Positions 1 through 24,000 of a DNA stretch of 24,000 bases are shown piece after piece. The DNA comes from Prochlorothrix sp. GTDB lineage: Bacteria > Cyanobacteriota > Cyanobacteriia > Prochlorotrichales > Prochlorotrichaceae. A program made the position numbers and the translations under genes. Where the stretch lies: the NCBI GenBank assembly GCA_035286285.1, contig JAYKJG010000348.1, positions 1-24,000 on the forward strand. Reading direction: 5' to 3'. The notes under the pieces are model-generated. The model made no database searches. It was given only the letters and a program-made list of their open reading frames with translations, and was not told the origin of the DNA. How positions within the stretch are numbered: the first letter of the stretch is position 1; the number at the start of each line of letters is the position of its first letter.

Positions 1-52
1 ACACTCGTAGTGCGGACTTTAGTCCGTACCGGAGCAACAGTGAAATACACCC
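1..52 (+). repeat. Right-hand end of a hairpin-array MITE-like element, truncated by the window edge
   Basis: The sequence ctcgtagtgcggactttagtccgta followed by gcaacagtgaaatacaccc matches the last hairpin unit plus terminal motif seen at 2940-2990 (cccgtagtacggactttagtccgta ... gcaaaagtgaaatgcacccc). Orientation is the same. Confidence 0.6.
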
Positions 53-219
53 GCTTGACGAGGGTCCGCACGGGGGCGCAACCCCTACCCGATGTCGGTA
101 GGCCATCAAGGGTCAGGATCTGGATCCGACAGCAGCGGGGCTGGCCGCTACGATCCTGACTGGTGCGGCACGACCGCCCCAAGTGAGCCTCAAGACCCCG
201 ATGCAAGCCCTAGCAGGGG

Positions 220-1125
220 TTAATATTTGCCCCGATCGCCCGGAGTATCAGAAACCACTGCCTTTTCGATGAACTGGATAATTTTTCCAGCCACATTGAT
301 TCCCGTTGCCTCCTCAATGCCCTCCAGTCCCGGCGAGGAATTAACCTCCATCACCACTGGGCCATGGTTCGATCGCAGAATATCCACCCCCGCAACCCGT
401 AGCCCCATCGCCTTAGCCGCCCGAATAGCCGTACTGCGCTCCTCCGGCGTGAGCTTGATTTTTTCCGCCGTCCCTCCCCGGTGCAGGTTCGATCGAAACT
501 CCCCCGGTGCCCCTTGGCGTTTCATCGCTGCCACAACCTTTTCCCCCACCACAAAACAGCGAATATCTGTCCCTCCTGCCTCGGCAATAAACTCCTGCAC
601 CAAAATATTGGCATCTAAACCCCGGAAGGCTTCAATAACCGACTTGGCCGCATGATAGGTCTCCGCTAAGACCACCCCAATGCCCTGGGTTCCCTCCAGC
701 ATCTTGATCACCAGCGGTGCCCCCCCCACAATATCAATCAACCCGTCAATATCCTTGGTGGAGTGGGCAAACCCCGTCACCGGCAGACCAATCCCCTGTT
801 TAGCCAAGATCTGGAGACACCGCAGCTTATCCCGCGATCGGGAAATTGCCTGGGAAGGATTACTGGTGTAGACCCCCATCATCTCGAACTGCCGCACCAC
901 CGCAGTGCCATAAAAAGTACGGGACGCAGCAATGCGGGGAATAACGGCATCAATATCCTCTAGGGGTTTTCCTTGATAGACGACTTGGGGACGGTGGGCC
1001 GTGATATTCATATAGCAACGCAGATAGTCAATGACCTTAATTTCATGGCCTGCGGCTTCTCCAGCTTCTTTCAAGCGGCGGGTGGAGTATAGTGAAGCTT
1101 TTTGGGAGAGAATGGCAAATTTCAC
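220..1125 (-). CDS. rimK: RimK-type ATP-grasp ligase (ribosomal protein S6 glutamate ligase family)
   Basis: 301-aa ORF. The whole length resembles RimK (MKFAILS..., [72 protein letters not shown]...[17 protein letters not shown]). GTG start at 1125 with a GGAGA Shine-Dalgarno sequence 8 nt upstream (1134-1138 on the minus strand). Confidence 0.9.
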
Positions 1126-1183
1126 GGTTTAAATCTCCGATGGCGGCCAGTGGGCAAGAGCGAACCTCAATTGTCCAACAGGA

Positions 1184-1212
1184 GTGCAACGGGTGTGCAA
1201 CGAGTGTGCAAC
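1184..1212. promoter_or_regulatory. Three GTGCAAC heptamers at exact 11-bp phasing in the gap between the protease gene and rimK; candidate protein-binding site
   Basis: GTGCAAC occurs at 1184-1190, 1195-1201 and 1206-1212 (ggaGTGCAACgggtGTGCAACgagtGTGCAACc). This lies in the 148-bp gap upstream of the rimK start. There is no direct evidence of function. Confidence 0.3.
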
Positions 1213-1273
1213 CGCAGTCCCACAGGTTTGGCAAGTAGGTGATCCCCACCCAACGCCTTAGCCCCTGCTCAGA

Positions 1274-1723
1274 CTAGGAACCTTGAATGAAGGAACGCCC
1301 CGGATCAATTAAAAACCGTTTCCGTACTCCTTGACGACCGAGCAGCATTCGGAAACCCATTACGTCACGGTTGGTGAGGGTGAGTTCGAGGGGCCACTGT
1401 TGATCGCCAAGGACAATTGTCGTCTGGATCACTGGTCGCTGTTGGAGGTAACCGTTGGAGCTACGAATTGCGCGATATTCCAGCAGGGGAGCCGTAGCGA
1501 CGATGGTCGGCTTGCTCTTGCGCTGACGGGGATGCACACTAAAGCGGACGAGGGTTTGACCCGTTCCAGCCTCCAAAACGGTGTGAATATCGAAGGCATG
1601 GAGGGCAGAGGAACGGGCACCTGTATCAATTTTGGCTTTAATGCGATCGAGGCCCAGATCGGGTAATGCAACCCATTCGCGCCAGCCTAACAGGGGTAAA
1701 GCACGGGTCGATTTCAAAACCAT
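1274..1723 (-). CDS. Retropepsin-like aspartic protease of the RimK-associated family (annotated 'ATP-dependent zinc protease', COG4067; RimB-like)
   Basis: 149-aa ORF with the aspartic-protease signature IDTGARSSALHA. Size and position directly upstream of rimK fit this family. Its ATG (1723-1721) directly abuts the TAA of the upstream gene (1726-1724). Confidence 0.8.
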   Translation of the reverse strand: MVLKSTRALPLLGWREWVALPDLGLDRIKAKIDTGARSSALHAFDIHTVLEAGTGQTLVRFSVHPRQRKSKPTIVATAPLLEYRAIRSSNGYLQQRPVIQTTIVLGDQQWPLELTLTNRDVMGFRMLLGRQGVRKRFLIDPGRSFIQGS

Positions 1724-2794
1724 TTAGCTTTCGGGCTGAGAATTGGGCTTTTTAAGCTGATGGAGCAGAAACTTGGCCAAAAATACAGTTCCAGCACCCA
1801 GAACCAGCCAGTAGGGACTGTAAACCACTAGCCAAATCGCCAAAACCACCACTCCCCGCGTTACTGCACTGAGGGAACGGGTCGATCGCTGCCATGCTAA
1901 GGACAAATCCTGTCCCCAGGAGCGCTCTAGGGGCTGGAGCACACTGACCGGCTCCGTTAGGGCAAGGTAAACCGTCGAGTAAGCAACCTGGGTTTGGAGG
2001 CTCTGTAGCTGGGCTTTAATTTGCTCGATTTGCTCTCGAATTCGGGCTAACTCCTGGGTAACCTGGAGAATTTCCCCCACATCCCCCGATCGCTCCATAA
2101 TCCCCAAGGTCAGCGCCTCAGCCTTTTCCAAATTCCGCAGCCGTGCCCCAAAATCCACCAGTTGCTCCGACACATCCTGGGCCGAAATCCGCTGATTGGT
2201 CACTTTCCCTAGGGCTGAAAACTGCTCTAGGGCCACGTCAAGCCGCTCCTGGGGCACCCGCACTTCTAAATAAGCCGAATGGGGCATATCCTCATTGAGG
2301 GGCACCTGATCCTCTAAACTCAGCACATCACCCTGGTTTTGGCGCACCTGCTGCACCAATTGACTCAAGGCTTCAGCAGTATCCTCCACTTGCAAATCTA
2401 GGTGAGCAGTTTTGATCAGTTGGGGGGCACTGCGGGGAGCACTGGGGAGGCCATTGGCTGCTGGGGTTGCTGCGTCGGGAGTCGCTGCGTTGGAGGGTGC
2501 TGCGTCGGGGGGTGCTGCTGCCGGTGCGGTAGGGGCTTGGCTCAGCAACAGGTCTTCAGACTGCTCCGGCTCAGCGAGGGTTTGCAGGGCGGGGGCTTCA
2601 GTGGCCCGATCGGCGGCAATTTCAGGGGCCGATCCGGCCTCCATCCTGGCTTTGTTGGCGGTACTGGCGCAGGCCGTGGTGACGGTCAGACCCAGGAGGC
2701 TGGCCAGCAGGAGGCGGTGCGGACGGAAACGGGCAGCGGACGATCGGGGCGGGGAAGGTGGCGCAAAGGCCGATCGGGGAGCGTGTGGAACCAT
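1724..2794 (-). CDS. DUF4349-like protein: signal or lipoprotein-like N-terminus, Ala/Pro-rich linker, coiled-coil core, C-terminal TM helices
   Basis: 356-aa ORF. The N-terminus LLASLLGLTVTTAC is lipobox-like. A low-complexity PTAPAAAPPDAAPSNAATPDAATPAA linker follows. The core LDLQVEDTAEALSQLVQQV...YLEVRVPQERLDVALEQFSALGKV...DVSEQLVDFGARLRNLEKAE...YSTVYLALTEP matches my memory of DUF4349. Two hydrophobic helices sit at the C-terminus. Confidence 0.7.
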   Translation of the reverse strand: MVPHAPRSAFAPPSPPRSSAARFRPHRLLLASLLGLTVTTACASTANKARMEAGSAPEIAADRATEAPALQTLAEPEQSEDLLLSQAPTAPAAAPPDAAPSNAATPDAATPAANGLPSAPRSAPQLIKTAHLDLQVEDTAEALSQLVQQVRQNQGDVLSLEDQVPLNEDMPHSAYLEVRVPQERLDVALEQFSALGKVTNQRISAQDVSEQLVDFGARLRNLEKAEALTLGIMERSGDVGEILQVTQELARIREQIEQIKAQLQSLQTQVAYSTVYLALTEPVSVLQPLERSWGQDLSLAWQRSTRSLSAVTRGVVVLAIWLVVYSPYWLVLGAGTVFLAKFLLHQLKKPNSQPES

Positions 2795-2833
2795 AGGTCA
2801 CCTCACAACGGGGCAAGAACAGAAAAACCAAGA

Positions 2834-2990
2834 GGGTACATTTCACTTTGCAGCAACCCAGACCCTGACCAGTCTCAAAAGGCCCGTAGTACGGACTTTA
2901 GTCCGTAAAAGCCCGTAGTACGGACTTTAGTCCGTAAAGGCCCGTAGTACGGACTTTAGTCCGTATCTTGGCAAAAGTGAAATGCACCCC
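2834..2990 (+). mobile_element. MITE-like non-autonomous element: imperfect terminal inverted repeats enclosing 3 tandem 29-bp hairpin units
   Basis: The left end gggtacatttcactttgc (2834-2851) is the reverse complement of the right end gcaaaagtgaaatgcacccc (2971-2990), with one mismatch and one indel. Inside, gcccgtagtacggactttagtccgtaaa(a/g) starts at 2882, 2911 and 2940. Each unit holds the palindrome TACGGACT-TT-AGTCCGTA. No coding capacity and no clear target-site duplication were seen. Confidence 0.65.
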
Positions 2991-3155
2991 AGCAGAACTG
3001 GGCTAATGGAAGATTGGGCCAACTACAGCGGCCAGCGCATCCACTCGATACGTTAGTGCCCAGTATGGCGGCAATCTGGACCGATGCTCCTAGGGTTACA
3101 TTTTCTGCAACAAACCCTGCTCTACCGTCCCATGCCCCCAGCCGGTTTAAACAGC

Positions 3156-3187
3156 AAAAAGCCCAAGGCGTGAACCCTAGGCTTTTT
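3156..3187. terminator. Bidirectional rho-independent terminator downstream of tRNA-Pro
   Basis: aaaaaGCCCAAGGcgtgaaCCCTAGGCttttt is an imperfect GC-rich stem flanked by an A-run and a T-run, so either strand reads hairpin plus U-tract. It lies 23 nt after the tRNA 3' end on the minus strand. Confidence 0.6.
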
Positions 3188-3209
3188 GCGGAGTTGAAGT
3201 ATTCGCCAA

Positions 3210-3283
3210 TCGGAGCGGCGGGATTTGAACCCACGACCCCCACTACCCCAAAGTGGTGCGCTACCAAGCTGCGCTACGCCCCG
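3210..3283 (-). tRNA. tRNA-Pro (anticodon GGG)
   Basis: The reverse complement reads CGGGGCGTAGCGCAGCTTGGTAGCGCACCACTTTGGGGTAGTGGGGGTCGTGGGTTCAAATCCCGCCGCTCCGA. The 7-bp acceptor stem CGGGGCG/CGCTCCG has one G-U pair. The D-arm is GCGCAGCTTGGTAGCGC. The anticodon stem is CCACT/AGTGG with loop TTGGGGT, giving anticodon GGG. The T-arm is GTGGGTTCAAATCCCGC. The discriminator is A and CCA is not encoded. Confidence 0.93.
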
Positions 3284-3335
3284 TGACAGAATTCAATCAT
3301 AACATGGGGTGATCCGATTTGCTACAAAAATTTTT

Positions 3336-3550
3336 GGGGTGCATTTCACATTTGCCACGGGACGGACTAAAGTCCGCACTACGGGCCTTTACGGACTAAA
3401 GTCCGTACTACGAGCCTTTACGGACTAAAGTCCGTACTACGGGCTTTTACGGACTAAAGTCCGTACTACGGGCTTTTACGGACTAAAGTCCGTACTACGG
3501 GCCTTTTGAGACTGGTCAGGGGCTGGGCTGCTCCAAAGTGAAATGCACCC
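3336..3550 (-). mobile_element. Second copy of the hairpin-array MITE-like element, inverted relative to 2834-2990, with 5 hairpin units
   Basis: It starts with ggggtgcatttcacatttgcc (3336-3356). Units of acggactaaagtccgtactacgggc(c/t)ttt begin at 3362, 3391, 3420, 3449 and 3478. It ends with gagactggtcaggggctgggctgctccaaagtgaaatgcaccc (to 3550). The reverse complement aligns with the left copy, including the ctgaccagtctcaaaagg internal segment. The 58-bp length difference equals two 29-bp units. Confidence 0.65.
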
Positions 3551-3769
3551 AATTGGGGTTGGTTTCACTGGACCTTACCTGGATTTCACCGGATCTCGCT
3601 TGAATTCTGCCTGAACTTCGCTTAAACTCGCCTAGCCCTTAGTTTAGGGGTATCTCAACTCGCCCTTGATAATGTTCTGCTGCCGTGACCTAGCACCATT
3701 GCGCTGAGCCAACCCAGCCGCCCCAGTCTGGGGAATCGAGATACCCACAGGTTAACGATCTGGCTCAGC

Positions 3770-4609
3770 CTATCCCCGGTTCCAGGACACACCCTGGGCC
3801 ACTAGGATCTGTTCGGCCTTGGTTATCCAAGCAAAGGGGAAACCGGCATCACGGTAGAGGGTAGCCGGGATCTTGTCCTTAATTTCTGCATGGAACTGGG
3901 GCAGTTCGCTCCAGTGGCGGCCACATTGGACGTGGTGAGCCGTGTGGTAGCCCAGGTTGCAGGTGAAAAAGTTGTACCAGCGATCGGTGATGTTATAGGT
4001 CGCTTTGTAGGGATCTTCCTCATCCAAACCTGCATGGTGCTCATAGGTGACATAGGCCGTCATAAAGAGCAAAAATACCATGGGAAATACAAATTGGATC
4101 AGGGTATTGACCCAGTTCACGGAAGCCAGAGCCAAAAGAACGATCGCCGTTACTACCATGTTTTGGAGGAGCTTAACCCGGATTTTGGGATACTTTTCGC
4201 CCACCTTTAAGGCTTTAGGATAAGCTTGAGTTGTAACGGTCCAGGCATATTCTAGGGGGGGCATTGTCCGGCCTTTCTCGTCTTTCCAGGCGGACTCATC
4301 CTTGGTTTGGTCGAGGTAGTTAACGTGGTGACCAAAGGTATGGTGCAGAACCCAGGCTTCGCCGACAATTCCTGTTTGCAACCCCATCGCGAGTTCCAGG
4401 GCGCGATTGGCCCACTCTGGATAGAAAAACTTGAGGTGCTGGTGGTGGTGATTCCAGCAACAAATCCAACCCTTAATATTTAAGCTAATCAACATCCAAA
4501 TGATGGGGATAAGGGGGGAAGGGCTAAAGAAGAAAACCGCTAAATCGACTCCTAGCACCACAAGGATTGCTGCAATCAGATAAGCGTCTATTTTTTTTCT
4601 CAAGAACAT
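3770..4609 (-). CDS. Membrane di-iron fatty-acid desaturase/hydroxylase family protein
   Basis: Three histidine boxes are present (WNHHHQH, HHTFGHH, HTAHHV) with hydrophobic helices between them. The ORF track starts at 4675. I prefer the ATG at 4609 (MFLRKKIDAYLIAAILVV...), which sits just before the first TM helix. Confidence 0.85.
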   Translation of the reverse strand: MFLRKKIDAYLIAAILVVLGVDLAVFFFSPSPLIPIIWMLISLNIKGWICCWNHHHQHLKFFYPEWANRALELAMGLQTGIVGEAWVLHHTFGHHVNYLDQTKDESAWKDEKGRTMPPLEYAWTVTTQAYPKALKVGEKYPKIRVKLLQNMVVTAIVLLALASVNWVNTLIQFVFPMVFLLFMTAYVTYEHHAGLDEEDPYKATYNITDRWYNFFTCNLGYHTAHHVQCGRHWSELPQFHAEIKDKIPATLYRDAGFPFAWITKAEQILVAQGVSWNRG

Positions 4610-5279
4610 TGTGGACCAAAATGGATGAACAAGGTTGTCGCAATGATACGATCGGTATCCCACGATCGAGGGCAATCTAGGGATTCAGGAGCAAAATGTT
4701 CGCTCCCTGTCCTAACCCTGTGAGAGTCCCGGTCAAAAAGGAGACTGCCCCCTAGACGATCGCGAGGATTTCCGCGCTAAAGCAACATTGAGGTTGTTTT
4801 TCAAACACTGAAACTGCGTCAGATAGTGAAGCAACTTGATGTGTTCAGCGATGCCCCTAGGGACAATCCGCAGAGGGGTCAGATCGGCTCAGTTGAAAGA
4901 AAGGTCGATCGGCAAGGATAGCTCTGATTCCCAGCCATGGCAGGCCCCCGTCAAGATACAGCAAAAACACTGACAAGGGTCGGGGGAAGGTGGGAGCTAA
5001 ACAGCCCTAGGAATAATCTTTTTGTTATTGTAGGGGGTTTTGGGCTAAGGGGGGAGGGTTGGGAGCATCTCACTTTCCCAGGGTGCATCTGCAACCGTAG
5101 GACGTGACCCCCATCCCTCGGCCCCATCTACCCTTTGGGAGAAAGGGAACTCGATCTTTCCCCGTCCCTCGCCCCGGTCCCTAAGCGAAGTCGAAGGGGG
5201 GAGAGGGATTGAGGGTGAGGGCTTCTCAACCGGGGTACGCCCCTTGGGCGGGTTAAGCGCGTCAGTGGGAGCAATTCCC

Positions 5280-5300
5280 CCAGGGTTGCCCTGGTTTTGG
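5280..5300. terminator. Hairpin CCAGGG-TTG-CCCTGG followed by TTTTGGTT on the + strand, just beyond the stop of the minus-strand gene at 5313
   Basis: The 6-bp stem is perfect (5280-5285 / 5289-5294). The T-tract is on the + strand only. It could end the minus-strand gene without a U-tract, or end an unannotated + strand transcript from the 4676-5312 ORF-free region. Confidence 0.3.
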
Positions 5301-5312
5301 TTCCAGATGAAG

Positions 5313-6086
5313 TTAGGCTTTCCGGGACTCCCTGAGGCCAGTCCAGCCCATCAGAGCATAGCCGATCGCCAGCAGAAAGCTCGTGACCGCCGTGCGAACA
5401 CCCGCTTTAACCGCCCGCTCCTTGGCTTGGCGCTCCGCATTGCTTTTTTGGTCTTGAATCGTTTTCTCAGCTTCTTGACGACCGGCCTCAGCCTGTTGGG
5501 TCAAATACTCGTCTAGGCTGTTGGGTTGATCCCGAAACTGCTGGAGCAGGGTGGCCTCATCAACGGAAAGTTGGCCACTGCTGATGGCCTGGTTCAGTTG
5601 TTGCTCGTTTTTAATCAAGGCCGTAATCCGGGTGCGCTGCTGCTCAACTTGAGCCTTTAACTCCTCTTGGGCTTGGGTGGTGAGGGTGTCGGCCTGGGTT
5701 TGGATGCTTTCTAGGGTTGCAGCCCGTTCTGCAAAACTATTGCGCAGATGGAGGGGAACGCAGAGCAAAAAGAGGAGACTTAACAGACTGGCCAGCAGAA
5801 AGGCAAACATCCGCAGCGGCAGACGGGAGAGGGTCTGGCTGAGGGGGGTGGGCACCTGTTCCGCTGTCCAGTAGCCAACCAGCAATAGGGTCATGCCCAC
5901 CAAGGGAACAATGCCCCGATCGACGGCGGTCGAAACAACCTGCATTTGCCACTGTTGTTCCTTAAACTGGGGCCACAGCAGAAAAGCGGCGTAGTCTAAC
6001 AACACCGACAGCACCATAATGGAGCCAACCAAAGTCAAACTGAGGGGGGTAATTGAGGCCAGTTGTCGTTGACTGCCAGATTTCAT
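5313..6086 (-). CDS. Membrane protein with about 4 N-terminal TM helices and a C-terminal Gln/Glu-rich coiled coil (possibly HpsJ family)
   Basis: The long ORF has coherent TM plus coiled-coil organisation (LSLTLVGSIMVLSVLLDYAAFLLWP..., VDRGIVPLVGMTLLLVGYW..., then QAQEELKAQVEQQRTRITALIKNEQQLNQ...). I prefer the start at ATG 6086 (MKSGSQRQ...). The 46 codons upstream in the track ORF look non-coding. The HpsJ name comes from memory of similar cyanobacterial annotations only. Confidence 0.75.
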   Translation of the reverse strand: MKSGSQRQLASITPLSLTLVGSIMVLSVLLDYAAFLLWPQFKEQQWQMQVVSTAVDRGIVPLVGMTLLLVGYWTAEQVPTPLSQTLSRLPLRMFAFLLASLLSLLFLLCVPLHLRNSFAERAATLESIQTQADTLTTQAQEELKAQVEQQRTRITALIKNEQQLNQAISSGQLSVDEATLLQQFRDQPNSLDEYLTQQAEAGRQEAEKTIQDQKSNAERQAKERAVKAGVRTAVTSFLLAIGYALMGWTGLRESRKA

Positions 6087-6283
6087 AGCGTTGTGCAGAA
6101 AAGAGGGATTGAGAAGACTGAAACCAGAAAGAGGGGGGGGTACGGCTCCCTGGGAACCGAGCCAGCAAGGGGTCGAAGCTAGCCCTGTTGGCAAATGGGC
6201 CTCTGGCCCGTCACACCCAGCCAAAGGCAGGGAATCCCGAAGGGGGAGCAGGCCATGGAGATGCCTGTTTTTGCGGCGATGCG

Positions 6284-6367
6284 GCTCAGTTTAGACCGCT
6301 CAGTTTAGACCGCTCAGTTTAGACCGCTCAATTTAGACCGCTTAGTTTAGACCGCTCAGTTTACGCC
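6284..6367. repeat. Six tandem copies of a 14-bp unit GCTCAGTTTAGACC
   Basis: Copies start at 6284, 6298, 6312, 6326 (gctcaatttagacc), 6340 (gcttagtttagacc) and 6354 (gctcagtttacgcc). They lie in the divergent intergenic region between the 5313-6086 gene and pgl. Confidence 0.9.
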
Positions 6368-6496
6368 TCTGAAATACTACCCCGGAACGGCCAACCCCGT
6401 CAGGGGCCGAGGGAGGTCTTAATATTTCCAGAAATTCTGGGGCAGAGGTTGGCATTAGCCCTTAGGGTTTTAGGCAGTCCAAAGCCTTAAGCCCCT

Positions 6497-6552
6497 GCCG
6501 CTGTGGCCTTGCCGCTGTGGCCTTGCTGCTGTGACCTTGCTGCTGTGACCTT
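6497..6552. repeat. Four tandem copies of a second 14-bp unit (GCCGCTGTGGCCTT x2, GCTGCTGTGACCTT x2)
   Basis: Copies are at 6497-6510, 6511-6524, 6525-6538 and 6539-6552, immediately upstream of the preferred pgl start. The track ORF start at 6503 reads through this array (MALPLWPCCCDLAAVTFAG...), which looks non-genic. Confidence 0.85.
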
Positions 6553-6568
6553 TGCTGGTTGTGTTGCC

Positions 6569-7300
6569 ATGCCTAACCCTCCCATCCGTGAAATTCTGCT
6601 TGATCGTGCTGCTTTGGTCTCCCGCGCTTTGGCGTTAGTGGTGGCCCAAGTCCACCAGGCGATCGCCGATCGGGGCCGCTGTACCCTAGCCCTAGCCGGA
6701 GGCAGTACCCCCCAACCGCTCTACGAAGCCCTTGCCCAGCAGGACTTACCTTGGGACAAACTCCATATTTTTTGGGGCGATGAGCGCTATGTGGCCCCCA
6801 CCCATCCCGACAGCAACGAGGGCATGGCCCGTGCTGCATGGCTCGATCGGGTGCCCTTTCCGCCGGAGAATCTACACCCGATGCCCACGGGGGCCGGGGA
6901 TCCTGGGGTAGATGCCGATCGCCATGAACAGGAGATTCGAGACTTTTTCCAGGTTGCGGCGGGGGAATTCCCGGCCCTGGATCTTGTCCTGTTGGGCATG
7001 GGACCGGATGGCCATACGGCTTCGCTCTTTCCCCACACCGCAGCGCTGACCGTGGCCGATCGCTGCGTCACCGTCGGCAATAAAGGCGAGGATCCCCGCA
7101 TTACCCTAACCTATCCGATTTTGAATCAGTCCCAGTTGGTGCTTTTCTTGGTGACAGGGGAGAATAAACAACCGGCCCTGCGGGAGATTTTCTCGCCAAC
7201 GGGGGACGATCGCCAGTATCCCGCCCGTGCCCTCCGCCCCCAAGGTCAACTGTACTGGCTCTTGGATGCGGCGGCGGGGGCTGCCTTTGGTCCCGAATAG
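6569..7300 (+). CDS. pgl: 6-phosphogluconolactonase
   Basis: Family motifs are LALAGGSTPQPLYEAL, WDKLHIFWGDERYV, DLVLLGMGPDGHTASLFP and LVTGENKQPAL. I prefer the start at ATG 6569 (MPNPPIREI...). Confidence 0.92.
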   Translation: MPNPPIREILLDRAALVSRALALVVAQVHQAIADRGRCTLALAGGSTPQPLYEALAQQDLPWDKLHIFWGDERYVAPTHPDSNEGMARAAWLDRVPFPPENLHPMPTGAGDPGVDADRHEQEIRDFFQVAAGEFPALDLVLLGMGPDGHTASLFPHTAALTVADRCVTVGNKGEDPRITLTYPILNQSQLVLFLVTGENKQPALREIFSPTGDDRQYPARALRPQGQLYWLLDAAAGAAFGPE

Positions 7301-7338
7301 ACGCTTTTGAGGTTATAGTCGGGCTGCTGAGCCTATTT

Positions 7339-7689
7339 TTGGATGCCATGTCCCTGAATTGCCCCCACTGCTCCCATTGCAATCCCTCCGGTGCCCTCGT
7401 TTGTGAGCAGTGCTATGCCGCCCTGGATACCCTGCTGAAGTGTAGTAATTGTGGAACCTTGGTGCCCAATCAGGCCATTTTTTGCAGCCAGTGTGGATTT
7501 CCCCTCTCCCTGAATGCAAATCTTCACGCCGATCGGCCAGGGGACTCGGATACGCGGTCCGGGGCAAATTTAGAGCCTCAGCTTAAATTCTCTGCTGAGA
7601 CTGCGGCTCATTCTGAACTGCCCCTCGATCCGCCGCCTTCTACACCGCCCCCTCTACCCCAACCCCCTAGGCATCTCTGGCCGTTATAG
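7339..7689 (+). CDS. Double zinc-ribbon domain protein with a Pro-rich tail
   Basis: Four CxxC pairs occur in the first 55 aa (CPHCSHC...CEQC...CSNC...CSQC), as in double zinc-ribbon modules. The C-terminal half is low-complexity (PPPSTPPPLPQPP). No further domain is seen. Confidence 0.7.
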   Translation: MDAMSLNCPHCSHCNPSGALVCEQCYAALDTLLKCSNCGTLVPNQAIFCSQCGFPLSLNANLHADRPGDSDTRSGANLEPQLKFSAETAAHSELPLDPPPSTPPPLPQPPRHLWPL

Positions 7690-7749
7690 GCTTCGAGACC
7701 ACAGCCTCACCCAGGGCACAGAAACCGCCCTAACCATGCAATGGCTCCC

Positions 7750-7824
7750 GTAGGGGTCGGGTTTTCCGACCCTCTAGGGGTCGTCGGGTCTTCCGACCCT
7801 GTAGGGGTCGGGTCTTCCGACCCT
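7750..7824. repeat. Three tandem 24-27-bp units, each containing the hairpin GGGTCGG-N5-CCGACCC
   Basis: Units are gtaggggtcgggttttccgaccct (7750-7773), ctaggggtcgtcgggtcttccgaccct (7774-7800) and gtaggggtcgggtcttccgaccct (7801-7824). They lie between the zinc-ribbon gene and coaX. Confidence 0.85.
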
Positions 7825-7867
7825 CTTAGGAAATTGTCGGTTTTGGCCTCAAATTCTGACCACCCTT

Positions 7868-8698
7868 GTGACCCCTACTCAGCCTATGCCGCCTCGATCG
7901 TCCCAGCCCTGTTTAGCGGTAATGGTGGGCAATAGTCGCCTCCATTGGGCTGTTTTAGGTCTAGAAACCCTCGATCGCGGCCCCAATCCCCCTCCCCTAA
8001 CCCTAGATGGCCCTCACCTGGAGGATGCACCCTCGATCGATCGCTGGCTGCCCTATCTCCAGTCCCTCCCCTTCCCACCACTAGCCCAGTCCTGGATCCG
8101 TTCCCAGCAAGAACCGCCTCCCTTGCGCCTTACCTCAGTTAATCCGGCCCAAACCACTTGCTTTAGCACTTATCCCCAGCTTACCGTGCTCCAGCTTGCC
8201 GATATCCCCCTCGGTCAAGTCTATGCCGGTTTGGGCATCGATCGAGCCTTGGCCCTGTGGGGGGCGGGACAGTGCTATGGCTGGCCAGTGTTAGTGATTG
8301 ACGGGGGGACAGCTTTAACAATTACAGGCGGTGATAGTCAACGTAATTTAGTAGGCGGAGCGATTGCGCCCGGACTAAGGCTACAATGGCACAGTTTACA
8401 GCAGGGAACGGGACAATTACCGTGGGTCCAGTGGTCGATCGAGCAGGGCTTACCCGATCGTTGGGCACGATCGCCGGAGGAAGCGATCGCCAGTGGCGTT
8501 TTGTACAGCATTATGGCCGGTTTACAGGGGTTTATTGAAGACTGGGAACAGCGGTATGGGGCCAGTGCGATCGTGATCACCGGGGGCGATGGTGAATTGT
8601 TATGTCAGTTTTTAAAGCAGCAATTTCCAAGCACAACGTGGCAAAATCACCTGTATTTCAATCCTCATCTTATTTTTACAGGTTTTATCAGTCTTTAG
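7868..8698 (+). CDS. coaX: Type III pantothenate kinase
   Basis: Motifs are LAVMVGNSRLHWAV (N-terminal phosphate-1 motif), VLVIDGGTALTITG, GGAIAPGLRL and AIASGVLYSIMAGLQGFIE...IVITGGDGELL. The start is uncertain: GTG 7868, ATG 7886 or ATG 7922. Confidence 0.85.
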   Translation: MTPTQPMPPRSSQPCLAVMVGNSRLHWAVLGLETLDRGPNPPPLTLDGPHLEDAPSIDRWLPYLQSLPFPPLAQSWIRSQQEPPPLRLTSVNPAQTTCFSTYPQLTVLQLADIPLGQVYAGLGIDRALALWGAGQCYGWPVLVIDGGTALTITGGDSQRNLVGGAIAPGLRLQWHSLQQGTGQLPWVQWSIEQGLPDRWARSPEEAIASGVLYSIMAGLQGFIEDWEQRYGASAIVITGGDGELLCQFLKQQFPSTTWQNHLYFNPHLIFTGFISL

Positions 8699-8771
8699 CG
8701 CTATAAACTGTAGCACCATCAAGCTGTAGCGCCATAAACTGTCGTTGTGCGATCGCCTGCTCCAGTTCTGG

Positions 8772-8895
8772 TTGACTGACAAAAAATTCTGCTTTGGGCG
8801 CGGTTTTCGCGCCCCTACAAGACCTTTAGGATCCTAGGGATCAGATTTCCTGAACCGCTCTCTGTGCCTCGGTTTGACCCACTTTTGTCAGTCAA
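8772..8895. repeat. 124-bp MITE-like unit bounded by a perfect 13-bp inverted repeat
   Basis: TTGACTGACAAAA (8772-8784) is the exact reverse complement of TTTTGTCAGTCAA (8883-8895). Inside is a GC hairpin GGGCGCG-gtttt-CGCGCCC (8796-8814). A further cttgactgac occurs near 8941-8950. Only one full copy is in the window. Confidence 0.5.
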
Positions 8896-9018
8896 TCAGG
8901 CTCCAATCCCTCAGTCATCGCTCCCTCCCCATCTAATGAGCTTGACTGACCCCCACTTTACCTTTAGTCCCCTTTCCCTCTACCGTTGACAGTGGACTGC
9001 TTACCCCCACTGTGTGCC

Positions 9019-10233
9019 ATGGTTCCTGTTATAACTGCCTTACTAGCGCTTTCCCTTGTGATTTGGCTGTTTTTGCTGCTGGCCTGGGGTCAGTTCTGGC
9101 GTTGTGACCAAAAACTCCCCGATCGACTGCCGCACCCCCTCGATCCGGCCCAAGCGCCCCCGATCGCCGTTGTCATCCCCGCCCGCAATGAAGCTGAAGG
9201 CATTGGCACCTGTGTCACCTCCCTGCTCAGCCAGGACTACCCCGGTTCTGTGCGTCTTATTGTGGTGGACGACCAGAGCGACGATGGGACGGCTGAGATC
9301 GCCCGATCGACAGCCCAAGCCCTCAAGGCAACCCATCCCGGCACAGCCGATCGCCTCACGGTTCTGCCCGGTCAACCCCTCGCCCCCGGTTGGACCGGCA
9401 AACTCTGGGCCTTGGAGCAAGGGACTCGCTATACCCAGACCTTAGACCCCAAACCCCAGTATTTACTGCTCACCGATGCGGATATCGCCCACGATCGGCA
9501 AAATTTGAGCCAACTCGTTCACAAAGCTGAAACAGAAAGCTTAGATCTGGTCAGCCTGATGGTGCAATTGCGCTGTAAAAGTAACTGGGAAAAGCTCTTA
9601 ATACCCGCTTTTGTCTACTTTTTCCAACAACTTTACCCCTTTCCTTGGGTTAACAATCCGCAGCGCAAAATGGCGGCAGCAGCAGGGGGCTGTGTTTTGC
9701 TGCGATCGACGGCCTTAAACCGCATTGGGGGCATTGGTGTTCTGCGGGATGCCCTCATTGATGACTGCACCCTAGCCGCCCAGGTTAAGGGCACTCTCCA
9801 GCCCAAAAACCGTAGTTTTTTTCCCATTTGGCTAGGTCTTGGCCCAAAAACCCAAAGTCTACGGGCCTATGACACCCTAGATAGCATCTGGACCATGGTT
9901 GCCCGTACAGCCTACACCCAGCTTCAATATTCGCCGTTACTCCTAGCTGGTACCCTCATCGGCATGGTTTTGGTTTACCTGATGGCCCCGATCGGCCTTC
10001 TCACCGGCCTAATCACCCAAAATCTCAGTTTTATCCTCCTAGGCGGCGGAACCTGGCTCCTCATGGCTCTCTCCTACTGGCCCACGGTGCGTCTATACCA
10101 AATCTCACCCTTTTACGCCCTCACTCTACCCTGGATCGGCTTCCTCTATACCCTCATGACCCTAGACTCCGCCCGCCGCCACTGGCAGGGCAAAGGGGGA
10201 GCCTGGAAAGGCCGCGTTTACCCTCAAAATTAG
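9019..10233 (+). CDS. Family-2 glycosyltransferase with C-terminal TM helices (resembles hopene-associated HpnB-type GT2)
   Basis: GT-A motifs are VAVVIPARNEAEGI, LIVVDDQSDDGT, GWTGKLWALEQG, LLLTDADIAH and AAAGGCVLLR. Several hydrophobic helices follow. The HpnB assignment is from memory and tentative. The track start is TTG 8986; I prefer ATG 9019. Confidence 0.85.
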   Translation: MVPVITALLALSLVIWLFLLLAWGQFWRCDQKLPDRLPHPLDPAQAPPIAVVIPARNEAEGIGTCVTSLLSQDYPGSVRLIVVDDQSDDGTAEIARSTAQALKATHPGTADRLTVLPGQPLAPGWTGKLWALEQGTRYTQTLDPKPQYLLLTDADIAHDRQNLSQLVHKAETESLDLVSLMVQLRCKSNWEKLLIPAFVYFFQQLYPFPWVNNPQRKMAAAAGGCVLLRSTALNRIGGIGVLRDALIDDCTLAAQVKGTLQPKNRSFFPIWLGLGPKTQSLRAYDTLDSIWTMVARTAYTQLQYSPLLLAGTLIGMVLVYLMAPIGLLTGLITQNLSFILLGGGTWLLMALSYWPTVRLYQISPFYALTLPWIGFLYTLMTLDSARRHWQGKGGAWKGRVYPQN

Positions 10234-10259
10234 GTGTAAATATGAAAAAACACTAATGC

Positions 10260-10766
10260 TTGGCTTTACTGGAGAAGCCTGTGAATACCTTTGACTTTCT
10301 ACCTAAATTGCCAGAAGAACAGTGTCAGGCACTGAAGGATCAAGCCGCTATGATTCGGCGGCTATACTTGAAAAAACCGATCGGTCAGAGTAATGTTGCG
10401 ATCGGGGAGGTCTATTTAGCCAATGGCCTGTGCTTTGGGGCAGGGGCTACCTCTAAGCGTCAAAGTCCAATTCCGAAACCTCTACCCCGATCGCAAGGGG
10501 GACAATTTGAGCCAATCTGGGTTTCCTACAACGAGCGGATCATGGATACAGATGCTGAGTTGAAGGTCTTGGACGCAATTGCTACAACCTTGGCAACGCG
10601 CTACGATCGAAGCGTCTCCGGTTCTTTGTATCTCTACACAGAACTCAAACCTTGCCCCAGTTGTCGTGGGGTTATAGAGCAGTTTCAGGAAAGATTTCCT
10701 AATATCTGCCTTTTTATAGCCTGGGATATCACTTACCCTCCTATCACTTTGAGCAATTCCCTATGA
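10260..10766 (+). CDS. Small stand-alone deaminase-fold protein (polymorphic-toxin-type nucleic-acid/nucleotide deaminase-like)
   Basis: 168-aa ORF. D98-A99-E100 (10551-10559) and P131-C132-P133-S134-C135 (10650-10664) lie 32 residues apart. This matches the [HCD]AE ... PCxxC zinc and catalytic signature of the cytidine-deaminase-like fold. The following CRGVIEQFQERFPNI resembles toxin deaminase tails. No secretion or trafficking domain is present. The likely start is GTG 10281, preceded by GGAGAAG (10271-10277). Confidence 0.6.
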   Translation: MALLEKPVNTFDFLPKLPEEQCQALKDQAAMIRRLYLKKPIGQSNVAIGEVYLANGLCFGAGATSKRQSPIPKPLPRSQGGQFEPIWVSYNERIMDTDAELKVLDAIATTLATRYDRSVSGSLYLYTELKPCPSCRGVIEQFQERFPNICLFIAWDITYPPITLSNSL

Positions 10767-11671
10767 GTCACCCTGCCCCTCTTCAGCACCATACCTTCGC
10801 TGCTACCGACCTCCCCCAGTCCATCGTCTCCATCCTCAATCAGGTCAGTGAGTACCGCTATGGCGAATTGTATGAAGAGGGAGGAGACCAGAGTTTGTCC
10901 CTAAAGACTGCAATTAATTACGTTTTTGACGCTTTAGAGTCATCTAGGCCGCAAACCTATCCTCAGTTAAGCCAAGCTCGTTATATCTGGATGGCACTGT
11001 TGCTAAGTATTGCGGTCTGGCCCGGTTTGGAGTTTTACCAGCCCCAAAACCCCTGTCCCCAGGAAACCGTTAACCGTCTAGAGCTTTGGTTATATCTCTG
11101 GCGTTCTCTAAAACGTTCTCAGGATTGGGATGAGTTAGACACATTACTGGGACAAGAGCCAGATATCAGTCCTTGGGAAAATTGGCCAAAATACCCAGTC
11201 AAAGACTCCTGTCCTAGCCTACAGCTTGTTACCGATTGTATTTGGGCCTATGAAAATGCCCAAAGAACGCTAATACGAGCAGAAGCGCGTTCAGCCTGTT
11301 TCGATCTGGTGGAAAGCTGCCTAGAAGACTATGCCATCATGGCAGGCTCAGCCCAGCGTCGAGACCTGTTTGACTGGTGGCTCTGGGCTGTGATTCCCGC
11401 AACGTTGACTTTTTCTAAACCAAAATGGTGGTTTGAGCCACAGCACAACGCAAAAGCGGTATTTCTCTCCTTCTCTCCTAGCCTAGAGCAGTCTCTTAAA
11501 GCCCTTAAAGCGCTGATCTACTTCGAGTCAGCAGAAGTCTACAACCCGCCCCATCCTCCCCAGTCCCAGAGCTTGAACAAATCGAACAGATCGACCTTAA
11601 TCCTCCATAAACCTCAAATTTCAACTTCATTCACCCGTAGGCCCGACTGGACCCGCCAAAGACCGGCATAA
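10763..11671 (+). CDS. Hypothetical Trp-rich helical protein; candidate cognate immunity or antitoxin partner of the deaminase-like protein
   Basis: 302-aa ORF whose ATG (10763) overlaps the upstream TGA (ATGA). I recognise no motif. It is rich in W and acidic residues. Its last ~19 codons overlap the 3' end of the convergent ABC gene, so the true C-terminus is uncertain. Confidence 0.6.
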
Positions 11672-13398
11672 ACGCCGTTCAGGGCTAGCAACTGCTCATG
11701 GGTACCCTGTTCGACCAGATGCCCCAGTTCCATGACGTAAATACGATCGGCATGGCGAATTGTCGATAACCGGTGGGCAATGGCGATCGTGGTGCGATTT
11801 TCCGTAATATGATCCAACGATCGCTGAATGGCGGCTTCCGTTTCGTTGTCTACTGCACTGGTGGCCTCATCCAAAATAAGAATGGGCGGATCCTTGAGCA
11901 AGGCACGGGCGATCGCCAGCCGTTGCCGCTGGCCTCCAGAGAGTTTTTGCCCCCGTTCGCCCACGATCGTGGCGTAACCCTGGGGTAACGTCTCAATAAA
12001 ACCATGGGCTTCCGCCAATTTTGCCGCCTCCTGCACCTGGGCATCCGTCGCCCCAAAGCTGCCATAGCGAATATTATCCGCCACCGTCCCATGGAACAAA
12101 AACACATCCTGGCTCACCCAGCCCACACAGCGCCGCAAATCCCGCAGATTTAGCTCCCGAATATCCCGCCCATCCAACAAAATCCGGCCTTCTTGCAGTT
12201 CATAAAACCGCAGCAGGAGTTTAACCAAGGTACTCTTGCCGGATCCCGTGGAGCCAACGACCCCGATCGTCTGACCCGCAGACACAGTAAGGCTGAGGTT
12301 GCTGATAACCGGCGATCGATCGCGGTAGGCAAAGGTAATCTGGTCAAACTCAATGCTGCCTTCAACTTGGGCCGGATTTAGGGGCTGGGTGCCGGGACGG
12401 ATGGCGATCGGGGTATCCAGCAGATCCAAAATGCGGCGAGTCGAGGCCATGGCCCGCTGATATTGATCCAGGGTATCCCCCAGGCGCACGAGGGGCCACA
12501 GCAGCCGCTGGGTAATAAAAACCATGACACTATAGGTGCCCACAGCCAAAGTACCTTCAACGGCAGAAATTCCGCCAAAAAAGAGGGTTGCCGTAAAGCC
12601 AATCAAAATCAAAATCCGGATCAGAGGCACAAAGGCGGCACTGAGGGCGATCGCGTTGCCGTTGCTGCGGCGGTAGGCTTCACTTTCCAGGCTGACTCGA
12701 TCGGCTTCGTAGGGTTCAGCGGCAAAGCTTTTAATGGTAGCCATGCCAGTTAAGTTATTGGCAAGGCGCATACTGATGAATCCGGCTTTATCGCGCACTG
12801 CGGCGTAGCGGGGGGCTAGTTTTTCTTGAAAAGCAAAGGAACCCCAGAGAATAAAGGGCATGGGTAACATCGCCATCCCGGCAACACCAGGGGCAAACAT
12901 AAAAAAGCCCCCCCCCACCACAATCACCGTGGTAATGACTTGGAGAATTTCGGTCGCCACCCGATCGAGGAATCGCTCCAACTGGTTCACGTCATCATTC
13001 AAAATCGCCAGCAGTTGGCCGGTGCTCCGTTCTTCAAAAAAGCCCATTTCTAGCTCTTGCAGGTGGGTATAGGCATCTAGCCGCAGTTCATGCTGAATGG
13101 TTTGGGCTAAATTGCGCCAGAGGCAGCTATAGGCGTATTCAAAGACGGATTCCAGCCCCCAGACGATCAGGGTCAGGATCGATAAAATGGCGAGTTGGGT
13201 GCGAATACCGGGAAATCCCCAAGTGGCGAGGAGGGAATCCTGTTGCTGCACCACGACATCGACGGCCATACCGATGAGGACCGGGGGGGCAAGGTCGAAG
13301 ATTTTGTTGAGGATGGAGCAGAGGGAGGCAAGGAGGACGGTGGGGCGGTGGGCGCGGCTGTAGGTGAGGAGCCGCTGGAGGGGGTGGGGGGTAGGCAC
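11614..13398 (-). CDS. ABC exporter, fused permease/ATPase (MsbA/ABCB-type)
   Basis: 594 aa with an N-terminal six-helix TMD. Motifs are Walker [11 protein letters not shown]-loop, signature LSGGQRQR, Walker [13 protein letters not shown] and H-loop IAHRL. Confidence 0.93.
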
Positions 13399-13544
13399 GG
13401 TTTAGGGATTTGCTAGGGAAATTACGGATATGCTTATCCTAGCTTGCTTGGTCGTTGCTGCTATTGTGGGCAGATTGCTCTGCGAGGGAGGTTAAGGAGA
13501 GGTGGGATCCCAGGGGCCGACGATCGCCTCACCTGTTTCGTTTC

Positions 13545-13640
13545 GTCATGCTCCTCACCGACTCCCCTAGCATCCGCGATGTCATCGCCTTTCCCCTCCT
13601 CCGCCCCGAAAAAGCTACGATTGCTGATGGTAATGTCTAG
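13545..13640 (+). pseudogene. lysS: Orphan 3'-terminal fragment of lysyl-tRNA synthetase (last ~30 codons only)
   Basis: It translates to [51 protein letters not shown] is the conserved class-II LysRS C-terminus (compare E. coli ...[22 protein letters not shown]). No synthetase body lies upstream, where sequence runs into the divergent ABC gene promoter. A GGGGG-AGCTG-CCCCC hairpin followed by T-rich sequence sits at 13686-13716. Confidence 0.7.
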
Positions 13641-13755
13641 CCCGCTGAGGTGAATGCCGAATCGTGATCGTTCTCCGCTATAATTGGGGGAGCTGCCCCC
13701 TTAACCTTATTCTTTCAGCCTTTAATTGTCCTACTCACACCTACTAGAGGCTCCT

Positions 13756-14877
13756 ATGGGACTTCAAGAAGAACTAGAGCAAAAACGCCAAGAAATTCGG
13801 ACAGACTCTTACTCTATGTCCGTCGGAGAATTGATCAGTCTTTACCAAGGAAAGGAAATTGAGATTCATCCCCAGTTTCAACGGTTCTTCCGATGGTCTA
13901 CAACCCAGAAAACCCGTTTTATTGAGTCTCTCTTGATTGGTTTGCCGATTCCTCAGATTTTTGTCTCTCAGAGGAAGGATGGAGTGTGGGATGTTGTGGA
14001 TGGCCTACAGCGACTGTCTACGATTTATGAGTTTGTTGGGATTCTCTGCGATGAAACAGGTGAACGGAAAGCACCCTTGATCTTGGAGCAAGGGGAAACA
14101 CTACCATCCCTGAAGGGTAAAAAGTGGGAGGATGGCTATGATCCTGATAACTCCCTAACAAAGGCTGAGCGCCTCTTGATCAAGCGGGCCAAGCTGGAGG
14201 TTGCTATCCTAGTCCAAGGGAGCGACCCGAATGCACAGTATGAATTATTTCAGCGTCTCAATACAGGCGGATCGATTGCGACGGACCAAGAGATTCGCAA
14301 CTGTCTTCTCATTATGGCGAATCCAGATACCTATGACTATATCAAGGATCTCAGTAGCAATGAGCACTTCAAAGACTGCATTGCTTTATCTGACAAGGCA
14401 AGCGCTGAACAGTATGATTTAGAGCTTGTTTTAAGATTCCTGCTCTTTCGGACCATTCCAGAGGAGAAGCTCAAGAAGATTCCATATCCCGACATCAGCG
14501 ACTACCTCACCTATTGTATCCGTCAAGAGATCATTAAGGATCCCGATGACTATGAACGGGATAAGGAAGCCTTCACCACAACCTTTGCCTTGCTAGCGGG
14601 AAGCCTTGGCGATCGCAGCTTCCGGAAGTACTATCCTGCGCAAGATCAGTTCAAAGGAGGCTTTCTCGTCTCTGCATTTGAAGCGATCGCCTTGGGTATT
14701 GGTTACAACTACGATCGGCTCTGTACCCAATCCCTTGACCTAGAGGCAAAGGTAAAAGACCTCTGGCATAATCCGTGCTTCACCAATGCCTTAGGTGGAT
14801 CCTCCAAAGGTAGCATCAGCACTCGCAAGCGATTACAAACGATCTTACCCGTAGGGCGGGAACACTTTAAGGTATGA
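13756..14877 (+). CDS. DUF262 domain protein (ParB-like/GmrSD N-terminal NTPase-type domain) without a DUF1524 nuclease domain
   Basis: Motifs are IHPQFQRFFRWSTTQKTRFIESLLIGLPIPQIFV and WDVVDGLQRLSTIYEF, the DUF262 QR...W / DGxQR signature. No His-Me/HNH motif is visible in the C-terminal ~230 aa. I prefer the start at ATG 13756 with tagagg upstream; the track start is 13726. Confidence 0.85.
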   Translation: MGLQEELEQKRQEIRTDSYSMSVGELISLYQGKEIEIHPQFQRFFRWSTTQKTRFIESLLIGLPIPQIFVSQRKDGVWDVVDGLQRLSTIYEFVGILCDETGERKAPLILEQGETLPSLKGKKWEDGYDPDNSLTKAERLLIKRAKLEVAILVQGSDPNAQYELFQRLNTGGSIATDQEIRNCLLIMANPDTYDYIKDLSSNEHFKDCIALSDKASAEQYDLELVLRFLLFRTIPEEKLKKIPYPDISDYLTYCIRQEIIKDPDDYERDKEAFTTTFALLAGSLGDRSFRKYYPAQDQFKGGFLVSAFEAIALGIGYNYDRLCTQSLDLEAKVKDLWHNPCFTNALGGSSKGSISTRKRLQTILPVGREHFKV

Positions 14878-15524
14878 GCAAGGTTCGGACTCTGGAGGAT
14901 CTTAGCAACCGCTTGAATGACGATCTGACTTGGCGTAAGCGGGAACTATCTAAACTAAAGGCAATGATTGAAACTGAGCGGTCTGATATGGAGCGCAGTC
15001 GTGTTTTGTTACGGAGTGGCTTGACTCTGTTATATGCCCATTGGGAAGGCTTTATTAAAGAGGCCGGGTCACTATACTTGGAGTATGTGGCAATGCAACG
15101 GCTCAACTACGATCAACTGACTAGTAATTTTCTGGCACTGGCTTTTAAGAAACGTCTAGCGGAGGTGAATGAGACCCATAAAGCAACTATCTATACCACA
15201 AGCTTAGACTTTATCCGGTTTCAACTGTCTCAACGTAGCCAGATACCCTACAAAGAAGGTATAAGAACTGGATCCAACCTTTCTTCAGAGGTACTCAAGG
15301 AGATTATTTGTATCCTGGGATTAGAGTATGACTTCTATGAAACGAAGCAGAAACTGATTGACACAAAACTGCTTGCAAAGCGGAATCAGATTGCCCATGG
15401 TGAATACTTAGACCTAGATGCTGAGGACTATGCAGCACTACAGAAGCAAATTATCACCATGATCGATCACTTTAAAGCTCAAATTGAAAATAATGCTTCT
15501 CAAGAAAAGTATAAATCGCCCTGA
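14874..15524 (+). CDS. HEPN-type predicted RNase (resembles the MAE_28990/MAE_18760 HEPN-like nuclease family)
   Basis: 216-aa all-helical ORF with the Rx4H motif in AKRNQIAHGEY near the C-terminus. Its ATG overlaps the DUF262 stop (ggtATGAgc, 14874-14877). Confidence 0.8.
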   Translation: MSKVRTLEDLSNRLNDDLTWRKRELSKLKAMIETERSDMERSRVLLRSGLTLLYAHWEGFIKEAGSLYLEYVAMQRLNYDQLTSNFLALAFKKRLAEVNETHKATIYTTSLDFIRFQLSQRSQIPYKEGIRTGSNLSSEVLKEIICILGLEYDFYETKQKLIDTKLLAKRNQIAHGEYLDLDAEDYAALQKQIITMIDHFKAQIENNASQEKYKSP

Positions 15525-15873
15525 TCCCATAACTCTAATATGAACTGCTTGTAATACTGAAGTAGCTCAGACTAAATAAAGGGAGGTATGGGCTACAGCA
15601 GAATAATAGTTTCAGCGACCTTAAGTGCCCATTACTTTCCCCGATCTACTTATGCTTACATCAACACCCGATGGCATGACTGCTTCTTACTCCTTGCTCA
15701 CCCAAACCCAGTAGCATATTTTTCCCTAGGCGCTCCAACGCCTTCTGTCTCCCTGGGTACTCCAGGGGCCTTGCACTGGACACAGAGCCTCTGAAAGACG
15801 TTCCTGCACTGAGCCGGGGAACGAGAGAACAGACAGTACTGACAGCTAGCATCTCCCCCAGCTTAACTTTGGC

Positions 15874-16668
15874 TTAACTGGACTCCAGGTGAGGGTCTGT
15901 TTGGAGGATCGTCAGGATCTCAGTTTCAAATGCTTGTGCCTGGGAACAGCATTGCTTAAGATTTTGCCAATTTTCGGTGACTTTTGGTGCATAAACCCGA
16001 TAATTTCGGACACTTTTCTTGATTCGTTGTTGTTTTGGCAACTGCGCTAGCCGTTTCTCAACCTTGGGATCGCATTCACCCCCTTGCAAACAGGGGTGAC
16101 TTGGCGGTAGGACCGCAGTTGCTAACCAAGTACCCGAAGATTGGGCAGGTAAGCAGAAACAAGTTTGGTTTCCTGGTATTGCCTGTCCTAGCCAACTCCG
16201 AATGACTTCTAGAAGTGAGGTAACCGTTGCGGACACTGGGGGACATGGCTGCTGACAAGGCAGGCACTTCCAAGCGTTGTCTTGAGCCATCTTTGAGAAA
16301 TAAGGTTCATCCTTGGGATCGTAGTCTTGATACTCAAAGCCTCCCACATCTACATCTACGTGAATAATCAATAAGTCAAAACAAGCCAGGGTTGGATCAA
16401 AATCGAGAGAGCCTTGATGTCGCTTTTGAGTCTCGTGGCACCATTTGGCGACCCCGCCCCAACCTGTCCCTAGCCGGGGCTGAGTGGCCTCTGGTTGCAG
16501 TAAGGTCAGGACAAAGGGATTGGGTAAAATTGCCTTGAGAGCAGCCTGAATCACTTCTAAATCCCCTGGTCCTTCAGCAACTAAAGCAATGCGTAGAGTT
16601 CTATTGAAGAGCTTGGGGAGGATGGTAGACTGTTTGCTGGGCAGCGTTGGATCTGTGGCCTCAGACAT
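15874..16668 (-). CDS. TOPRIM-like protein (DUF4276/DUF4435/RloB-like) with a Cys-rich insert
   Basis: Near the N-terminus is RIALVAEGPGDLEV (an EG..D/E motif). About 70 aa later comes LLIIHVDVDVGG (an acidic DxD cluster), as in OLD-type TOPRIM partners of ABC ATPases. The insert reads WKCLPCQQPCPP...CFCLP...HPCLQGGECDP. I prefer ATG 16668, which overlaps the ATPase stop by 8 nt (ATGTCTGA). The track start 16683 is a TTG. Confidence 0.65.
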   Translation of the reverse strand: MSEATDPTLPSKQSTILPKLFNRTLRIALVAEGPGDLEVIQAALKAILPNPFVLTLLQPEATQPRLGTGWGGVAKWCHETQKRHQGSLDFDPTLACFDLLIIHVDVDVGGFEYQDYDPKDEPYFSKMAQDNAWKCLPCQQPCPPVSATVTSLLEVIRSWLGQAIPGNQTCFCLPAQSSGTWLATAVLPPSHPCLQGGECDPKVEKRLAQLPKQQRIKKSVRNYRVYAPKVTENWQNLKQCCSQAQAFETEILTILQTDPHLESS

Positions 16669-17890
16669 GGGGGACGGCTCCAAGGTGGCCCATTAGCCAC
16701 AGGCGCGAAAGGGGATACTGTTGGTTGAGATCCAGCAGTTGGGCGTTGAGGGTAAGGCGTTGGATGACAGTTTGGCCGTTACTATTACGATCGACGGCAA
16801 ACAGACGCACCTCTGGATCGCCTAGGTCCAGACCATCAAGGGCAGCCGGGTTATGAACCGTAAAGAGAATCTGGCGATCGGGGCTACTATGAACTAACCA
16901 ACTGGGCAAACGGGTGATTAGTGCCCTCAGCAGGCGGGGATTGAGGGCTTGATCGAGATTGTCGATCGCTAAGGTTTGGGGGGCTGGGGGCAATAGGCAC
17001 AGTAGCGCGGTAAACAGAATATACAGTGCCCCTTCACTGGCATCGTAGGCAGTCAATTCATTGCGGCTTTTCTGCATAAACCGATCGCTAAATTTCAAAA
17101 TTTCTTTGGTACGGGGAACCTTCGGGGAGAGGAGTTTTGCCCCATACCGAATCGTCTCGATGTCGGCTACCCAGTCAATTAGCTCTAGAATTTGCTCAAA
17201 AATGACTTCTGACTGGTTTTCAGAAGCCATTGCAAGGTCTTTTGAGTCACTGTCGGCTTTTGCCTCAAGATATTGCCGAAGACTTGCAAACCCCTCCGCC
17301 AGTTGACCGCCATTGAGTCCTACGGGAGTGCGGGACTGCTGATCAGGAACAATCCCCCGTAGGGTTGGTGTGTTAGGGCAGTAAATGGCAAAGTCTCGGA
17401 GTTGCTGTATGAGTTGGTTTGCAGGGCTGTCGCGTGCCAAATTGACCAGTTGTAGGGCCGCGAGTCCTGCTTGGGGATTGAGATTTTTCTGACTTCGCAC
17501 ACCACTGGCAATAATCTCAGTGGTGCCATCATGGAGCACTTCTGTTTTATAGGACCAGGCTGGATCAGGGGAATCAATGGGATTGAGGAGGGAAACCCGG
17601 TAAAAGGCTTGGCTCTCGCTAGTGGCCTCGATCGTGATGTGGGGAGGAGTGCGATCGGACCGAAAGGAGCTTTTATAGAGCCGTGGCAAGCTAGCCCGAA
17701 CCCCGCGCCGGAGCAAACTTTCATCGTCTACAACGCCATTGGCAGCGGCTCCCAGAACCCCAAGGGCTTCTAAGACATTACTTTTGCCGACTCCATTGGC
17801 TCCAATCAAACAGTTCAGCCGACCCAGTTCCAACTTGGCCTGGTAAATAGACTTGAAGCCCTGAATTTTAACCTGGCGAATCATGCCCAT
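16661..17890 (-). CDS. ABC/OLD-type AAA ATPase (AAA_21/AAA_15-like, COG-type 'predicted ATPase')
   Basis: Motifs are IQGFKSI...LNCLIGANGVGKSNVLEAL (Walker A), SEGALYILFTALL (signature-like), LAIDNLDQALNP (Walker B/D-loop), ILFTVHNP (H-loop) and the C-terminal LSRLWLMGHLGAVP. Confidence 0.88.
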   Translation of the reverse strand: MGMIRQVKIQGFKSIYQAKLELGRLNCLIGANGVGKSNVLEALGVLGAAANGVVDDESLLRRGVRASLPRLYKSSFRSDRTPPHITIEATSESQAFYRVSLLNPIDSPDPAWSYKTEVLHDGTTEIIASGVRSQKNLNPQAGLAALQLVNLARDSPANQLIQQLRDFAIYCPNTPTLRGIVPDQQSRTPVGLNGGQLAEGFASLRQYLEAKADSDSKDLAMASENQSEVIFEQILELIDWVADIETIRYGAKLLSPKVPRTKEILKFSDRFMQKSRNELTAYDASEGALYILFTALLCLLPPAPQTLAIDNLDQALNPRLLRALITRLPSWLVHSSPDRQILFTVHNPAALDGLDLGDPEVRLFAVDRNSNGQTVIQRLTLNAQLLDLNQQYPLSRLWLMGHLGAVPHV

Positions 17891-17895
17891 AGTCG

Positions 17896-17939
17896 CTGTG
17901 GTGGGTCGTTGAAGACTACTGTGGTGGGTTATCGAAGAC
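17896..17939. promoter_or_regulatory. Two 21-bp direct repeats (23-bp period) immediately upstream of the ATPase start codon
   Basis: The copies are ctgtggtgggtcgttgaagac (17896-17916) and ctgtggtgggttatcgaagac (17919-17939), identical at 17 of 21 positions. The first copy ends 5 nt from the start codon at 17890. Function is unknown. Confidence 0.35.
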
Positions 17940-18101
17940 CCTTTGCATCATACCCTACTTGAATCTTGTTTAAGGGACAGGCTTTTGGGAGAGTATAGGG
18001 CAAGGCTATGGACTACCCTAAAGCAGGGGGTGCGGGTTTCCCGCCTACGATGCTTGGACCTCGGTCTAATCTCTTCCAGTTTGGCAGCATAATAACCGTT
18101 T

Positions 18102-19463
18102 ATGAGCGACTCCCGTCTTGATCCTGTAACTGCAACGCATTCCCTGCTGGCGCAAACTCAGCAGCATTTGCAAGCGCTGTTGCAACGCTATCAAGCCCAA
18201 ACTCAAGCCCAGCCCCGATCGGCCCATACCCCACCTAACCCAACCCTGGGAGCCAGTTACCAAGGCCAGATCGATCGCCTCAGTACCCTAGTGCATAAAC
18301 TAGAGCAGCGGATTGTGACGATCGCCGCCTTTGGCTTGGTCAGTCGGGGCAAGTCGGCGGTGCTGAATGGGTTGCTGGGGCAGAAGTTGTTGGAGACCGG
18401 GCCGATTAATGGGGTGACGCGGTGGCCCCAGACGGTGCGCTGGAGTGGGCCACAGTTGGGGGGATTTCAGGTGGATTTAGTTGATACACCGGGTTTAGAT
18501 GAAATTGAGGGGCAAAGCCGGACAGCTATGGCGAAAACCGTGGCTCAACAGACGGATTTGATTTTATTTATTGTGGCGGGGGATGTGACCCGCACTGAGT
18601 ATGAGGCCATCCAAACCCTCCTCCAGTTCCAAAAGCCGATTCTGTTGGTGTTTAACAAGACAGATCTCTATCCCGTGACCGATCGGGCTGAAATTTTAGC
18701 AAAATTGCGTCAATTTTTGGTTAACCAAGGGGAAACTGCTGAATCTCTAACGTTATCCACCGCCGATGTTCTCCCTGTTGCCGCAGAGCCTGCCCCGCTC
18801 CAGGTTCGCATTGAAGATGCAACGGGAACCGTAACCCAAACCTGGGAAACCCCAGCGGCCCAAATGGGGGAGTTGGCCGATCGGCTCAGCCAAATCCTCC
18901 TCCAGGAAGGAGAACAACTGCTCGCCCTCAATGCTTTGGTCCAGGCCCGCAGTGCGGCGGAAACCTTAGCGCAGGTCCAAATTCAGACCCAAAATGAGCA
19001 AGCAGAGCAGGATTTGAGTCGGGTTGTCTGGACTAAGGCGGCGGCGATCGCCCTCTGTCCGGTGGGGCTGGGGGATTTGGCCGTGGGAGCGGTGCTGGAT
19101 TTGGTGGCGGTGCGGACCTTGGCCCAGCGCTATGGGTTGCCGATGACGCGGCATCGGGTGGGGCGACTGTGGCAGCGCTGGTTGGCCAGTGGGGCGATTT
19201 TACTGCTGGGAGAGGGGTTGAGCCAGGGATTTTTGGGCTTGAGCTTGGGGGAGAGCGGTCTAGCGGCCTGGGGTGGGGCGGGGCTAGTGCAGGGGCTGGC
19301 AGCGGCCTATGGAGGCTATCAGGTGGGCCGATCGGCCCAGGTCTATTTACAGGAGGGTTGTACCTGGGGGCCGGAGGGTGCAAGCTGGCTCATTGAGGGG
19401 ATTTTGTGCCAAGCTACGCCCCAGGGGGTCATTGCCCGGTTACGGCAGTTGGGGGCTGGCTAA
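18102..19463 (+). CDS. GTP-binding protein with a C-terminal Gly/Ala-rich hydrophobic (DUF697-like) region
   Basis: G1 is GLVSRGKSAVLNGLLG, G3 is DLVDTPG and G4 is VFNKTD. The C-terminal ~130 aa are hydrophobic (AAAIALCPVGLGDLAVGAVLDLVAV...). Confidence 0.85.
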   Translation: MSDSRLDPVTATHSLLAQTQQHLQALLQRYQAQTQAQPRSAHTPPNPTLGASYQGQIDRLSTLVHKLEQRIVTIAAFGLVSRGKSAVLNGLLGQKLLETGPINGVTRWPQTVRWSGPQLGGFQVDLVDTPGLDEIEGQSRTAMAKTVAQQTDLILFIVAGDVTRTEYEAIQTLLQFQKPILLVFNKTDLYPVTDRAEILAKLRQFLVNQGETAESLTLSTADVLPVAAEPAPLQVRIEDATGTVTQTWETPAAQMGELADRLSQILLQEGEQLLALNALVQARSAAETLAQVQIQTQNEQAEQDLSRVVWTKAAAIALCPVGLGDLAVGAVLDLVAVRTLAQRYGLPMTRHRVGRLWQRWLASGAILLLGEGLSQGFLGLSLGESGLAAWGGAGLVQGLAAAYGGYQVGRSAQVYLQEGCTWGPEGASWLIEGILCQATPQGVIARLRQLGAG

Positions 19464-20025
19464 CAACCGAAACCTCGACAATTTCACGGCTATCCCGGTT
19501 CAATGCCAACCCAAGCCAACGTTGGCGTGTCGCCCCTGTGTTGCCCACCGGATGAATACAGTCCAGGGATGGGCTTTTTTAACGATTGGCCGTAGGCTCG
19601 ACCCCCCGATCGAGGCCCAGTGCCGTCCCAAACCCCAGGACATTCCACCTCCCTTAAGCTGAGAGACTTAGATCTCGACCAGATTGACAGAAACCGGCAT
19701 CAATGGAGGAATTCCAGATCGGTCTTTAGGGGTATGTTATGCTCAAGCAAGATGGAGCGGTCTCTCCCGGAAACTACTGAGAGAACCCCCAGCGAGTCCT
19801 CCTGAGGACACCGGGTCAGCCCAGTTCTGCCTGGGACACGATCACCGAAATCAGCGTTGCAGTGAAGGGCCAAGCGGTCCCTTCCCCTTATCTTGAACAC
19901 CCTGACTGAGCAACCCTCTCTAAAAATCTTCTGGACTGGGTTCGATCGTCCACCCGATCCATACCTTGTCTAGCATCGGGTTCATCCTCAGCCAGTCATT
20001 TCCCCTGAAAGGGTCTACTTTTCCC

Positions 20026-20766
20026 ATGTCTACCCAGCGCTCCCACGCTTTGCCCTATACCCCAGTTTTGGTGGTACAGGATGGTCCCCACCAGTTCTCG
20101 CTGCCCCTAGAGCGTAATCTCTACACCTTGGGCCGGGATCCTCTCTGTACGATTACCCTACGATCGCCCTATGTCTCCCGCCTCCATGCCACCTTGATCT
20201 ATCGCTGCGATGAACCCTGGGACAGCAATGGCCACGGCTACTACGAGCTAATTGATGGGGATGGGGGCGAAATCCGCAGCCGCAACGGCCTGCTGGTCAA
20301 TCGGCATAAAATCCAACAACATACGCTCTGCTTAGGGGATGAAATTGACCTCGCACCGGATGTGCATCTCACCTATACCATTACCCCCAGTGACCTCAAC
20401 CGGCTGGTGCTCGACGAAGCCTATTGGTTTGATGCGCAGTCGGAGTCCGGCGATCGCTCGGAACACTCCCAAGCCCTCCGACAACTGTGGCAACGGCTCC
20501 AACAACAAGCCCCCCGCAGTGCCAACCAATATGTGCCCCAAGAAAACAACCATCACCAACTGCCCTCCTACGAAACCCTCCGACTTCAGGCTTACCAAAC
20601 CCCAACCCGCCCTGTACCCCTCAGTGAAGTTCCAGCAGCGGACCTAGAAGCGAGTGTCATCTGTGTGTATCCCGGCTCCTTCACCGGGGAAGAAGAAGAA
20701 GCGGTGATTATGCTCGATAAGAGCGCAGCCTATCAACTCCTCCAGGACCAAGACACCCCACCCTAA
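20026..20766 (+). CDS. FHA domain protein
   Basis: The FHA core reads YTLGRDPLCTITLRSPYVSRLHATLIYR...SRNGLLVNRHKIQQHTLCLGDEIDL. I prefer the start at ATG 20026 (MSTQRSH...); the track start is 19966. Confidence 0.85.
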   Translation: MSTQRSHALPYTPVLVVQDGPHQFSLPLERNLYTLGRDPLCTITLRSPYVSRLHATLIYRCDEPWDSNGHGYYELIDGDGGEIRSRNGLLVNRHKIQQHTLCLGDEIDLAPDVHLTYTITPSDLNRLVLDEAYWFDAQSESGDRSEHSQALRQLWQRLQQQAPRSANQYVPQENNHHQLPSYETLRLQAYQTPTRPVPLSEVPAADLEASVICVYPGSFTGEEEEAVIMLDKSAAYQLLQDQDTPP

Positions 20767-20798
20767 ACCGGCTCGCAACCCATCCCGATTGCAGTGCC

Positions 20799-22304
20799 TC
20801 AAGACAGGAGAGGGGTGCCAATTTCAAGGCGGTTGCGGCCCTTGGCCTTGGCTTGGTAGAGGGCACGATCGGCGCTGTCCACAATCTGCTGCGGGGACAG
20901 GGCTGCCGTCGGAATCACCGTAACCAAGCCCAAGCTGAGGGTGAGACAGTCCCCCACCGAAGAGCCGCGATGGGGAATTTGCAGGGCTTCAAGATTGGCC
21001 TGGAGGCGTTGGGCCACCTGCTGCGCTCCCTCAGAGGGGGTATAGGGCAAAATAACCGCAAATTCCTCACCCCCATAGCGGGCTGCTAAATCCATCGGGC
21101 GATGGCTAGCCTGGGCAATGGTTTGGGCCACCTGTTGCAAGCACCAATCCCCTTGGGGGTGGCCATAGCGATCGTTATAGGCTTTGAAATAGTCAATATC
21201 GCACAGCAGCAGCGACAACGGTTCCTGCTCCAGCAGCAGGGTTTTCCAGATCTGCCCCAGGTACTCATCCAAGGCGCGACGATTGGCCAAGCTGGTGAGA
21301 CTATCGACATTGGCCAGGTGCCGCAACTCCTGGTTCAGCAGGCGAAGCTGACTGTAGAGACTGGCCTGTTGAATTGCGACCTCCAACTGTTCCACCACCC
21401 GTGTGATCACCTGTAACTCCTCTGGGGTCCAGGGAGCATCCACCTCGCAGCGGTGAATAATGAGCGCTCCCCAATGTTCCGATCGCTGAAAAATCGGGGT
21501 AATCATTTCCGCCTTCACCTGCCACTGCGCCAGCGTTTCCTGATGCTGGGCTGAAACGGGTTGCACCGTTGCGTTGTGTGGAGGGAACCCGCCCGCCTGC
21601 ACTAACGAAGGAGAGCGGTCCAAGCTCGTGTGAATCCAGGGACAGTCTTCCAGGGTTAGGCCCAGCAAGGAACAGGACCCCTCGGTTAAAGACTCAGCCA
21701 CAATACGGCCCGGTTGGGTCTCTAGGGTTGGATCGGGGTTGAGGGTGTCTACCTCGGTGCATTGGTAAATCAGCACCCGATCGGCCTGGAAATAGGCCCG
21801 CACCGCTGCGGCTGTATTGGTCAGCAAGCTCTGCAATTCCAGGGATTCCAAGGTTCCCTGGGCAATACTGCGAATCAGCCGCTCCTGCTGTAGCTGCCGT
21901 TGGTTCCAGTCCTGGAGATACTTCAGTTCTAAGTGAGTTTTAACCCGCGCCAACAGTTCGGGCGCATTAAAGGGCTTGGTGATGTAATCGACAGCCCCAT
22001 GGGAAAATGCTTCTAACAAATGGGCCGGTTCATGGCTTGCGGTCAGAAAAATGACCGGAATGCTCTGAATCTCAGGATTCTGCTTGAGGCGGGTACACAC
22101 TTCTAGGCCATCAATGTCGGGCATCATCAGATCTAAAAGGATCAAGTCTGGGCGGGCTGTGATTACCCGTTCAAGTGCTTGTTCGCCATTTTTAGCAAAA
22201 GTGACTTTATAGCCTCTATTTTGCAGAATCTCGCCTAAAACCCGAAGATTCGAGGTAATATCATCAACAATCAGGACTAATGTATCGGCAGGATTCATAG
22301 CCAT
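20799..22304 (-). CDS. Response regulator with REC, GAF-like and GGDEF domains (diguanylate cyclase)
   Basis: REC is LIVDDITSNLRVL...LILLDLMMPDIDG...VIFLTA. A central GAF-like region follows (AVRAYFQADRVLIYQC...GRIVAESL). The GGDEF domain has LTSLANRRALDEYL and the active site RYGGEEFAVIL. RPMD sits 5 residues upstream (RxxD I-site). Confidence 0.92.
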   Translation of the reverse strand: MAMNPADTLVLIVDDITSNLRVLGEILQNRGYKVTFAKNGEQALERVITARPDLILLDLMMPDIDGLEVCTRLKQNPEIQSIPVIFLTASHEPAHLLEAFSHGAVDYITKPFNAPELLARVKTHLELKYLQDWNQRQLQQERLIRSIAQGTLESLELQSLLTNTAAAVRAYFQADRVLIYQCTEVDTLNPDPTLETQPGRIVAESLTEGSCSLLGLTLEDCPWIHTSLDRSPSLVQAGGFPPHNATVQPVSAQHQETLAQWQVKAEMITPIFQRSEHWGALIIHRCEVDAPWTPEELQVITRVVEQLEVAIQQASLYSQLRLLNQELRHLANVDSLTSLANRRALDEYLGQIWKTLLLEQEPLSLLLCDIDYFKAYNDRYGHPQGDWCLQQVAQTIAQASHRPMDLAARYGGEEFAVILPYTPSEGAQQVAQRLQANLEALQIPHRGSSVGDCLTLSLGLVTVIPTAALSPQQIVDSADRALYQAKAKGRNRLEIGTPLLS

Positions 22305-22477
22305 GGGGCGGCGGAGGAAAAAGAAGGGGAGCCTAGGGAGTGGGAGACTGAAGCAGGGTACTGCGGAAGTGCGACGGCATCCTGGTGTGACGGCATCCTG
22401 GGCTGAATTCAGGGGCTTAGACGTTGCAAGGTTGCCGTGCCAAACACTTCATTTTAGAGTTTCAGGGTTGCATTGGT

Positions 22478-24000
22478 CTAGCTAGCCTCTGCAAAGGTCT
22501 TCACTACATCCTGAAACTGGCGGACGGTTTCAGGAATCTTATCCCATTCAAACTCCTCTAGTTGGTGCTTCAGAACATGGGTGTAGTGCTTCAGAAGGGG
22601 AGCGTCATAGGTTTGACCCAAGGTTTCTAAGCGCTCTGCAAAGGCTTCTAACTCTGGCAAAACCAGCGTTTTACAGAGGCGGAACCAAGAGGCTTGGTAC
22701 TCTTGCTGAAGTGATTGCACCAGGGCTGGGAGATCGGTGGCGGTGGGGGGCGGGGGGGTGAGTGACTGCGGCGATGGGGTTGTGGGGGTAGCCAGCTTGG
22801 CTGCCGCAGCAGGGGCGATCGCGGCGGGGGCGATCGCGGCGGGACAGCGGGACAAAACCCCCTCCAAGGCCGCAAATAACTGATCCCGGCTCACGGGTCT
22901 GCGGATAAAGCCCTGGCATTGCCCCCGCAAACTACTTTCTTCATCGGCACTGGACGAGGCCGTCAGCACCAAAATTGGAATCTGGGCGGTTTTGGGATCC
23001 TGACGGATCAGGGCTGTGGCCTCATGGCCATCCATCACCGGCATTCGCAAATCCATTAAAATCACGTCGGGCTGGTGCTGCTGGGCGATCCAAACCGCTT
23101 CTTGACCCTGTTCCGCAAACTGGAGGGTGTGGTGGGTGTCCTGGAAATAGCCCGCCAGGAGTAACCGGTTAGATTCCACATCATCGGCCACCAGAATCCG
23201 GGCCGGAGCCAAGTGGTTAAAGTCGATCGTCGTGGGCCGTAGTAGGAGGGTCGGCGGTGAAGCATGGGCAACCACCTCCAAGTCGGGGAAGTGGAAGATA
23301 AAGCGGCTGCCTTTGCCCAATTCGCTGTCGAGGGAAATCTGGCCCCCCAGCATTTGCACCAATCGCTCTGTAATCGTCAGCCCCAGTCCCGTACCGCCGT
23401 ATTTGCGATTACTTTGGCCTTCACTTTGGGTAAAGGAGGCAAAAATGCGATCGTGCTGGTCTGGGGCAATGCCAATGCCCGTATCTTCCACCACCAACTC
23501 CAGGCAGAAGCGCGATGCCGTGGGATGGTTGGGATCGGGGAAGGGCACCAGGTTACAGGAATCGCCCTGGGCATTGGGACTTGGGTACTGGTGGGCACAC
23601 CCGTGGAGATAGAGGGTAACGCCGCCGGTTTCGGTGAATTTCAGGGCATTCCCCACCACATTAAAGAGAATTTGCCGTAACCGAACCTCATCCATCATTA
23701 ACAGTTGGGGCAGGTTGGGATCAAAGTGCATCTCCAGGCTCAGGCCCCGATCCGCCGCCTGTTGCAGAAAGATACTGTGAATTTCCTGGACCAGCCGCCG
23801 GAGGTCCACGGGTTCGTAGTGGAGTTGCAGCTTGCCCGCCTCAATTTTGGACAGATCGAGGATATCGTTGATCAGGGCCAGGAGAGTGGAGCCGCTGTTA
23901 GTGATAGCTTGGAGATAGTTCCGCGCCTGGGGCTGATGGTGGGTGTAGGGTTGGAGCAGGTCGGCAAAGCCCAGGACAGCATTCATGGGGGTGCGAATTT
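22478..24000 (-). CDS. Hybrid sensor histidine kinase, N-terminally truncated by the window: DHp/HATPase_c, REC, C-terminal helical (possibly HPt-like) domain
   Basis: The reading frame continues past 24000 (..IRTPMNAVLGFADLL follows the H-box). HATPase_c motifs are N-box NVVGNALKFT, VEDTGIGI and GGTGLGLTI. REC is ILVADDVESNRLL...VILMDLRMPVMDG...ILVLTAS. The C-terminal ~100 aa contain THVLKHQL, only loosely HxxKG-like. Confidence 0.9.
   Translation of the reverse strand, partial: IRTPMNAVLGFADLLQPYTHHQPQARNYLQAITNSGSTLLALINDILDLSKIEAGKLQLHYEPVDLRRLVQEIHSIFLQQAADRGLSLEMHFDPNLPQLLMMDEVRLRQILFNVVGNALKFTETGGVTLYLHGCAHQYPSPNAQGDSCNLVPFPDPNHPTASRFCLELVVEDTGIGIAPDQHDRIFASFTQSEGQSNRKYGGTGLGLTITERLVQMLGGQISLDSELGKGSRFIFHFPDLEVVAHASPPTLLLRPTTIDFNHLAPARILVADDVESNRLLLAGYFQDTHHTLQFAEQGQEAVWIAQQHQPDVILMDLRMPVMDGHEATALIRQDPKTAQIPILVLTASSSADEESSLRGQCQGFIRRPVSRDQLFAALEGVLSRCPAAIAPAAIAPAAAAKLATPTTPSPQSLTPPPPTATDLPALVQSLQQEYQASWFRLCKTLVLPELEAFAERLETLGQTYDAPLLKHYTHVLKHQLEEFEWDKIPETVRQFQDVVKTFAEAS

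What the first reader, a model, noticed from the sequence alone, without database searches (positions are those of the whole stretch)
2834..3550. tRNA-Pro(GGG) bracketed by two inverted copies of a MITE-like element that carries a variable-number 29-bp hairpin array
Copies at 2834-2990 and 3336-3550 are reverse complements of each other. Both share terminal motifs (GGGTGCATTTCAC(A)TTTGC ... GCAAAAGTGAAATGCACCC) and an internal CTGACCAGTCTCAAAAGG segment. They differ only in the number of 29-bp units (3 versus 5).

Each unit contains the palindrome TACGGACT-TT-AGTCCGTA. Together the copies form a ~700-bp inverted-repeat structure with the tRNA and its terminator in the loop.

This raises three questions. 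Is the element family active, expanding or contracting by unit slippage? Does the tRNA neighbourhood attract insertions? Can the inverted pair mediate inversion of the tRNA segment or affect its transcription?
Basis: seen in the sequence. Interest (0 to 1): 0.6.

Follow-up and report, generated by a model that had tools for sequence, protein, structure and literature searches.

The report
Two MITE copies flanking tRNA-Pro
The tRNA-Pro gene of this Prochlorothrix genome lies between two inverted copies of a very abundant miniature transposon whose internal hairpin has been tandemly duplicated; this is real, but ordinary for a genus already known to be packed with such elements.

Summary
Window 2834-2989 (156 bp, three 29-bp units) and 3337-3550 (214 bp, five units) are inverted copies of one element and flank tRNA-Pro(GGG) at 3210-3283.

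They belong to a MITE family with about 480 loci in this 4.1-Mb Prochlorothrix MAG.
- The commonest length is 98 bp.
- The terminal repeat is GGGTGCATTTCAC.
- The target duplication is 8 bp.
- The 20 terminal bases equal the end of an ISKra4-family insertion sequence, of which only the last 198 bp are assembled. Full-length relatives in other cyanobacteria are 1.2 kb with the same terminal motif and an 8-bp duplication.

One quarter of hairpin-bearing copies carry 2-6 tandem hairpin units. The period is constant within a copy and differs between copies (21-60 bp), which indicates independent local duplications. The 29-bp array is shared with a third copy, so an array-bearing variant has itself transposed.

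Both window copies are missing at the same sites in two other Prochlorothrix genomes.

Insertions are not significantly enriched near tRNA genes (11 observed, 7.7 expected). There is no sign of a fixed inversion.

Verdict: a new member of a known kind, of low to moderate interest.

The parts
1..52 (+). Partial third copy of the same MITE (hairpin unit plus right terminal repeat), cut by the contig start
   Evidence: The sequence was read. The terminal core at 40-52 has 1 mismatch.
2834..2989 (+). MITE copy 1 (subfamily A), 156 bp, with terminal repeats at 2834-2853 and 2970-2989. It lies 39 bp upstream of the DUF4349 start codon at 2794.
   Evidence: It has no intact 8-bp target duplication (4 of 8 bases match, read from the flanks). 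It is absent at the orthologous site in G003 and G001.
2878..2965 (+). Array of three 29-bp units, each holding the hairpin TACGGACT-TT-AGTCCGTA
   Evidence: TRF gives period 29, 3.0 copies, 96% matches. Units are listed.
3154..3189 (.). Stem-loop behind the 3' end of the tRNA, terminator-like on both strands
   Evidence: Inverted repeat I11, conserved in G003. It was not called by the simple terminator scan.
3210..3283 (-). tRNA-Pro, anticodon GGG
   Evidence: ARAGORN. Rfam RF00005 at 59.7 bits.
3284..3336 (-). A 53-bp region upstream of the tRNA, conserved up to the exact MITE junction. The tRNA promoter is inferred to lie here.
   Evidence: It is nearly identical in G003 as far as the insertion point. 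The promoter hexamers are my own reading and are not tested.
3337..3550 (-). MITE copy 2 (subfamily A), 214 bp, inverted relative to copy 1, with terminal repeats at 3337-3356 and 3531-3550
   Evidence: Flanks match at 5 of 8 bases (AATTTTTG / AATTGGGG). It is absent at the orthologous site in G003 and G001.
3362..3506 (-). Array of five 29-bp units of the same kind
   Evidence: TRF gives period 29, 5.0 copies, 95% matches. Units are listed.
1724..2794 (-). Flanking gene: DUF4349 protein, first gene of the DUF4349 / protease / RimK operon
   Evidence: Pfam PF14257, E = 1.4e-52.
3770..4675 (-). Flanking gene: fatty acid desaturase. It is next to tRNA-Pro in G001 and G003 as well.
   Evidence: Pfam PF00487, E = 4.4e-34. 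Synteny.

Best explanation
[quoted passage not shown] This is a non-coding, roughly 98-bp derivative of an ISKra4-family (Mutator-superfamily DDE) insertion sequence. The transposase, supplied in trans, recognises the GGGTGCATTTCAC termini and inserts with an 8-bp target duplication into weakly AT-rich sites.

The element contains one short hairpin module. That module is prone to local tandem duplication, most likely by replication slippage or template switching at the hairpin. Individual copies therefore become small variable-number arrays.

The 29-bp array arose once in a progenitor copy. That copy then transposed to at least three sites, and the unit number has since drifted (3, 5, 3).

The bracketing of tRNA-Pro is a by-product of extreme element density, about one locus per 1.6 kb of non-coding DNA. 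It is not a functional cassette. The tRNA keeps its ancestral orientation and its upstream region.

Shown: family size, terminal repeats, target duplication, empty sites in relatives, the match to the IS end, and the diversity of arrays. Inferred: the slippage mechanism, mobilisation in trans, and the single origin of the 29-bp array.
For: Family size and structure:
- 596 terminal cores at up to 1 mismatch; 158 complete pairs under 400 bp; commonest length 98 bp (80 copies, 94% identical to consensus).
- Only k = 8 gives matching flanks: 45 of 157 perfect, 32 with one mismatch.
- Weak nATnAATn preference in the target.

Link to an insertion sequence:
- G000:C221:1-198 encodes the last 39 aa of an ISKra4-family transposase (NF033572; E = 5e-11, 1e-11).
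- It ends in 20 nt identical to the MITE-A terminus.
- Full-length relatives of that tail were checked in two other cyanobacterial genomes, L028:465-1690 and L029:474-1660. They are 1.2 kb, start GGGTGCATCTCA, have perfect 8-bp duplications, and score 225 and 260 bits against a cut-off of 205.
- The literature reports IRs of 18-39 bp and direct repeats of 8-9 bp for this superfamily (PMC3942029).

Empty sites: both window copies are absent in G003 (92-95% identical flanks) and G001.

Arrays:
- 327 hairpin loci; 82 have 2-6 units; the period is uniform within a locus and ranges from 21 to 60 bp between loci.
- The identical 29-bp unit also occurs in a truncated copy on contig C6.

Density: 480 loci, 0.63 per kb of non-coding DNA. 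tRNA flanks hold 11 loci against 7.7 expected.

Context: the genus is on record as the most MITE-rich of 183,232 genomes surveyed (PMC11602168).
Against: - No complete autonomous IS with these termini is in the assembly. Only a 198-bp end is present, and pattern scans of public genome and metagenome contigs found none.
- Neither window copy has an intact target duplication.
- Assembled copies are about 6% from consensus, and only one identical pair exists among the 98-bp copies. Present-day activity of subfamily A is therefore not shown.
- Empty sites were checked in only two relatives, and G003's contig ends 53 bp past the copy-1 site.
- Unit numbers come from a short-read MAG.
Confidence: 0.88

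Rival explanations
1. The inverted pair is a functional invertible or regulatory cassette. Recombination between the two arms flips the tRNA-Pro segment, or a cruciform or antisense structure tunes tRNA expression.
For: There are 138-nt arms at 95% complementarity only 453 bp apart. Copy 2 sits 53 bp upstream of the tRNA 5' end, next to the inferred promoter.
Against: - Both copies are absent in G003 and G001, where the tRNA has the same orientation and the same upstream 53 bp.
- The flanks do not show the swapped duplications that an inversion would leave: 3 of 8 and 3 of 8 bases match, my comparison of the flanks.
- No recombinase gene lies beside the pair.
- Another tRNA (Asp, contig C113) is flanked by two copies in direct orientation.
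- No enrichment near tRNA genes.
Confidence: 0.04
2. The hairpin units are REP/REPIN-type palindromes spread by a Y1 (RAYT) transposase. The arrays are BIME-like clusters rather than parts of a DDE-type MITE.
For: The unit is a short perfect palindrome, widespread and often clustered. The genome has two Y1_Tnp matches.
Against: - In complete copies the hairpin sits inside a unit bounded by terminal repeats with 8-bp target duplications. REPs have no such duplications.
- The better Y1 gene (C112) is flanked by a different palindrome family, GAAACCGGGGTTC-like, and not by this hairpin.
- Array units are head-to-tail duplications that include flanking linker sequence. They are not inverted REP doublets.
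Confidence: 0.04
3. The whole 2834-3550 block is a composite transposon that carried tRNA-Pro to this place.
For: Two copies of one element bracket a gene. This is the layout of a composite transposon.
Against: - tRNA-Pro lies next to the desaturase gene in G001 and G003 without any MITE, so the tRNA is ancestral here.
- The outer flanks AACCAAGA and AATTGGGG do not match.
Confidence: 0.02

Closest known systems
ISKra4-family insertion sequences, ISMich2-like short group (prokaryotic Mutator-like transposases, p-MULT 4; Guerillot et al. 2014, PMC3942029)
   Same: - The terminal repeat starts GGG and ends in C on the other strand, and the target duplication is 8 bp.
- The 20 terminal bases are identical to an IS end that follows an ISKra4-type transposase C-terminus in the same genome.
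- 1.2-kb relatives have GGGTGCATCTCA termini.
   Different: - The window elements encode nothing and are 98-214 bp long.
- The insertion preference upstream of sigma-A promoters reported for part of the ISKra4 group is not seen. The flank profile is flat beyond position 13.
- Assignment to the ISMich2 group, as opposed to the family, rests on size and duplication length only.
BOX elements of Streptococcus pneumoniae (boxA, a variable number of boxB, boxC; Croucher et al. 2011, PMC3049150)
   Same: Both are modular small interspersed repeats. The terminal modules pair with each other, and an internal hairpin-forming module is present in a variable number of tandem copies that differs between loci.
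   Different: - No sequence relationship and a different phylum.
- Here the duplicated unit has different boundaries and periods at different loci (21-60 bp). It is not a single defined boxB.
- Here a clear 8-bp target duplication and a matching IS end are seen.
Cyanobacterial MITEs such as Nezha (ISNpu3-like partner), and the MITE census that ranks Prochlorothrix hollandica PCC 9006 first (PMC11602168)
   Same: High-copy, intergenic, hairpin-forming non-autonomous elements in cyanobacteria. This genus is already reported to hold the largest number of MITEs.
   Different: - Nezha has a different partner IS family.
- Subfamily A, which carries the hairpin module, was not found in the genus representative G002 (0 hits). 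It occurs once in G001 and about 330 times in this genome. It is a lineage-specific burst.
- I could not check whether this exact family is listed in that paper's tables, because no supplements are held.

Membership tests
MITE (non-autonomous DDE transposon derivative) | Terminal inverted repeats | tested here: met
   There are 16-20-nt terminal repeats on both window copies and 158 complete pairs genome-wide.
MITE (non-autonomous DDE transposon derivative) | Target-site duplication of fixed length | tested here: met
   Only k = 8 gives matching flanks: 45 of 157 perfect, 32 with one mismatch. The two window copies themselves have decayed duplications (4 of 8 and 5 of 8).
MITE (non-autonomous DDE transposon derivative) | Small, non-coding, many interspersed copies | tested here: met
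   The commonest length is 98 bp. There are about 480 loci, 389 of them in crude non-coding DNA.
MITE (non-autonomous DDE transposon derivative) | Termini shared with an autonomous IS in the same genome | tested here: inconclusive
   A 198-bp IS end (C221) matches 20 of 20 terminal bases. The rest of the IS is not in the assembly.
MITE (non-autonomous DDE transposon derivative) | Presence/absence polymorphism at orthologous sites | tested here: met
   Both window copies are absent in G003 and G001.
ISKra4 family (as source of the termini) | Transposase matches the family model | tested here: inconclusive
   The own-genome fragment covers only 39 aa and scores 44 bits against a cut-off of 205. 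Relatives sharing 74-77% identity over that tail score 225 and 260 bits.
ISKra4 family (as source of the termini) | IRs of 18-39 bp with a conserved terminal C, and direct repeats of 8 or 9 bp (PMC3942029) | tested here: met
   The termini read GGGTGCATTTCAC...GTGAAATGCACCC and the duplication is 8 bp.
ISKra4 family (as source of the termini) | Insertion 13-17 bp upstream of sigma-A promoters (ISKra4 group only) | tested here: not met
   No positional signal beyond position 13 in 536 flanks. This feature defines only one group of the family.
REP/REPIN with RAYT | Palindromes flank a Y1 transposase gene and lack target duplications | tested here: not met
   The Y1 gene on C112 is flanked by a different palindrome. 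The elements here have 8-bp duplications.
CRISPR array | Repeats separated by unique spacers | tested here: not met
   The 29-bp period equals the unit length, so there are no spacers.
BOX-type modular repeat | Sequence homology to boxA/B/C | not tested
   Only the architecture was compared. It is treated as an analogue, not as a member.

The most novel reading that the evidence does not exclude
The hairpin module may be more than a passive passenger.
- It may make every copy a fast-changing variable-number locus, through hairpin-driven template switching.
- Copy 1, 39 bp upstream of the DUF4349 / protease / RimK operon, may supply an inward-reading promoter (TTCACT-17-TAAAGT) or a structured 5' leader.
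- The inverted pair may allow occasional flipping of the only tRNA-Pro(GGG) gene found in the assembly.

If so, unit number or orientation would tune expression of the neighbouring genes.
Probability: 0.06. Interest if true: 0.5.

Novelty: new member of a known kind. Interest (0 to 1): 0.25.

Why it matters
- It explains why this genome is so fragmented. 92 of 596 terminal cores lie within 200 bp of contig ends.
- It gives a named source family (ISKra4, Mutator superfamily) for part of the record MITE load of Prochlorothrix.
- It shows a lineage-specific burst: about 330 hairpin-bearing loci here, against 0-1 in each of five other genomes searched (three of the same genus, two of a sister genus).
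- It offers many small variable-number loci that could type strains.
- For annotation, it warns against reading the tRNA bracket as an integration or inversion module.

It does not open a new mechanism.

Tried and rejected
- **Long terminal-repeat pairs as the autonomous element.** Pairs 1-2.6 kb apart enclose housekeeping genes (CysRS, arylsulfotransferase, GCS2 and others), not a transposase.
- **Other non-MITE sequences next to a terminal core.** C223, C364, C14 and C209 are single-copy.
- **The IS-specific end.** An exact scan found nothing in public genome or metagenome contigs.
- **tblastn with the G002 ISKra4 transposase.** It found nothing in this genome. G002's IS has different termini, GGGCGCATCC.
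- **Promoter-targeted insertion.** No signal in the flanks.
- **tRNA attraction.** A first count (13 against 6.4) used a faulty hairpin pattern and split the window copies. The corrected count is 11 against 7.7, P = 0.16.
- **RAYT/REP origin.** Rejected.
- **CRISPR.** Rejected because there are no spacers.
- **Composite transposon and fixed inversion.** Rejected from synteny and flanks.
- **Rfam.** Only the tRNA was found.
- **Strain variants of the locus.** The metagenome scan found none.

Full report
**1. The observation**

tRNA-Pro(GGG) lies at 3210-3283 on the minus strand. A stem-loop lies behind its 3' end at 3154-3189.

To its left, 2834-2989 is a 156-bp unit with its own terminal inverted repeats. 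It contains three 29-bp tandem units (TRF 2878-2965, 96% matches). To its right, 3337-3550 is a 214-bp unit in the opposite orientation with five units (3362-3506, 95%). The inverted arms reach 138 nt at 95% complementarity.

The terminal 13-mer occurs six times in the window, against 0.71 expected. One of those hits is a partial third copy at the contig start (1-52).

One correction is needed. With the arrays collapsed, the two cores are only 91.8% identical. They therefore differ by more than unit number.

**2. What it is**

The window is part of contig C348 of a 4.12-Mb MAG with 487 contigs that is 86% complete. GTDB places it in the same genus as a record titled 'MAG: Prochlorothrix sp.'.

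Copy number and structure of the family:
- The terminal core GGGTGCATTTCAC, at up to one mismatch, occurs 596 times.
- 158 pairs lie closer than 400 bp.
- The commonest length is 98 bp: 80 copies, on average 94% identical to their consensus.
- Flanks match only at a length of 8 bp: 45 of 157 perfectly and 32 with one mismatch. Other lengths give about none.
- The duplicated site has a weak AT-rich pattern.

This is the signature of cut-or-copy DDE transposition, so the family is a MITE.

At least three subfamilies share the termini.
- A is 98 bp and carries the hairpin module.
- B is about 140 bp.
- C is about 100 bp.

**3. The partner element**

Pairs of termini 1-2.6 kb apart only enclose housekeeping genes. 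An ISKra4-family model (NF033572) does hit the first 118 bases of contig C221. That stretch encodes the last 39 residues of a transposase (E = 1e-11). Some 68 bp further on, the contig carries 20 bases identical to the subfamily-A terminus, followed by unique DNA.

The rest of that IS is not in the assembly. Exact scans for its end in public collections found nothing.

The same transposase tail is common in cyanobacteria, in 183 of 401 genomes sampled, and often in many copies. Two full-length relatives were checked:
- L028:465-1690 and L029:474-1660 are about 1.2 kb.
- They begin GGGTGCATCTCA.
- They have perfect 8-bp duplications.
- They score 225 and 260 bits against the family cut-off of 205.

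The paper that defined these groups reports IRs of 18-39 bp with a terminal C and direct repeats of 8-9 bp (PMC3942029). The window elements are therefore best read as non-autonomous derivatives of an ISKra4-family IS. The link to a living partner in this genome is only partly shown.

**4. The hairpin arrays**

The genome has 466 hairpins in 327 loci. Of these loci, 245 have one unit and 82 have two to six.

Within a locus the period is uniform. Between loci it ranges from 21 to 60 bp, for example 21, 24, 27, 29, 32, 40 and 51. Different boundaries at different loci mean many independent local duplications. I infer slippage or template switching at the hairpin, which folds strongly (z about -8).

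The window's 29-bp unit is also found, with the same boundaries and variants, in a 5'-truncated copy on contig C6 with three units. The array therefore probably arose once and was carried along by transposition. Unit number changed afterwards. Copy 2 reads as copy 1 plus a repeated second unit and one extra variant unit.

The closest analogue is the pneumococcal BOX element, with its variable number of boxB modules (PMC3049150). The resemblance is architectural only.

**5. Comparison with relatives**

G003 has flanks 92-95% identical to the window. There, the sequence runs from the tRNA's upstream 53 bp straight into the desaturase side without copy 2. The DUF4349 side continues past the copy-1 site into a different tandem repeat.

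G001 has flanks about 80% identical (76-82%) and also lacks both copies.

Counts of the exact terminal core are:

| Genome | Exact terminal cores |
|---|---|
| This genome (G000) | 286 |
| G002 | 44 |
| G001 | 5 |
| 38 other genomes of the class | 0-1 each |

The hairpin module gives 0 hits in G002-G005 and 1 in G001. Subfamily A is thus a burst in this lineage.

A census of 183,232 genomes already names Prochlorothrix hollandica PCC 9006 as the genome with the most MITEs (PMC11602168).

**6.

*Activity.* Past mobility and array turnover are shown. Present activity of subfamily A is not, because only one identical pair exists among the assembled 98-bp copies. Assembly does, however, select against identical copies. 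Many subfamily-B copies at contig ends are identical.

*Attraction to tRNA genes.* With about 480 loci, or 0.63 per kb of non-coding DNA, 7.7 loci are expected within 300 bp of the 39 tRNA genes. The observed number is 11 (P = 0.16). An earlier, faulty count is superseded. No promoter signal is seen in 536 flanks.

*Inversion.* The tRNA and its upstream region have the ancestral orientation. The flanks do not carry the swapped duplications that an inversion would leave. The inner segment is unique in the genome.

**7. Possible local effects (inferred only)**

Copy 1 lies 39 bp upstream of the DUF4349 start codon. The operon's transcript must therefore either start inside the element or cross it. 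A weak promoter-like match reads inward from the hairpin-side terminus. It was found in copy 2 at 3345-3373, and the same bases occur in copy 1 on the minus strand.

Copy 2 abuts the A/T tract upstream of the inferred tRNA promoter.

**8. Verdict**

This is a real, well-defined MITE pair belonging to a very large family with an ISKra4-type source and BOX-like internal module expansion. The host genus is already known for MITE abundance. It is a new member of a known kind, and interest is low to moderate.

Noticed in passing
G000:C373:16660-16925 and other contigs (own genome, outside the window): A second abundant MITE family has termini TACCAAATCCG...CGGATTTGGTA, with 354 ends in the genome. 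It has TAA/TTA three-base target duplications, as in IS5-type elements. At least 22 ends sit inside the loop of the hairpin of the family studied here. Its interior resembles subfamily B.
   Followed up: partly
G000:C112:12582-12914: A Y1 (IS200/RAYT-like) transposase gene is flanked on both sides by clusters of a different palindromic repeat (GAAACCGGGGTTC-like). This looks like a separate REP/RAYT system.
   Followed up: partly
window 3093-3117: GGGTTACATTTTCTGCAACAAACCC resembles the left end of copy 1 and is conserved in G001. It may be an old solo terminus, or it may be chance.
   Followed up: no
window 3551-3758: About 200 bp between copy 2 and the desaturase gene is absent in G003 and much shorter in G001. 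It is unique in the genome and holds a 17-nt inverted repeat at 3648-3664 / 3730-3746. A three-base loss in a T run would turn the right flank of copy 2 into a perfect target duplication.
   Followed up: partly
L014:60-170 and L009:1-53 (G003): The orthologous intergenic region of G003 carries its own tandem repeats instead of MITEs, of about 13 bp and about 16 bp. This spacer is hypervariable in the genus.
   Followed up: no
window 6284-6363, 6496-6552, 7751-7826: Further short tandem repeats occur here: 14 bp x 5.7, 14 bp x 4.1 and 24 bp x 3. They are unrelated to the MITE.
   Followed up: no
G000:C113:4210-4715: tRNA-Asp is also flanked by two subfamily-A copies, here in direct orientation.
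   Followed up: partly
G001 contig starts (C233, C303, C188 and others; L020, L023): Many G001 contigs begin with the same ISKra4-type transposase tail followed by the terminus GGGAGCATCCCACTTTCGAG. This is a related multi-copy IS that breaks that assembly.
   Followed up: partly

What the first reader, a model, noticed from the sequence alone, without database searches (positions are those of the whole stretch)
10260..11671. Stand-alone deaminase-fold toxin candidate with an overlapping 302-aa partner, wedged between a glycosyltransferase and an ABC exporter
The 168-aa protein has DAE (residues 98-100) and PCPSC (131-135) 32 residues apart. This is the spacing and form of the [HCD]AE ... PCxxC motifs of cytidine-deaminase-fold enzymes. 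It also has a tail (CRGVIEQFQERFPNI) like the deaminase toxins of polymorphic toxin systems.

Unlike those toxins, it lacks any N-terminal delivery domain. It is translationally coupled (ATGA) to an unrecognisable Trp-rich 302-aa protein. That arrangement fits a toxin-immunity pair, a TA-like pair, or an anti-phage nucleotide/nucleic-acid deaminase module.

Asp instead of His/Cys as the first zinc ligand is the rarer variant. The pair is more A/T-rich than its neighbours: my line counts give 25/60 G+C at 10261-10320 and 28/60 at 11101-11160, against 38/60 in the ABC gene.
Basis: partly seen in the sequence, partly recalled or inferred. Interest (0 to 1): 0.75.

Follow-up and report, generated by a model that had tools for sequence, protein, structure and literature searches.

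The report
Stand-alone deaminase toxin with immunity partner
A cyanobacterial two-gene cassette encodes a small DNA-deaminase-type toxin with no delivery domain and a previously undescribed helical protein that most likely neutralises it; relatives of that helical protein occupy the immunity-gene position next to secreted deaminase toxins in other bacteria.

Summary
Both ORFs, the DAE and PCPSC motifs, the ATGA overlap and the low G+C are as described. The likelier start of the first gene is GTG 10281, giving 161 aa.

The small protein belongs to Pfam PF14424, the BURPS668_1122 toxin-deaminase clade (E 5e-13). Its catalytic residues are invariant in 70+ homologues, and a confident AlphaFold model has a truncated cytidine-deaminase/APOBEC-like fold.

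The 302-aa partner has no Pfam, NCBIfam, PADLOC or PDB match, but it is not an orphan:
- A homologue follows the deaminase in 51 of 55 assessable cyanobacterial loci.
- The two genes co-diverge (Mantel r 0.85), and both are under purifying selection.
- In metagenomes, partner homologues lie directly downstream of prePAAR/PAAR, Rhs and other large proteins that end in this same deaminase domain. That is the classic immunity position.
- Broken deaminases beside intact partners and orphan partners are common. The reverse is nearly absent.

Best reading: a toxin plus cognate immunity/antitoxin pair that lacks a delivery module and was horizontally acquired next to a small defence islet. Whether it acts as an addiction module, a phage defence or an exported toxin is unresolved.

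It is a new variant of a known kind, of moderate interest.

The parts
10260..10766 (+). Stand-alone deaminase gene (maximal ORF 168 aa; probable CDS 10281-10766, 161 aa)
   Evidence: ORF list. Pfam PF14424 E 5e-13. 75 homologues of 100-170 aa, most 134-170. AlphaFold pLDDT 86.5, pTM 0.83. Foldseek top hits are APOBEC3H and related structures, probability 1.0.
10271..10283 (+). GGAG (10271-10274), 6-nt spacer, GTG (10281-10283): probable ribosome-binding site and true start
   Evidence: Sequence read. The public annotation P0001 is 161 aa.
10452..10550 (+). [quoted passage not shown] This is the clade signature and the probable substrate-binding cap.
   Evidence: S65, P74, G80, G81, F83, E84, P85, M95 and T97 are invariant in alignment A1. 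The model's secondary structure shows strand 2 ending at model residue 34 and helix 2 starting at 69. Iyer 2011 lists this insert as a clade feature.
10551..10565 (+). D98-A-E100-L-K102 (DxExK): metal ligand and catalytic Glu at the start of helix 2
   Evidence: Invariant. Clade motif per PMC3239186.
10650..10664 (+). P131-C132-P-S-C135 (PCxxC): two Cys zinc ligands at the start of helix 3
   Evidence: C102, S104 and C105 of alignment A3 (= C132, S134, C135) are invariant. Helix position.
10763..10766 (+). ATGA stop/start overlap (translational coupling)
   Evidence: In other loci the partner starts within about -30 to +60 nt of the deaminase stop.
10763..11671 (+). Partner gene (302 aa): predicted immunity/antitoxin of an undescribed all-alpha family
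   Evidence: No Pfam, NCBIfam, PADLOC or PDB match. Homologous to the gene downstream of the deaminase in 44 loci at 25-36% identity. 205 family members in each of two searches. Model pLDDT 76.8, all helices.
10805..11428 (+). Conserved helical core of the partner (residues ~15-222)
   Evidence: Alignments A2 and A4. pLDDT is 74-95 over most of residues 11-220, above 90 for most of the core.
11318..11401 (+). Family signature [28 protein letters not shown] (residues 186-213; consensus DDCLEGYAIFPGSxGRRELFDWWLLEVVPA)
   Evidence: Y190, A191, G195, S196, R200, L202, F203, W205, W206 and P212 are invariant. The motif is retained in distant members next to PAAR and Rhs toxins.
11429..11671 (+). 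Variable, predicted-disordered C-terminal tail of the partner. Its last 58 nt overlap the 3' end of the convergent ABC exporter gene.
   Evidence: No conservation in A2. pLDDT below 50 for residues 266-302. ORF coordinates.

Best explanation
The pair is a toxin plus cognate neutralising protein.

Gene 1 is a zinc-dependent cytosine deaminase of the BURPS668_1122 (PF14424) clade. It most likely acts on DNA, with single-stranded DNA the best guess. Its toxicity would come from C-to-U conversion followed by mutation and uracil-excision damage.

Gene 2 is translationally coupled to gene 1 and encodes a soluble all-helical protein. This protein most likely binds the deaminase one-to-one and blocks its active site, as immunity proteins of other deaminase toxins do.

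The deaminase has no trafficking domain and no secretion genes lie nearby. The cassette therefore most likely works inside the producing cell as a horizontally acquired toxin-antitoxin-like module, for addiction and/or abortive phage defence, and not as a delivered weapon.

Shown here: family membership, fold, conservation of catalytic residues, co-inheritance of the two genes, purifying selection on both, and the immunity-slot position of partner homologues next to delivered toxins.

Inferred: enzymatic activity and substrate, toxicity, physical binding and inhibition, and the cellular role.
For: Deaminase identity
- Pfam PF14424 at 49.8 bits, E 5e-13.
- The DxExK and PCxxC motifs are invariant across homologues.
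- The model has the order b1-b2-insert-a2(DAE)-b3-a3(PCxxC)-b4, truncated after b4, with pLDDT 86.5.
- Its best PDB matches are APOBEC3H and APOBEC3A/C/F/G, probability about 1.0.
- Members of PF14424 tested by others deaminated cytidine in ssDNA reporters (bioRxiv 10.1101/2023.05.21.541555).

Linkage of the two genes
- A partner homologue follows the deaminase in 51 of 55 assessable cyanobacterial loci.
- The gene order is reversed in Sorangium and in two metagenome loci, yet the genes stay adjacent.
- The distance matrices of the two proteins correlate: Mantel r 0.846, with 0 of 2000 permutations as high.
- dN/dS medians are about 0.24 for the deaminase and about 0.36 for the partner.

Immunity position
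- In L062 the order is a DcrB/Eag-type chaperone, then a 390-aa prePAAR+PAAR protein, then the partner homologue P0267 20 nt downstream. The last 140 aa of the PAAR protein are 46% identical to the window deaminase (E 4e-40).
- In L074 an Rhs/YD-repeat protein of at least 636 aa ends in this deaminase domain and is followed by a partner.
- In L087 a protein of at least 1143 aa does the same.
- P0256 lies 1 nt behind a protein of at least 2437 aa.

Asymmetric decay
- In the partner-seeded metagenome survey, 12 loci have a truncated or frameshifted deaminase beside an intact partner, and 10 have an orphan partner.
- In the genome survey, 4 loci have a broken deaminase with an intact partner.
- The one locus with a truncated partner (L050) has substitutions at two otherwise invariant deaminase positions (N45D, E84K).

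Horizontal acquisition
- G+C and GC3 are lower than in the flanking genes.
- Neighbours differ between genomes: 198 flanking ORFs fall into 123 clusters.
- One genome carries two cassettes.
Against: - No experiment or complex model supports binding or inhibition.
- The partner core (about 210 aa) is larger and carries a more strongly conserved polar motif (GSxGRRELFDWW) than typical immunity proteins. That motif could indicate an activity of its own.
- The partner shows no similarity to the immunity families recorded for this clade (Imm2, Imm3, SUKH) (PMC3482391).
- A third conserved gene in 21 cyanobacterial loci, and a P-loop NTPase in the Sorangium-type operons, show the module is sometimes more than a simple pair.
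- Some 'frameshifted' deaminases in metagenome contigs may be assembly errors.
- The substrate is extrapolated from other family members.
Confidence: 0.7

Rival explanations
1. It is a dedicated anti-phage defence system. The partner holds an APOBEC-like DNA deaminase inactive and releases it on infection, so that phage and/or host DNA is hypermutated or degraded (abortive infection). This is a specific role within the toxin-antidote framework, not a different biochemistry.
For: - The cassette lies 2-6 kb from a DUF262/NsnA-like + HEPN pair and a PADLOC PDC-M31 candidate system, all with the same low GC3.
- Other loci have Mrr, Uma2, C5-methylase or NACHT-TPR neighbours.
- In Sorangium and in L064 the partner and deaminase follow a conserved 407-409-aa P-loop NTPase with weak AAA_16/STAND similarity, with 4-nt overlaps where the partner start is clear (L054, L064). 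That layout is typical of sensor-effector defence operons.
- There is precedent for deaminase toxin/antitoxin defence in AvcID (PMC10511110).
Against: - No protein of the cassette matches PADLOC.
- Most neighbours in other genomes are housekeeping genes.
- No relative was found in phage or IMG/VR collections, so no counter-defence homologues are evident there.
- The NTPase hits to defence models are weak (mad8, 3e-5).
- No phenotype data exist.
Confidence: 0.3
2. It is an exported interbacterial or anti-eukaryotic toxin with its immunity protein. The small deaminase would be a cargo effector loaded non-covalently onto a contractile-injection or other secretion apparatus encoded elsewhere.
For: - The same domain is the warhead of PAAR, Rhs and giant toxins, with the partner as downstream immunity.
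- Homologues have short variable N-terminal extensions before the conserved domain.
- A conserved third small gene could be an adaptor.
Against: - There is no signal peptide-like segment and no trafficking domain.
- No secretion or injection genes occur in the window or among the ten commonest neighbour families of other loci that were scanned.
- The deaminase is strongly conserved (mean p-distance 0.38, dN/dS about 0.24), whereas exported weapons are typically diversifying.
- The cassettes are scattered singly among housekeeping genes.
Confidence: 0.2
3. It is a non-toxic two-subunit enzyme. The partner would be a targeting or activating subunit for a site-specific nucleic-acid or small-molecule (for example pterin or nucleotide) deaminase used in normal physiology.
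For: - Both proteins are under purifying selection, and the partner has an invariant polar motif.
- Folate/pterin-related genes (HPPK+NUDIX; BT1 transporter) lie upstream in two lineages.
- The deaminase-specific insert is very conserved.
Against: - The distribution is sporadic: 56 cyanobacterial species representatives, with variable genomic sites and two copies in one genome.
- The deaminase gene decays repeatedly while the partner persists, and orphan partners occur.
- The identical domain serves as the toxic tip of PAAR and Rhs effectors.
Confidence: 0.07
4. It is an inert remnant: an orphan toxin cassette left from a degraded polymorphic-toxin locus, with no current function.
For: Stand-alone toxin cassettes without trafficking modules are a known feature of polymorphic toxin loci (PMC3239186). 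Several related loci are visibly decaying.
Against: - There is no full-length toxin gene nearby.
- Both ORFs are intact with all catalytic residues.
- dN/dS is well below 1 in 12 of 13 close pairs for the deaminase and in all 13 for the partner.
- The same two-gene layout is maintained across distant cyanobacterial orders.
Confidence: 0.03

Closest known systems
BURPS668_1122-clade toxin deaminases (Pfam PF14424) of polymorphic toxin systems (CDI/CdiA-CT, Rhs, PAAR), with Imm2, Imm3 or SUKH immunity proteins (Iyer 2011, PMC3239186; Zhang 2012, PMC3482391)
   Same: Same deaminase family. [quoted passage not shown] The neutralising gene is immediately adjacent. A close relative of this very domain (46% identity) is the C-terminal warhead of a PAAR effector.
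   Different: There is no N-terminal trafficking or repeat region and no full-length toxin nearby. The partner belongs to none of the recorded immunity families and is about 2-3 times larger. The cassette is conserved as a free-standing unit across cyanobacteria. The Pfam model aligns only to the C-terminal half, so the N-terminal half is clade-specific.
DddA-DddI (SCP1.201/BaDTF1) and SsdA-SsdAI (BaDTF2) DNA deaminase toxin-immunity pairs (PMC7901873)
   Same: Small CDA-fold DNA cytosine deaminase toxin neutralised by a cognate protein encoded next to it. SsdAI is also all-helical and plugs the active site. SCP1.201 is the sister clade of BURPS668_1122 according to Iyer 2011.
   Different: Those toxins are T6SS-delivered C-terminal domains with His as first ligand. 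They belong to different Pfam families, and their immunity proteins are unrelated in sequence. The activity of the present protein is untested.
AvcID and other anti-phage deaminase systems (AvcD/dCTP deaminases; RADAR RdrB)
   Same: Intracellular deaminase kept in check by a co-encoded antidote and unleashed on infection. This is how the cassette may work if the defence reading is right.
   Different: AvcD is a dCMP/dCTP (nucleotide-pool) deaminase with a P-loop kinase-like domain, and its antitoxin is an RNA. RADAR uses an adenosine-deaminase-superfamily enzyme with an ATPase. There is no sequence relationship and the predicted substrate class differs.
AID/APOBEC3 ssDNA cytosine deaminases
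   Same: Best structural matches of the model (Foldseek probability 1.0, TM about 0.5). Weak Pfam hits to the APOBEC1, SNAD4 and NAD1 families.
   Different: Identity is only 11-16%. The first ligand is Asp, not His. Helix 4 and strand 5 are missing, and the loops differ. It is not a member of that family.

Membership tests
BURPS668_1122 toxin-deaminase clade (Pfam PF14424) | Profile match above the curated gathering score | tested here: met
   49.8 bits against a cutoff of 29.6, E 5.1e-13. The match covers residues 96-151 only. All listed homologues but the three most truncated (P0073-P0075) carry a precomputed PF14424 hit.
BURPS668_1122 toxin-deaminase clade (Pfam PF14424) | DxE (DxExK) in helix 2 in place of H/CxE | tested here: met
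   D98-A-E100-L-K102, with D, A, E and K invariant. The motif sits at the N-terminus of model helix 69-84. The motif definition is from PMC3239186.
BURPS668_1122 toxin-deaminase clade (Pfam PF14424) | CxxC zinc motif at the start of helix 3 | tested here: met
   P131-C-P-S-C135. The Cys residues are invariant in full-length homologues. Model helix 103-115 begins there.
BURPS668_1122 toxin-deaminase clade (Pfam PF14424) | [quoted passage not shown] | tested here: met
   The model has a 34-residue insert between strand 28-34 and helix 69-84, and the fold ends after strand 4 (119-124).
BURPS668_1122 toxin-deaminase clade (Pfam PF14424) | Cytidine-deaminase fold | tested here: met
   Foldseek against PDB: APOBEC3H 5w45 at E 3e-4, probability 1.0, TM 0.49-0.54. 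Classical CDA tetramers also match.
BURPS668_1122 toxin-deaminase clade (Pfam PF14424) | Convergence of D98, C132 and C135 on a metal site; deaminase activity | not testable with these tools
ssDNA activity of other PF14424 members is reported in 10.1101/2023.05.21.541555.
Polymorphic toxin system (delivered toxin + immunity) | N-terminal trafficking/repeat module on the toxin, or a stand-alone cassette lying beside a full-length toxin gene | tested here: not met
   The protein is 161-168 aa with no extra domain, and homologues are mostly 134-170 aa. The window neighbours are HpnB, an ABC exporter, CoaX and defence genes. The ten commonest neighbour families of other loci that were scanned include no Rhs, PAAR or hemagglutinin genes.
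Polymorphic toxin system (delivered toxin + immunity) | Cognate immunity gene immediately adjacent to the toxin domain | tested here: met
   ATGA-coupled partner. Partner homologues lie directly downstream of PAAR-, Rhs- and giant-protein-borne copies of the domain.
Known immunity families for this clade (Imm2, Imm3, SUKH) | Sequence-profile membership | tested here: not met
   No Pfam family reached E below 0.004 in any of 45 partner homologues, and no Imm or SUKH model appears among the 25 families listed. NCBIfam and PADLOC gave nothing. There is no PDB sequence or fold match.
Type II-like toxin-antitoxin module | Two small co-transcribed genes, inherited together | tested here: met
   4-nt overlap. 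Adjacent in 51 of 55 loci. Mantel r 0.85. Variable genomic sites.
Type II-like toxin-antitoxin module | Antitoxin with a DNA-binding domain and operator repeats for autoregulation | tested here: inconclusive
   No HTH, RHH or AbrB domain is detected in the partner. The promoter scan found nothing upstream, and only 26-47 nt separate the cassette from hpnB. Absence of this feature does not exclude type IV/VII-like modes.
Type II-like toxin-antitoxin module | Toxin lethal without antitoxin; antitoxin neutralises it | not testable with these tools
   The only evidence is indirect. There are 16 loci with a broken deaminase and intact partner, plus 10 orphan partners. Against these there is one locus with a truncated partner, whose deaminase has two substitutions at invariant sites.
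Catalogued anti-phage defence system | Match to a defence-system model | tested here: not met
   PADLOC 2.0 has no hit for the deaminase, the partner, the third gene, or the PAAR-linked homologues.
Catalogued anti-phage defence system | Consistent location in defence islands | tested here: inconclusive
   In the window, a DUF262+HEPN pair and PDC-M31 lie within 2-6 kb. Elsewhere the neighbours are mostly housekeeping genes, with scattered Uma2, Mrr, C5-methylase and NACHT-TPR genes. No background rate was computed.

The most novel reading that the evidence does not exclude
The cassette, together with its NTPase-linked form in Sorangium, is a bacterial counterpart of APOBEC-type antiviral restriction. 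The conserved helical partner would be a guard or sensor, not just a plug. It would keep a roughly 140-aa DNA cytosine deaminase silent and release it when phage infection (or, in the three-gene form, the P-loop NTPase) signals danger, so that replicating phage DNA is hypermutated. This would be an uncatalogued defence family concentrated in multicellular bacteria, namely filamentous cyanobacteria and myxobacteria.
Probability: 0.25. Interest if true: 0.8.

Novelty: new variant of a known kind. Interest (0 to 1): 0.55.

Why it matters
If the reading is right, four things follow.

1. It defines a new immunity/antitoxin family with no Pfam, NCBIfam, PADLOC or PDB relative. Its fold has no match among solved or viral-predicted structures. 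The family neutralises one subclade of DNA-deaminase toxins in PAAR, Rhs and free-standing contexts.

2. It shows that a polymorphic-toxin warhead has been domesticated as a delivery-less chromosomal cassette. The cassette is maintained by purifying selection in at least 56 cyanobacterial species, and in myxobacteria it is linked to an NTPase. That gives a concrete case for studying how interbacterial weapons become intracellular addiction or defence modules.

3. The roughly 140-aa Asp-ligand deaminases with matched natural inhibitors are candidate compact enzymes for base editing or footprinting. Relatives in the DddA, SsdA and PF14424 families have already been used that way.

4. The public annotation of the partner ('hypothetical protein') could be improved.

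Tried and rejected
Partner searches
- The word-index homology search with the partner alone found only two Prochlorothrix proteins. This was a false negative. Locus-based comparison and profile searches then found the family.
- The partner as a membrane protein is rejected. The maximum 19-residue Kyte-Doolittle hydropathy is 1.2-1.7, and the hydrophobic stretches are buried helices in the model.
- A fusion of partner and deaminase in Sorangium is rejected. The two lie in different reading frames, and the long ORF is a high-GC artefact.

Structure limits

Negative database searches
- Phage GenBank records (tblastn of both proteins) and IMG/VR (both profiles) gave no relatives.
- PADLOC had no hit for any cassette protein.
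- The promoter/terminator scan of 9800-11900 gave nothing above the shuffled expectation.
- The Ralstonia megaplasmid hits are ordinary large toxins with a different small downstream ORF and no partner homologue.

Other points
- ATG at residue 31 as the start is rejected because conservation extends upstream of it.
- The third-gene family was searched in the window and is absent. It has no Pfam, PDB or PADLOC match.
- Literature searches found no description of this cyanobacterial pair or of the partner family.
Full report
**1. What is in the sequence**

The window carries two same-strand ORFs: 10260-10766 (168 aa from TTG) and 10763-11671 (302 aa from ATG). They overlap by ATGA. DAE lies at residues 98-100 and PCPSC at 131-135.

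GC3 is 0.48/0.51 against 0.62/0.63.

The flanks are an HpnB-type GT2 glycosyltransferase (TIGR03469, 7e-171) and a convergent MsbA-like ABC exporter. The exporter's 3' end overlaps the partner's by 58 nt.

The most likely start of the first gene is GTG 10281. GGAG lies 6 nt upstream, the public annotation is 161 aa, and conservation among homologues begins near residue 24. The nearest public sequences are from Prochlorothrix MAGs (99-100% identity).

**2. The small protein is a toxin-type deaminase**

Pfam places it in PF14424, 'Toxin-deaminase', the BURPS668_1122 family, at 49.8 bits against a cutoff of 29.6 (E 5e-13). Sub-threshold hits go to APOBEC1, SNAD4 and dCMP_cyt_deam.

Seventy-five homologues were found. 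All are 100-170 aa, nearly all are cyanobacterial, and where named they are called 'deaminase domain-containing protein'. In alignments of 24 and 72 sequences, D98, A99, E100 and K102 are invariant. C132, S134 and C135 are invariant among full-length members.

An AlphaFold model of residues 31-168 is confident (pLDDT 86.5, pTM 0.83). Its order is helix, two strands, a 34-residue insert, a helix that starts at DAE, a strand, a helix that starts at PCxxC, and a last strand, after which the fold ends. The best PDB matches are APOBEC3H and other APOBEC3 domains (E 3e-4, probability 1.0, TM about 0.5), followed by classical cytidine and blasticidin deaminases.

[quoted passage not shown] 2011, PMC3239186). 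Asp as first ligand is therefore the clade's hallmark.

Other members of PF14424 showed cytidine deamination on ssDNA in a base-editor reporter (bioRxiv 10.1101/2023.05.21.541555). The activity of this protein is inferred from that result. The zinc-site geometry could not be checked because the model coordinates are not exposed.

**3. The partner is a conserved, undescribed family**

Pfam, NCBIfam, PADLOC and PDB sequence searches give nothing. A single-sequence word-index search found only two Prochlorothrix proteins.

Fetching the DNA around deaminase homologues changed the picture. That search returned 58 species-representative genomes: 56 cyanobacterial loci and 2 from Sorangium. A 200-320-aa ORF starts within about -30 to +60 nt of the deaminase stop in almost every locus. 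Forty-four of these ORFs are homologous to the window protein at 25-36% identity (E 1e-18 to 1e-40).

By tblastn, 51 of 55 assessable cyanobacterial loci have the partner. A profile search found 205 members in the 5.8-billion-protein collection. A separate exhaustive search also found 205, among 1.84 billion cluster representatives. So this is a small, specific family.

The conserved motifs are HYEELYE, RYVWMAL..VEPT..YYQP, Q..EALDV and DDCLEGYAIFPGSxGRRELFDWWLLEVVPA. The last 80 residues are variable.

The AlphaFold model (pLDDT 76.8; above 90 for most of the core) is all-helical over residues about 15-220, with a disordered tail. It has no significant match in PDB or BFVD. Hydropathy does not indicate a membrane protein.

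**4. The two genes behave as one unit**

Pairwise distances of the two proteins across 45 loci correlate strongly: Mantel r 0.846, with 0 of 2000 permutations as high. The partner evolves faster, with a mean p-distance of 0.59 against 0.38.

In 13 closely related locus pairs, dN/dS is about 0.1-0.6 for both genes, with one low-dS outlier. Both genes are therefore maintained by selection.

The flanking genes differ widely: 198 neighbouring ORFs fall into 123 clusters. They include HPPK, NUDIX, YjeF, aconitase, a BT1 transporter, a GTPase, Uma2, a C5 methylase and a NACHT-TPR protein. Anabaena sp. PCC 7108 carries two separate cassettes.

Together with the low G+C, this marks a small mobile accessory cassette.

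**5. Evidence that the partner is the antidote**

Four contexts place distant partner homologues (about 200-220 aa) directly behind large proteins that end in a deaminase domain or, for P0256, directly behind a giant protein whose C-terminus could not be read.

| Locus | Upstream protein | Partner position |
|---|---|---|
| L062 | DcrB/Eag-type chaperone, then a 390-aa prePAAR + PAAR protein whose last 140 residues match the whole cyanobacterial deaminase profile (156 bits) and are 46% identical to the window protein (E 4e-40) | P0267, 20 nt downstream; 21% identical to the window partner over 207 aa (E 6e-12) |
| L074 | Rhs/YD-repeat protein of at least 636 aa ending in the deaminase domain | Follows directly |
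| L087 | Protein of at least 1143 aa ending in the deaminase domain | Follows directly |
| P0256 context | Protein of at least 2437 aa | Overlaps its end by 1 nt |

The L062 arrangement is the canonical chaperone-effector-immunity layout of type VI secretion effectors. Two further deaminases paired with divergent partners carry HPE or HAE in place of DAE.

Decay is asymmetric. In the partner-seeded survey of 80 metagenome loci, 59 were assessable:
- 35 have an intact stand-alone deaminase next to the partner (2 with the order reversed).
- 2 have large fused toxins.
- 12 have a truncated or frameshifted deaminase beside an intact partner.
- 10 have an orphan partner.

In the deaminase-seeded genome survey:
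- Four loci have a broken deaminase with an intact partner.
- Three have both genes degraded.
- The single locus with a truncated partner (L050) has substitutions at two otherwise invariant deaminase positions.

A toxin that cannot persist without its antidote, and an antidote that can persist alone, would give this pattern. Some metagenomic frameshifts may be assembly errors.

**6. What it most likely does here**

There is no trafficking domain, no signal-like segment and no secretion genes in the window or among the commoner neighbours elsewhere. So the cassette is not a conventional polymorphic toxin locus.

I commit to an intracellular toxin-antidote module. The deaminase converts cytosine to uracil in DNA (ssDNA most likely). 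The partner binds it and blocks the active site, by analogy with the all-helical SsdAI (PMC7901873).

The cellular role is less certain. Addiction combined with abortive phage defence is my leading guess.

In favour of defence:
- Within 2-6 kb the window has a DUF262/NsnA-like + HEPN pair (13726-15524) and a full match to the PADLOC candidate system PDC-M31 (15874-17890). Both share the same low GC3.
- Sorangium and a metagenome contig carry a conserved three-gene operon of P-loop NTPase, partner and deaminase.

Against defence:
- No PADLOC model matches the cassette.
- Most neighbours in other genomes are housekeeping genes.
- No relatives were found in phage collections.

**7. Comparison with known systems and novelty**

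The deaminase is a member of a known family and is already annotated as a deaminase in public records.

The new elements are:
- the partner family, which is absent from Pfam, NCBIfam, PADLOC and PDB, and for which my literature searches found no description;
- its role as the neighbour of this deaminase subclade in PAAR, Rhs, free-standing and NTPase-linked contexts;
- the conservation of the delivery-less form across cyanobacteria.

The recorded immunity families for the clade are Imm2, Imm3 and SUKH (PMC3482391), and none of them matches. I rate it a new variant of a known kind, of moderate interest.

**8. Limits**

Noticed in passing
window 13726-15524 (+): A DUF262/GmrSD_N protein (383 aa; PADLOC NsnA 5.5e-62, PD-T4-2_A 4e-32) overlaps by 4 nt with a 216-aa HEPN protein (PF18737 MAE_28990-type and PF18735 RiboL-PSP-type). 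This is a probable two-gene defence module, with low G+C (0.41-0.49).
   Followed up: partly
window 15874-17890 (-): A 409-aa AAA_21/AAA_15 ATPase and a 269-aa protein match the PADLOC candidate defence system PDC-M31 (A 2.7e-186, B 9.5e-97). Together with the DUF262+HEPN pair, this makes a small defence islet 2-6 kb from the deaminase cassette.
   Followed up: partly
L002:7387-7761, L012:7367-7780, L070:5899-6306 and 18 other loci: A third conserved gene follows the partner in 21 cyanobacterial loci but is absent from the window. It is 125-146 aa, with an acidic N-terminus followed by VGQIVKWK..NQPAIVV..SGSPYF..LDI.LG..FLTFYYDSRRFE.Y. It has no Pfam, PDB or PADLOC match, and its function is unknown.
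   Followed up: partly
L052:3696-6414, L054:3690-6435, L064:78-2814: Sorangium (two species) and a high-GC metagenome contig share a three-gene operon. A 407-409-aa P-loop NTPase comes first (59-61% identical between loci; weak AAA_16/nSTAND5 hits). A 323-331-aa partner homologue with an N-terminal extension follows, and then a 137-180-aa deaminase. L054 and L064 show 4-nt overlaps. The gene order is reversed relative to cyanobacteria.
   Followed up: partly
L068:5001-6284 (Logan SRR12232786 contig, GC 0.33): A 427-aa protein joins an unknown 220-aa N-terminal region to a cyanobacterial-type partner domain (E 1e-58). It sits among about 20 small co-directional ORFans plus a DUF4326 gene, with no deaminase within 11 kb. 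It may be a mobile-element or phage-borne orphan antidote. There was no megablast match to known phages, and the only PHROG hit was for DUF4326.
   Followed up: partly
L070 and L072 (Anabaena sp. PCC 7108, KB235896.1 at 1.83 Mb and 1.44 Mb): One genome holds two paralogous cassettes. One has a 291-aa partner plus the third gene and lies beside Mrr and Uma2 genes. The other has a 253-aa partner and is flanked by Uma2 fragments.
   Followed up: yes
L021:4699-5946, L035, L038, L042: A C-5 cytosine DNA methyltransferase (PF00145, 1e-74) lies directly upstream of the deaminase, on the same strand, in Aphanizomenon, Dolichospermum and Anabaena loci. It could be coincidental restriction-modification context or a functional link, since 5-methylcytosine is a deaminase substrate or protectant.
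   Followed up: no
L010/L012/L014/L017 upstream; L032/L034/L048/L056 upstream: Folate/pterin-related genes lie next to the cassette in two separate lineages: HPPK + NUDIX in one, and a BT1 folate-biopterin transporter in the other. This is probably chance synteny.
   Followed up: no
L063:12-1577 and L067:2-223: Deaminase domains paired with the divergent (about 215 aa) partner subfamily have HPE or HAE in place of DAE. The first metal ligand therefore switches between His and Asp within partner-associated deaminases.
   Followed up: partly
L045:4829-5569 and 6402-7247: Laspinema olomoucense has a second partner paralogue immediately upstream of the deaminase, in addition to the downstream one.
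   Followed up: no
window 11614-11671: The partner's non-conserved 3' end and the ABC exporter's 3' end overlap convergently by 58 nt, and no terminator-like site lies between them.
   Followed up: partly

Follow-up and report, generated by a model that had tools for sequence, protein, structure and literature searches.

Two independent accessory gene pairs of putative defence function at one chromosomal site in Prochlorothrix

Four genes that resemble parts of anti-phage systems lie between an ABC exporter gene and a GTPase gene on a contig of a Prochlorothrix sp. (JAYKJG010000348.1, positions 1–24,000, hereafter the window). Do they form a single foreign defence islet, and does either half correspond to a known system? 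Positions 13399–18101 hold four intact genes, A to D, in two convergent pairs: A–B on the plus strand and D–C on the minus strand. Stop and start codons overlap inside both pairs, by 4 nt in A–B and by 8 nt (ATGTCTGA) in the adjacent, same-strand genes D and C. All of the open reading frames and overlaps described in the first-pass annotation, which had been made by reading the sequence, are present. The overlaps suggest that each pair is translationally coupled.

13756–15524, plus strand: pair 1, gene A followed by gene B
13756–14877, plus strand: gene A, ParB-like DUF262 (GmrSD_N) protein, 373 aa; alternative TTG start at 13726
14874–15524, plus strand: gene B, HEPN RNase-type protein, 216 aa; overlaps A by 4 nt (ATGA)
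15874–17890, minus strand: pair 2, gene D followed by gene C
15874–16668, minus strand: gene C, PDC-M31B, TOPRIM-like putative nuclease, 264 aa (PADLOC PDC-M31B, 9.5e-97)
16661–17890, minus strand: gene D, PDC-M31A, ABC-type ATPase, 409 aa (PADLOC; Pfam AAA_21/AAA_15)
17896–17939, no strand assigned: two 21-nt direct repeats, 86% identical, 23-nt spacing, just 5' of the D start codon

The G+C content of the interval is 0.490, compared with 0.549 in the left flank and 0.568 in the right flank. Pair 1 (0.456) deviates strongly and pair 2 (0.512) weakly, and GC3 values of 0.51, 0.45, 0.45 and 0.53 for A, B, C and D lie 1–3 SD under those of the other genes (0.60 ± 0.05). This compositional shift is genuine though modest, and the term A/T-rich is valid only in a relative sense. 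The five hand counts of G+C behind the first description of an A/T-rich foreign patch were right, one of them being off by one. For pair 1, members of its family are G+C-poor in every host examined, so this is a family trait and no sign of recent arrival. Within 13399–18101, searches with Pfam and PADLOC found no integrase or transposase gene. The only tRNA in the window is at 3210–3283, and neither cassette has terminal repeats; the flanks share one repeat only, in which 68 nt of the GTPase 5' end are duplicated in diverged form. The interval thus shows none of the marks of an integrative mobile element (integrase or transposase, tRNA target, terminal repeats).

An orphan lysS 3' fragment had been proposed at the left edge, and this was borne out: tblastn and blastn align 74 nt of it at 86% identity with the end of lysS in a sister Prochlorothrix species, and the lysS homology ends upstream of 13545. 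In the sister species, lysS is separated from the GTPase gene by 265 nt in which none of the four genes has left a trace. An empty site had been suggested as a check, with the ABC exporter and GTPase genes as flanks. By these alignments, the remnant appears to mark the ancestral lysS–GTPase site, and the ancestral site would be this spacer. The ABC exporter, which had been taken as the left flank, is apparently not the ancestral one.

13545–13640, plus strand: lysS 3'-end remnant, last ~31 codons plus stop; NCBIfam lysS positions 465–488 of 488
13684–13704, plus strand: putative terminator-like hairpin then T-run, 3' of the lysS remnant (consensus scan only)
13444–15811, no strand assigned: segment missing in allele Y, comprising the lysS remnant, A, B and the GTPase 5' remnant; blastn 99.7–99.9% identity on both sides (L023)
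15559–18137, no strand assigned: segment missing in allele X, the pair 2 cassette; blastn 99.1–99.6% identity on both sides (L001 and L004)
15559–15650, no strand assigned: 92-nt segment missing in the allele without pair 2 (comparison with L001 and L004)
15651–15718, plus strand: orphan 68-nt copy of the resident GTPase 5' end, ~91% identical to the intact GTPase 5' end of L001/L004
18102–18301, plus strand: imported, diverged GTPase 5' end, 200 nt (alignment with L001)

Metagenome contigs of the window's own species, with flanks over 99% identical, reveal two further alleles. Allele X (contigs L001 and L004) contains only pair 1, and allele Y (a single supporting contig, L023) only pair 2. 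The allele Y junction has a 3-nt microhomology, AGC; it was sought in JGI metagenome contigs and not found there. The 92-nt segment at 15559–15650 has no notable fold. The orphan GTPase 5' end next to it keeps the start codon plus ~22 codons, now with an in-frame TAG. Over 4.4 kb, 42 of the 62 differences from the L001 allele fall within the 200 nt at 18102–18301. The alignments indicate that a substitute GTPase 5' end came with pair 2 and that the 68-nt remnant is the former one.

Since either pair occurs on contigs that lack the other, and the sister site is empty, the pairs are independent accessory cassettes. The interval is two such cassettes with separate histories and not one unit. The accessory defence islet first proposed therefore survives in its presence/absence variation and its defence-type genes, but not as a single element; its accessory status is best proven by this variation and not by composition. 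As each module is present in some strains and absent in others, the locus is a genuine yet fairly ordinary defence hotspot.

The domain labels first given to A (DUF262), B (HEPN) and D (ATPase) were matched by Pfam, and PADLOC and Pfam together returned PD-T4-2_A, NsnA, PDC-M31A, PDC-M31B, GmrSD_N, HEPN and AAA_21/AAA_15. In pair 1, protein A matches GmrSD_N/DUF262 at 4e-23; Pfam finds this domain only, and no DUF1524/HNH nuclease domain. It shows the conserved motifs HPQFQR and DGLQR, and its orthologues are likewise 373 aa long. Protein B matches Pfam HEPN_MAE_28990 at 3e-42 and HEPN_RiboL-PSP at about 5e-40, and its Rx4H motif (R170-x4-H175) is invariant in an alignment of 30 homologues. 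No PADLOC model, PD-T4-2_B included, matches B at E up to 10. In 2013, ParB genes were described as linked in operons to HEPN genes of the RiboL-PSP/MAE_28990 type (PMC3710099). Anabaena PCC 7108 and P. hollandica also have A and B as an overlapping pair, again by 4 nt. The pair recurs on plasmids as well: nine of 10 matching records place it on plasmids from six genera, one of them a 5.7-kb mobilisable Col plasmid. In P. hollandica, pair 1 lies directly 3' of lysS as well, with amino-acid identities of 76% for A and 68% for B (for comparison, 84% for LysRS and 60–77% for the GTPase among Prochlorothrix core genes). As it also lies downstream of lysS in that species, pair 1 is a long-standing occupant of the site.

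In pair 2, protein D matches PADLOC PDC-M31A at 2.7e-186 (residues 3–409, model positions 1–395 of 395), and Pfam finds no DUF3696 in it. Its Walker A motif is GANGVGKS, and its Walker B motif, IDNLDQ, is non-canonical: Asn replaces the catalytic Glu, which is lost in every PDC-M31 member examined. Five aligned homologues are 61–74% identical to D. This Glu-to-Asn replacement suggests that D acts as a switch in its ATP-bound state and not as a rapid hydrolase. The direct repeats at 17896–17939 may be an operator, and they were not found at other PDC-M31 loci.

The TOPRIM-like label of protein C held only in part, as the residues are kept without a significant match. Among 86 representatives with 27–56% identity, E32 and D105 never vary, D107 is kept in at least 90%, and several cysteines are conserved. 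The AlphaFold2 model (pLDDT 85, pTM 0.84) predicts a beta-alpha order consistent with TOPRIM, with E32 and D105xD107 at the ends of strands E25–30 and E99–103 (Glu after strand 1, DxD after strand 3). Searches against Pfam, PDB, Foldseek and TOPRIM profiles gave no significant match, and in Pfam and PADLOC at E up to 10 only PDC-M31B matched. In Foldseek against BFVD, an RloB-like protein came second (E 0.02, probability 0.77; non-significant). Weak TOPRIM-superfamily matches were found for 13 of the 86 relatives: nine to DUF4276 (best E 0.0026), two to OLD-like_TOPRIM and two to Toprim; no further family was matched more than once. DUF4276 is classed as TOPRIM and is homologous to Mad4 (PMC12065111). 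We regard C as a putative nuclease that is TOPRIM-like and has a remote relationship to DUF4276.

Our explanation as a whole, to which we give a probability of about 0.7, is a hotspot at the lysS–GTPase spacer that holds two unrelated modules, independently gained and lost, each with its own mechanism and history. We infer an anti-phage function for both, and the triggers, substrates and direction of events along the following lines. In module 1, the DUF262/ParB-like NTPase A would be a DNA sensor and B a HEPN RNase. From the analogy with the DUF262 proteins GmrSD, BrxU and SspE, phage DNA or some modified form of it is probably what A recognises, after which A would allow B to cleave RNA (tRNA, rRNA or mRNA), so that translation stops and the infection is aborted. 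In module 2, by analogy with PARIS and with Mad3/Mad4 of MADS, the ABC-type ATPase D probably keeps the TOPRIM-family nuclease C inactive in a complex, and would free or activate it when a phage trigger is sensed. In the ancestor of the genus, module 1 probably lay 3' of lysS already. Module 2 would have entered later, by recombination inside the GTPase 5' end, bringing the substitute 5' end along, and module 1 may since have been lost from some strains by microhomology deletion.

It is possible, though unlikely, that one or both pairs are selfish toxin–antitoxin addiction modules without meaningful anti-phage benefit. HEPN proteins are common among toxin–antitoxin toxins (PMC3710099), both pairs are carried on plasmids, their genes overlap tightly and they have no known phenotype. 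However, strong addiction is made less likely by the clean natural loss of both pairs, seen in alleles X and Y and at the empty site of the sister species. Relatives also sit in restriction–modification and CBASS-type neighbourhoods: in Aeromonas molluscorum, D–C lies inside a type I restriction–modification/GmrSD island and adjoins an integrase, and on an Enterobacter conjugative plasmid it adjoins SAVED, E1 and JAB genes. In addition, PD-T4-2 protects its native host against T4 (PMC9519451).

Far less probable is a single four-component, Menshen-like system, with A as sensor, D as an NsnB-like transducer and C and B as effectors. The best PADLOC match of A is indeed NsnA (5.5e-62), D matches NsnB at 4e-15, some Menshen NsnC effectors have DUF4276 TOPRIM domains (PMC12065111), and the D–C pair of Aeromonas adjoins DUF262 genes. 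The distribution of the pairs argues against it. Contigs of the same species have A–B alone (L001, L004) or D–C alone (L023); D–C occurs without a nearby DUF262 gene in Oxynema, Thiolinea and the Enterobacter plasmid; and A–B occurs without D–C in P. hollandica, Anabaena and plasmids. D itself lacks a DUF3696 tail, is encoded on the opposite strand and came in a separate event. A core housekeeping role for the four genes in this lineage, with mere noise behind their composition, is scarcely credible: pair 1 is syntenic 3' of lysS in two Prochlorothrix species with identities in the core-gene range and pair 2 has a G+C content (0.51) near the window mean, but presence varies inside one species, the sister site is cleanly empty, GC3 is shifted and none of the four proteins matches an NCBIfam housekeeping family.

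Read as a hotspot with two unrelated modules, the locus is a clean natural case of defence-gene turnover at one chromosomal site, with three allelic states in one cyanobacterial species and an empty site in a sister species. The locus has no mobility genes, and one insertion carried a replacement 5' end for the adjoining host gene. It also illustrates how a family of defence modules can stay G+C-poor over the long term, so that low G+C need not be evidence of recent transfer. The PADLOC candidate PDC-M31 is now placed in a bloom-forming freshwater phototroph, together with an unannotated PD-T4-2-like clade that combines a ParB-like protein with a MAE_28990-type HEPN protein.

PDC-M31 was nominated through 'guilt by embedding' (Payne et al., bioRxiv 10.1101/2024.01.29.577857), and HEC-01, an ATPase and TOPRIM pair that was assayed, gave no protection in E. 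coli (bioRxiv 10.1101/2024.01.29.577857). As PDC-M31 is a candidate only, membership tells nothing about function. Tentatively, and at somewhat less than even odds, it may be a genuine stand-alone anti-phage ATPase-plus-TOPRIM system of unusual design that has spread recently without a recombinase. The ATPase would lack the Walker B Glu, and the Cys-rich TOPRIM effector would stand outside all curated families. Spread would have been recent among cyanobacteria, proteobacteria and conjugative plasmids (ATPase 61–74% identical). Strain-to-strain transfer would have needed no recombinase gene, on a fragment that also replaced the 5' end of a neighbouring host gene. If so, nature would already have supplied knock-in and knock-out strains, in the form of the alleles that carry pair 1 alone, pair 2 alone or both.

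Judged by sequence, neither pair is the same as a characterised system, in agreement with the first-pass annotation: pair 1 fails the PD-T4-2_B model, and pair 2 is a PADLOC candidate. Menshen (NsnA, NsnB, NsnC) shares with the locus the NsnA architecture of A, which is NsnA-like along its whole length (model positions 40–375 of 385), and an ABC ATPase with a possible TOPRIM effector close by. In contrast to Menshen, A is followed by a HEPN gene and not by an NsnB ATPase, and the ATPase pair is a separate insertion on the other strand, D having an NsnB match of 4e-15 only and no DUF3696 tail. No inPIN-type NsnC is present: B consists of a single HEPN domain, and the alignment of C with PDC-M31B starts at the N-terminus of C. 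MADS resembles pair 2 in that its AAA-family ATPase, Mad3, has a TOPRIM partner of DUF4276 type, Mad4; MADS defence requires both mad3 and mad4. However, D scores 43 bits against NCBIfam antiphage_MADS3, short of the cut-off of 420, and pair 2 stands alone, without the methyltransferase and other mad genes.

PARIS (AriA ABC ATPase and AriB DUF4435 TOPRIM) also pairs a separate AAA_15/21 ATPase with a small TOPRIM-family partner in one operon, and the two likely share the logic of an ATPase that restrains a nuclease until triggered. Unlike PARIS, pair 2 has a cysteine-rich C without a DUF4435/AriB match and a D with Asn for the catalytic Walker B Glu; D matches AriA models only partially (2.9e-19, residues 267–352; 1.8e-12, residues 3–45). 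The closest tested relative of pair 1 is PD-T4-2 of E. coli ECOR65 (Vassallo et al. 2022), which likewise has two genes, for a DUF262/GmrSD_N protein without DUF1524 and a HEPN protein of PF18735. With this same two-domain make-up, PD-T4-2 protects E. coli against T4 in the native strain (PMC9519451; PMC10952713). Protein A matches PD-T4-2_A at 4.2e-32 (residues 32–355, model positions 39–338 of 363), but it scores twice as high on NsnA, B fails PD-T4-2_B, and the host is a cyanobacterium and not E. coli. For the Enterobacter plasmid homologue of pair 1, PADLOC misses B likewise. Apart from a 20-residue N-terminal insert in C and a 12-residue insert in D, pair 2 has no structural difference from PDC-M31, matches both models over their full length and has the typical 8-nt overlap, which recurs at four other loci (Oxynema, Aeromonas, Thiolinea and the Enterobacter plasmid).

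The interval 13399–18101, which lies between an ABC exporter gene (11614–13398) and a GTPase gene (18102–19463), was found by ORF calling to contain four long ORFs arranged as two convergent pairs with overlapping stop and start codons. The first-pass annotation had described exactly this arrangement as an A/T-rich accessory islet of the defence-island type; the finding as a whole is real, and that interpretation was essentially right.

Genes of the interval (A and B form pair 1, D and C form pair 2)
13756–14877, + strand: gene A, DUF262 protein; alternative TTG start at 13726
14874–15524, + strand: gene B, HEPN protein; shares the 4 nt ATGA with A
15874–16668, - strand: gene C, putative TOPRIM-like protein; start ATG at 16668
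16661–17890, - strand: gene D, ABC-type ATPase; shares the 8 nt ATGTCTGA with C

The 4-nt overlap of A and B is also found in P. hollandica and Anabaena. The 8-nt overlap of D and C, together with an 'MSE/MSD' start, is present at every homologous D-C locus examined, and this recurrence identifies the ATG at 16668 as the true start of C. The compositional shift relative to the flanks also held: the G+C content is 0.490 in the interval versus 0.549 in the left and 0.568 in the right flank, with 0.456 in pair 1 and 0.512 in the pair 2 cassette, and the earlier hand counts of G+C were correct save for one that was off by a single base. GC3 is 0.51, 0.45, 0.45 and 0.53 in A, B, C and D, respectively, and averages 0.60 +/- 0.05 in the remaining genes of the window. 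A second locus below the window mean (G+C 0.48–0.50) lies at 10260–11671 on the + strand, where the gene for a toxin deaminase of the BURPS668_1122 family (168 aa; Pfam, 5e-13) shares 4 nt with a 302-aa ORF that matched no family. These two genes are probably a toxin/immunity pair; the locus and the ABC gene have 58 nt in common at their 3' ends.

Three alleles of the interval occur among contigs of the same species.

Alleles of the interval (L numbers denote comparison contigs)
Allele W, both pairs (window and L024; partly L002, L003 and L028–L030): ABC, lysS remnant, A, B, GTPase 5' remnant, C, D, GTPase
Allele X, pair 1 only (L001, L004): B, 35 nt, intact GTPase gene; lacks window 15559–18137
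Allele Y, pair 2 only (L023): ABC joined at 13443 to 15812, then C, D, GTPase; lacks 13444–15811

Two independent sources yielded allele X, both flanks of which are 99.1–99.6% identical to the window. The junction of allele Y, which carries a 3-nt microhomology (AGC), has a single contig as its source and was not found in JGI metagenome contigs; a de Bruijn-graph artefact is unlikely as the origin of this 3-nt junction. A single four-gene system is ruled out by the alleles that carry one pair only. The two pairs are independent cassettes.

The site that these cassettes entered is revealed by a sister species of Prochlorothrix, whose GTPase is 77% identical: six of its contigs show the order MoaE (-), lysS (+), 265 nt, GTPase (+), with no trace of A–D in tblastn searches. 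The ancestral site is therefore the spacer between lysS and the GTPase gene. This empty site was located via GTPase protein homologues and their contigs, whereas a scan of genome contigs for GTPase relatives returned none. Among these homologues, the one from a Prochlorothrix sp. MAG is identical to the GTPase protein of the window. The orphan lysS 3' fragment reported at the left edge is genuine, as 13545–13640 codes for about 31 residues at the C-terminus of LysRS. Of the two flanks originally proposed, the GTPase gene is a true neighbour of the site, but the ABC exporter gene is not the original left neighbour; it abuts a lysS truncated at about 13545.

How pair 2 arrived can be reconstructed from the GTPase gene. 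The segment 15651–15718 duplicates the resident GTPase 5' end (as in allele X) at ~91% identity and contains an in-frame TAG, and the functional GTPase gene at 18102 begins with another 5' end of only ~60% identity. Alleles W and X differ at 62 positions over 4.4 kb, 42 of which fall within 18102–18301. The imported divergent 5' end and the resident 5' remnant indicate that the pair 2 cassette came from a diverged relative, where it already lay upstream of an orthologous GTPase gene. Integration would have involved one crossover inside the GTPase gene and, on the other side, a join of illegitimate or site-specific type, which would have duplicated the GTPase 5' end. No integrase, transposase, tRNA or terminal inverted repeat was found at the cassette. 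The alternative that allele X arose from W by repeat-mediated deletion was rejected, because X lacks a 92-nt segment and has a resident-type GTPase 5' end for ~200 nt. A simple deletion from W can account for allele Y. The most economical order of events would be X-like, then W, then Y. The 92-nt segment itself (15559–15650), located in the gap that separates the HEPN gene from the GTPase 5' remnant, showed no notable fold, and the loci compared contain no copy of it.

Pair 1 has a different history. In P. hollandica, the pair immediately follows an intact lysS after a ~120-nt spacer, has the same gene lengths, and is 76% (A) and 68% (B) identical to that of the window. As this similarity is like that of core proteins in the genus (LysRS 84%, GTPase 60–77%), pair 1 is best read as an old resident downstream of lysS that the sister lineage lost. 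The spacer that follows lysS, which would mark a common insertion junction if shared with P. hollandica, was not alignable. In Anabaena PCC 7108 the A-B pair is present at a different site. The G+C content of pair 1 is below that of the host in both P. hollandica (L016; 0.43 versus 0.57) and Anabaena PCC 7108 (L021; 0.34 versus 0.40). The low G+C is thus a family trait and does not date the arrival of the pair. By contrast, the D-C pair is above its host in some cases and below it in others. Between the window and L002 there are 42 differences over 3.8 kb, with 28 inside 13773–14572 (800 nt, the N-terminal half of A) and none in B; many of those in A change amino acids, and L002 agrees with P. 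hollandica at several positions. This cluster could be a recombination tract or the result of diversifying selection in the sensor domain.

Protein A contains GmrSD_N/DUF262 (Pfam, 4e-23) without the DUF1524 nuclease and retains the DUF262 motifs HPQFQR and DGLQR. Its best PADLOC match is NsnA (5.5e-62, near full length), followed by PD-T4-2_A (4e-32). Protein B is a HEPN protein of the MAE_28990 (3e-42) and RiboL-PSP (5e-40) Pfam families in which R170-x4-H175 is invariant among 30 homologues; it matched no PADLOC model, and PD-T4-2_B was sought in vain in both B and an enterobacterial homologue. Homologues of B occur on plasmids of six genera, with an adjoining DUF262 gene in 9 of 10 plasmid records, and a 5.7-kb mobilisable Col plasmid carries a pair with the same PADLOC pattern. 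A and B thus form a conserved unit.

Pair 2 corresponds to the two-gene PADLOC candidate PDC-M31, with D matching PDC-M31A over its full length (2.7e-186) and C matching PDC-M31B (9.5e-97). PDC-M31 is one of 145 candidates that were nominated for having homologues inside BREX, DISARM or type I restriction-modification loci (bioRxiv 10.1101/2024.01.29.577857), and the literature searched made no mention of it. D is an ABC-type AAA_15/AAA_21 ATPase with the Walker A motif GANGVGKS. Its Walker B motif (residues 309–318) is IDNLDQALNP in each of the five homologues compared, which range from cyanobacteria to an Enterobacter plasmid and share 61–74% identity, with Asn at the usual position of the catalytic Glu of ABC ATPases. 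The D start codon is closely preceded, at 17896–17939, by a pair of 21-nt direct repeats, CTGTGGTGGGTCGTTGAAGAC and CTGTGGTGGGTTATCGAAGAC. This possible operator or leader element is missing ahead of the D homologues at three other loci.

The family of C is large, with 432 clusters at the 90% identity level and 823 representatives at 50%, and ranges over cyanobacteria, gamma- and beta-proteobacteria and Chlorobi at 55–64% identity. C matched nothing in Pfam, NCBIfam or PDB sequences, nor did profiles of its family find anything among PDB sequences. Its AlphaFold2 model, which is confident (pLDDT 85, pTM 0.84), has a core of alternating strands and helices. Among 86 representatives (27–56% identity), E32 at the end of strand 1 and D105 at the end of strand 3 are invariant and D107 is kept in at least 90%; together they make up the TOPRIM signature. 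Weak family matches in its relatives were to DUF4276 (n = 9), OLD-like_TOPRIM (n = 2) and Toprim (n = 2), with no other family found more than once, and one member carries the UniRef name DUF4276. Both DUF4276 and RloB have recently been counted among TOPRIM superfamily members, with DUF4276 as a homologue of Mad4 from MADS (PMC12065111), a system whose defence needs mad3 and mad4. The motifs and the convergent weak matches support the earlier label 'TOPRIM-like' well, although it is not statistically established. Six cysteines (C77, C138, C142, C172, C199 and C241) are kept in the close family, with C77 and C172 nearly invariant in the 86 diverse members, and may form a metal-binding site in a TOPRIM-like protein.

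In Aeromonas molluscorum, the D-C pair lies within a type I restriction-modification and GmrSD island with an adjoining integrase, and on an Enterobacter conjugative plasmid it adjoins SAVED, E1 and JAB genes. These neighbourhoods are compatible with a defence role. At the Aeromonas locus (L013/L014, 3345–6726), two DUF262 proteins, one GmrSD_N+DUF7834 and the other a full GmrSD, are encoded directly upstream of the PDC-M31 pair, within the type I restriction-modification operon. Here, for a second time, DUF262 genes adjoin PDC-M31, which may be coincidental.

In a possible mechanism for pair 1, the DUF262 NTPase would sense phage DNA and license the HEPN RNase, leading to translation arrest in the style of abortive infection. 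In pair 2, the ATPase might hold or activate the TOPRIM nuclease upon a phage cue, by analogy with PARIS. The Asn in the D Walker B motif suggests a switch-like use of ATP, and the conserved cysteines point to a structural metal site in C.

New here are the allele series, the true insertion site and the recognition of low G+C as a family trait. Both modules are of known kinds. Pair 1 is a PD-T4-2-like pair of ParB type plus HEPN: an operon association of ParB with RiboL-PSP/MAE_28990 HEPN proteins was described in 2013 (PMC3710099), and PD-T4-2, which protects E. coli ECOR65 against T4 (PMC9519451, PMC10952713), has the same two Pfam families as pair 1. Pair 2 represents PDC-M31, a PADLOC candidate that belongs to the ATPase-plus-TOPRIM class.

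Follow-up and report, generated by a model that had tools for sequence, protein, structure and literature searches.

What does a DUF262 protein do when it carries no nuclease domain of its own and is followed directly by a small HEPN protein? This question is raised by positions 13756-15524 of a 24,000-nucleotide stretch of Prochlorothrix sp. DNA (contig JAYKJG010000348.1), which is called the window below. In the characterised DUF262 enzymes, DUF1524 is the part that cuts, and DUF262 is the NTPase/sensor part (PMC10952713). The original prediction was that the first protein here (gene A) has the DUF262 motifs QR...W and DGLQRLST and no His-Me motif, and that it is coupled through an ATGA overlap to a 216-aa HEPN protein (gene B) with the motif RNQIAH. 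The features of the locus are as follows.

13399-13755, + strand: intergenic region before gene A, where the operon promoter is presumed to lie (its assignment to the cassette is likewise presumed)
13756-14877, + strand: gene A, DUF262/GmrSD_N ParB-like NTPase, 373 aa, open reading frame with ATG start
13879-13896, + strand: gene A motif I, QRFFRW (QRxxxW), from the translation
13999-14013, + strand: gene A motif II, DGLQR (DGxQR), aa 82-86, from the translation
13999-14022, + strand: DGLQRLST stretch of gene A, from the translation
14248-14262, + strand: gene A motif III, FQRLN (FxxxN), from the translation
aa ~186-373 of gene A: C-terminal domain, helical, NsnA-C/"ParBDB"-like
14874-14877, + strand: ATGA overlap of the gene A stop and the gene B start, from the sequence, coupling the two translationally
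14874-15524, + strand: gene B, 216 aa, stand-alone HEPN protein assigned to MAE_28990/RiboL-PSP, with a predicted role as RNase effector
15033-15050, + strand: gene B conserved motif YAHWEG (Y54, H56, W57, E58 and G59 invariant in 25 homologues)
15273-15287, + strand: gene B conserved motif SNLSS (S134, N135, L136, S137 and S138 invariant in 25 homologues)
15381-15398, + strand: gene B catalytic-type HEPN motif RNQIAH (Rx4H), aa 170-175, from the translation

The two proteins

The ATG at 13756 was preferred as the start of gene A over an in-frame TTG at 13726 because the homologues begin with MGLQEE, which leaves the TTG unsupported. The translation and a Pfam match to GmrSD_N/DUF262 (PF03235, E=4.1e-23, aa 28-185) bear out the assignment of gene A and its two predicted motifs. 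In an alignment of 27 homologues, Q42, R43, F44, F45, R46 and W47 of motif I, D82, G83 and R86 of motif II, and F165, R167, L168 and N169 of motif III were invariant, and Q85 was at least 90% conserved; among 119 related loci, the QRxxxW pattern was matched in 112, DGxQR in 115, and FxxxN in 116. DGxQR is the predicted NTP-binding/hydrolysis centre of DUF262 (PMC10952713, PMC12065111), and the DUF262 domain of gene A carries all three NTPase motifs. The predicted lack of a His-Me nuclease also held: the whole protein had no Pfam match beyond PF03235 at E<=1, and no DUF1524/HNH; the C-terminal half alone had zero matches at E<=10, DUF1524/HNH included; and no His in aa 186-373 was invariant or near-invariant among the 27 aligned homologues. 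PF03235 was likewise the sole Pfam domain in all 120 of the 120 best gene A homologues. The AF2 model of gene A (pLDDT 82) found its nearest PDB folds in BrxU, SspE and ParB/Noc, all of them weak matches (E 5e-3 to 1e-2, TM 0.2-0.3), and among phage families the protein matched phrog_2598 (3.7e-76).

Gene B was matched over the full length of two Pfam profiles, HEPN_MAE_28990 (PF18737, E=2.7e-42, profile 3-211 of 211) and HEPN_RiboL-PSP (PF18735, E=4.6e-40, profile 1-191 of 191), in agreement with the HEPN protein predicted, and both the ATGA overlap and RNQIAH were found in place. R170, N171, A174, H175 and G176 were invariant among 25 homologues, and Rx4H was found in 116 of the 119 related loci; an RNase activity of gene B would be expected to come from these Rx4H residues. 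The AF2 model is all-alpha, with eight helices (pLDDT 89), and its best BFVD fold match was a phage "MAE-28990/MAE-18760-like HEPN" protein (TM 0.66-0.68). A Foldseek search of the PDB with the model returned no HEPN structure at a significant level, HepT toxins appearing at E~2, and the HEPN assignment therefore rests on the Pfam profiles, the Rx4H motif and the all-alpha model. Neither family had a solved relative when its profile was searched against the sequences of the PDB, and NCBIfam holds no model for either gene; in PHROG, gene B matched phrog_22325 (3.8e-56). Each of the two proteins has hundreds of full-length homologues with conserved motifs, and thus the features of genes A and B are far beyond chance.

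Pairing, mobility and the neighbouring ATPase genes

The original prediction called for the two families to co-occur in other genomes, and they did so in every locus of a survey that was B-centred, with the loci gathered from gene B homologues. A homologue of gene A lay directly upstream of the gene B homologue in 80 of 80 cyanobacterial species genomes, in 37 of 37 IMG/VR viral contigs (where B was 26-41% identical), and in 10 of 10 plasmids from Bacillota, Actinomycetota, Gamma- and Alphaproteobacteria and Spirochaetota. Starting from B homologues, the A-B pairing is obligate in the loci examined. Genes A and B overlapped, stop to start, in at least 103 of 119 related loci (72 with an overlap of 4 nt, 24 with 1 nt and 7 with 8 nt), and in one locus (L063) the two are naturally fused in frame into a protein of 585 aa. 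The pairwise distance matrices of A and B were correlated at r=0.97, a value reached by none of 999 permutations. Within the 80 cyanobacterial loci, no third gene and no methylase was conserved beside the cassette, and the flanks had nothing in common; the commonest neighbours occurred in at most 14 of the 80 and were mostly housekeeping-like by sequence. A promoter/terminator scan found no sigma-70-like site upstream of gene A, and a terminator-like hairpin at 13684-13704, also upstream of gene A, was within chance expectation.

The cassette has a foreign base composition, with a GC content of 42-47% against 54% for the window (47.1% in gene A and 42.5% in gene B, against 54.2%). Homologous cassettes were found on a Bacillus plasmid, where the cassette adjoins a BsuBI/PstI restriction enzyme, and on a 5.7-kb mobilizable Enterobacter Col plasmid on which RelE/ParE is also present. 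At E<=1e-10, the MAE_28990-type branch of DUF262-HEPN cassettes numbers 1874 protein clusters or more. We consider that the cassette is probably a self-contained, horizontally mobile two-gene unit.

Next to the cassette, on the opposite strand, the genes at 15874-17890 form the PADLOC candidate defence pair PDC-M31 (PDC-M31A, 2.7e-186; PDC-M31B, 9.5e-97). The defence context of the cassette has PDC-M31 alongside, and both cassette proteins match phage families. Could the cassette and this ABC ATPase pair together make up a larger, Menshen-like sensor-ATPase-effector system? Gene A is NsnA-like (6.4e-62), and the neighbouring 409-aa ATPase (PDC-M31A) shows a weak match to NsnB (4e-15), as such a system would have it; however, the ATPase pair lies on the opposite strand and matches PDC-M31A/B far better, and none of the 80 related cyanobacterial loci has it. 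Moreover, window positions 15559-18137 are precisely missing in metagenome contigs of 99-100% identity that keep gene B, which there adjoins a GTPase gene. The PDC-M31 pair is a module separate from the A-B cassette. We give the larger system almost no credence, and a three-component reading with the neighbouring ATPase is effectively refuted by the absence in 80 loci together with the precise loss in near-identical contigs.

A possible mechanism and its competitors

In our judgement, 13756-15524 is likely to be a two-gene anti-phage defence cassette, in which A senses DNA and licenses B. We infer the DNA sensing by A, the activation of B by A, the RNase activity and the abortive-infection outcome, which would proceed as follows. 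Gene A would bind DNA through its ParB-like DUF262 domain and its helical NsnA-C/ParBDB-like domain, acting as the infection sensor, and its conformation would switch when NTP is bound or hydrolysed at DGxQR. This switch would license gene B, in which the Rx4H residues are predicted to make up the RNase site; in HEPN proteins such a site is typically shared between the two subunits of a dimer. Gene B would then cleave host and/or phage RNA, by which phage production would be halted, probably with growth arrest of the infected cell. For the MAE_28990-type branch, a more specific and rather doubtful version is that phage DNA is recognised by a ParB-like NTPase, working as a clamp or switch, which directly turns on the HEPN RNase; equally tentatively, this relay from DNA to RNA would run without a transducer ATPase or a second messenger. 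If true, such a direct relay would be one that is not demonstrated for any system.

The strict co-inheritance of A and B is also what would be expected of a toxin-antitoxin or addiction module. Gene B would then be a constitutively active HEPN RNase toxin and gene A its antitoxin, which would bind B or, by analogy with MNT-HEPN, modify it using NTP; the module would mainly stabilise plasmids and prophages, with phage defence at most a side effect. HEPN proteins do act as toxins in MNT-HEPN systems, NTPase-type antitoxins have been proposed for the related MAE_18760 + ParA pairs (Anantharaman et al., PMC3710099), and the position of the putative antitoxin gene first, the translational coupling and the carriage on small plasmids (such as the 5.7-kb Enterobacter Col plasmid) all fit. 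Yet a broken A beside an intact B should be lethal if neutralisation of B depended on A, and several loci keep gene B intact with its Rx4H motif while gene A is degraded (L072), interrupted by an in-frame stop (L083, a Leptospira plasmid), truncated after aa ~171 (L010) or interrupted by an internal stop (L041). These copies are therefore an argument against a simple toxin-antitoxin pair, although the cases are few and some are low-coverage MAGs, and lost translation of A could also silence the translationally coupled B. In addition, A is large (373 aa), with all NTPase motifs and a DNA-binding-type domain common to NsnA, SspE and DndB, and the related PD-T4-2 came from a phage-protection selection and is protective in its native host. 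We thus regard an addiction module as unlikely. Both the broken-A copies and the natural fusion of A to B would fit a role of A as a required activator and not as an antitoxin.

A DNA-targeting, restriction-like system is a further and still less probable reading, in which A would be a ParB-like nuclease or nickase acting on phage DNA, possibly modified, and B an accessory or back-up. Immunity would then be direct and not abortive, which we hold to be just as improbable. The enzymes of the GmrSD/BrxU/SspE group act on modified DNA (PMC10952713), and the structures closest to gene A are those of BrxU and SspE. A "ParB nuclease" partner and operons of MAE_28990 with DNA methylases were described by Anantharaman et al. 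(PMC3710099), and one homologous cassette stands beside a type II restriction enzyme. Nevertheless, DUF1524, the cutting domain of the characterised DUF262 enzymes, is absent from gene A, and neither a methyltransferase nor any other third gene is conserved beside the 80 cyanobacterial cassettes. The Rx4H and other motifs of gene B are conserved as strongly as those of gene A, and therefore B is not a dispensable accessory. The defence cassette with A as DNA sensor and B as effector thus continues to be the reading that we favour.

Relation to known systems

The comparative-genomics association of DUF262 with HEPN mentioned in the original prediction was traced to Anantharaman et al. (2013), who listed the MAE_28990 and RiboL-PSP HEPN families as "in operon with ParB" (PMC3710099); the type protein is one of the cyanobacterium Microcystis aeruginosa. 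This is the same association as in the A-B cassette, with gene B as a full-length MAE_28990 member; the DNA methylases of the operons described in 2013 have no counterpart at the A-B locus or at the 80 related cyanobacterial loci, and the association came from comparative genomics without a functional test (PMC3710099). The accompanying statement that no functional characterisation was known is outdated. Vassallo et al. (2022) listed PD-T4-2 of E. coli ECOR65, which emerged from a phage-protection selection, as "DUF262, HEPN" with two CDS, and it protects against T4 both natively and in K-12, with its deletion in ECOR65 restoring T4 plaquing (PMC9519451). Thus, a claim of novelty for the pairing fails, as it was listed in 2013 and PD-T4-2 was validated in 2022; the DUF262-HEPN pairing is already known in kind.

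PD-T4-2 (RCO39066.1 and an unannotated second ORF on QOYX01000002) has the same order of two genes as the cassette, a DUF262 gene without DUF1524 and then a small HEPN gene, and the HHpred matches published for PD-T4-2B (PF18735, 97.8%; PF18737, 96.9%; PMC9519451) are to the same two Pfam families as those of gene B. Gene A matched the PADLOC model PD-T4-2_A (PDLC04027) at 3.9e-32 over profile positions 39-338 of 363, but its score of 109.7 bits is lower than the 208 bits on NsnA, and the 216-aa gene B had no PADLOC match of any kind at E<=1, the PD-T4-2_B model with its 168 positions included. Four plasmid homologues of gene B also had no PD-T4-2_B match, and the only one that did was an intermediate homologue about 32% identical to B (L114, 1.5e-4). 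Because A prefers NsnA and B misses the PD-T4-2_B model, we call the cassette a distant relative of PD-T4-2, the link being remote and drawn from profile matches and the published HHpred tables. PD-T4-2 is also shorter (its two ORFs span 1540 bp, those of the cassette 1769 bp), and its host is E. coli and not a cyanobacterium; blastn of the Enterobacter gene A homologue against all complete E. coli genomes gave zero matches. PD-T4-2 is probably the only experimentally validated representative of the type that combines DUF262 with a MAE_28990/RiboL-PSP HEPN protein. No mechanistic studies of PD-T4-2, MAE_28990 or RiboL-PSP turned up in a search of the literature; DARNA, which mentions PD-T4-2, was set aside as a different HEPN system.

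The branch to which the A-B locus belongs is large and well conserved; plasmids and phages carry it, and cyanobacteria have it in abundance. The cassette offers clean material for the question of how a ParB-like NTPase controls an RNase, with full-length proteins, all catalytic motifs and a strict two-gene unit. There is also an annotation gap: the PADLOC v2 profile PD-T4-2_B does not detect the MAE_28990-type branch, which is thus likely to be under-counted in cyanobacterial defence inventories.

Menshen gives gene A its closest likeness, as aa 11-363 align with positions 41-375 of 385 of the PADLOC NsnA profile, a span that takes in the C-terminal region called ParBDB (PMC12065111). NsnA-type proteins, made up of ParB-DUF262 and the DNA-binding ParBDB domain, are proposed phage-DNA sensors (PMC12065111). 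Menshen needs two further components encoded downstream, the ABC ATPase NsnB, which has DUF3696, and NsnC, made up of inPIN plus effector (Millman 2022; PMC12065111), whereas the sole partner of A in the cassette is the HEPN protein, with no transducer ATPase downstream and with an effector that is not shuffled (r=0.97). The GmrSD/BrxU/SspE group shares with gene A the N-terminal DUF262 with QRxxxW, DGxQR and FxxxN, and BrxU and SspE are its nearest, weakly matching solved folds. These enzymes carry the DUF1524 His-Me nuclease; gene A does not, and its effector is a separate HEPN protein, and "split GmrSD", as the locus had been called, is imprecise: A is similar over its full length to NsnA and PD-T4-2_A and only marginally to the models of SspE and of the BrxU-type HEC-05 and HEC-06. 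The swap of effector from a DNase to a HEPN RNase, with an abortive-infection output, that the original prediction suggested is a putative one. HEPN-MNT (HepT/MntA), finally, has as its partner a minimal nucleotidyltransferase, whereas the partner in the cassette is ParB/DUF262, with no NTase domain by Pfam; the likeness of gene B to the HepT structure is not significant (E~2), and the cassette copies in which A is disrupted while B stays intact speak against dependence on an antitoxin. What HEPN-MNT and the cassette have in common is the arrangement, in which a small stand-alone Rx4H HEPN protein is encoded second, after an NTP-using partner.

Domain content of the two proteins

The cassette consists of a DUF262 protein gene (A) and a HEPN protein gene (B), and both frames, their shared ATGA (A stop and B start, read in the sequence) and the motifs quoted in the original prediction were recovered as described by ORF calling and translation:

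13756 (ATG)-14877, forward strand: A, 373 aa (ORF call)
13879-13896, forward strand: QRFFRW motif in A (translation)
13999-14022, forward strand: DGLQRLST motif in A (translation)
14248-14262, forward strand: FQRLN motif in A (translation)
14874-15524, forward strand: B, 216 aa (ORF call)
15381-15398, forward strand: RNQIAH motif in B (translation)

Homologues of A start with MGLQEE and do not use the upstream in-frame TTG at 13726.

The sole Pfam match of A is GmrSD_N/DUF262 (E=4.1e-23, aa 28-185). Its C-terminal half, scanned alone, gave zero Pfam matches even at E<=10, and a 27-sequence alignment holds no invariant or near-invariant histidine in aa 186-373. The best 120 homologues of A carry only PF03235 and are about 325-415 aa long (mostly 365-380), and NCBIfam has no model for A or B. 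These four results count against a hidden His-Me nuclease in A, and the claim that A lacks DUF1524 thus held up on the whole protein, its C-terminal half and its homologues. Among PADLOC profiles, A matched NsnA of the Menshen system (NsnA/NsnB/NsnC) over its full length (6.4e-62, aa 11-363), PD-T4-2_A at 3.9e-32, and SspE, HEC-05 and HEC-06 only marginally. On the strength of the full-length NsnA match, the C-terminal half of A is equated with the helical NsnA-C domain, which Zhang and colleagues named ParBDB and regard as DNA-binding (PMC12065111). The HEPN assignment of B is supported at profile level: it matches both HEPN_MAE_28990 (2.7e-42) and HEPN_RiboL-PSP (4.6e-40) of Pfam over their full length. 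A and B each also match, over the full length, PHROG families of unknown function.

Pairing, spread and decay of the cassette

A profile of B, searched against one genome per GTDB species, recovered 515 relatives, the best 80 of which all come from cyanobacteria of 80 different species; in 80/80 an A homologue (48-68% identity) lies directly upstream on the same strand. The same arrangement was found in 37/37 IMG/VR viral contigs, where B is 26-41% identical, and in 10/10 PLSDB plasmids with a B match, whose hosts are Bacillus, Corynebacterium, Psychrobacter, Leptospira, Enterobacter and Roseomonas, so the anticipated co-occurrence of DUF262 and HEPN genes was seen in every set surveyed. Of 119 loci, 72 have a 4-nt overlap between the end of A and the beginning of B, 24 have one of 1 nt and 7 one of 8 nt; the motifs are widely kept in the same set (QRxxxW in 112, DGxQR in 115, FxxxN in 116 and Rx4H in 116). 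Distances between loci, computed for A and for B, are strongly correlated (r=0.97; 0/999 permutations as high), which indicates that the pair is inherited and transferred as a unit; B evolves at about 1.1 times the rate of A. Unlike Menshen, in which effectors are shuffled, the cassette shows no effector shuffling. The cassette has no conserved third gene: even its most frequent neighbours, mostly lineage-specific housekeeping-like genes as judged by sequence, are present in no more than 14 of 80 loci, and each flanking gene of the window recurs beside the cassette in at most 4/80, with weak matches (25-42% identity). At 50% identity, the B family falls into 2575 clusters with E<=1e-3 (1874 with E<=1e-10). 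Apart from a few shorter fragments, nearly every protein in the best 150 clusters stands alone and has a length of about 210-230 aa.

The mobility of the cassette, like its domain anatomy, motif conservation and pairing, is directly observed. The 5724-bp Enterobacter cloacae plasmid CP056768.1 (L084 and L081) is small, mobilizable and of the Col type, and most of it is taken up by the A-B cassette, genes for mobilisation and a RelE/ParE toxin-antitoxin pair; its A, which crosses the record origin, and its B are 46% and 31% identical to the window's proteins. On the Bacillus cereus plasmid NZ_CP016597.1 (348-6825, L082), the cassette has on one side a type II restriction endonuclease of the BsuBI/PstI family, itself preceded by a GIY-YIG gene, and on the other an AAA-family ATPase, which is a plasmid defence-island context. 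IMG/VR also lists this plasmid, at the same 71854 bp, as a "viral" contig (L090).

Signs of decay are seen in a few copies, such as L066, in which all three A motifs are mutated, and L021, in which the HEPN histidine is replaced by tyrosine (RNMIAY). In four loci A is broken and B is intact with its Rx4H motif: A is degraded in L072, has an in-frame stop in L083 (Leptospira noguchii plasmid NZ_CP091939.1), is truncated after about aa 171 in L010 and has an internal stop in L041. A fifth, L029, also combines a disrupted A (degraded, truncated, stop or frameshift class) with an intact B. A toxin-antitoxin or addiction module is unlikely in our judgement, because the first four loci are hard to square with A as an essential antitoxin, an argument tempered by the few cases, the low coverage of some of the metagenome-assembled genomes and possible polar silencing of B. 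The only A-B fusion in the 119 loci is L063, from the isolate genome of Fortiea sp. LEGE XX443 (NZ_JADEXZ010000023.1, about 3888-5650), where one 585-aa in-frame ORF includes PLGRERSIFYCMKVRTAEQL; the join could be natural or an error of sequencing, and it gives a weak hint of physical association between A and B.

Base composition and neighbouring genes

The cassette is compositionally foreign, with a GC content of 47.1% in A and 42.5% in B versus 54.2% in the window and 56-58% in the flanking ABC exporter and GTPase genes. Other features of the window are as follows:

3210-3283, reverse strand: single tRNA-Pro(GGG) gene
10260-10766, forward strand: 168-aa protein with a BURPS668_1122-type toxin deaminase domain (PF14424, 5.1e-13)
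10763-11671, forward strand: 302-aa ORF, 4-nt overlap with the deaminase-domain gene
15874-16683, reverse strand: 269-aa protein, PDC-M31B match (PADLOC, 9.5e-97)
16661-17890, reverse strand: 409-aa ABC-type ATPase, PDC-M31A match (PADLOC, 2.7e-186)

The PDC-M31 pair, a PADLOC candidate system, lies downstream of A/B and is convergent with it. A combined system of A/B and PDC-M31 is essentially excluded, as two metagenome contigs, L122 and L125, which share 99-100% identity with the window, keep B and lack exactly 15559-18137 (2.6 kb), with the GTPase gene directly after B. What remains of a copied GTPase 5' end, 71 nt with 91.5% identity, lies at 15647-15717 of the window, whose own GTPase gene has a different 5' end. 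This segment is a clean presence/absence polymorphism, an independently mobile module inserted into a gene 5' end, and PDC-M31 and A/B are independent of each other. The deaminase-domain gene and its partner, an ORF without matches in Pfam, PADLOC or PHROG, lie some 2 kb upstream of the cassette; their GC content (0.48-0.50) is below that of the window, and they may be a toxin-immunity pair or some other conflict module. The tRNA gene is not beside the cassette, and no link between them was seen.

Proposed mechanism and relation to known systems

The best-supported reading of A-B is a sensor-effector pair. Going by knowledge of the families, the ParB-DUF262 and ParBDB-like domains of A would bind DNA, and NTP at the DGxQR centre would act as a switch that licenses B, whose Rx4H residues would form an RNase site; the resulting RNA cleavage may block phage production. 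Another division of labour, with A as a ParB-type DNase and B as an accessory, seems quite improbable to us.

Researchers have listed the MAE_28990 and RiboL-PSP HEPN families "in operon with ParB" (Anantharaman et al. 2013, PMC3710099), and the E. coli pair PD-T4-2 ("DUF262, HEPN") was recovered in a T4 selection, its deletion from ECOR65 restoring T4 plaquing (Vassallo et al. 2022, PMC9519451). The claim that functional knowledge is lacking is therefore out of date, and the original interpretation stands for the architecture and not for its novelty. Reviews place PD-T4-2 with DUF262 systems lacking DUF1524 and call it uncharacterised (one is PMC12065111), and we found no mechanistic study of PD-T4-2, MAE_28990 or RiboL-PSP pairs in the literature. 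Assignments to the GmrSD family and to Menshen were rejected, the former because DUF1524 is absent and the latter because NsnB and NsnC are.

The cassette shares the architecture and HEPN families of PD-T4-2, for which the published HHpred table gives PF03235 (PD-T4-2A) and PF18735 plus PF18737 (PD-T4-2B) (PMC9519451). It differs in that the NsnA profile gives A a higher score than PD-T4-2_A does, and in that B is unmatched by PD-T4-2_B (PDLC04028 of PADLOC-DB v2, a 168-position profile). This profile also matches none of the four plasmid homologues tested and misses 9/10 tested IMG/VR homologues of the full-length MAE_28990 type, which means that a large branch would not be called PD-T4-2 by these profiles; an intermediate B homologue (L114) matches at 1.5e-4. 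Some practical value lies in this overlooked branch and in clean material for mechanistic work. Judged from profiles and the HHpred table, the cassette is probably a distant relative of PD-T4-2, and it adds a new and well-preserved member from a cyanobacterium to a defence type that is known but mechanistically unsolved.

Follow-up and report, generated by a model that had tools for sequence, protein, structure and literature searches.

A PDC-M31 pair of an ABC-type ATPase and a DUF4276-like partner in Prochlorothrix as a candidate mobile conflict module

Two overlapping genes on a Prochlorothrix contig raise the question of what kind of system is formed by an ABC-type ATPase and the Toprim-like protein encoded directly behind it. 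Modules of this architecture (OLD, Gabija, PARIS, AbiL, HEC-01) belong to the most widespread types in bacterial immunity, and few of them are understood mechanistically. The initial annotation of the window (the whole stretch of 24,000 nucleotides analysed here) had proposed a split pair, with PARIS, AbiL and ATPase plus DUF4276 pairs as comparators, and possibly a new variant. Both open reading frames were confirmed on the minus strand, with an 8-nt overlap:

16661..17890, minus strand: PDC-M31A, ABC-type (AAA_21/AAA_15, OLD-ABC-like) ATPase of 409 aa (ORF, PADLOC and Pfam)
15874..16668, minus strand: PDC-M31B, DUF4276-like, Toprim-type putative nuclease partner of 264 aa (ORF, PADLOC, hhalign and AF2)
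16661..16668, minus strand: start/stop overlap ATGTCTGA, 8 nt, read from the sequence and pointing to translational coupling

The ATPase starts at an ATG, as does the 264-aa form of the partner, which would reach 269 aa from an upstream TTG. At the gene junction, ccATGTCTGAgg, 8 nt are common to the regions of the partner ATG and the ATPase TGA, and an overlap of identical length is found in the Arthrospira, Aeromonas, Chlorobiaceae and Enterobacter copies of the pair. Promoter and terminator scans of the operon gave chance-level results, and Rfam families are absent from its vicinity.

Classification with PADLOC assigned the pair to PDC-M31, with both proteins full-length. The ATPase matches the PDC-M31A HMM with an E of 2.7e-186 (617 bits, residues 3-409 on profile positions 1-395 of 395), and the partner matches PDC-M31B (PDLC04571) with an E of 8.9e-97 (residues 25-255 on positions 4-230 of 233), besides matching PDLC04572 and PDLC04573. 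The two genes are adjacent and run in the same direction, the arrangement that defines the system. PDC-M31 is a candidate system, cassette CAS_00126 (Payne et al., bioRxiv 10.1101/2024.01.29.577857), belonging to a set of candidates defined by their embedding in BREX, DISARM and RM-I loci; no paper naming or describing it was found in the literature. The pair is therefore not newly seen, since it has been catalogued as a PDC-M31 candidate since PADLOC-DB v2. Within this known kind it is a rather unexceptional member, apart from three sequence features that appear to be undescribed: an Asn in the Walker B motif, the loss of an "ExW" Glu in one subclade, and the paired loss of two cysteines, C142 and C199.

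The association of the two genes extends well beyond this contig. Homologues of the partner number 432 at 90% clustering and 813 cluster representatives at 50%, which makes PDC-M31 a large and strictly two-gene family. In 80 of 80 genome loci the partner directly follows a co-directional ATPase gene at a spacing of -22 to +8 nt, so the genetic linkage on which the initial annotation had staked its reading is kept elsewhere. The linked loci span at least nine phyla, and the pair is found in Cyanobacteriota, Pseudomonadota, Chlorobiota, Verrucomicrobiota, Planctomycetota, Actinomycetota, Acidobacteriota, Spirochaetota, Bacteroidota and Armatimonadota. Sequence identities of the two proteins across 69 loci are strongly correlated (r = 0.94), as expected for co-divergence. 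The module of an ATPase and a nuclease-like partner is thus real and tightly linked, far beyond chance.

A cassette with a DUF262 and a HEPN gene lies next to the pair on the opposite strand, convergent with it. Its gene at 13726-14877 matches PADLOC NsnA (5.5e-62), the ATPase itself matches NsnB at 4e-15, NsnC effectors of Menshen can be DUF4276 Toprim domains (PMC12065111), and two DUF262 genes also precede the Aeromonas pair. All of these would fit one Menshen-like system comprising the pair, the NsnA-like neighbour and the HEPN gene. Against this, the cassette is a discrete 2368-bp indel, missing from a 99.9%-identical contig that keeps the pair; neither terminal repeats nor a target-site duplication were found at its junctions. 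A DUF262 homologue was detected by tblastn in only 1 of the 80 loci, and the ATPase shows no DUF3696 match and scores far higher with M31A than with NsnB. The cassette is independent of the pair, and the single-system reading, already largely refuted, retains hardly any probability.

All motifs quoted for the ATPase were found (GANGVGKSN, SEGALY, LAIDNLD and TVHNP), and their conservation was counted over 75 orthologues:

17777..17803, minus strand: Walker A GANGVGKSN, residues 30-38 (G30, N32, G33, G35, K36, S37 and N38 in 75/75)
17021..17047, minus strand: ABC signature-like YDASEGALY, residues 282-290, with SEGALY at 285-290 (E286, G287 and L289 in 75/75; S285 in 73/75)
16937..16975, minus strand: atypical Walker B/D-loop TLAIDNLDQALNP, residues 306-318, with LAIDNLD at 307-313 (Asn311 in place of the catalytic Glu)
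16835..16867, minus strand: H-loop LFTVHNPAALD, residues 342-352, with TVHNP at 344-348 (T344, N347 and P348 in 75/75; H346 in 72/75)

The Walker B motif lies where it had been placed, but its sequence is not the canonical D-E and reads D-N. The substitution is a family trait: N311, D313, N317 and P318 are present in 75 of 75 orthologues and D310 in 74, and the ATPases of a sister family also carry D-N. The P2 Old protein, in contrast, has a canonical D-E motif (FIDEPELYLHP). With Asn in the place of the Walker B Glu, the ATPase probably hydrolyses ATP slowly and would act as a switch and not as a motor; turnover could even be absent altogether.

In Pfam the ATPase matches AAA_21 (2.6e-21) and AAA_15 (2.7e-9), and its N-terminus also matches NCBIfam recF (E 5.4e-9). 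RecF is an ABC-type ATPase, and RecR has both a Toprim domain and a Cys4 zinc finger, so that a housekeeping DNA-repair pair of the RecF/RecR kind, with a Cys-based metal site, has to be weighed. The recF match, at 35.7 bits, stays below the cut-off of 172 bits and is confined to the Walker A region. The distribution of the pair is patchy and horizontally transferred, with copies on plasmids, in islands and in RM operons, and the locus shows a local GC dip. There are also indications that, in any single clade, most genomes lack the pair. A repair role is accordingly very improbable.

The nature of the partner is less immediate. Taken alone, the window protein has no Pfam or NCBIfam match, all Toprim-type models included, and none to Pfam DUF4276 (PF14103) at E <= 1. 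Among 98 family members, the only sub-threshold Pfam matches that recur are DUF4276 (11), OLD-like_TOPRIM (4) and Toprim (2); the best DUF4276 match in these representatives has an E of 0.0026 and falls below the gathering threshold of 30.2 bits, which a partner of the sister family (L081) passes with 31.6 bits. When the M31B family profile was aligned with the DUF4276-labelled sister family by hhalign, the match had a probability of 99.4% (E 1.6e-21, 174 columns). These profile comparisons argue that M31B is homologous to the sister family although the window protein itself does not score as DUF4276, and they place a formerly orphan partner in the DUF4276/Toprim clade, DUF4276 having been described as Toprim (PMC12065111).

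The motifs of the partner quoted in the initial annotation, VAEGPGDLE (residues 30-38) and HVDVDVGG (103-110), are likewise present and contain the putative acidic site:

16561..16575, minus strand: Toprim motif 1, E32-G-P-G-D36, just after beta1 (residues 25-30) (E32 and G33 in 97/98, D36 in 96/98)
16348..16362, minus strand: Toprim motif 2, H103-V-D105-V-D107 (DxD), just after beta3 (residues 99-103) (D105 in 98/98, D107 in 96/98, H103 in 77/98)
16126..16155, minus strand: end of beta4 and motif C172-L-P-A-Q-S-S-G179-T-W181 (C172 in 212/217, W181 in 98/98)
16597..16659, minus strand: lineage-specific in-frame N-terminal extension, residues 4-24, predicted disordered (alignment and pLDDT)

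Conservation of the acidic residues, on which the Toprim reading depended, was borne out, with E32, D36, D105 and D107 each kept in 96-98 of the 98 representatives. E32 and D36 align with E9 and D13 of the sister family and correspond by motif order to E400 and E404 of BpOLD (PMC6755086). In the secondary structure of the AF2 model (pLDDT 82, pTM 0.82), E32 lies in the loop right after beta1 and the DxD right after beta3, positions that a Toprim fold would demand. The extension splits the homologue N-terminus MSELRIALV into MSE, 21 aa and LRIALV, and pLDDT is below 50 over residues 1-15.

Searches against solved structures support the Toprim assignment weakly. In the PDB, Foldseek matched the M31B model to generic Rossmann-like folds only, and in BFVD the best match of the model was an RloB-like protein (probability 0.90). 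The better model of a sister protein (pLDDT 93) found Thermus OLD as its third PDB match (probability 0.89) and GajA as its fifth, the two highest-placed nucleases for that model. PDB sequence searches, run with the family profiles, with an intermediate partner and with the ATPase, yielded chance-level matches only. A similarity between the active-site loop of UBE2L3 and the CLPxxSxExW region (E 0.35) was rejected as spurious, as it does not fit the strand-helix context predicted there.

At the end of beta4 the window protein departs from the family consensus. That consensus is C-x-P-S-x-x-x-E-x-W, and 89 of 98 representatives have E or D at position 179; over 217 sequences it is E or D in 98 and G in 119 of 119 members of the subclade to which the window protein belongs. 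Of the OLD-type metal-B ligands, the acidic residue at i+4 is kept (D36, 96/98), and the one after beta4, expected in an S/T-x-E, is Gly in the window protein. The subclade thus lacks the "ExW" Glu, a presumed metal-B ligand, and therefore its chemistry may differ. In BpOLD, E508 is a direct metal-B ligand at the same place in the motif order, and loss of one metal site leaves nicking only (PMC6755086).

These data admit a partner that is a Toprim with reduced or no catalysis, a nickase or a binder of nucleic acid or protein in place of a processive nuclease, or a system whose toxic activity resides elsewhere. Such a reading gains from the fact that S175A is the sole change co-varying with G179 and that no new acidic residue compensates for the loss. 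It is weakened by E32, D36, D105, D107 and E198, which stay essentially invariant in the subclade across several phyla at 55-63% identity and indicate strong selection on the acidic site, and by the equivalence of E179 and E508, which is one of motif order. We consider a reduced Toprim unlikely.

The cysteines of the partner had been described as an unusual Cys-rich insertion. There is no such insertion: hhalign shows the region to be diverged in sequence from that of the sister family but of no greater length, and four of the quoted cysteines are conserved family-wide. The protein holds 11 Cys, seven of them in the quoted stretch (C135, C138, C142, C170, C172, C193 and C199). Counted over 217 family members, six are kept family-wide at 91-98% (C77, C138, C142, C172, C199 and C241), and five are lineage-specific, C135, C170 and C193 among them. 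Besides C172, the conserved positions are:

16237..16263, minus strand: M31B-specific motif L-P-C138-x3-C142-P-P in the beta3-beta4 connector (C138 in 197/217, C142 in 202/217)
16072..16074, minus strand: C199 (E-C motif), coupled to C142 (207/217)
16438..16440, minus strand: C77 (G-W-G-G-V-x-K-W-C motif, helix alpha2) (198/217; aligned with C53, which is invariant in the sister family)
15946..15948, minus strand: C241 (C-S-Q-A-x-x-F-E motif, C-terminal helices) (200/217)

The LPCxxxCPP motif is not present in the DUF4276-labelled sister family. C142 is missing in 10 of 10 representatives that lack C199, and this loss of cysteines in pairs argues against a single Cys4 site.

Together, the Walker B Asn, the cysteine pairs and G179 could describe PDC-M31 as a mechanistically distinct OLD-like branch, in which a hydrolysis-impaired ATP-binding switch would be combined with a Toprim gated by a Cys-based metal or redox element near the active site (C138, C142, C172 and C199, with C142 and C199 coupled), the window subclade operating by one-metal chemistry. 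This is a speculative reading of low probability. If true, effector activation would be tied to the redox or metal status of the cell, and to our knowledge no ABC-ATPase/Toprim system has been reported to be gated in this way. Candidate targets for mutation are K36, N311 and D313 in the ATPase and E32, D36, D105, D107, position 179 and the pairs C142/C199 and C138/C172 in the partner. Should the D-N Walker B and the cysteine pairs prove functional, ATP binding without turnover, or the redox or metal state, would gate the Toprim effector; should they not, PDC-M31 would be one more catalogued candidate.

The reading that we favour, at a probability of roughly 60%, is a stand-alone, horizontally mobile conflict module, a member of PDC-M31 acting in abortive defence in the manner of PARIS or HEC-01. 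What we observe directly are the gene structure, linkage, co-divergence, motifs, DUF4276-like homology and a location in defence islands and RM operons; complex formation, trigger, substrate and defence phenotype we infer. By analogy with those two systems, the 8-nt overlap would couple translation of M31A and M31B, and the two proteins would form a complex in which M31B is held inactive. Sensing of an infection cue would fall to the variable insert in the middle of the ATPase (approximately residues 85-280), and ATP binding would set the state of the complex, with Walker A and signature intact and the Walker B Asn making it a switch. M31B, once released or activated, would cleave nucleic acid (tRNA/RNA or DNA) at the acidic metal site formed by E32, D36, D105 and D107, leading to growth arrest or abortive infection.

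The genomic surroundings bear both on this module and on an alternative role as a selfish, toxin-antitoxin-like addiction module, or as a weapon in competition between mobile elements (e.g. anti-plasmid), instead of an anti-phage system. The Pfam name of the ATPase family is 'putative AbiEii toxin, Type IV TA system', the Arthrospira and Chlorobiaceae copies adjoin toxin-antitoxin clusters, the Enterobacter copy sits on a conjugative plasmid beside SAVED and ThiF genes, and sister pairs are among the few cargo genes of small mobilizable plasmids (5.8-12.8 kb). On the side of defence, the Aeromonas copy lies within a Type I RM operon that is itself part of an integrase island, and the PDC definition and the phage protection by the related HEC-01 pair (PMC12881386) point the same way. 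The two roles are not mutually exclusive, and an addiction or competition module in place of defence is, in our estimate, as improbable as a reduced Toprim.

Compared with known systems, the window copy is structurally the same as PDC-M31, gene order and adjacency included, and is distinguished by an N-terminal extension of 21 aa, predicted disordered, and by five additional cysteines. DUF4276 (PF14103) partners of AAA_21/AAA_15 ATPases, which include MADS Mad3/Mad4 and the Menshen NsnC effectors, form a related class. They share with M31B the order of motifs (EGxTD, LQP, G-G...C, IIHxDxD, a strand, ExW), and the ATPase of the sister family, with its D-N Walker B, is best matched by PDC-M31A (2.3e-79). 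LPCxxxCPP and C172, on the other hand, are M31B's own, and the ExW Glu is gone in the window subclade. Menshen (NsnABC) is a co-directional NsnA-NsnB-NsnC operon with DUF3696 in NsnB; in the window the NsnA-like gene lies on the opposite strand, and the ATPase has no DUF3696 match.

As for the subfamily, the split ATPase/Toprim-like pair of the initial annotation stands; of the comparators named there, PARIS and AbiL do not fit, and the closest relatives are in the DUF4276 clade. PARIS has the same split two-gene architecture and is the best-understood mechanistic template, with Walker A-dependent sensing and an essential AriB E26 (PMC11464382). Its AriA models are nonetheless weak on the window ATPase (2.9e-19 over residues 267-352 only, and 1.8e-12 for the other) against 2.7e-186 for M31A, AriA has the catalytic Walker B Glu (E393) where M31A has Asn, and the partner has no AriB/DUF4435 match in Pfam or PADLOC at E <= 1. 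A further contrast with PARIS is that the pair shows no clear sign of being carried by phages or satellites: searches of IMG/VR viral contigs and of a phage collection yielded no copies, and PHROGs has no family for the partner.

HEC-01 (Payne et al. 2024), again of the same architecture, provides the second-best match of the ATPase (HEC-01A, 3.4e-26, residues 3-386), and the ATPase super-family FAM_00005 is used in defining both HEC-01 and PDC-M31. The window partner differs in having no HEC-01B match at E <= 1; only a sister DUF4276-like protein matches it, at 3.3e-5. A HEC-01 representative protected E. coli against phage in a single validation (PMC12881386); in its first test HEC-01 had shown no defence.

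The OLD family (P2 Old, Thermus and Burkholderia OLD, Gabija GajA) resembles the window pair in combining an ABC ATPase with a Toprim-type part, whose acidic set in OLD is E, E/D at i+4, DxD and a later E, but there the two are fused and Walker B is D-E, whereas here they are two genes with D-N in 75/75. A single-sequence hhalign of M31B with the P2 Old Toprim aligned the right motif at a non-significant probability of 2.7%, and a homologue search for P2 Old, meant for a canonical OLD-Toprim profile, yielded 5 sequences. By tblastn, P2 Old was found in no plasmids and, among phages, only in P2 itself, and phmmer over about 1 Mb of loci found none.

Lastly, the ATPase matches AbiLi at 1.9e-18. 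The window partner itself matches neither AbiLii nor RloB; only an intermediate relative (L083) matches AbiLii, at 4.3e-4, the intermediate Acinetobacter partner matching DUF4276, RloB, AbiLii and M31B together.

The two genes under study lie on the minus strand and, as the initial annotation had reported, overlap by 8 nt; every motif it quoted is present in the two proteins. The ATG of the partner (M31B) shares these 8 nt with the TGA of the ATPase (M31A) at the junction ATGTCTGA. The source of the window is a MAG of Prochlorothrix sp., and M31B matches at 100% identity a 'hypothetical protein' that NCBI lists for that organism.

16661..17890, minus strand: M31A ATPase ORF, ATG start, 409 aa
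15874..16668, minus strand: M31B partner ORF, 264 aa, downstream of M31A
16937-16975, minus strand: atypical Walker B AIDNLDQALNP, ATPase residues 306-318
16126-16155, minus strand: ExW motif region, Gly variant, partner residues 172-181

Pfam identifies M31A as an OLD-ABC-type ABC ATPase (AAA_21/AAA_15), and M31B has no Pfam or NCBIfam match even at E <= 1. In PADLOC-DB, full-length matches link both proteins to the models of one candidate system, PDC-M31 (PDC-M31A, E 2.7e-186; PDC-M31B, E 8.9e-97), with other systems scoring far below (HEC-01A 3.4e-26, AriA 2.9e-19, AbiLi 1.9e-18, NsnB 4e-15). Membership of the pair in PDC-M31 is well supported by these profile matches. The subfamily question left by the initial annotation is answered at the level of a candidate system, and the pair is not a new variant, which the initial annotation had left undecided: the locus adds one more member to a candidate family that has already been catalogued. 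PDC-M31 corresponds to cassette CAS_00126 (102 occurrences), and the PDC set comprises 145 candidate systems predicted from their embedding in BREX, DISARM or Type I RM loci (bioRxiv 10.1101/2024.01.29.577857). A literature search found no mention of PDC-M31.

The description of the genes as a linked pair holds well beyond the window. M31B homologues number 432 at 90% clustering, with 813 representatives at 50% clustering. In all 80 genome loci, which span at least nine phyla, the gene immediately 5' of M31B is a co-directional ATPase orthologue that abuts or overlaps it. An overlap of 8 nt is also seen in Arthrospira, Aeromonas and Chlorobiaceae copies and on an Enterobacter plasmid, and the divergence of the two proteins is correlated across loci (r = 0.94). 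The genomic settings of the pair are typical of conflict systems. In Aeromonas it sits inside HsdM-HsdS-DUF262-GmrSD-[M31A-M31B]-HsdR on an integrase island; HicAB, HigB or PIN clusters adjoin it in some loci; and it also occurs on a conjugative plasmid alongside SAVED and ThiF genes. On that plasmid, Enterobacter hormaechei pE5_001 (NZ_CP042572.1, 4905-13185), the pair is flanked on one side by TraI/DsbA-family genes and on the other by a SAVED-domain/hypothetical/ThiF-family cluster that looks CBASS-like. No M31 copies were found in IMG/VR or PHROGs.

A second defence-type module lies next to the pair in the window, followed on the other side by further genes:

13455-13640, plus strand: short ORF at the left edge of the DUF262-HEPN cassette, matching Pfam tRNA-synt_2 (class II D/K/N aaRS; E 6.5e-4) over its final 20 positions
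13726-15524, plus strand: DUF262/GmrSD_N protein and HEPN_MAE_28990/RiboL-PSP protein, translationally coupled to each other and convergent with the pair
18102-19463, plus strand: dynamin-like GTPase with DUF697
19966-20766, plus strand: FHA-domain protein
20799-22304, minus strand: response-regulator/GAF/GGDEF-like protein, judged by eye only

The DUF262 protein matches PADLOC models NsnA (5.5e-62) and PD-T4-2_A (4e-32), and a Menshen-like system formed by the pair with these neighbours was considered. Both neighbours sit on a low-GC segment of 2368 bp (13444-15811). A 99.9%-identical contig from a different sample lacks exactly this segment but retains the pair. The Menshen-like reading was therefore rejected: the DUF262 and HEPN genes are not part of the pair's system, and their cassette forms a self-contained defence-type indel with a mobility of its own. 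Neither terminal repeats nor a target-site duplication could be seen at its junctions. The short ORF at its left edge appears to be the remnant 3' end of a gene (encoding the C-terminus of a class II aaRS) that was carried with the cassette, and the flanking genes at 18102-22304 appear to be ordinary chromosomal genes outside the island.

The proposal that M31B is Toprim-like was addressed with 98 diverse representatives (27-56% identity). The acidic residues on which it rested are conserved: E32, D36, D105 and D107, together with G33, are each kept in 96-98 of the 98. In the AF2 model (pLDDT 82, pTM 0.82; core b-a-b-a-b-...-b-a), E32 immediately follows beta1 and D105-x-D107 immediately follows beta3; a Glu after beta1 and a DxD after beta3 define the Toprim layout (PMC6755086). 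Individual Pfam scans of the 98 members matched only three families more than once, DUF4276 (11), OLD-like_TOPRIM (4) and Toprim (2), all sub-threshold. Sister ATPases on plasmids, only about 30% identical to M31A, still have M31A as their top model (2.3e-79); one of their partners clears the Pfam DUF4276 threshold and matches M31B (4e-9), and another matches DUF4276, RloB, AbiLii and M31B at once. By these sequence matches, the plasmid-borne sister partners bridge the families. Profile-profile comparison of the M31B family with the DUF4276-labelled family gave 99.4% probability (E 1.6e-21, 174 columns) with all motifs in register, and DUF4276 and RloB are described as Toprim members keeping the catalytic Glu and DxD (PMC12065111).

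Structural searches were less telling. Foldseek found no match for the M31B model among solved structures, its best viral match was a weak one to an RloB-like protein (E 0.013, prob 0.90), and the sister-family model (pLDDT 93) ranked Thermus OLD third (prob 0.89, E 0.079) and GajA fifth (weak). Homology of M31B to DUF4276-like Toprim proteins is well supported. In our assessment, M31B belongs to the DUF4276/RloB/OLD Toprim assemblage as a divergent representative beyond current Pfam family boundaries, with fold-level confirmation so far partial. A likeness of C-L-P-x-x-S-x-E-x-W (M31B family profile, 138-209) to the UBE2L3 E2 loop 'VCLPVISAENW' (PDB, E 0.35) was judged to be chance.

Many members of the sister family are named 'phage tail protein' in NCBI and UniRef, probably a propagated annotation error given their ATPase pairing and Toprim motifs. 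Sister pairs are also among the very few cargo genes of small mobilizable plasmids (5.8-12.8 kb; Paracoccus pMARC2, Acinetobacter), which hints at an addiction or plasmid-competition role.

The Cys-rich stretch contains the seven cysteines described (C135, C138, C142, C170, C172, C193, C199), but it does not represent an insertion unique to the window's M31B. C77, C138, C142, C172, C199 and C241 are each kept in 91-98% of 217 family members, while C96, C135, C170, C193 and C240 are found in no more than 5 and are therefore lineage-specific. Four of these five fall within 1-6 residues of a family-conserved Cys, and the window's M31B, which has 11 cysteines where the family median is 8, ranks within the top 4% for Cys count. 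The DUF4276-labelled sister family has C77 and C199 as well, whereas the LPCxxxCPP motif and C172 are specific to the M31B family, in a region that is not longer. The 10 representatives without C199 have all lost C142 too, the replacement residues being varied, and most retain C138 and C172; three of the four lacking C172 also lack C138. Such pairwise loss points to two independent Cys pairs rather than to one Cys4 zinc site. In the predicted topology, C138/C142 come just before the helix leading to beta4 and C172 at the beta4 end, which should place them on the catalytic edge of the sheet.

Each protein also has a further sequence oddity. Walker A, signature and H-loop of M31A are invariant in 75 orthologues, and Walker B reads h-A-I-D-N-L-D-Q-A-L-N-P in 75/75, with Asn for the catalytic Glu and an acidic residue kept at +3; the same D-N occurs in sister ATPases paired with DUF4276-labelled proteins. 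Compared with FIDEPE in P2 Old and with AriA, where E393A is ATPase-dead (PMC11464382), the Asn suggests that M31A may bind ATP with little turnover. In M31B, the consensus after beta4 is C-x-P-S-x-x-x-E-x-W, with Glu or Asp in 98 of 217 sequences; all 119 sequences that make up the window's subclade have Gly at position 179, S175A being the sole co-varying change. By motif order, the ExW Glu putatively corresponds to BpOLD E508, the direct metal-B ligand (PMC6755086), and D36 to E404, so that window-type M31B may have a reduced metal site.

A defence function of PDC-M31 is plausible given its genomic context and the one positive defence test of HEC-01 (PMC12881386). The locus would matter more only if a mechanistic role were shown for the D-N Walker B, the Cys pairs or the G179 switch. 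By analogy, the pair is most likely an abortive module of the PARIS/HEC-01 kind, in which an ATP-bound M31A oligomer would sequester or control the Toprim-type nuclease M31B until the variable insert of M31A detects infection and M31B is freed.
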